DNA of 57,842 nt from Salpingoeca rosetta (taxonomy: Eukaryota; Protista; Choanoflagellata), in the NCBI GenBank assembly GCA_033442325.1, contig JAWQFM010000025.1, forward strand, positions 716,397 to 774,238, read 5' to 3'. Shown in pieces: positions 1-57,842 of this stretch. A program made the translations under genes and the position numbers. The notes below the pieces were generated by a model. The model was not told the origin of the DNA. It saw only the letters and a list, made by a program, of their open reading frames with translations, and did not search any database. Numbering within the stretch: position 1 is the stretch's first letter; every line of letters starts with the position of its first letter.

Positions 1-2292
1 GAGTTGACGGGAATGAAATACACACTGTTTGTGCCATGGACACAGGAAGATGCAGGGCTGCAAGGCAAGACTGGCAAGAGGAAAGGTCCAAATGCTCTAG
101 AATTGCTGCTGCTTGAAGAGCAGGAAGGACGGCATGAAGAAGAGCACAACAAGACGGCCGGACAACATCCAATGACGAACGTCCACACAATGTGATGTGT
201 CAAGTGGATCGATCTGTCTCTGTCACAGGTGTCTCACGCTGGTTTGGGACAGCCGTTCTCATCGATTCACCTGCATGCTTGGATGGGATGGGACAGCGCA
301 TCCCAGCAAGTCAGCATCCTCTCGATTTCGATGTGTCACACGCAGCGACAATTTGTGAACAACTTCGAAGACGTGCCGCGTGTGACACACCTATCTTGGA
401 TGGGCGTGACAATCGCATTTCGCGTTTCGCCTGCTGCTGCAGGTGCAGCGTGCGACAGACCTGACACCTTCAAACTCCCCTTGCAGCCTGCCTTCTCTCC
501 GACAGCTGCAGGTACTCCCGTGTATCTTCTATGTTCTGTGACACACTCAACTGCTTTTGTGCTTGCGTGTGCTGCGAGATGACATGGCACATCTTCGCTG
601 ACTCATGCAATGTGACATGCCAAACAACAGCGCAAGCTATGTTCTCTTGTTTCGTTTCTTCCTTCTGCTTCGACTGCAGTACTGCTTCGTGTTTGTCCAT
701 GCTATTGCGTGACTCTTCTTTCTTCCTCCTCCCCGTATGTGCTTGTGACACCACCAAACTCCCAAACCACCAAACCACAATGGTTTCGTCGCCTGCCTTC
801 GTTTCGTTTTGCCATTTTCCATGTTGTTGTCCCCACAGCCACAACGTCTGCAGCCACCCACCACAGAGATAATTTAACCCAGAAACAAAACAACCCTGAC
901 ACAAGCACCGGCAGCCCTTCCCATCGCACCTTCGCGACAGCTGCAAACAATGTTCCTGGTTCGGCGATTTGCGAGGAGAAGGAAGAACAACACAAAGAGC
1001 AAGAAGGACAAACCAAGGAAGAGCAAGAAGGACAACACGAAGAGCAAGAACAAGCAGAGGAGGACGACGACACATGGGAGGGCTGTGCCGGGGGCACGAT
1101 GCACCGCAGCTATTGACTTTGGCACAACCAACAGCGGAGCCGCGTACAAGCTCGCACAGGCAAGCGACAACGACGTCACGGCGCTGCAGTTTCCTGGTGA
1201 AAGCAACATCAAAGTGCCGACGAGCGTTGTTGTTGAGCGACAGGCGCCGCACAACGCTGTTGGGTTTGGGCCTTCAGCGACAAGCCGATATGAGGAAGGG
1301 CTGCACGCAATCTTCCACCGCTTCAAGATGCAGCTGTACAAGAACTCCCGCGCCAAGACGCTGAAGGCGGACGTGGGCGACCTGGAGCTGCCGACGGACT
1401 TGGTGATTGCACGCTGCCTGGGGCTGCTCAAGGACATGGTGCTGCAGCAGATCAAGGACCGCAACGCACTCACGCTGAGCGCGTATGAGGTGCAGTGGGT
1501 GCTGACGGTGCCTGCCATCTGGGTGGAGTCGTCCAAGGCGCTGATGCGGCGTGCGGCATTCAAGGCCGGGCTGATTGACACGGAGACCTCTGACCGGCTG
1601 CTGCTTGCGCTTGAGCCGGAGTGTGCTGCGCTGGACTGCCACGAGACGCTTGCTGCGGACCTGCTGAAGAAAAAGACCCGCTTTGTGGTGGTGGACTGTG
1701 GCGGGGGCACTGTGGACACGGCCGCGTTTGAGGTGATGCAGCCGAAGCCGAACGTGCGGCTTGAGGCGGCGCTGCCACCGCGTGGCGGCAACTGGGGTTC
1801 CACCCGCATTGACGAGAAGTTTCTGGAGTTCCTGCGCGAGCTGCTGGACAACCCGCCGTGCCTGCGCGCAAACACGTTTGCGGTGTTTGACATGCTGACG
1901 AGCGTGTGGGAGGACCGCAAGGTGAACTTTGACGTGTCACGGCTGAGCGACCCCGACGCCAGGCTGCGCATCAACCTCAACCCTGTGCTTCAAGAGATGG
2001 ACAGGCCACCCAAGCTGGTCGATGCCGTGGCCCGGTACAACAGGAAGCACCCAGGCGCGAACCTCAAGTGCTTTGGTGCTGCAAGCCTGAAGCTGACCGC
2101 TGCGCACATGAAGACGTTCTACGACGAGGTGCTGAATGACATCAAGACGCACGTGCGTGAGCTGCTGCGCGACATGGGGCGGACGGACTATGTTGTGCTT
2201 GTTGGCGGGTTTGGGGGTAGCAGCTTTGTGCGAGATGCTGTGCGGGAGGTTGCATCGGAATCGGGTGTGCAGGTGCTGATCCCACCCCGGCC
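1..2292 (+). repeat. Segmental duplication, copy A (upstream region plus HSPA12 nucleotide-binding domain); partner is 26929..29220
   Basis: Position 1 (gagttgacgggaatg...) matches 26929 at a constant offset of 26928. ORF-track translations in 1..1400 recur identically at +26928. First mismatch seen at 1473/28401; near-identity continues to about 2292/29220. The repeat probably extends left of the window. Confidence 0.95.
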
Positions 2293-2842
2293 TTGGGCCT
2301 CCATTGTCATGGGCGCCGTCAGGTTCGGTCTTTCCCGGGCTGGCTCGTGCGACCGTCATGGTGCTGAACCTGCGCTCGTGATTGTTCGGCGATCACCTCT
2401 CACGTACGGCTTTGGCACGACCAAGAACGTCACATCGTTCAAGGCTGATCACCCTGGTGTATCGTACGATGGCCGGACTGAGTTCAATCGAGACGCAGGT
2501 CAAGATCAGGTCTTGGACGTGTTCAGTACATTTGTGAAAGTGAATGACCAAGTGCCTGTTGACCGCGAAGTCAAGCACACCGTGTACCCTCTCCGCCATT
2601 CACAGACCAGTGTGCGAGTTGACCTGGTGTCCTGTCCCCGAAGTAACGTTGTGTTTACCGATGAGCATGATGTGGAACAGCATGGCTCGTGCGTCGTCGC
2701 CGTGACGGAGCGGGGCAACCGGTCCGAGAAACCAATTGATGTGAGCATGAAGTTTGGAGAGACGGAGCTGATGATGTTCGTTCATTCGCGCACAACTGGT
2801 GCCAAGGAGCGTGTGCTACTTGACTTTGACGCCACTGCTTGA
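950..2842 (+). CDS. HSPA12-like atypical Hsp70, copy 1 (intronless, 630 aa)
   Basis: Motifs AIDFGTTNSG (phosphate-1), WVLTVPAIW, ALEPECAA, VVDCGGGTVD (phosphate-2), GGNWGS, VLVGGFGGS, IVMGAVRFG, RRSPLTYG and C-terminal MKFGETE are all typical of the HSPA12 subfamily. No helical lid or EEVD. Confidence 0.93.
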   Translation: MFLVRRFARRRKNNTKSKKDKPRKSKKDNTKSKNKQRRTTTHGRAVPGARCTAAIDFGTTNSGAAYKLAQASDNDVTALQFPGESNIKVPTSVVVERQAPHNAVGFGPSATSRYEEGLHAIFHRFKMQLYKNSRAKTLKADVGDLELPTDLVIARCLGLLKDMVLQQIKDRNALTLSAYEVQWVLTVPAIWVESSKALMRRAAFKAGLIDTETSDRLLLALEPECAALDCHETLAADLLKKKTRFVVVDCGGGTVDTAAFEVMQPKPNVRLEAALPPRGGNWGSTRIDEKFLEFLRELLDNPPCLRANTFAVFDMLTSVWEDRKVNFDVSRLSDPDARLRINLNPVLQEMDRPPKLVDAVARYNRKHPGANLKCFGAASLKLTAAHMKTFYDEVLNDIKTHVRELLRDMGRTDYVVLVGGFGGSSFVRDAVREVASESGVQVLIPPRPWASIVMGAVRFGLSRAGSCDRHGAEPALVIVRRSPLTYGFGTTKNVTSFKADHPGVSYDGRTEFNRDAGQDQVLDVFSTFVKVNDQVPVDREVKHTVYPLRHSQTSVRVDLVSCPRSNVVFTDEHDVEQHGSCVVAVTERGNRSEKPIDVSMKFGETELMMFVHSRTTGAKERVLLDFDATA

Positions 2843-3174
2843 GGTGCTCTGCTGGTATAGTGAGTGGTATGTTTCTGACTCTGCGTGCGCGTGCGTGTGT
2901 GTGCGTGCATGCGTTTGTGTGTTTCTTGGATCAGGTGCTTCTCTTTCTTCTTTCTTTTGGATTGAACTTGTTATCTTTCGTGTTGGTGTTGTTCTTTAGC
3001 TTGTGGGGTCCTGTCAGTGCTCTGCTTGCCTCGTTGCTGCATGACGAGCGACAGCCGGTTTTGACTCCAAATGAAGGCTGTAATTCAGTAATTCACCCGA
3101 CCCAAGAGACAAACGTGCTTCAGCATCTCAGCATGGTCACTGCATATCGAACGAAGCTATAGGAAAAACTCAAG

Positions 3175-3176
<2 letters not shown>

Positions 3177-3237
<61 letters not shown>

Positions 3238-3246
3238 ACACACACA

Positions 3247-3288
<42 letters not shown>

Positions 3289-3300
3289 GAAACACACATA
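3177..3300. repeat. (CA)n microsatellite, representative of dozens of (CA/GT)n tracts in the window
   Basis: Read directly from the sequence. Confidence 0.95.
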
Positions 3301-3798
3301 CATGCGCAGCTGCGGTGCGTGGTGTTGTCTTGTTGTATCTTCTTATTTTGCCGCCCTTGCCCCAAATCTTACACACCCCATCACTACTTCAGCACTAGAC
3401 TGACTTATGCTTGCGTTCTCCTTCGAAAAGGCAAACGTTTTGTGTCATATGCGACATGGTCGCACATTCAACACAGTCAATCATGACATGGGAGGCGCCG
3501 TCCCAAACCCGCAAAGCGTGACACAACATGAGTTTGACTCAGCAAGAACTGGGTGTCACGGTTGTGAGTGATTGCTGTGCATTTTCTGTTCTTGGCTCTG
3601 CAGTCACAAGAAGCCCTCCTTTGTCTGACCAACACCCGTCAACCCCGATCAGGTAGAGGGTTTCATGTTCAAAGAAGCATGTGTGTGCTCTCATCCGTGT
3701 GTATGAAGTGAATTGCTTCCTTATACTTCCCACCACCACCACCACCACCATCACCCTATCACCACCACTACCACCAGACCACCACCAAGCGCCCTCTC

Positions 3799-5157
3799 AT
3801 GCACACACACACTTCTTCTTCTTCTTCTCTGTCATCTGGACAACAGGACGAAATGGAACCGAAGAGCACGCCGCTGTGTGGCGTGCGGTTGAACCAAGGC
3901 ACTGGCCTTGGGCCGCGTTGGAGCATGCAAAGCACCCAGGCTGGGCCCATCGATGTGCCACAAGTGATGATTCTGGACAGCTTGCAAGAACACGTCGGTG
4001 CAGGGTCCACGGCACTGAGTGCAACGCTGAGGTGCGCCTTCACGGACGCTTCCCTGCTGTGCAGCAGTCGTGAGCTGTTTGACAGCCGCTCTCCCCGGTT
4101 CACGCACAAAACTGGGCACATCTGGAACATGGACACGCCCTGGGAGAGGTCCGAGATTGAGATGCTCAAGTACGTTGAATGGTATGCAAAACACATGCTG
4201 TACCGTCTTGACGTCCTACAAGAGGAGCTCCGCGCCGCCGAAGATACGCGCAAACTCGCCAGCACGAGGTCGCAAGGCATTCGCCTGAGCAGCGAGTTTC
4301 CCACGCCCTACGAGCTTGCGCGCAAGTACACGTCTTGCATTGAGATGCAAGGTAAGGTGCTGGAAGAGCTGCTACAAGGAGAGCTGCAGCCAGCCGCACT
4401 CCTGTTAGAGATTGAGCACGTGTATGCCCGTGTCGAAGAAGAGGTCGAAATGAAGTGCCAAGAGCTTGCAGCCATTTCCTGCGTTGAGCCAGACGACCCG
4501 CGCCTGCGATACAGCTTGCAAAACACCTTTCCCCGATGGGTACCGCCTGGGCTCACGATGGACGATGACGCGTTCGGGACAGCCACGCCCGGACTGAGGA
4601 AGATGCGACAGGGCTTGGTTCCCATCTTCGTCGCTTGTGCGATCACTGAGCCTCCCATCAAAGTCAGCCTGGTGCCCCAGGACGCCAAGGACATTGACAA
4701 GAATCAGTTCCTGGACATGCTGCCGCAGAAGAACGCAACTGGCGACGTGGTACTTGCACTGCCTGCGCTTGTGTGGAACGACGGACAAAACGACGTCATC
4801 CTGGCCAAGGCGAAGTACTTGTGGGAGCCAACACGCAGCAAGGGTGACATGGAGACAGCCGCCAGTGAACCCTGCACGCCCACGGCAGAAGCTACAGCAG
4901 TGCCCACAGCAGCGTCCATGAAAAGGGCACAGTCCAGCAGCGTTCAACCGTCCAAGAGCAGTGACTCGTTTGAGCTCGGCTCGTGCATTGACATCAATGT
5001 TGACGAGGACTGTGACAATGAGGCTGAGATTGAGGAGACTGGCTTCAACCACAGGCAACCACAGGTCATCCGCAGTCAGCCTCAACGCTCTTCATGGGAG
5101 AAGTACCCTTTTGCTTCTCGCTCACGTACGTATGATGTCGCGCATCACCGGCATTGA
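3799..5157 (+). CDS. Uncharacterised protein with MIEAP-C-like (GrpE-head-like) domain, subtype B, copy B1; true start may be the ATG at 3853
   Basis: 452-aa intronless ORF and clear paralogue of 15327..16802 (QGIRLxSxFPTPYELARKYTSCIEMQ). The pattern IFVACAITEPPI...LALPALVW...VILAKA resembles MIEAP C-terminal domains (..EPPLDI..VWPAL..VIMKG) as recalled; not HMM-verified. Confidence 0.75.
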   Translation: MHTHTSSSSSLSSGQQDEMEPKSTPLCGVRLNQGTGLGPRWSMQSTQAGPIDVPQVMILDSLQEHVGAGSTALSATLRCAFTDASLLCSSRELFDSRSPRFTHKTGHIWNMDTPWERSEIEMLKYVEWYAKHMLYRLDVLQEELRAAEDTRKLASTRSQGIRLSSEFPTPYELARKYTSCIEMQGKVLEELLQGELQPAALLLEIEHVYARVEEEVEMKCQELAAISCVEPDDPRLRYSLQNTFPRWVPPGLTMDDDAFGTATPGLRKMRQGLVPIFVACAITEPPIKVSLVPQDAKDIDKNQFLDMLPQKNATGDVVLALPALVWNDGQNDVILAKAKYLWEPTRSKGDMETAASEPCTPTAEATAVPTAASMKRAQSSSVQPSKSSDSFELGSCIDINVDEDCDNEAEIEETGFNHRQPQVIRSQPQRSSWEKYPFASRSRTYDVAHHRH

Positions 5158-5748
5158 GTTTGTGTCTGTTTGTTTGTTTGTTTGTTTGTTTGTTTGTATG
5201 TGTCTGTGCGCGCGCATGTGCTTGTGTCTGTATGTGTGGCTGTTTGTGTCTGTTTGTGTGCATGCGTGTGTGTGACGGAGCTGTGCGACGACGACGTAAC
5301 AGTTTGTGTGTGCGTGTCCTTTCAGTTGTGGTGTCATGCAGCAACCCCATGCGCGCTGTTGTTTACGAATGAACAATCATGAAGAAAAGACACAAAGGTG
5401 ACACAGGCTACATGAAAGAGGCATATGGAGGTCAAAGCACAGGGATGAAAGGCATGCGGAGATAGGAGTGGAAGTGAAATGAAAAGAATGCACGCATTGA
5501 TGACCCAAGGTGCTGTAACACTGTAGCGGCGAGAGCAAGCGCAAGGTGACAAAAGGAGAGCTGCAGCAAACCACAGGCTTGGCGAAGCACTTCGCTCCTT
5601 CAGGTTTGAAACGGAGCAAGTCTGATCCATGACAAGACTGCAATGTGAATGGGCGTGACTCGACCGACCTATGCCTATCCATCACCCAGCCCCACAGCCA
5701 ACGACTACGACAGACAACCAACCGACAAACCAATGTGCATGTGCGCCA

Positions 5749-7586
5749 TCACTCCTGTTGGGGCACCTGCGGTTCGGAAAGCTTCTTCAGCAGCGTTAGG
5801 GCCTCTTCCATCTTCGCCTGCACGTCAGCCATCTGCTCCTCCACCTTCCGCTCCACCCCTGACACTCGATTGTCCACGCCTGCCACCTCCTTCTTCAACG
5901 CGTGCAGCACGCCTTGCCACTGCACACCACCGGAGCCAGCACCACCCTTGGGCACGAGCACGTGCAGCCACTTTGGAAACAGCTTGGGGTTGCGCTTTTC
6001 CTTCTTGGTCATGAACTTCTCCTGCTCATGCAAGATGCGTGCGCGCAGCAGCTGGAACTCGATGTCTGCGCGGTCCTGGATGCGCTCGTACGAGTCTGAC
6101 ATGAGCGCAATCAGAAGGTTCAGCAGCACAACGGGGACCAGCACCATGGAGATGACAAACAGGATGCGCAGCAGCACCACGTAGTCGCCGTCAAAGGTGG
6201 CTAGGTCAAAGTCCGCCAGCAGCAGCATGTTGAACATGAGCAGCAGCCCGTTGGCCGGGTCGCCCAGCTCTTCCACCGGCAGCGCAGAATCATCACGCAG
6301 CAACAACCGGAACGACGTCCACGCGGCCACGATGCTGATGCCAAGCACCAATAGGAAGTAGCGCATGTCATAGCAGATCACGAGGATCATGCGCACCAGC
6401 GGGCCAGTCGACTGGAACGGCTGCAGGTAGTACAGCAGACGGTACCACCGAAGATACACCGCAAGCGCTAAGAACGCGCGCGCGTGCACCCACCCAGCAA
6501 AGTACGTGCCAACCACAACGAAGATGAGCGAAATGCTGGCCAGGTCCATCCAGTTCCACACGTAGAACAGGTAGTTGTTGATTGCCACGACTTGGCGCAC
6601 TTCCTGCACCAGGTCATGAAAGGCCATCCCAGCGAGAAGAGCCACAATGACGACGGAGGAAATGTCGCTGGCGTTGGCGCTGCTGTTGTCGGCTGCACCC
6701 AAGAGCTGGACCAAGTCCTTGCCGCTGGCGTTGAAGACGAAGGTGAGCACGGTGATGAGCACCAGGGACAGCATGTACCACGCCGCCTCCCACAGAAACC
6801 TGCGCTGTCCAAACGTCTCCCACTTGAACTGAACAACGGCCCGCACGATGCGGCTACCAAAGAGCTCCGCTTTTCCCTTGTCTGCGAGGGCCCTGAGGAA
6901 GCTCGTCTCTTCCTTCCCAGGCAAAAAAGCCGCGGCATACGGGATGGGCACGATGCACGCCTCTGTCAGCGTCGGCGTTGCGCCTGCATCCTCAAGCTTG
7001 TGCAACACCTTCCCCTCACGCAGGCGCTTCCACAGGAAAAACTCGCCATACCCGCGCTCGTGGCCCACCACAATCATTTGCGATTCCGGCAGGCGGGTCT
7101 GCTGGTGGTCATAGTGGTGGTCGGTGTGCAGGGGCACAAGGCCCAGGCTGTCAAGGAGCTCCGCTGCTTGGTCTGGAAACCCCGCAATGAGGGCAATGAG
7201 GTCTTCCGTGAAACTTGTGTTGAGACCACGCACGTCCAGGAACCAGTGGTGCGCGTGGTGTCTGCGCTTGCATGCGTCTGCGTGCACGGCTCTGCTGATG
7301 ATGCTAGTGACGTGGCTGACCATGCGGCTGTCCTTTGAACATGTGATGGCCGTTCGCAGCATCGAGGGCTGTGTGAGAAGATCCAGTGAGCCAGGCTGCA
7401 CGGCCTCAAAAGCAGCTTGCAAATCTGCTGCACCATCACTCAGGGAAGCCAACCAGGCCACCAGCGGCAGGTAGTCGCTGCTGTCGTTGTCATTGTGGTT
7501 GTTGCTGTTGCTGGTGCTGGTGCTGGTGCTGGTGAGGTTGCTGCTGTTGCTGTGGTTGTGGTTGCTGCTGCTGCTGCTGCTGCTGC

Positions 7587-7622
<36 letters not shown>

Positions 7623-7623
7623 G

Positions 7624-7656
<33 letters not shown>

Positions 7657-7990
7657 CCGAAGCTCCTGTGTTGTCGCTGAATTGACAGGTACGAGCGTCT
7701 GCAGCCACTCAGCCGGGGCACCCCTCAGCATCGCTTCCCTCAGATCGCGGTCGCGAAGTGCACTGCCGACGCAGGGGTCATGGCAGGGTACGCGACGATG
7801 ATCGATGGCAGGGCCGACTGGCACAACCACAAGCGCGCGAATGTCGGAAAGCCACTGTTCCAAAAGCACGCGGTTGTTGCTGTCCACAACAAGCAAGTCG
7901 GGCAGGCCGCGAGCAATGACCACGGTGGGCTGGTGTTGCTCTGACGGTTGCATGGGAGCGGAGTACGGGGGTGACTCGTCAGCCGCTGCA
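5749..7990 (-). CDS. TRP-family cation channel (6-TM) region; probable 3' part of a WD40-TRP gene spanning 5749..10053
   Basis: Pre-S1 VRAVVQFKW, S3 VWNWMDL, S4-S5 LRWYRLLYYLQPFQSTGPLVRMI..DMRYFL, S6 LLNLLIALMSDSYERI, TRP-box-like EFQLLRARIL, C-terminal coiled coil. Confidence 0.88.
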
Positions 7991-9424
7991 TGTACGCGCC
8001 CTCCCATCGCACAAGGGCGGCCAGGCACTCAGCTTTGGGAAAGAAGGTGATGCAATCCAAGGCGCTGGGGGTATCGATGCGCAGCGTGGTACATGGGGTG
8101 TCCGTGGACGAGTGGTTCGTCTGGCACAGCACCTGCGCCAATGTGTAGATCTTCACGGTGCCCTTCTCTCCGCCAACTGCCACGAGCTCATCGCTCGCTT
8201 TCACCGCCATGCACGTCGCGACCTTCAGTTCCGTGGCAAACGTGGCGACACATGTGACTGGAACCTCGCTGCTGGAACAGTGAGCCTCCTGTTGGCTCGG
8301 GCTCTGCTGGCAACCGGGCTGTGCGGCTGTTGCTTGCTGCCCCAGAGCCTGACGGAAGCGTTGTGCCTCCTCTCCAATTGCCCAGACACGGAGCGAGCCA
8401 TCCCCCGTGCATGCGGCAACCCGAGGTGCCCCTGGCAGGGCAGCCATGGCAACGAAGCTTGGCGAGTCTGGGCTCTGCAAAGGAGCAACGATGGCAATGC
8501 ACGTTGGAGCGGCTCTGTTGGAAATGTCCCACAAGCGCATCTCGCCCCGCCGTGTGCCAGACGCCAGGTATCGGCCATCGTAGGTGATGGTGAGGTGCTC
8601 AACGTCTCGCGTGTGCCCTTGCAGCACAGCGTCCTCACTCAAATCGTTGTCGAGCCGAAGAACGTGGATGCTGTGCTTGTTCGAGACGGCCACATGCGAA
8701 TCATCGCGCGTCACGGCAAACACAGACTCCAGGTTGCCGGGCAGTTCTGTGCGCGCCAGAAGTGCGGACGTGTGCACGTCAAACACCAAGACGCAGCACA
8801 GCTGCCGAACAACGGCACGCTGCTCATCATGTGTTAAGCACAACGCGCCACAATCTGAGCCATTCCAGACCACGCGGGGTCGCTCGGCCTCCTGCACCCC
8901 CTGAGCAGCGAATGTCAACAGCGTCTGTCCGCTCATGCCGATGAGATGCTTGCTGCCAGGCAGCCACGCACACGCTCCGTGGCATGCAAGCTGCTTCACG
9001 CACTCGAAGCGTGCCAGGTCCCACAGGTAGGTGGCGTTGGGGTGCCTCGACACGAGGAAGCGGCCGTCGGGGCTTGGGAGAACCGTCGCCCCGCTGGCAA
9101 TGTCGGTGTTCTCGTACCCTTGAACAAACGGCGGGTTTACTGCGGCAAGGGTGGCTTCGCACTCTTGGCGGTCTGTGTCCCAGAGTTTGAGCGTGCCATC
9201 CTTGCTTGCCGTGCACACCCATTGCGCGCGGCCCGGGGACGAGGTTCGGACCTCGCGCAGTGCAGTGATGACGTCCGTGTGGCCCTGGAGGTCTGCCAGC
9301 TCTGTCATGGACGCGAGGTCGTGAAGGCGGACGAGATGTCCCTCGCCAACGGGCTTGCTGAGGTCCTTGATGCCGAGAGCAAGAATGCGACCGTCACAGG
9401 TGGTGGCAATGGCGTTGATGTAGT
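7925..9424 (-). CDS. WD40-repeat beta-propeller region; middle part of the WD40-TRP gene
   Basis: LQGHTDVITAL..TASKDGTLKLWD; LQGHTRDVEHLTITYDGRYLASG..MRLWD; DGSLRVW. The frame stays open upstream of the listed ATG (DYINAIATTCDGRILALG...) to about 9424. Confidence 0.8.
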
Positions 9425-10053
9425 CTCTTGCCCTTCAGCACGCGCCATGCATTGGCTTGGGTGTGCGGCAGGGACCACGCAAAGACAAAGTCCGTGTTGC
9501 CAAACGCGATCACTCGATCCATGGAAGGTGTCATCACGGCCTGTGTCAGGTGAAAGGCATCACCAAGCTCCTTGTCCACACGTGCATTGGCCGGCAGAAC
9601 CGCTTGCAGAAGAACAGGCCTTTGTGAAGCAATGCCTTGCTCCGCCAAGGGATTCCACACAGCAACTGCTGTGTCGAAGACCTGGAGCAGACGCCGACAG
9701 TTGGTGTCAGGGGAGAACGCCAGATCGATGCACTCCTCCAAGTCGGCAGAAAGGTGTTCCACCTTCCCAGTACCGAGCCACACACGTCGCAGGTTGGGGT
9801 GATACCTGGTTCCATTGCTCCTCGCTTTCAGCGGGTTGAAGGTGTAGCAGTACACAAACTCAGCGTGCGCTGGCACCACGATGCGGTCCACACGCTCGCG
9901 ACTGCCACTGTCCTGATCAAGCTCAACATGCACGTTTCGATCGAAACGTGCAGCACTTGCAGCGTGAGCGCGGGGGAGCTGAACGGGTGCCTTGCTTTTG
10001 TTGTCCGGACATGCAGCACATTCGCCTCTCTTGGGCAGTTCCTTGAACGCCAT
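9394..10053 (-). CDS. N-terminal WD40-like region of the WD40-TRP gene (ATG 10053, MAFKELPK...)
   Basis: WD-like segments CIDLAFSPD..VAVWN and VMTPSMDRVIAFGNTDFVFAW..WRVLKG. The latter continues as DYINAIA in the next frame. Confidence 0.6.
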   Translation of the reverse strand: MAFKELPKRGECAACPDNKSKAPVQLPRAHAASAARFDRNVHVELDQDSGSRERVDRIVVPAHAEFVYCYTFNPLKARSNGTRYHPNLRRVWLGTGKVEHLSADLEECIDLAFSPDTNCRRLLQVFDTAVAVWNPLAEQGIASQRPVLLQAVLPANARVDKELGDAFHLTQAVMTPSMDRVIAFGNTDFVFAWSLPHTQANAWRVLKGKRLHQRHCHHL

Positions 10054-10875
10054 GCTTCTTCTTTGCGCTTCCTCCTGCTTTTGGTCTGTGGTTGTGGCGT
10101 GAAGTTGCGTGAAGCGGCGTGAAGTTGCGGTGAGGCAACTGAGGGAAGAACAGAGGAAGAGAGCTGAGGGATGCGAGCAAAGGGAGAATGCAGGGGAGCA
10201 AGAGAACACGCGACGAAGGTTGGCACAGTGCTGAGATGCTATGCAAGTGCTGAAACGGGGGACAACAAAACAAGCAAGTGAACAAAGGAAGCAAGCTAAA
10301 CTTTAGCAATCGCCCCCTGTATGCATGGTGGTTTCGTTTTCTTTGTTCGTGTCGTTCTCTTTGTTCTTGTCGTGATGTGACCGTCGAAAGTCATCGAAAG
10401 TCGTGTCGATTGATCGGGCGAAGGACAACAAAGAGTGGGAAAGAGAGGCGGGTTTATCCGGACGATACCAGTGGCTTTTTGTGCCTGTGTTGTGTGTTTG
10501 TGTTGTGTGTGTGTGTGCGTGTGTGCGTGTGTGCGTGTGTGCGTGTGCGTGTGTTTGTTTGTTTGTGTGTGTGTGCGTGTGTGCGTGTGTGCGAGTGTGC
10601 GTGTGCGTGTGTTTGTTTGTGTGTGTGTGTGTGTGTGTTGTGTGTGTGTAGGTGTGTGTTGTGTGTGTGCGTGTTTACACTCTTACTCTTGCCAGGACCT
10701 TGACGTTCAACGGCGAAGAACGTGTTTAATCATCCATCAGCAGCAAGAAGCACAACATCACGTGGTCAACGATGGTCAACAGCACCAGCAAAGACATACA
10801 ATACAATCAGACACACCCGTACACGTACACACGCATACAAACGCACACAACATACATACAAATGCGCACGCACGC

Positions 10876-11892
10876 CTACACAGCATTGCGGTCTGTGTTC
10901 TGGATAGGAACAAGGGCATGTGAACCACTGGTCTCAACCCAAACGTACTTGGGCTTGATCCACTCCACTGGCTCTGCTTCGCCTTCCTTGCGCGACGCGA
11001 GCCCCGGAAGCACAAACTTGGCAACGCCTTCACGCGTGCTGGACTGCGGTGGAACAAGGTACTGATCCGCTGTGATGTCCGCCACTTCTTGATGCTGCTC
11101 ATCAAGCTCGATGGGCGGGTCACAGAGCCTGCAGGCAATGAACGTGGCAAGGAGCTTCCGGCGCGACACCGCTTTTGCGAGTTTGCCTAGAGATGGCAGA
11201 GTTACCTCCTTCACGACATGATCCGCCCAGGTGTGGAACGTCTGCTGCACATGTTGTCGAACCAGCGGCGCATCATGCTGCGCTTCGCACACGCCTGCCA
11301 CCTGTTCTATTTGCTTGTTGACAAGGTCTGTAGCCTCCATGTAAAGCGCAAAGACCAACTCACTCAGTTGCTTGCGCTGTGCCTCGTCCTGGGCGATCTC
11401 TCGAGCGCGCTGTGAGCTGAGAAGGCGAGTGTACACTTCTGCAACCTGGGATGGTGTTGGCAGCTGCTTGAATTGAACAAAGTCGCCAGTGTCGTCAACA
11501 TCGATTGCAGCTCTCAAAAAGTCGTCGCATGCTGACACGGTTGATTGCAGTGTCTCGTGCAGCTTCATCACTGCGTTGTTGAAGCTGGTGGCTGGTAAGA
11601 TGATGAACTTGCCAGAATCCTCAATTTCAAGTGCTCCGGATTCCTGCTGTCGGAGCCGAACCTTTGCCGCATGATCATGTGCATCCAGCAGACGCTCGAA
11701 AAACTCCAGCTTCGCACCAGTCCAAGCAGATCGCAGGTGGCACGTCATTGTACGCTGGCCGGGATCGAAGGGCGGAAAACAAACGATGGGGGCGCGTTGC
11801 AGCTGTCCTTCATACAGGAGCATGGGAGGCCCACGAACTTCGACAACGACACCGAAGGCCATCGGCCTGTGTGTTGAGGTGCTTGAAGACAT
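10876..11892 (-). CDS. Uncharacterised MIEAP-C/GrpE-head-like protein, subtype A, copy A2; head-to-head with HSPA12 copy 2
   Basis: 338-aa intronless ORF. FKQLPTPSQVAEVYTRL, HVQQTF, TFIACRLCDPPIELDE and FVLPGL..WIKPKYVWV are shared with 25764..26771 and more distantly with B1/B2. Confidence 0.75.
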   Translation of the reverse strand: MSSSTSTHRPMAFGVVVEVRGPPMLLYEGQLQRAPIVCFPPFDPGQRTMTCHLRSAWTGAKLEFFERLLDAHDHAAKVRLRQQESGALEIEDSGKFIILPATSFNNAVMKLHETLQSTVSACDDFLRAAIDVDDTGDFVQFKQLPTPSQVAEVYTRLLSSQRAREIAQDEAQRKQLSELVFALYMEATDLVNKQIEQVAGVCEAQHDAPLVRQHVQQTFHTWADHVVKEVTLPSLGKLAKAVSRRKLLATFIACRLCDPPIELDEQHQEVADITADQYLVPPQSSTREGVAKFVLPGLASRKEGEAEPVEWIKPKYVWVETSGSHALVPIQNTDRNAV

Positions 11893-11966
11893 GGCTCTGC
11901 CCGTGTTGTCTGCTTGTCCCCGAACTATTGACTAAGCTGCAGCAAGCTCAAAGAGATGGTAGAATC

Positions 11967-12272
11967 GATACGAGGAGATTGGTTCAAATGTCGTGCTTGA
12001 ACGTCCGACACGCAGACACGCAAGAAGGGCTGCTATCTGCGCTTCTGGCAGGGGGTGTGCGGTGGTGGGAGGTGAGGGCGCGGAAAGAAAATATGCTCCT
12101 TGCGCCACTTGTGCGCTTTGTCGACCCGTGTGTCTCAGTCTCTTTGTGTGACTGTGTGTGACTGTGCACTTGTGTGTCACTTGAGCTGTGCTTCTGTGTG
12201 CTTCTGCTTGCGCTTGGCTTGGTTGTGCTTGGTGGGTTGGTGGCTTGGTTGTGAGTTTGCACAGCCATGTGA
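11967..12272 (+). repeat. ~305-bp duplicated upstream (promoter/5'UTR) segment, copy 1; partner is 17160..17466
   Basis: gatacgaggagattggttcaaatg...tttgcacagccatgtga occurs near-identically at both places, each time 5' of a minus-strand MIEAP-like gene. Confidence 0.93.
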
Positions 12273-12902
12273 CACGTCATGGTGCCACGACCAACAACGA
12301 AGCAACCAGCGCACAGTCATGTGAACAAGAAGCACAGCCAGCAGACACAACTTTTCTCAGGCCACTCTCTCAAAACAAAGGAAGAGGAGGCAATCCAGAC
12401 CCACAACAAGTGAGATGCGACATGGGCGGGTGCGTCGCATCAGCGATGTGTCATTCTCTTTGTTCTTGGACAGTTATTTGTATCTTCATCCAATATTCAC
12501 AACGTTTCTTGCTTGCGAGCAACAACGGCACTGACTCAGCCATTGTGCCACTGCAAGACAACAGTGGAGGCTGTGGAGTGGACACCATGCTCTCAAGCCG
12601 GCAACAATGGCTTGCAGGCTTGCAGTGGCGGTGAGGCTGAGGTTTGGTGTGTCAACCATAACATTTGTGAGCTTGTGAGGTGACATGACTCACAGCACTC
12701 AGACTTGACACAACATTTGCAGCATGCAATGGCTTGGCGCTTGTGTGTGTGTATGTGTGTGTGTGTGTCTGCTTGTTTTGTGATGCCTGCTTTGTGTCTG
12801 CTTCTCCCTCTTCCTGTGTGTGGATCATTTTCCACACGTCTCCCTCCACCCGATCGCACTCACACACTCACTCACTCACAGACTCACACACACTCTCTCT
12901 CA

Positions 12903-12939
<37 letters not shown>

Positions 12940-12982
12940 GCCCCTACAACAGGACCAGCTGAACTAGCACTAAGGACACGTA

Positions 12983-13060
12983 CGCAAGCAGCCGCAAGCA
13001 GTCGGAAGCAGTCGGAAGCAGTCGGAAGCAGTCGCAAGCAGTCGGAAGCAGTCGGAAGCG
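12983..13060 (+). repeat. 10-bp tandem repeat (GTCGGAAGCA) x~8 abutting the HSPA12 copy 2 ATG
   Basis: cgcaagca gccgcaagca gtcggaagca gtcggaagca gtcggaagca gtcgcaagca gtcggaagca gtcggaagcg ATG. Confidence 0.92.
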
Positions 13061-14842
13061 ATGGATGCTAGAAGGTCAAGCAGCACAAGGAAGCCCGCTG
13101 TGAAGTGCACGGCTGCCCTTGAGTTTGGCACAACCAACAGCGCAGCGGCATACGCGCTGGCGGGCTCCCAGGACATCACGGCGCTGCAGTTTCCCGGCGC
13201 AACCAACATCAAAGTGCCGACGAGCGTTGTTGTTGAGCGACAGGCGCCGCACAACGCTGTTGGGTTTGGGCCCTCAGCGACAGAGTGTTATGAGGAGGAC
13301 CAGCACGCAATCTTCCACCGCTTCAAGATGCAGCTGTACAAGAACTCCCGCGCCAAGACGCTGAAGGCGGACGTGGGCGACCTGGAGCTGCCGACGGACT
13401 TGGTGATTGCACGCTGCCTGGGGCTGCTCAAGGACATGGTGCTGCAGCAGATCAAGGACCGCAACGCACTCAACGTGAGCGCGTATGAGGTGCAGTGGGT
13501 GCTGACGGTGCCTGCCATCTGGGAGGAGTCGTCCAAGGCGCTGATGCGGCGTGCGGCATTCAAGGCCGGGCTGATTGACACGGAGACCTCTGACCGGCTG
13601 CTGCTTGCGCTTGAGCCGGAGTGTGCTGCGCTGGACTGCCACGAGACGCTTGCTGCGGACCTGCTGAAGCGGGGGACGCGGTATGTGGTGGTGGACTGTG
13701 GCGGGGGCACGGTGGACACGGCCGCGTTTGAGGCGATGCAGCCGAAGCCGAACGTGCGGCTTGAGGCGGCACTGCCACCGCGCGGCGGCAACTGGGGCTC
13801 CACCCGCATTGACGAGAAGTTTCTGGAGTTCCTGCGCGAGCTGCTGGACAACCCGCCGTGCCTGCGCGCAAACACGTTTGCGGTGTTTGACATGCTGACG
13901 AGCGTGTGGGAGGACCGCAAGGTGAACTTTGACGTGTCACGGCTGAGCGACCCCGACGCCAGGCTGCGCATCAACCTCAACCCTGTGCTTCAAGAGATGG
14001 ACAGGCCACCCAAGCTGGTCGATGCCGTGGCCCGGTACAACAGGAAGCACCCAGGCGCGAACCTCAAGTGCTTTGGTGCTGCAAGCCTGAAGCTGACCGC
14101 TGCGCACATGAAGACGTTCTACGACGAGGTGCTGAATGACATCAAGACGCACGTGCGTGAGCTGCTGCGCGACATGGGGCGGACGGACTATGTTGTGCTT
14201 GTTGGCGGGTTTGGGGGTAGCAGCTTTGTGCGAGATGCTGTGCGGGAGGCTGCATCGGAATCGGGTGTGCAGGTGCTGATCCCACCCCGGCCTTGGGCCT
14301 CCATCGTCATGGGCGCCGTCAGGTTCGGTCTGTCCCGGGCTGGCTCGTGCGACCACCCTGGTGCTGCTGCTGCGATTGTCATGGTCCGGCGGTCACCTTT
14401 CACGTACGGCATTGAATCGAGCATGAATGTGGCATCGTTCAAGGCTCATCACCCTGGTGTGTCGCACGATGGCCGCACGGAATGGAACCCTGACTCCAAG
14501 GAGTACGATGTGAAGAAGTTATTTCTGACATTTGTCAAGGCGAACGACAAGGTGCCTATCGACCACGAGGTCAAGCACACTGTGTGCCCTGCTCGTGATT
14601 TGCAGTCTAGTGTGCGAGTGAACCTGGTGTTGTGTCCCCGAAGCAACGTAGTGTTTTCTGATGACAAGGATGTTGAGCAGCATGGATCAGGGTCAGTGGC
14701 AGTGAAGTCCGGAGGGAAGTGGTCAGACAAACACATCGATGTGAGCATGAAGTTTGGAGAGACGGAGCTGATGATGTTCGTTCATTCGCGCACAACTGGT
14801 GCCAAGGAGCGCGTGCTTCTCAACTTTGACCACACTGCTTGA
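13061..14842 (+). CDS. HSPA12-like atypical Hsp70, copy 2 (intronless, 593 aa)
   Basis: Same HSPA12 motifs as copy 1; collinear with copy 1 at a 12000-nt offset. Phosphate-1 reads ALEFGTTNS (D->E). Confidence 0.93.
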   Translation: MDARRSSSTRKPAVKCTAALEFGTTNSAAAYALAGSQDITALQFPGATNIKVPTSVVVERQAPHNAVGFGPSATECYEEDQHAIFHRFKMQLYKNSRAKTLKADVGDLELPTDLVIARCLGLLKDMVLQQIKDRNALNVSAYEVQWVLTVPAIWEESSKALMRRAAFKAGLIDTETSDRLLLALEPECAALDCHETLAADLLKRGTRYVVVDCGGGTVDTAAFEAMQPKPNVRLEAALPPRGGNWGSTRIDEKFLEFLRELLDNPPCLRANTFAVFDMLTSVWEDRKVNFDVSRLSDPDARLRINLNPVLQEMDRPPKLVDAVARYNRKHPGANLKCFGAASLKLTAAHMKTFYDEVLNDIKTHVRELLRDMGRTDYVVLVGGFGGSSFVRDAVREAASESGVQVLIPPRPWASIVMGAVRFGLSRAGSCDHPGAAAAIVMVRRSPFTYGIESSMNVASFKAHHPGVSHDGRTEWNPDSKEYDVKKLFLTFVKANDKVPIDHEVKHTVCPARDLQSSVRVNLVLCPRSNVVFSDDKDVEQHGSGSVAVKSGGKWSDKHIDVSMKFGETELMMFVHSRTTGAKERVLLNFDHTA

Positions 14843-15326
14843 CCTTCGCTTCGTGGCTTTCTGGCTGGAGACTGCACCATGCATGCGCGACGTTTGTGGT
14901 GAATCCAAGTGCTCTGCACTCTCCTGGCTTGTTTGCATATTGTACATTCCACCTTGTTTCTTCTGCGTCGCCCTCTGTCTTGTTTCAACGCACACATTAA
15001 ATACACTACGTTCGACCACGATGAACGCAATACTTTGTGAGTTTGGGCGGCAGCGTTTCGGGGTCCAAGTCACGCGTTCGCGCAGTGGATGCATGGGAGA
15101 GGTTGGTATTGGTGAATTCATCATGGCTCTTCAAACCAGCGTGCCTCTGTACTTTGGAATCAATGCACGTGGTTGTAAGGCTCATTGCGTCAAGGTGTTT
15201 ACTTCACAGTTTGTGGCAACGTAACAGAATGAGGGAGAAAGATGGGTATTGAGAGTAAGAAGGCATTGGGGGAGGTGAGAGTAGCAACAAGAACGAAGGC
15301 ATGCGGAAAGGGACGGTGAGGCTCAG

Positions 15327-16802
15327 TCATGGCCGAGCATACGAACATGTTGGACAGACGCACGTAGCACAGCTGGGGAATGGCGAGCAATCACAAGTCG
15401 CAACATTCCCGAAGCAGGCGTTGGAGGGAGGGTGATGAGCAGGGAGGCCGAGCACCTTTCGCTTGCGATGGGCAAACGTTGAAGCTTGTGTGCAAACGTA
15501 CGTCTGAGACAGCTTGTGGTCAGCCTCATACGTAGCAGCGTGGGGCTGCGAGTCCTGCACCGCAGCCGTAACCTCGTGCTGTGCTGGCTGGAGTTGGTGC
15601 TCGCTGATGGTCGGTTCGGTTGTGTTCCAGGATACCTTGTGTGAAGAAGCACTTTCATTCTTCATGCATTCGACACAATCGCCGTCAGCAGACGATGCTG
15701 AAGAGACAGTCAACTGGGAATCGCAGTCCGTGTCTTTGACGCAGTCAGTGTCGGTGCACACCCCTGTCCCCGCGCTCGGAGCCTCGTGGACTTGGTGTGG
15801 ATCAGTATGCATGTTTTCCTGGGGTTCCCACAGGTACTTCGCCTCGGCAAGCACCGCCTTCGTCTGTCCATTGCACCACACCAGTGCAGGAAGCACCAAC
15901 GTTATCTTTGCAGCGACGTTCTTCTGCGGTAGCAGGTCAAGGTACTGCTTTCTGTCAACGTGCTGCGAGTCCTGGCAGGTGGAGTCGATGTCGATGGGAG
16001 GATCAGTGAGAATGCAAGCCATGAAGATGGGAAGCAAGTGGCGGCGCATCTGCTGCAGTCCACGCGTGTTCACCGTGCAAGCCCCATCATTCGCGGCAGC
16101 TTGTGTGCTCCACAGGTGGAAGCTGTTCTGAAGGCAGTATCGCACATGCGCATCTCCGGGCTGAACATGCGAGATTTCCGCAAGCTGTTGGCACTTGGCG
16201 CGAACAACATTCTCGGCATGGGCATACACGGCTTGAATGTCTGCCAGGAGTGCGGCTGGCTGCAGCTCTCCTTCCAACAGCTCTTCCAGCACCTCGCATT
16301 GCATCTCAATGCACGACGTGTACTTGCGCGCAAGCTCGTATGGCGTCGGAAACCCGCTGTTGAGGCGGATGCCTTGGGTCGTCACGGTGGACGCTGCGCG
16401 GGCCTCTTCAAGCGCATTCAGTTCGGCGTTCAAGCCATTCAGGCGGTGGATCATCCGGCGCACATGGTCGTCAGCATGCGGTAGCATCTGAACCACAACG
16501 GTTGACGATGTGTTCAACGCATAGGTGCTGCCAGGTTGCCGTGTCAGATGTACGACAGGGTGGCTGGGCTCAGAGTGCTTGGAATGATGAACAATCACGT
16601 CTGATTGGTCAACTACCACCAACGCCTTGGTGAACGCACACCGCAGTGTGGCAGCAAACGACCCGCCGCTCTGGACTTGGTCCTCATTGAGAGGCGTCAC
16701 TCTGACCAGAACGGGTCGTTTGTACACATTCCAGCCATTGCGATTGGTCATTTCTTGGAAGAAATGGACTCCATTCTTCAAGCACACCAAGCCAAACTGC
16801 AT
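15327..16802 (-). CDS. Uncharacterised MIEAP-C/GrpE-head-like protein, subtype B, copy B2; frame open to 16919, start uncertain
   Basis: ATLRCAFT, QGIRLNSGFPTPYELARKYTSCIEMQ, IFMACILTDPPI and LVLPALVWCNGQ..VLAEAKYLWEP match 3799..5157. Confidence 0.75.
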   Translation of the reverse strand: MQFGLVCLKNGVHFFQEMTNRNGWNVYKRPVLVRVTPLNEDQVQSGGSFAATLRCAFTKALVVVDQSDVIVHHSKHSEPSHPVVHLTRQPGSTYALNTSSTVVVQMLPHADDHVRRMIHRLNGLNAELNALEEARAASTVTTQGIRLNSGFPTPYELARKYTSCIEMQCEVLEELLEGELQPAALLADIQAVYAHAENVVRAKCQQLAEISHVQPGDAHVRYCLQNSFHLWSTQAAANDGACTVNTRGLQQMRRHLLPIFMACILTDPPIDIDSTCQDSQHVDRKQYLDLLPQKNVAAKITLVLPALVWCNGQTKAVLAEAKYLWEPQENMHTDPHQVHEAPSAGTGVCTDTDCVKDTDCDSQLTVSSASSADGDCVECMKNESASSHKVSWNTTEPTISEHQLQPAQHEVTAAVQDSQPHAATYEADHKLSQTYVCTQASTFAHRKRKVLGLPAHHPPSNACFGNVATCDCSPFPSCATCVCPTCSYARP

Positions 16803-17159
16803 GACGTCTGCTCGTCTGGTGTTGAGGAATGAAATAGGAGTAGGAAACATAGCAGGTAGCGAACGAAGGTTGATGAGCGTGATGGGCAACATGATAGACA
16901 GCAGACGCACAGTGAACACTCAAGATCAGCTGGGCTAGTCCAGCCATCACATTGCCAACAACTAGACGATTTCCTTGCAAGGCAAACGTGAAGCGCTGCA
17001 GACACTGCAAGTCACTGCAAGGCACGAAGGTGTTGAATCTCACCTGGTATGTTGAATTGGCAAACAGTGCTCTGTTCTTGAAGGCGCGGACAAATGATGC
17101 GGCCTCTTGTCACGATGGTTACCAGCCAGAAGGATGCAGCAAAGGTAGACGCTGGAGAT

Positions 17160-17466
17160 GATACGAGGAGATTGGTTCAAATGTCGTGCTTGAACGTCCG
17201 ACACGCAGACACGCAAGAAGGGCTGCTATCTGCGCTTCTGACAGGGGGCTGTGAGGTGGTGGGAGCCGAGGACACGGAAAGAAAATGTGCTCCTTGCGCC
17301 ACTTGTGCGCTTTGTCGACCCGTGTGTCTCAGTCTCTTTGTGTGACTGTGTGTGACTGTGCACTTGTGTGTCACTTGAGCTGTGCTTCTGTGTGCTTCTG
17401 CTTGCGCTTGGCTTGGTTGTGCTTGGTGGGTTGGTGGCTTGGTTGTGAGTTTGCACAGCCATGTGA
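17160..17466 (+). repeat. Duplicated upstream segment, copy 2; runs into an assembly gap
   Basis: Near-identical to 11967..12272 right up to the first N. Confidence 0.93.
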
Positions 17467-17566
17467 NNNNNNNNNNNNNNNNNNNNNNNNNNNNNNNNNN
17501 NNNNNNNNNNNNNNNNNNNNNNNNNNNNNNNNNNNNNNNNNNNNNNNNNNNNNNNNNNNNNNNNNN
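17467..17566. other. Assembly gap (100 N, probably an unknown-size placeholder)
   Basis: Run of exactly 100 N. Confidence 0.97.
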
Positions 17567-17809
17567 GCTGGTTCGACCGGAATCCTCATGACACAGTCAT
17601 ATCTGAGCTGGGGGTAGTGGGGGATGTTATGGGAGGGAAGACCAGACGGAGTGTGCAAGGACGGTATATGTTCAGGAATCGAGGGCACAACCTACCAAAC
17701 CGGCGGGAGGGAAGGGGCGCACTCGGCAAGGGCATCAATCAGTAACACACACAGACATGAGACAAGCACTTCATGCACAGGTTTCACTTCCTTTTACGCA
17801 GAGACATAG

Positions 17810-18070
17810 CAACACCAACAATTTAAACAATAACAACAACAACAAGTTAAACAACAGCAACAACAACTGCAACAACAACTTCAACAACAACAACAACTCA
17901 AACAACAACAACTCAAACAACAACTTAAGCAGCAACAACAACAACAACTTAAACAACAACAACTTAAACAACAACAACTTAAACAACAACAACTTAAACA
18001 ACAACAACTTAAACAACAACAACAACAACTCAAACAACAACTTAAACTTAAACAACAACAACAACAACAG
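17810..18070. repeat. Compound (AAC)n/TTAAAC microsatellite
   Basis: aacaacaacaacttaa units read directly; lies just after the last recognised exon (donor at 18077) of the minus-strand bPH gene. Confidence 0.9.
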
Positions 18071-18077
18071 CTACAAC

Positions 18078-19163
18078 CTTGCGGAGGCGGTGGTAGAGGG
18101 TGGCTGCCCTGAACATTGAGATGTTGAGGATGGGAGCGCTCGCCTCGCCGTCCGAGTAGACCACAACTGTGCCGCGCCCAAAAATGCGCTGGAACACATT
18201 GCGACGCAGCGCCAGGTCCTATTTATAGGGCGGGGGAGGAAGGTGTCGTGTTGGGTGGGGAATGCGGGTTAAGGTGTGTGTGTGTTGAGCTGAACTATCT
18301 ATCACACCCATCATCGCACAGCACCACCACCACCACCACCACCACCACCACCACCTCACGCATCATCAACCACATCGCACGCACGTCACCATCACCAACC
18401 ACCAACCACCAACCACCTCCATGCTCCCACCTTGACACGGCGCATGTCGATGGTGTCCGAGTGGTTGCGGCAGCAGCCGTGCTCCCAGTCAATGCGCTTG
18501 TTCGTGATGCGCCAATATGTCGACGAGCAGCACACGGGCGAAAACAGACACGCGGGCCACGTCGTCCCTGCAACATGCAATGGGGTGTTGCATTGTATTG
18601 TGTGTGTGTGTGTGTGTGTGTATTGTGTGTGTATTGTGTGTGTGTATTGTGTGTGTATTGTGTGTGTAAGAACTTGCCGTTGCCGAGCAGGAGCTTCAGC
18701 ACGTCCCTTCCCCAACCCAATCCCCTCTTCACACCACCTGCACCACAATACACAATCTCTCACCACTCCTGCTGCGTCACATCATGTCACTCACCTTCAA
18801 AGAGAATCACTTCGCCGCCAACTTCTGGATCTCCCTTCTTGCGCAGCTCGCGCTCGACCTTCTCATAGTCGACATCTGTATGATGATGATGGCAGTGGTG
18901 ACAGTTTGGAGTCGTTGCGTGAGCACTCGAAGTTTACGTGCAGCGACACACTTGGCTCGCAAGGTGATATTGAGGAAAGTAAAAGGACAGTACCCTCGAG
19001 AGAATACAATGCGTAGCAATTAACACACGCACGTTCTCACAAGCAAACACGCACACACGCACATGCACACACCTCCACGTGGCGGGTTGTCGGCCTGTGG
19101 ACGGCCGCAGCGTGCGCAGTATCGGCCGGCATCCGCGTGGCCGCAATATTGGCAGTACACCAT
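18078..19163 (-). CDS. Zinc-ribbon plus bacterial-type PH domain (bPH_2/YdbS-like) protein. Exons 19163-19073, 18875-18795, 18567-18431, 18218-18078; 5' and 3' ends possibly incomplete.
   Basis: Phase-consistent GT-AG splicing gives MVYCQYCGHADAGRYCARCG...EVILFEGTTWP...TYWRITNKRIDWEHGCCRNHSDTIDMRRVKDLALRRNVFQRIFGRGTVVVYSDG, matching the recalled bPH_2 pattern (Y.iTn.Rl...G......i.l.ri.dv.....l.qRlfG.Gti.i). Confidence 0.72.
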
Positions 19164-20329
19164 CTGCACACATGCACACACACACAACCAACAGCAGCAA
19201 CCACCGCACAGGCGAAGGTGAGCAACACAGCATCTCATTGCTTTGCGCACGTGTTTGTACAAGCGTGTGTATGCTCGCAATTCGTGTGTGTACGTGAGTG
19301 TGCATGCCATGCTGCTGGCACCACAGTTTGACCATTGCTGCTTTCACCACTCGGCACACTGGGATCGTGTGTTGTTACCCGTGTGCCCGCTGGTGTCGTT
19401 CGTGGTGTGTCTGTGCTGTTGTCGTTGTTGTTGTCGCCTGGTGGAAGCCACCTGCCACTTCCCCTGCGTTTCCCTTGGGAGGAGTGCCGCCTGCTGCGCC
19501 GGGGACTCGCCCCACCACTGCCAACCATCCCCTTGAGCTGTGGGGCTGCGCTTGAGGTGCCACAACCGCCTGAGTCTGTTTCCACGCACGCCAACCACGC
19601 CCCCCTTGCATGTATCAGCCCCTCTCTCCCGTTGTGCTTTCTTTCTTTCCTCAGCTGCTGTTGTCAACACACACACACACCACGGGCACCGCACTTGTCG
19701 CAGCAACCACTCAGCGAAGAAATGTGTGGCCGTGCGCGTTGCCCGCGCAAGCATAGCACAAGCACACAAGCACGCCACGCATGGTGGTTGTTACTCTGAC
19801 CTCGCACTCACATCACCCGCATCACCACCAGCTCCCACAAACAGCAACGCACCTTCTTGCTTTGCGGCTCTTGCCTTTCCCAGTTCTTTGCAGGGGATGA
19901 TCGGGCGCGGAAAATAGGCGAATATCATGCGAGAATTATCACGCATGGCGAAACAAAGTCAATTTTGACGTTGCCGAATCCAAAAAATTGAAGGCAGATT
20001 TGCCGTGTGTCATCAGCAGATTTGGCAAGTTGTGTGCGCGCACCAGCGTCAAGGACTGTCACCAGAATCGCGTGGTGCACACCCGTGCGACATAGACACT
20101 CTGCAGACAACACAACACAACACACATTCAACACACACGACACGCGCGAGACACACAAGAGAGAATTGCTTCATTGTCTTGACGCCTGCCTTTGCCATTT
20201 TCACGCATACCGCTTCCGTCTTGAAAAGAACGCTGCTGCAAGTGTGCACGTGGTCAAACGCTGGCATTACAGACAGTTGTTCTCTCTCCCTTCTCCGCGT
20301 GTTGTTGGAAGAAGAAACTTTGGCGCACG

Positions 20330-24665
<4,336 letters not shown>

Positions 24666-25378
24666 CCTGGTGCACGCCCCTCCTCGTCATGATGACCGCG
24701 TAAACAACCATGCATGCTCATCCTCGGGCTGGGGACTAATGGAAGCATATTCGACCCAAGTCTTTCTCTTGCTTCCTCCTATTCGTATTCAGCTTTATTT
24801 TTGTTTTGTTTCGCTCTTGAGTGTGTCGTCCTGCTTCAGTGTACATGTGTGTGTGTGTGTTGGTTTTGATTCCGTCTTCAAGCAGAGCTGTGCTCCATCG
24901 TGCTTGTTGCATGCATGTCTGTTGTCCTGAAGTTTGTACGTTTCAGCTTCATTTATCATGTCACATCACGACACGTCATGTATTTCATGTCCATGCGCGT
25001 TTGTGGGCCCACCACTCTCGCGCACGGGCAAACACCGCCCTCTTGTCCAACTTTTGACTGCATGCGTGTGTGTCTGCGCCCTGTGCTACTCACGTGTGCT
25101 GGGATGACATGGGTGGAGGCCCTTGTGTGTTGTGGGAACGTGTGGTGTTTGCTGTTGTCTGTGGTGCATGCTTGCTCTGCCCATGTTGTGTGTTTGTGTC
25201 GCCCTGGGCAGAGCATGTTTGTGTTTCACATGAGCATCTGTGTAGAATGCGTGTTTCTTTCTCTGTCATCTGTGATGGCTAGCTCGTAGGCTTCGTGCTC
25301 ACACGAACAACAATACACAGTCTCATCACAGTGCATGGTAACGACTGTGTTTGAAAACGTGCGCCGTTGTAGTTTGTG

Positions 25379-25424
<46 letters not shown>

Positions 25425-25763
25425 GTGTAACGAGTTTGTATGAACACGAGCGACGCTTGTGTTTGTGCTGTGTGTGGCTGTTTGGTTGGTTGATGGATTG
25501 ATTGATTGTGTTCTGAAGCTCATCAGGAAAGAAGCAACAGAGCAACGTTTCTCTGTTTCTGAATGTGCATATTTATGTTACAATAAGAATCACAACGCAA
25601 CAACATTGTGGGTGGACCACAAACCCAAGCCCCACCAACAGCATCATCAAAGACACAACGGACAGGAAAGCACACGCACACGTTACACACGCACATACGT
25701 TAACACGCACACGCACTTTAACACACATGAACAAACAAAGGCAAACACATACACACACATTTG

Positions 25764-26771
25764 CTACACTTCGTCATGCTTTGGGTGGCGAGGGACCCAC
25801 ACATGCAAGGGGCCGGCCATCTCCACCTTCCCTTCGGCTGGCAAGTGCGACACGAGCCTTGGGGCAACAATCTCGTGTGTCCCGTGACTCCTCCATGGGA
25901 TTCGGCGAGTGCGGGTGCCTCGGTGTGCCTTGCGTTCCATTTCGTCGAGGTCTAGGGGCGGGTCTGTGAGTCGACAGGCCACAAAGGTCATCAAGAAGTC
26001 TCGCTTCATCTTGACCCTGGCCGAGACTCGAGCAGCGTCCTCGCCAGGCAGCCGCGTCCGAACGGCAGGACCGAAACACTCGGGAAAGGTCCTCTGCACA
26101 TGTGTTCGTGCTGCCACGCTGTCGGGTTCCACCCCACAAGCACATGCAACCCGCTTGAGCTGGTGCTCCACGAGCCCCTTGGCCTCCTCATAGAGTGTGC
26201 GCATCTCATCAAGGAACATCGCCCGCTGACGTGCATCTCGAAAGATGGGCTGTGGCTGCCTTCTCCTTGTTCCAAGGAGCTGATCGCACAGACGACAATA
26301 CACGTCGGCCACTTGACTTGGAGTCGGCAGCATCTTGAACAGAAGCGAGTCGCCGCCCTCGCTGATATCTTCTGGTGACGTGCCCAGGAGCTTGTGACGT
26401 GCCGAGGTGAGGGAGCGCACGTTGTTCCACACGTGGTGAAGTGACTCGTTGAGCGCGGCGGTCGGGTGGATGATCATGTCGGGCGATCCTGGCAACACAT
26501 AGCTTCCAGACTGCAGTAGCTGGATCGGCAGCTTGGCCGCGTCACTGCGCGCGCTCAGCACATCGTTCTCAAGCCGAAGGTGAGCGCCAGTGCGAGCGGA
26601 CTGCAAGAAGCGCAGTTGACACGCGCTCTTGTCCTTGCTGAACCAGAAACACACGAGAGATGTGCGCAAAGCGCCGTCGCTGTCGTAAAGGTGCAACGGT
26701 TCTGCTGGCTTGCCGCGTTGGCCCTGCTTCAGGACACATCCAACGACAAGCAGCGGCACCTCATCTGCCAT
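25764..26771 (-). CDS. Uncharacterised MIEAP-C/GrpE-head-like protein, subtype A, copy A3 (ATG 26771, MADEVPLL...); head-to-head with HSPA12 copy 3
   Basis: LQSARTGAHL, FKMLPTPSQVADVYCRL, HVQRTF, TFVACRLTDPPLDLDE and EMAGPLHVWV match 10876..11892. Confidence 0.75.
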   Translation of the reverse strand: MADEVPLLVVGCVLKQGQRGKPAEPLHLYDSDGALRTSLVCFWFSKDKSACQLRFLQSARTGAHLRLENDVLSARSDAAKLPIQLLQSGSYVLPGSPDMIIHPTAALNESLHHVWNNVRSLTSARHKLLGTSPEDISEGGDSLLFKMLPTPSQVADVYCRLCDQLLGTRRRQPQPIFRDARQRAMFLDEMRTLYEEAKGLVEHQLKRVACACGVEPDSVAARTHVQRTFPECFGPAVRTRLPGEDAARVSARVKMKRDFLMTFVACRLTDPPLDLDEMERKAHRGTRTRRIPWRSHGTHEIVAPRLVSHLPAEGKVEMAGPLHVWVPRHPKHDEV

Positions 26772-26928
26772 AGTAAGACACAGACTGCAAGGACAGGCAC
26801 GAGAGGGTTGGAACGCTGGACGAAAGGAAACGAAAGAAAGAAAGGTTTGTGGGCTGGGAGGGGTGTGAGGAGTGGGATTGGCTTGCTGGACGTCGCAGAC
26901 GGAGACTTGGAGACCAAGATGAGAGGTT

Positions 26929-29220
26929 GAGTTGACGGGAATGAAATACACACTGTTTGTGCCATGGACACAGGAAGATGCAGGGCTGCAAGGCAAGACT
27001 GGCAAGAGGAAAGGTCCAAATGCTCTAGAATTGCTGCTGCTTGAAGAGCAGGAAGGACGGCATGAAGAAGAGCACAACAAGACGGCCGGACAACATCCAA
27101 TGACGAACGTCCACACAATGTGATGTGTCAAGTGGATCGATCTGTCTCTGTCACAGGTGTCTCACGCTGGTTTGGGACAGCCGTTCTCATCGATTCACCT
27201 GCATGCTTGGATGGGATGGGACAGCGCATCCCAGCAAGTCAGCATCCTCTCGATTTCGATGTGTCACACGCAGCGACAATTTGTGAACAACTTCGAAGAC
27301 GTGCCGCGTGTGACACACCTATCTTGGATGGGCGTGACAATCGCATTTCGCGTTTCGCCTGCTGCTGCAGGTGCAGCGTGCGACAGACCTGACACCTTCA
27401 AACTCCCCTTGCAGCCTGCCTTCTCTCCGACAGCTGCAGGTACTCCCGTGTATCTTCTATGTTCTGTGACACACTCAACTGCTTTTGTGCTTGCGTGTGC
27501 TGCGAGATGACATGGCACATCTTCGCTGACTCATGCAATGTGACATGCCAAACAACAGCGCAAGCTATGTTCTCTTGTTTCGTTTCTTCCTTCTGCTTCG
27601 ACTGCAGTACTGCTTCGTGTTTGTCCATGCTATTGCGTGACTCTTCTTTCTTCCTCCTCCCCGTATGTGCTTGTGACACCACCAAACTCCCAAACCACCA
27701 AACCACAATGGTTTCGTCGCCTGCCTTCGTTTCGTTTTGCCATTTTCCATGTTGTTGTCCCCACAGCCACAACGTCTGCAGCCACCCACCACAGAGATAA
27801 TTTAACCCAGAAACAAAACAACCCTGACACAAGCACCGGCAGCCCTTCCCATCGCACCTTCGCGACAGCTGCAAACAATGTTCCTGGTTCGGCGATTTGC
27901 GAGGAGAAGGAAGAACAACACAAAGAGCAAGAAGGACAAACCAAGGAAGAGCAAGAAGGACAACACGAAGAGCAAGAACAAGCAGAGGAGGACGACGACA
28001 CATGGGAGGGCTGTGCCGGGGGCACGATGCACCGCAGCTATTGACTTTGGCACAACCAACAGCGGAGCCGCGTACAAGCTCGCACAGGCAAGCGACAACG
28101 ACGTCACGGCGCTGCAGTTTCCTGGTGAAAGCAACATCAAAGTGCCGACGAGCGTTGTTGTTGAGCGACAGGCGCCGCACAACGCTGTTGGGTTTGGGCC
28201 TTCAGCGACAAGCCGATATGAGGAAGGGCTGCACGCAATCTTCCACCGCTTCAAGATGCAGCTGTACAAGAACTCCCGCGCCAAGACGCTGAAGGCGGAC
28301 GTGGGCGACCTGGAGCTGCCGACGGACTTGGTGATTGCACGCTGCCTGGGGCTGCTCAAGGACATGGTGCTGCAGCAGATCAAGGACCGCAACGCACTCA
28401 ACGTGAGCGCGTATGAGGTGCAGTGGGTGCTGACGGTGCCTGCCATCTGGGAGGAGTCGTCCAAGGCGCTGATGCGGCGTGCGGCATTCAAGGCCGGGCT
28501 GATTGACACGGAGACCTCTGACCGGCTGCTGCTTGCGCTTGAGCCGGAGTGTGCTGCGCTGGACTGCCACGAGACGCTTGCTGCGGACCTGCTGAAGCGG
28601 GGGACGCGGTATGTGGTGGTGGACTGTGGCGGGGGCACGGTGGACACGGCCGCGTTTGAGGCGATGCAGCCGAAGCCGAACGTGCGGCTTGAGGCGGCAC
28701 TGCCACCGCGCGGCGGCAACTGGGGCTCCACCCGCATTGACGAGAAGTTTCTGGAGTTCCTGCGCGAGCTGCTGGACAACCCGCCGTGCCTGCGCGCAAA
28801 CACGTTTGCGGTGTTTGACATGCTGACGAGCGTGTGGGAGGACCGCAAGGTGAACTTTGACGTGTCACGGCTGAGCGACCCCGACGCCAGGCTGCGCATC
28901 AACCTCAACCCTGTGCTTCAAGAGATGGACAGGCCACCCAAGCTGGTCGATGCCGTGGCCCGGTACAACAGGAAGCACCCAGGCGCGAACCTCAAGTGCT
29001 TTGGTGCTGCAAGCCTGAAGCTGACCGCTGCGCACATGAAGACGTTCTACGACGAGGTGCTGAATGACATCAAGACGCACGTGCGTGAGCTGCTGCGCGA
29101 CATGGGGCGGACGGACTATGTTGTGCTTGTTGGCGGGTTTGGGGGTAGCAGCTTTGTGCGAGATGCTGTGCGGGAGGCTGCATCGGAATCGGGTGTGCAG
29201 GTGCTGATCCCACCCCGGCC
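26929..29220 (+). repeat. Segmental duplication, copy B of 1..2292; 28231..29220 also appears identical to 13303..14292
   Basis: Direct comparison; identical shadow ORFs at offsets of 26928 and 14928. Confidence 0.95.
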
Positions 29221-29740
29221 GTGGGCCTCCATCGTCATGGGCGCTGTCAGGTTTGGTCAGTGCGGGGGCGTTACCATCGCTGCAAGGCGGTCCGCCCTCA
29301 CGTACGGCATTGGCAGCAGCGTTGCGGAATCTGTGTTCAAGCGTGACCACCCAGATGTTGATGCCGGCCGTCGCGTGCGCCACAATGCCCAGAAGAAGAT
29401 GAATGTTGTGTCCAACGTGTTTACGCCGTTTGTGCGCGCCAATGACAAGGTTCCTGTTGACCATGAGGTGCGGCAGTGTTTCCACCCGATGTACCTTGAG
29501 CAGCGGCGTGCGACTGTGCCCATCCTCTCGAGCCATCGCCGTGACGTCGTTTTCTCCGATGACAAGTCGCATGTGCGGGAGGAGTGTCGCGTGCCGTTTC
29601 CCGTTGAGGCGTTGGGCTGGCGCAACACGCCGTTGGAAGTGCGAATGAAGTTTGGACAGACAGAGGTTATGGTGTTCCTCAAGTCCAGCATGACTGGCGA
29701 GGAGAAGCGTGTGCCAGTGACGTTTACTTCATCCGCGTGA
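27878..29740 (+). CDS. HSPA12-like atypical Hsp70, copy 3 (intronless, 620 aa)
   Basis: Same HSPA12 motifs. N-terminus equals copy 1, ATPase core equals copy 2, and the C-terminal domain after GAVRFG is unique. Confidence 0.93.
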   Translation: MFLVRRFARRRKNNTKSKKDKPRKSKKDNTKSKNKQRRTTTHGRAVPGARCTAAIDFGTTNSGAAYKLAQASDNDVTALQFPGESNIKVPTSVVVERQAPHNAVGFGPSATSRYEEGLHAIFHRFKMQLYKNSRAKTLKADVGDLELPTDLVIARCLGLLKDMVLQQIKDRNALNVSAYEVQWVLTVPAIWEESSKALMRRAAFKAGLIDTETSDRLLLALEPECAALDCHETLAADLLKRGTRYVVVDCGGGTVDTAAFEAMQPKPNVRLEAALPPRGGNWGSTRIDEKFLEFLRELLDNPPCLRANTFAVFDMLTSVWEDRKVNFDVSRLSDPDARLRINLNPVLQEMDRPPKLVDAVARYNRKHPGANLKCFGAASLKLTAAHMKTFYDEVLNDIKTHVRELLRDMGRTDYVVLVGGFGGSSFVRDAVREAASESGVQVLIPPRPWASIVMGAVRFGQCGGVTIAARRSALTYGIGSSVAESVFKRDHPDVDAGRRVRHNAQKKMNVVSNVFTPFVRANDKVPVDHEVRQCFHPMYLEQRRATVPILSSHRRDVVFSDDKSHVREECRVPFPVEALGWRNTPLEVRMKFGQTEVMVFLKSSMTGEEKRVPVTFTSSA

Positions 29741-29803
29741 CATTTATGTATGTGTGTGTGAGGGGGTGGGGATATGGCTGATTATACTCGTGTGCATGTC
29801 TGA

Positions 29804-29857
<54 letters not shown>

Positions 29858-29953
29858 ATGACAACCATCTATGCGGTGTAGCTTTGTTATTGCAGAGGTC
29901 AATTGGGCAAGTAAATGAACGTAAATCACAGCCAGCATTGAAAGTTGAAGTTG

Positions 29954-30029
<76 letters not shown>

Positions 30030-30086
30030 ACAACGCACACCACATACACACACATGCAACCCGCGCATGCGCAAACATTCGTTCAT

Positions 30087-30373
30087 TCATTCTGTTTCTT
30101 GTAGAAGCTTCACATCGCGCAGCTCTTGAAATGTTGGCCTGGAGGACGGATTCCAGTGCATGCAGGCAGCCGACAGCCGCCGAAACCATCCGGGTGCGCT
30201 GCAGCCCTCTGCCAAAATGGATGGCACGCACGATTCATTGACATACCAGGTTGCACACGACATGGAAATGTGACTGCATGTGAGCGTTCAAGTTTGTAGT
30301 TTGCACAACACCGCGCACACAGCCATGAACATACAGGCACACACACATTCAAGCACACACACGCACACATTCA

Positions 30374-30470
<97 letters not shown>

Positions 30471-33400
30471 CGCGTACCTGTGTACTGGAGGCGTTTGCCG
30501 TCCTGGAGAAGAGCGTGGAGGGTGTGCAGTAGAGGCCCGCGGAAGCCGTTGGGTCGCTCCTGTGCAATGAGGTCTGGGTCACACTGTGTTGCCACCTCCC
30601 ACATGAGGACGCCAAAGCTGAACACATCCGCCTGCGCGTCGTACGTCTCGCCTCCCAGCACCTCCGGCGCCATGTACATTGGCGTGCCCACACCCGCCGT
30701 GAGTGAGAGGTGCATGGATTCCGATCCAACGCCCTGCAAGTACTGCATGTCAAACGCCGTGTCAGCGGTGTGCAATGGCGACATGGCTGTTGCACGCGCG
30801 TCCGTGTCGGCTCGTGTCAGACACTGGCGGATAGATCCAAAGTCGGTGATCTTCGCGCGCAGTGTGCTTGACACCAGGACATTCCCGCTTTTGATGTCCC
30901 TGAATCAAACACCAGTGTGGGATTGATGAGGGTGAGTTTATGTCAGTCAGGGTGTGCAACTTAAAAGGGCTCAGCAAGAGTCAACTACGTTGTAAGGGCA
31001 AGCCTTCAAGATGCAGCCAAGAAATCACACTCTCCAAGCACACACACATGTGCATCCGCACGCACACACACACACACACACAGACACACACACACACACA
31101 CAGACACACACACACACAGACAAACACAGACAAACACACACACGCGCTTGCACACACCTGTGCACGTGTCCAAGGGAGTGGATGAATGCAATGCCGGCGG
31201 CCACATCACGAAGAAGACGCAGCTTGAGGTCCCACACTGTCAGCAGGTCGGCAATGGAGGCGCGCTGGGCCTGAAGACCGGTGGTGACAAGCAGCATGTC
31301 TTCGCTGGCGTCCACCACGCCCATGTCTGGTTCATGTGAGGCCGATGCTTGTTCCTGCCGCTGCTGTTGCTGCTGCTGTTCGGCCTGCACCTGGAGGAGG
31401 ACAACACCAAGATCGCCAGCGAGGAGGTTGCGCAGAGAGCCGAGCGGCACATACTCAAGCACAATGAAGGGGCTGCCGTGCGGGTTGGTGCCAGCACCGA
31501 AGAAACGAACCACGTTCGGGTGGCGCGTGCGTTGGAGGAACTCCACCTCCTTTTCAAACTCGAAGCGGGTGGTCTCGTCAAACTCAAGCGCCTGATGCTG
31601 CAGCACCTTGACGGCGACAGTGAGGGTGTCCCACTTTGCCATGAAGACGGTGCCAAACGCGCCCGCAGCGACACGCTTCACCAGCTGCAATTCGTCAAAC
31701 TCCACTTCCCACACCTTCTTCAGGGCAAGCACTTCCTGCTCGCGCTCGTCAATGAGCAGCTGCTTCACGTCGTTGTCGTGCTGCAGGAGCACCTGGTACC
31801 GCAGCGTCCTGCGCACGCGCCAGACAATGAGGAGCACGACGAGGACAAAGAGGATGGATCCGCCGGCACTGAGGGCTGCAATGCGGATGAGGGCACGGTC
31901 GTCCACCACGCACACACCACCGCGAGGCCGGAACCCGCGTGCACACTGACACTTGAGGAAGAAGCCGGGCTTGATGTTGAAGTCATCCACATTCATGCTT
32001 TCGCCATCAAATGGCCGCACGTCCTCCGTTGTAAGACGAACGTTGCATTGAATGGGCAGATCTTCCAAGATGAGAAGCGGGATGGTTTTGCGCGAGGGAA
32101 AGTCGAACACCAGGTCGATGGGACGCAAGTTGTCCTGCTCGGTGAGCAATGTCACGCGCGAGGCAGCTCCTGACAGCAAGTTGTACGTGTTCAAAGCCCT
32201 ATTTCCTGATAGGTCAATGACGTCGATGAGGTTTAGGCAGTGTTGAAGCAAGCCTCCAACACGGGCAGCAGTAAGCTGCTTGATGTCGAGACCGAGGTCA
32301 CGTGCAAACACCATGCGTTGGCCCCAAATCGTACAAAACGCGCTGGAAGGAATGATGCGCGTCTTGCTAATGTCCAGGATGTCCACGACAGATGCATGTA
32401 GGGTGGTGAGCTCTGTACAACCGGACACATTCAGCTGCGCAACATCGTCAAACACCGTGACGGATGTGACGTGCGTGTTGTCTTGGAGAAACACCAGCTC
32501 GTAGTCCTTGCGTTCGCATGTGGTAATGTTGGTGTAGGCGGTGTGCACAAGACCAAACTCGCGCACGTTTGCCCCAAGGATGTTGCACAGCGCCTGCAAG
32601 GGAACGGAGCTCTCGTGCATGCCCGGCCAGCCCAACACAAGGCGCCTTAGAGACATCTTCGCCTCTTTCAAAGCAGGTACGACCTCTGGGCTCAGCTCGA
32701 CGTTCTCCAAGCTTAGCGTGTCAAGCGTTGTAAGGTTCGTGTTGAGGGCCTCTTCTTCATGCAGGAGTGCGCGCGAAGTTCCTGGATGCTCGTCCTGAGA
32801 CAGCGCATCCAGCTCGAGCACAGACATGCTGGGGTTGCTCAGAAACGGCGCAAGATCAATATCTTTGATGGTGTGGCCGTTCATGAGAAGTCCGCGCAGG
32901 CTGGGAAAATGGCTCATGTCTGGCTGCTGGGTGAGCTTGTTGAAGCTCAGGTCAACGTCACTCAGGTGCGGAAGTTTGTGGTTGAACTCCTTGAGCTCGT
33001 TGTGGGCGATGGAAAGCGCAACAATTGGCACGTTGCGGAACAGGCCTGGCGGGAGCGAGTGCAGTTTGTTGCGCGTGAGCACGAGAAAATTCAAGCCAGT
33101 GTTGTTCTGGAAAATACGCTCAGGTAGAGTCGTGAGCAGGTTGTTGCTTAGGTGGAGATGTTGAAGTGAAGGGCAGTGCTGGAACAGGGCCTCGTCGATT
33201 GTTTTGATGCGGTTATCGTCGAGAAAGAGACGGAAGAGCGCAGGATGGTTTTGGAAAAGAGTGGCGGGCAGACTGGTGAGGTCGTTGTTTGTGAAGACGA
33301 CTTCCGTGAGCTGGTTCGCGTTTAGAAACAGGTCGCTGTCGAGGACGCTTAGCTGCGCGTTGCGAATCCGCACGAGCTTCAGCCGGCGTGTGTTGTGAAA

Positions 33401-34959
33401 AACGCGAGGCGGCAGTTTTTGGATGCGCGTGTCTGTGAGCTGAAGCTCTTCCAGGAGCGTGAGGGTATCAAAGACGCCATTTGGCAAGTCCTCGATCGGG
33501 TTGTAGCTGAGATCGAGGTGGGTGAGAGCCGTGAGCCTGTCAAATAAGCCGTCAGGTATCTCGATGTCGTTGGAAGCGAGGCTCAGCACACGCAGACTCA
33601 ACAGGTTGTCGAATGCATCCTGAGTGATGTGGCGAATGATGTTGTTGTCCAGCTTGAGTGTGACGAGCGAGGAAGGCAAGGCGGTTTGCAGCGAACCCCC
33701 CACGCTTGTGAGGAGGTTGTGAGAGACGTGAAGATCTTGCAGGGCCGTGAAACCTTGCAGCGCGTGGCTTGGCAAGGCGATGAAGTGGCTGTGCGAGATG
33801 TTTAGGAAACGAAGGGTGTCTGCAAAGGCTGGTGGGTCATTGGCAGCGCAGTGGGTCGAGGGGGGTCCCGAGAAGGCGAAGATGCGGCTGTGGCTGAGAT
33901 CGAGGCGACGCAAGGATTCAAATGCGTTGTATGTCTGCAGGCATTCGCTGCGGCGCGTGTCGTCCTTAATGTGGAGCGAGGGCACGTGCGCCCACGACCC
34001 GTGCTCAAGCACCCACGCAAGCCCACGCTTGTTGCTGTGAGGGTTCCCCAGAAACACGACATGCTGTATGTTGGGGCTGGAAGTGAGGGCCGCGAGCGCT
34101 CCTGCTGCCGCTTCTTCTTCCTTGGCTGTTGACGGCACGTCGTCCTTTTTGAATTGAGAGAAATCCAGTTGTAGCGTGACGTTGGCTGACTTCTGCGCGA
34201 CATTGTCACAGTCCCCCAGCAGCACTTCCGTCACCGTGCAAGACACGACCGTTGGCGGCACTCCGGTCCGCAGCAGCGCGTTGGAGGCAGAGGCGCGGCG
34301 CCTTCGCTTTGACCTTGGCGGTGTCGCTGAAATCTCTGTGTGGGATGTGGGGGTCTGTGGTGGTGTTGTTTGGGTAAGTTGGGGGGAGAGGTTGTGTGGT
34401 GGTGATGGTGGCGAAGCGATGGAAGTCGTTGAGCGTGAGCATACGTGTGTGCGTGTGTGTATGTGCGTGTGTGCGTATGTGTGTGTGCGTATGTATGCGT
34501 GTGAGTGAGTGTGTGCGTATGTGTGTGTGCGTATGTATGCGTGTGAGTGAGTGTGTGTGTGTGTGAGTGTGTGTTTGGGATTGGAAGAGGGCGGGCGAAA
34601 TACGCAACGTGGGTGGTTTCTTTGTCAGGTTACATTACCACACTGAGTGTGGCGAGGGCATCACTTTCTTACATTTTGGTGTCTGTTGTTATGAATCTCG
34701 GGCCTGTTGTTGGGTGACGGTGGTCCTGACGGCTCCGTTTGTGCGCACGTCGTGTCATAGAGGTGCTGGAGGGCCAGCAGATCCATGGCGTCGAGTTGGA
34801 CTGTGACCGAAGCTGGTGAAACAAACGCCGCGCGTGAAACGCGTTCAGCAGTCTGAGAAGAGCGATAAGACGTGGTCCGCAGCGGTGGCACACCTGAGTG
34901 TGTGTTGTTGCCTTGCCCAAGGCGAACCTGATTTAACGTGCGCCAGTTGTTGTTGCTGG

Positions 34960-35049
<90 letters not shown>

Positions 35050-35066
35050 GGTGGTGGTGGTGGTGG

Positions 35067-35106
<40 letters not shown>

Positions 35107-35467
35107 GCAGAGGGACTGTTCGCGCCTGCGCTTGATCAACAGAATTTGTGTCCTCCTCTGTGTTCGGCGGAGCGAAATTCGAGGTCATCGCTGACATGCG
35201 TCCCCTTGGTTCTTCTTGTTGTTTGAGGGCGTTGAGCATCGCGCCCACACGACTGCACACGGCGTTATGTGAAAGGTGCGTTTCTTGCTCTTGCTGCACC
35301 TGCTGCACCTGTGGCGCCTCCGTCATGATGGTTGCAGAAGAGACTTGTGCGCCGCCACTGACCAGCTCGGCCTCAAGGGCGTCAGTTTGGACGCCCAGGC
35401 CGCTCAGCAGAGCAACGATCGCAACAAGACCAACAACAACAGCAGCCATTCGCCGCATCTCCGCCAT
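30087..35467 (-). CDS. LRR receptor-like Ser/Thr (TKL-group) kinase. Approximate exons 35467-34673, ~34333-31158, 30899-30478, ~30209-30087.
   Basis: Signal peptide, RSKRRRR basic site, many extracellular-type LRRs (LxxLxLSxNxIxxLPxGxF), Cys-rich segment and TM (SILFVLVVLLIVW). Kinase motifs AAGAFGTV, VAVK, spliced HR|DIKSGN, DFG, GTPMYMAPE, DVFSFG and SRPTF. Confidence 0.9.
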
Positions 35468-36127
35468 CGTTTGTCTGTGCTGGTTGAAAATAATACAAAA
35501 TCATCCACTAATTATCTAACCGTTGTATCTACTTTGTGCTGTCGGTATCTGTTGTTTTGATTGGGCGAAAAGTCGTTGGCGTCTTCAATATTCATCACAA
35601 CTGCACACAACGCCCCTCAACGAGGCCGCGAATCTTGAATTGTCCGTCAGGATCTTCAGCCTCAAAAACCGCCGTTTTGGCAAACGTGAGCGAAGCTGCC
35701 ATTTTGCTGCTGATGTGATGCACACAAATCATGCACACCACGTTGGTTGTAGCCATCCAGCCAGCCACCGCACCTGACAACCCTCTGCTGGGGTTCGGCG
35801 ACCCATTTGAGAGAGAGAGAGAGCTCCTTTGGGTTTTCATTTTGGTCAGGCAAAGGCACCAACAACGCTCAGCTCAGCCAACAACGACGACGACCCAAGC
35901 AAGCAAGCAAGTACGAGAGAAGACGAGAGAGCTAGCCTGCCACCAACCCAGCACGCATTCAACGGGCAAACACAGTCACATCACATCAACAACAGCACAG
36001 AGTTTGAGCCGGCTGGCACAGAGGAAGTTGAGAGACAGACAAGCAAGCAAGCAAGCAATACAAGTGAAACAGCAAACAGCAGACAGCAGCAGGAGCAGAA
36101 ACACCAGCAGAGACACCAGGGCCAAGG

Positions 36128-46118
<9,991 letters not shown>

Positions 46119-46355
46119 TGTGACATGACGCAACGTGACTTGACGTGACTTAGTGTCGTGTGGTGATTGGGGCGCTGGCGAGGGAGATGCATTGTAGTCG
46201 AATATGCGTGGTGATGTGGTTCTTTGTGTCAATGGTAATGTACCGTTTGGTTTTGTTTCGTGTGCAGCAGTGTGCACGTGCTTGCGTGCACATTTGAGTA
46301 TGCGTGCTGCTTGACTTGTTGAATGACAATGTCATTACAATTACCCGGACCCGCC

Positions 46356-46404
<49 letters not shown>

Positions 46405-47202
46405 CCGTTGCCCCACCTGTGGCACCTGAGTGGTAATTTGTGAGTACTTCTGTCGTTGCCTTTGCAATGATGAATGACGACGATGTTGGTTGGCATACAT
46501 GACATGAAATTTTCCTTCTCTTCTCTGTTCATCCTTCAACACTGATTTTGTTACGTTTAGTTGAATGAAAAGACAACCACCGTCATGATGATACAGTCAG
46601 CATAGCAAAAATGATGAACAATGATGAACAGTGCTGTCACTCTGTCACGCAATAGAAGCCGGGGTGACAGCAGGAGAGGCGAACTGTTATGTGGTGTCTT
46701 ACCAACTGCACTAAAACCGTGCAAAAGGGTAATTCGGGTACCCAATGTAGGGGATGCCCACATATGAAGCTGGCGACACTACACGAACCACGCCTCGCAA
46801 GAAAGATGGGTGAGGGTTGAATGCAACAGGGTGACAGACACAAGACAAACTAGCTTCTGATTCCGTTGTCCTTTGGACACCTACCAACGAGCAGAGTGGC
46901 AATGGAAAAGGCGGAAATGCACCGCTGGTAACACACACACACGTGTGTCGCGTCGACTGACAAAGCAGCGACGAAAACGCAAGGTGCCAAGAACATATAC
47001 ACACACCAGCGCATACAACATTCATTCGCCACATCAACTCGACAACAATAACAAGAACAATAACAAGGGGTGTGGTTGCCTCAAACGCACCTGTGTGCGA
47101 GACACAGTTCACACGCGCGCACACCACGCGCAAGCATGAAACACACGCGCATGCATATGCATAACAGCACAACACGCCAATCCACAATCCACATGTGCGC
47201 TG

Positions 47203-52430
<5,228 letters not shown>

Positions 52431-52790
52431 GGGATTGGGCCAAAAACAAAAACTGCGCGCACCACAACACAAACCACAAACCACAAACAACTCAGAGAGC
52501 AAACAAAACTCAACACACGCCCACGGCGACGATGGCACGCAGTGAGCCGCTGCCCGGCAGCAGCGTTGGTGTTTTGGCTGCGCCGTGGTGTGTTGCCGTG
52601 GTTTGGTGCGCGTTGTGGGGGCGCACGACGACTTCGTCACGGCGTCGCTGCATGCATGCATATCCCAACGCCAATTGTTTCAAATTTTGCACAAAGTTTC
52701 CAAGGAGGACAGCCAATGCACTTTGTCATGTTTACGACCTGACTTGCCGCACTTTTTTTTCTCCATGCGCGACACACGACAGACATTGAT

Positions 52791-54083
52791 ATGGCGACGA
52801 TGAAGATGATGCGCGCTCCTTCTTCCTGCTGTTGTCGTTCTTGTTTGACTGTTGTTGTTGTTGTGGCAGTGGTTGTGGCAGTGTCTGCGGCATGCGTGCG
52901 GGTGTGTGAAGGGTCGTTCATGCTTGAGGATGCAGAGGGCGCAGTGCACGTGAACACAACGGACGGCGGGGCGCAGCAGCGCGTGCTGTTCAATGGACAG
53001 GACGTTGTGGAGCGCCTGCAGCGCCTTGAACGGCAGGAAGCCGTGATGGCAGCGCGCCTCTTGGCTGGGGTGTGTGCACTGGAGCCGAACCTGCACACGG
53101 TGGACACGACGAGCGTGCAGATTGACGTGTCGGAGTACACGGAGCCCACGTTCAAGTGGCAGGGCGGCGTGCTTGCGCCCAACGGCAAGATCTACGCGCC
53201 CCCAGTTGGACAGGGTGTCGGTTCCATGCTCATCCTGGACCCCGACACAAGCACGGTCGATGTGACGACGCTCAGCGGCTGGCCAGAGGCCGTGGCGCTC
53301 ACGCGCGGAGCGGTGCTTGCGCCGTCCACCACCAACAAGATCTACACCATCCCCGGCGACGCAACAGCGGTGGCTATCGTGGACCCGGCCACCAACGCCG
53401 TGGACATGACCACCATCACGGGCCTCGCGACGACACAGGACAAGTGGCGCGAAGGTGTGGTGGCGCGCAACAACAAGATCTACGCCATCCCCAGCTGGTC
53501 CGAGAGCGTGCTTGTGATTGACCCGGCAACAAACGCGACAGACACGACGGCACTTGCGGGGCTCACGGGCACGTTCAAGTGGCTGGGCGGCGTGCTTGCA
53601 GGCAACGGCAAGATTTACGGCATCCCGAGCCTTGCCGCAGGAGTGCTGATCATCGACCCGGAGACCAACACCACGGACACGACGACGATGGGCGGGTTTG
53701 AAACCACCGGCAAGTGGGCGGGCGGGGTGCTTGCAGGCAATGGCAAGATATACGGCATCCCTGTGCAGATCAGCAAGGTGCTGATCATCGACCCCGACAC
53801 GGACACGTACGACGTGACGAGCATCTCCGACTTGCCCAGCGGTGGCGGTGCGTGGTTGGGCGGCGTGCTTGCAGGCAACGGCAAAATCTATGGCATCCCG
53901 TACAGCTCCACATCCGTGCTCATCATTGACCCTGACACCGACACGGCCGACACCACCAGCATCTCGGGCTTGCCCGACGAAGGCGGCAAGTGGCGTGGCG
54001 GTGTGCTTGCAGGCAACGGCAAGATTTATGGTACGCCGTTTTATTCCGCCTCTGCGCTCATCATTGATCCCATCTGTGGCTGA
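52791..54083 (+). CDS. Signal/TM-anchored protein with seven ~45-aa KWxGGVLAxNGKIYGIP...VLIIDP repeats (probable 7-bladed beta-propeller); intronless
   Basis: 430-aa ATG-to-TGA ORF with a hydrophobic N-terminal stretch, a short coiled segment and seven clearly alignable repeats. Confidence 0.82.
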   Translation: MATMKMMRAPSSCCCRSCLTVVVVVAVVVAVSAACVRVCEGSFMLEDAEGAVHVNTTDGGAQQRVLFNGQDVVERLQRLERQEAVMAARLLAGVCALEPNLHTVDTTSVQIDVSEYTEPTFKWQGGVLAPNGKIYAPPVGQGVGSMLILDPDTSTVDVTTLSGWPEAVALTRGAVLAPSTTNKIYTIPGDATAVAIVDPATNAVDMTTITGLATTQDKWREGVVARNNKIYAIPSWSESVLVIDPATNATDTTALAGLTGTFKWLGGVLAGNGKIYGIPSLAAGVLIIDPETNTTDTTTMGGFETTGKWAGGVLAGNGKIYGIPVQISKVLIIDPDTDTYDVTSISDLPSGGGAWLGGVLAGNGKIYGIPYSSTSVLIIDPDTDTADTTSISGLPDEGGKWRGGVLAGNGKIYGTPFYSASALIIDPICG

Positions 54084-54105
54084 TTTGGGTTGTGTAGAAT
54101 TGCAT

Positions 54106-54142
<37 letters not shown>

Positions 54143-54652
54143 GTGTGTGTGTGTGTGAGCGTGTGTGTGTTGGGTTGTGTGTTGTGTGTTGTGTGTGCGT
54201 GTGTGTGTGTGTGTGTGTGCGTGTTGTGTGCGTGTGTGTCTGTGTGTTGTGTGTGTGTGTGTGTGTCTGTGTGTTGTGTATGAAGAACACGTGCTTGCTC
54301 ATCTTGCTTCCCTTGATGCCCTCGTTACCCTTGCCGCTGCGCTCGTTACCCTTGCCACTGCTCTTGTTTGTTGCTTTCACGTTCATGTGCTTTGGCACTC
54401 GTTTAACCGCTTCAACAACACCAACAACACAGTGCATTAAACGCTCAACCATGACATGCTCGGTAACATTGGGGAACGTAATGTAACAGAAAGGTTTCAA
54501 GGCAGAGTAACGACGCACAATCACACACACACACACGTCATACACCATCACAAACGGCATGGGGAGCAACCTCGCGGTACGTAAGGGCAAGCGATTGCGT
54601 ACTGTACGCACCCACACACATACACATACACACACGCGCGCGCATCAAGGCA

Positions 54653-56487
<1,835 letters not shown>

Positions 56488-56595
56488 TGTCAAGGAACAC
56501 CTGAGAGCTTGAGAGTGTTCTTATGTTAGTTCTTGTTCTTCTCTGCACTGAAAACAGGTTTGACGTGCAATAAATTTGAATCTCGCGGCAGAGCC

Positions 56596-56602
56596 GTTGC
56601 CA
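56596..56602 (+). promoter_or_regulatory. Candidate RFX-binding motif GTTGCCA ~40 nt upstream of the CLUAP1 start
   Basis: RFX half-site (GTTGCC-type) directly upstream of a core IFT gene; a second inverted copy (TGGCAAC) lies at 56749..56755 in intron 1. Confidence 0.5.
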
Positions 56603-56642
56603 CACACACAGCAAACAACAACAACTGTCAACCACCATCACC

Positions 56643-56827
56643 ATGTCGTACCGCGACCTCAGGAACTTCACAGGTAGGTACATGTGTGTATGTGTGTGTG
56701 CCTGTGTGTGCATGTGTGCGTGTTTATGTGTGTCTGGCTGTGTGAGGTTGGCAACCAGCACTTGTGTTTCCTTCTGTGCACAGAAAAAGAGCGTAAGAGA
56801 TTGACACACACACAAAGTTGACTCACT

Positions 56828-56864
<37 letters not shown>

Positions 56865-57017
56865 CTCTCCCATCTCATGTCATTACACATCACACACACG
56901 CAGAGATGCTGCGGACGCTGGAGTTTCCGCGTCTCGTGTCCATCGACAACTTCAGGCAACCCAACTTCCCGCTCGTAGCAGAGGTGCACCCACTTGTGCA
57001 TGCAATGGCACAGCGCA

Positions 57018-57048
<31 letters not shown>

Positions 57049-57792
57049 CACACGCAAGCACACACTCTCTCTCGCACACACAAATACAGAGCAGGTGCGC
57101 ACACGCGAACACCCAAATACACTCACTCAACGAACAACAACTACACCGTTGCCAGATCTTGATTTGGATCATCCGCCGCATCGATGCCACTGCCACCATC
57201 CCCACGGACGTTGAAGATGAAACAGACCGTGTGCTCTTTGTCAAGGCTGTTGCACAATTCATGGTACGTGTGTGTGTGTGTGTGTGTGCTTTTGCTTGTG
57301 TGTGTGTGTGTGTGTGTTCTGCGTGCGCTTGTAGTGCTATGTCGTGTGTCCGCTTGCTTAGCTCCAAATCACTGTTGCGTGTGTGATGCGCTCTCGCTGC
57401 AGGCAACAAAGCTGCACCTGCGACTGAACACGAAGCGGTTGTATGAGGCGGACGGCCACGCGGTGAAGGAGCTCATCAAGGCAACGTCGCTCCTCTACAA
57501 CGCCCTCAAATCACAAAACGAAGAAGCACCACAGGTTCGTGTGTGGGTATAGATGGACGTGTGTGCGGTGGGGGAGAGCGTACGGAGGCTGTGCGTTTGC
57601 ATCGTGAGCGAGGGTGTCGCATAATCTCACGTGCACGTGTGTGTGTGTGTGTGTGTGTACGTGTGTGTACGTGTGTGTGTACGTGTGTGCTGAATGGATG
57701 GCTCATCAGGGTGGAGAGAGCGGGCCGCCCGTCACGCTGTCAGACTTCAACCTCACAAGCAAGATTGGCGAACTCAAGGTGAGAGCAGGAGC

Positions 57793-57842
<50 letters not shown>
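56643..57842 (+). CDS. CLUAP1: Clusterin-associated protein 1 / IFT38 (multi-exon, truncated by the window end)
   Basis: Spliced [10 protein letters not shown]|[27 protein letters not shown]|[21 protein letters not shown]|[26 protein letters not shown] matches the conserved CLUAP1 N-terminus. Confidence 0.93.

What the first reader, a model, noticed from the sequence alone, without database searches (positions are those of the whole stretch)
2355..2737. Homogenised ATPase domain but hypervariable substrate-binding cassette in the HSPA12 copies
Seen: the nucleotide-binding domain is nearly nucleotide-identical in all three copies, but divergence starts abruptly just after the domain-end motif GAVRFG. 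Copies 1 and 2 differ heavily over ~2355-2737 / 14355-14737 (e.g. FGTTKNVTSFKADHPGVSYDGRTEFNRDAGQDQV vs IESSMNVASFKAHHPGVSHDGRTEWNPDSKEYDV) with no net indel. They become identical again at 2738-2811 / 14738-14811 (DVSMKFGETELMMFVHSRTTGAKE). Copy 3 is divergent from ~29258 to the stop. Inference: a constant engine with a variable recognition module, typical of diversifying recognition or arms-race proteins rather than housekeeping chaperones.
Basis: partly seen in the sequence, partly recalled or inferred. Interest (0 to 1): 0.85.

Follow-up and report, generated by a model that had tools for sequence, protein, structure and literature searches.

The report
Gene conversion keeps three HSPA12-like ATPases alike
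Three neighbouring HSPA12-like chaperone genes of the choanoflagellate Salpingoeca rosetta share an almost identical ATPase domain because recent gene conversion copied it between them, while their peptide-binding-type tail domains kept an old, ordinary divergence under purifying selection, with no sign of an arms race.

Summary
The window is Salpingoeca rosetta. It holds three intronless HSPA12-like ORFs: c1 950-2842, c2 13061-14842 and c3 27878-29740.

- **ATPase domains:** they are 96-98% nucleotide-identical.
- **Region after GAVRFG:** c1 and c2 are about 71% identical over 2355-2737, with no gaps. They are 100% identical over 2738-2811. c3 is about 50% identical to both.
- **Fold of the variable region:** it models confidently as an Hsp70 substrate-binding beta-sandwich (SBD-beta) without the helical lid, so the label "substrate-binding module" holds.

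The arms-race inference does not hold.

- **Silent sites:** four-fold sites differ by 0.34-0.61 in the tail against 0.035-0.073 in the ATPase domain.
- **Selection:** omega is 0.21-0.45, and no 30-codon window exceeds 0.67.
- **Where changes fall:** at columns that vary across the whole family.
- **Rates:** relative-rate tests are clock-like.
- **Copy number:** the genome holds only three such tails.

The ATPase domain is a clean mosaic. c3 equals c1 on the 5' side and c2 in the middle. At equal tail divergence (36%), c1-c3 ATPase domains are 98% identical, against 65% for c1 and a foreign homologue.

This is concerted evolution by partial gene conversion, which is well known in Hsp70 families.

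The parts
950..2842 (+). Copy 1 (c1), HSPA12-like gene, annotated PTSG_10884; intronless ORF of 630 aa
1097..2329 (+). c1 nucleotide-binding (actin-fold ATPase) domain, residues 50-460, ending in GAVRFG
   Evidence: The AF2 model aligns to Hsp70 NBDs with Z 28-33. The phosphate-1, phosphate-2 and adenosine motifs are invariant in alignment A1.
2330..2842 (+). c1 linker plus SBD-beta-like C-terminal domain (residues 461-630); no helical lid
2355..2737 (+).
2738..2811 (+). 74-bp tract 100% identical to c2 14738-14811: a short conversion tract inside the tail domain (strands beta6-beta8 by homology)
   Evidence: Permutation P<5e-5, and P = 1.5e-4 on third positions. In run X1 there is a separate 74-bp contig at about 2x depth.
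1..1472 (+). Stretch 100% identical to 26929-28400 (c3): 949 bp upstream, the basic N-terminal tail and the first third of the NBD. The identity runs to the edge of readable sequence.
13061..14842 (+). Copy 2 (c2), 593 aa; own promoter region and short N-terminus; tail domain 14330-14842
13303..14292 (+). c2 stretch 100% identical to c3 28231-29220; c1 differs here at 18 sites
14355..14737 (+). c2 counterpart of the variable segment
27878..29740 (+). Copy 3 (c3), annotated PTSG_10893, 620-aa ORF; a chimera of c1-like 5' part and c2-like middle
29258..29740 (+). c3 tail domain: 36-39% aa identity to c1 and c2, with all family-invariant framework residues kept

Best explanation
Three old paralogues of an HSPA12-type Hsp70-like protein lie within 29 kb in Salpingoeca rosetta. 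Each has an actin-fold ATPase domain, a linker and a lidless SBD-beta-type client-binding domain.

Recurrent interlocus gene conversion, some of it very recent, has overwritten the ATPase-coding part. Between c1 and c3 it has also overwritten at least 949 bp of upstream DNA. These parts are therefore nearly identical.

The tail domains have mostly escaped conversion. They retain the divergence accumulated since the duplications, filtered by purifying selection at the family's usual pace.

The sharp edge at GAVRFG is where homology between donor and recipient ends. In c3 a 30-nt indel and about 50% identity lie just beyond it. Once a segment is this diverged, conversion tracts can no longer extend into it, so the edge maintains itself.

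Shown here: the mosaic, the silent-site contrast, omega below 1, clock-like rates and the fold.

Inferred: the conversion mechanism itself, the direction of the events, and that the tails bind different clients.
For: 1. Mosaic. Over 1105-1302 there are 31 consecutive informative sites with c1=c3 and c2 different. Over 1473-2250 there are 18 consecutive sites with c2=c3 and c1 different. No c1=c2 site occurs before 2293. c1 and c3 have zero differences over 1-1472.

2. Silent sites. Four-fold-site divergence is 0.035-0.073 in the NBD, against 0.34 (c1-c2) and 0.61 (c3) in the tail. dS is 0.04-0.07 against 0.65-1.7.

3. Calibration with a foreign homologue, P0004 (56% identity overall). c1-P0004 is 65% identical in the NBD and 36% in the tail. 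c1-c3 is 98% in the NBD and 36.5% in the tail.

4. Trees. The tail domain gives (P0004,(c3,(c1,c2))) with support 97/92 and long branches. In the NBD tree the three copies lie within 0.04 substitutions per site.

5. Selection. Omega is 0.30-0.45 by Nei-Gojobori. By maximum likelihood it is 0.216 for the tail against 0.125 for the NBD, and 0.21 for the three copies alone. The highest 30-codon window is 0.67. The ratio of synonymous to non-synonymous differences does not differ between domains for c1-c2 (Fisher P = 1.0).

6. Replacements fall at family-variable columns (Mann-Whitney P = 0.004 for c1-c2 and 4e-5 for c1-c3). All near-invariant framework residues are kept.

7. Relative-rate tests are flat. 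c3 against c1 with P0004 as outgroup gives 20 against 17 unique changes. The S. rosetta copies against P0004 are not significant in either domain.

8. A 74-bp identical tract inside the tail shows that conversion also acts there.

9. GC3 is 0.78-0.81 in the NBD and 0.59-0.71 in the tail. Of the 13 weak/strong differences between c1 and c2=c3, 11 carry G or C in c2=c3. This is compatible with GC-biased conversion.

10. Contigs from other runs reproduce c2 exactly and break at paralogue junctions.

11. Concerted evolution by gene conversion is documented for Hsp70 genes in yeast SSB1/2, Drosophila hsp70 and human HSPA1A/B (PMC3879978).
Against: - Only three copies and one close outgroup are available, so site-level positive selection at a few residues cannot be excluded.
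- dS against c3 is saturated, so those omega values are rough.
- Omega of 0.2-0.45 is high for an Hsp70. A published survey gives about 0.14 for HSPA12 and 0.016-0.08 for canonical Hsp70 (PMC12692333).
- The c3 breakpoint coincides with the domain boundary. This is not explained by passive homology loss alone, because it does not say why homology first ended there.
- c1's 5' part is identical to c3 and abuts at least 3.4 kb of N. That part of the assembly could not be checked independently.
- The direction and number of conversion events are not determined.
Confidence: 0.78

Rival explanations
1. Selection-maintained modularity. Gene conversion would homogenise the whole gene, but converted tails are removed by selection because the three SBD-beta modules bind different clients. 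The domain-boundary edge is then adaptive (sub- or neofunctionalised paralogues protected from conversion), though not an arms race.
For: - The c3 breakpoint falls within the GAVRFG codons at the structural end of the NBD.
- Conversion is active enough to give 1.0-1.5 kb tracts with no differences, and it reaches into the tail only as a 74-bp tract in the conserved beta6-beta8 part.
- Positions equivalent to the DnaK cleft loops differ among the copies. This is inferred from the profile alignment and the alignment.
- The HSPA12A tail binds a specific client (PMC6345817).
- The model of selection against conversion in yeast SSB is cited in PMC3879978.
Against: - No test here separates it from a passive homology barrier.
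- c1-c2 silent divergence rises gradually into the tail (pS 0.26-0.29, then 0.6-0.9). This looks like nested tracts of different ages rather than a fixed wall.
- At 11 cleft-equivalent positions recalled from the DnaK structure, 5 differ between c1 and c2. This is not clearly above the 31% background.
Confidence: 0.3
2. The tail is a hypervariable recognition cassette under diversifying selection, or subject to targeted mutation, as in arms-race proteins.
For: - The variable part is a binding-type domain.
- The highest pN/pS windows (0.64-0.67) lie over the beta1 / loop 1,2-equivalent stretch.
- HSPA12 genes are expanded in bivalves (PMC10939072, listed).
Against: - Omega is 0.21-0.45 and no window exceeds 1.
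- Silent sites are as diverged as replacement sites predict.
- Rates are clock-like against the outgroup, with no acceleration in the S. rosetta lineage.
- There are only three cassettes and no silent donor copies in 55 Mb.
- Changes follow the family's ordinary variability profile.
Confidence: 0.06
3. Assembly artefact. Reads of diverged paralogues were collapsed or cross-assigned, so the near-identity of the ATPase domains and the perfect chimera in c3 would not be real.
For: - c1's identical 5' part starts at the edge of at least 3.4 kb of N.
- The window holds two further N runs.
- Exact repeats of 1-1.5 kb are hard for older assemblers.
Against: - Contigs of two runs from other studies match c2 over 12949-15400 with no differing letter.
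- Those contigs break at the junctions expected from the three-copy structure: a 125-bp piece at 13640-13764 spans the c1-specific variant cluster plus 30 nt on each side, and a 74-bp piece lies at 14738-14811.
- Depth is higher over the shared parts.
- The paralogue-specific sites form long uninterrupted runs rather than a scatter.
Confidence: 0.05
4. Domain shuffling. One recent ATPase-coding segment was joined to three unrelated or foreign tail cassettes by recombination, rather than old paralogues being homogenised.
For: Sharp junctions at a domain boundary, and a second modular junction at the 5' end, where c2 has its own promoter and N-terminus.
Against: - The three tails are each other's closest relatives and are monophyletic against P0004 (97/92).
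- No other tail-type sequence exists in the genome.
- No closer relative of the c3 tail turned up among 5.8 billion or 1.8 billion proteins.
- Within the NBD there are tracts of different ages: 15% divergence at 1105-1302, 2% at 1473-2250, and 0% elsewhere.
Confidence: 0.05

Closest known systems
Animal HSPA12A/HSPA12B (atypical Hsp70 subfamily)
   Same: - These are the best named relatives: 26-31% identity over more than 90% of the length, with E 1e-47 to 1e-73.
- The length and architecture are the same.
- The tail framework is shared (RRS..TYG, F..FV, Y.P, FG.TE, TG).
- The human HSPA12A C-terminal part binds a client in an ADP/ATP-dependent way (PMC6345817).
   Different: - These are choanoflagellate genes, intronless, with a lineage-specific triplication.
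- c1 and c3 carry a long lysine/arginine-rich disordered N-terminus.
- Identity to animal members is only about 28%.
- The Pfam HSP70 model scores below its threshold.
Canonical Hsp70/DnaK
   Same: - The whole model superposes on ATP-state DnaK/BiP: model 50-626 on DnaK 2-505, Z 29-33, rmsd about 4.2-4.6 A.
- The tail alone matches only SBD-beta structures (TM 0.58-0.61).
- The profile of the tail finds only DnaK SBDs in the PDB sequence search, weakly (E 0.04-0.2).
   Different: - There is no alpha-helical lid and no EEVD motif.
- About 33 extra residues (a helix plus a hairpin) sit between beta1 and beta2.
- Sequence identity is 11-19%.
- The interdomain linker is not the VLLLD type.
Concerted evolution of Hsp70 paralogues by gene conversion (yeast SSB1/SSB2, Drosophila hsp70Aa/Ab/B, human HSPA1A/HSPA1B)
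   Same: Paralogues within a species are kept near-identical by non-reciprocal exchange with sharp tract ends, while neighbouring DNA diverges (PMC3879978).
   Different: In those cases the tract usually covers the whole coding region. Here it covers one domain, plus the promoter for one pair, and leaves the client-binding domain diverged. The copies are 12-15 kb apart with unrelated genes between them.

Membership tests
Hsp70 superfamily, HSPA12 subfamily | Actin-fold ATPase domain with phosphate-1 (DxGTT), phosphate-2 (DxGGGT) and adenosine (GG) motifs | tested here: met
   In alignment A1, D249, G251-G253, T254, D256 and G419 are invariant, and D56, F57, G58, T59 and G420 are nearly invariant. 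The fold matches Hsp70 NBDs with Z 28-33. c2 has E in place of D56.
Hsp70 superfamily, HSPA12 subfamily | Closest named relatives are HSPA12A/B rather than canonical Hsp70, Hsp110 or HSPA13/14 | tested here: met
   named hits are HSPA12A/B or 12A/B-like (E 1e-47 to 1e-73). Full-length alignment extends through the tail.
Hsp70 superfamily, HSPA12 subfamily | Passes the Pfam HSP70 (PF00012) gathering score | tested here: not met
   c1 scores 16.9 bits against a cut-off of 20.6, and c2 and c3 give no hit. Many bona fide HSPA12A entries also carry no Pfam hit, so this model is a weak criterion for the subfamily.
Canonical Hsp70 (DnaK type) | SBD-beta sandwich after the NBD | tested here: met
Canonical Hsp70 (DnaK type) | Alpha-helical lid (SBD-alpha) and C-terminal EEVD or equivalent | tested here: not met
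   The protein ends about 5 residues after the last beta strand. The superposition stops at DnaK residue ~505.
Concerted evolution by interlocus gene conversion | Segment-wise phylogenetic incongruence with long uninterrupted runs of one site pattern | tested here: met
   31 consecutive c1=c3 sites, then 18 consecutive c2=c3 sites. The domain trees disagree in depth.
Concerted evolution by interlocus gene conversion | Identity extends to silent sites and to non-coding DNA in converted tracts | tested here: met
   Four-fold sites differ by 0.035-0.073 against 0.34-0.61. 949 bp upstream are 100% identical between c1 and c3.
Concerted evolution by interlocus gene conversion | GC-biased outcome | tested here: inconclusive
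   GC3 is 0.78-0.81 in the NBD against 0.59-0.71 in the tail, and 11 of 13 weak/strong differences favour G or C in c2=c3. The changes are not polarised, and codon-usage effects are not excluded.
Diversifying (arms-race) recognition gene family | dN/dS above 1 in the variable module or part of it | tested here: not met
   Omega is 0.21-0.45, and the highest window is 0.67.
Diversifying (arms-race) recognition gene family | Lineage-specific acceleration of the variable module | tested here: not met
   Tajima relative-rate tests are all non-significant.
Diversifying (arms-race) recognition gene family | Large or rapidly turning-over repertoire, or silent donor cassettes | tested here: not met
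   Exactly three tail-type sequences were found in the 55-Mb genome.
Diversifying (arms-race) recognition gene family | Variable residues concentrated on the binding surface | not testable with these tools
   Model coordinates are not exposed, so solvent exposure could not be computed. Strand versus non-strand enrichment is not significant.

The most novel reading that the evidence does not exclude
The three SBD-beta tails are functionally distinct client-recognition modules. Selection actively protects them from an otherwise pervasive conversion process, so one shared and continually homogenised ATPase engine drives three specificities. Two promoter/N-terminus types are layered on top. This would be a modular HSPA12 adaptor system in a close unicellular relative of animals.
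Probability: 0.3. Interest if true: 0.5.

Novelty: new member of a known kind. Interest (0 to 1): 0.3.

Why it matters
It is a clean, small example of domain-limited concerted evolution in the Hsp70 superfamily, in a choanoflagellate where genetic tools exist.

It is also a caution. A 'constant domain plus variable domain' pattern among paralogues can arise entirely from where conversion tracts stop, without any diversifying selection.

As a by-product, the modelling indicates that the HSPA12 C-terminal region is a lidless SBD-beta with an insertion between beta1 and beta2. This gives a structural frame for the poorly understood HSPA12 proteins.

It does not open a new class of system.

Tried and rejected
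- **Pfam on the tail alone:** no family.
- **Word-indexed protein search with the c3 tail:** only itself.
- **Exhaustive phmmer with the c3 tail:** nothing closer than 36% (P0004). No orthologue-level calibration of the c3 tail was therefore possible.
- **Literature search for PTSG_10884 / PTSG_10893:** nothing.
- **Nucleotide BLAST of c1 against c2:** it reported 20 gap openings. This is an artefact of aligning diverged coding DNA, because the codon alignment is gapless.
- **Apparent long c3 branch in the tail tree:** I took it as a sign of acceleration, but relative-rate tests did not confirm it, so I dropped it.
- **Unitig depths as copy numbers:** single-copy depth itself varies between 20 and 38 in run X1. 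I therefore use only the 74-bp piece and the positions of the breaks.
- **RNA evidence:** only one stretch could be laid. Run X18 gave 22 reads in all. A few fall on the c2-specific tail (depth about 1), and all have the first mate on the minus strand. Run X17 gave one read. This shows weak sense transcription of c2. c1 and c3 were not tested.
- **c2 annotation status:** the listing hides sources for window-encoded proteins, so I make no claim about it.
- **Mapping variable residues onto the model surface:** not possible, because coordinates are not returned.

Full report
**Origin and genes**

The best protein hits are 100% identical to Salpingoeca rosetta PTSG_10884 and PTSG_10893. The window is G000:C25:716397-774238 of a 55-Mb assembly. 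Three uninterrupted ORFs encode HSPA12-like proteins: c1 at 950-2842, c2 at 13061-14842 and c3 at 27878-29740.

Unrelated genes lie between them, including an ion-channel-like ORF, a WD40 ORF and a TPR ORF. Outside the three genes, self-comparison of the window finds only microsatellites. A profile search of the whole genome finds these three loci and two distant Hsp70-like loci. A profile of the tail domain finds only these three.

**Checking the observation**

A codon alignment gives these nucleotide identities:

| Pair | ATPase domain | GAVRFG to IDVSMKFG |
|---|---|---|
| c1-c2 | 95.8% | 72.3% |
| c1-c3 | 98.2% | 47.5% |
| c2-c3 | 97.1% | 48.5% |

- c1 and c2 align without gaps through 2355-2737 / 14355-14737.
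- The run 2738-2811 / 14738-14811 is 74 bp with no difference. No uniform permutation out of 20,000 gave a run that long. The same test on third codon positions gave P = 1.5e-4.
- c3 leaves the other two at 2317-2331, within and just after the GAVRFG codons, and it has a 10-codon deletion there.
- For c1-c2 the divergence rises in steps rather than abruptly.

**What the variable region is**

An AlphaFold2 model of c1 built on a 36-sequence alignment has mean pLDDT 83.6. Only the N-terminal 46 residues and the linker 466-472 are disordered.

- The model superposes on full-length ATP-state DnaK and BiP: model 50-626 on DnaK 2-505, Z 29-33, rmsd 4.2-4.6 A, 455-466 residues aligned.
- The tail folded alone has pLDDT 93.4. 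Its top 50 Foldseek matches are all Hsp70 peptide-binding domains (TM 0.57-0.61, E 3e-7 to 8e-6, rmsd about 3 A).
- A sequence profile of the tail finds almost only DnaK SBDs among PDB sequences (14 of 15 listed matches). The match is weak (E 0.04-0.2) and aligns profile positions 43-146 with DnaK 406-502.

The tail is therefore an SBD-beta homologue. It has no helical lid. It carries about 33 extra residues between beta1 and beta2.

The domain is present across the family with a conserved framework. In human HSPA12A the C-terminal part was the client-binding fragment in a two-hybrid screen, and binding responded to ADP and ATP (PMC6345817). 'Substrate-binding module' is therefore a fair name, although binding was not tested here.

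**Why the two domains differ**

The contrast is present at silent sites:

| Measure | ATPase domain | Tail, c1-c2 | Tail, against c3 |
|---|---|---|---|
| Four-fold degenerate sites differing | 0.035-0.073 | 0.34 | 0.61 |
| dS | 0.04-0.07 | 0.65 | 1.5-1.7 |

So the domains differ in the age of their last common ancestor, not in selection on amino acids.

The ATPase domain is a mosaic:
- Over 1105-1302 all 31 informative sites group c1 with c3.
- 1303-1472 is identical in all three copies.
- Over 1473-2250 all 18 informative sites group c2 with c3.
- c1 and c3 have no difference at all over 1-1472, which includes 949 bp upstream of the start codon.

A foreign homologue, P0004, comes from two Logan assemblies and is 56% identical overall. 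It calibrates the expectation. At the same tail identity (36%), c1 and P0004 have 65% identical ATPase domains, whereas c1 and c3 have 98%.

Trees agree. The tails give (P0004,(c3,(c1,c2))) with long branches and 97/92 support. The ATPase domains of the three copies lie within 0.04 substitutions per site.

GC3 is higher in the homogenised part (0.78-0.81 against 0.59-0.71). Eleven of 13 weak/strong differences carry G or C in c2=c3. This is compatible with GC-biased conversion but is not polarised.

**Tests of diversifying selection**

- **Nei-Gojobori dN/dS in the tail:** 0.30 for c1-c2 and 0.37-0.45 against c3. In the ATPase domain it is 0.27-0.44, from few changes.
- **Maximum-likelihood omega (GY+F3X4):** 0.216 for the tail and 0.125 for the ATPase domain with P0004 included. 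It is 0.21 for the three tails alone.
- **Sliding windows:** no 30-codon window between c1 and c2 exceeds pN/pS 0.67. The most diverged stretch (codon columns 505-545) has pS 0.6-0.9 and pN/pS about 0.35.
- **Where replacements fall:** in columns that vary across the family (Mann-Whitney P = 0.004 for c1-c2 and 4e-5 for c1-c3). They are not enriched in non-strand positions.
- **Framework:** all near-invariant residues survive in all three copies.
- **Relative rates:** c3 against c1 with P0004 as outgroup gives 20 against 17 unique changes, and c1 against c2 gives 10 against 9. Each copy against P0004, averaged over 32 outgroups, is not significant in either domain.
- **Repertoire:** the genome holds no further tail cassettes that could act as donors.

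**Is the assembly trustworthy?**

Contigs from two runs of other studies (X1, which is probably DNA, and X14) match c2 over 12949-15400 with no differing letter.

They break at paralogue junctions:
- A 125-bp piece at 13640-13764 equals the c1-specific variant cluster 1670-1734 plus 30 nt on each side.
- One piece ends at 14292, the last base before the first c3-specific site.
- A 74-bp piece lies at exactly 14738-14811, with depth 43.5 between neighbours at 20 and 21.3 in X1.

One caveat remains. Everything upstream of window position 1 reads N for at least 3.4 kb. The upstream end of the c1=c3 repeat is therefore unknown, and c1's 5' part was not independently verified.

**Expression**

One RNA run gave 22 reads on the c2 stretch. 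A few fall on the c2-specific tail, and all have the first mate on the minus strand. This is weak sense transcription.

**Mechanism and what stays open**

The best-supported account is old triplication followed by repeated partial gene conversion. Conversion tracts stop where homology stops.

Why homology first ended at the domain boundary is not settled. One option is a passive, self-reinforcing barrier, helped by the 30-nt indel in the disordered linker. The other is selection against converted tails. The gradual rise of silent divergence in c1-c2 and the 74-bp tract inside the tail favour nested tracts of different ages. The exact coincidence of the c3 breakpoint with the end of the ATPase domain keeps the selective version alive (about 0.3).

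By the profile alignment and motif similarity for beta1, positions equivalent to the DnaK cleft loops do differ among the copies. This mapping is my own inference, and the DnaK contact residues are recalled from memory. The excess is not clear: 5 of 11 recalled contact positions differ between c1 and c2, against 31% overall.

**Comparison with what is known**

Concerted evolution by conversion is well documented in Hsp70 genes (PMC3879978). Here it is limited to one domain and acts between copies 12-15 kb apart.

HSPA12 is reported as the least conserved Hsp70 group, with Ka/Ks about 0.14 (PMC12692333). The values here are somewhat higher but well below 1.

**Verdict**

- Observation: confirmed.
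- Structural label: supported.
- Arms-race interpretation: not supported.
- Classification: a new member of a known kind.
- Interest: moderate to low.

Noticed in passing
G000:C25:713000-716396 (immediately upstream of window position 1); L006: At least 3.4 kb directly upstream of the window reads N, either an assembly gap or a withheld stretch. The c1=c3 exact repeat runs right up to this edge, so its true upstream extent is unknown.
   Followed up: partly
window 13121-13123 (c2 residue 21): c2 has Glu where the family's phosphate-1 motif has a nearly invariant Asp (AALEFGTT against AIDFGTT). This lies in the 5' part of c2 that has not been converted. The effect on ATPase activity is unknown.
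   Followed up: no
window 12986-13059: A 10-bp tandem repeat (AAGCAGTCGG, 7.4 copies) abuts the c2 start codon. c2 has a promoter region and N-terminus unrelated to those of c1 and c3.
   Followed up: no
window 950-1096 and 27878-28024: c1 and c3 share a lysine/arginine-rich, disordered N-terminal tail of about 49 residues (pLDDT 30-40). c2 and the foreign homologue P0004 lack it. It may be a localisation signal.
   Followed up: no
window 1-950 against 26929-27877; proteins P0001 and P0003: The public gene models are inconsistent. PTSG_10884 carries a 59-aa N-terminal extension and PTSG_10893 does not, although the upstream DNA is 100% identical. PTSG_10893 also has 5 residues beyond the in-frame stop at 29738-29740, which implies a predicted 3' intron.
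   Followed up: partly
window 31025-34261 (minus strand): A long ORF with eight LRR_8 matches followed by a tyrosine/serine-threonine kinase domain. It looks like a receptor kinase and lies just downstream of c3.
   Followed up: no
window 53708-54071: A 138-bp tandem repeat (2.3-2.6 copies, 74-77% matches) inside coding-looking sequence.
   Followed up: no
window-wide, e.g. 3177-3302, 10486-10674, 22060-22227, 47964-48070: Very dense (CA)n/(TG)n and related microsatellites lie between genes, and they dominate the window's self-similarity.
   Followed up: no
proteins P0121 (394 aa) and P0124 (1089 aa): Metagenomic proteins that match pieces of the c3 tail domain in 6-7 separate stretches. They may be tandem arrays of part of the SBD-beta-like fold.
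   Followed up: no
G000:C12:211236-211790 and G000:C27:165342-165635: Two further, distant Hsp70-like NBD matches to the HSPA12 profile (E 8e-16 and 2e-6) elsewhere in the genome. Neither has the tail domain.
   Followed up: no
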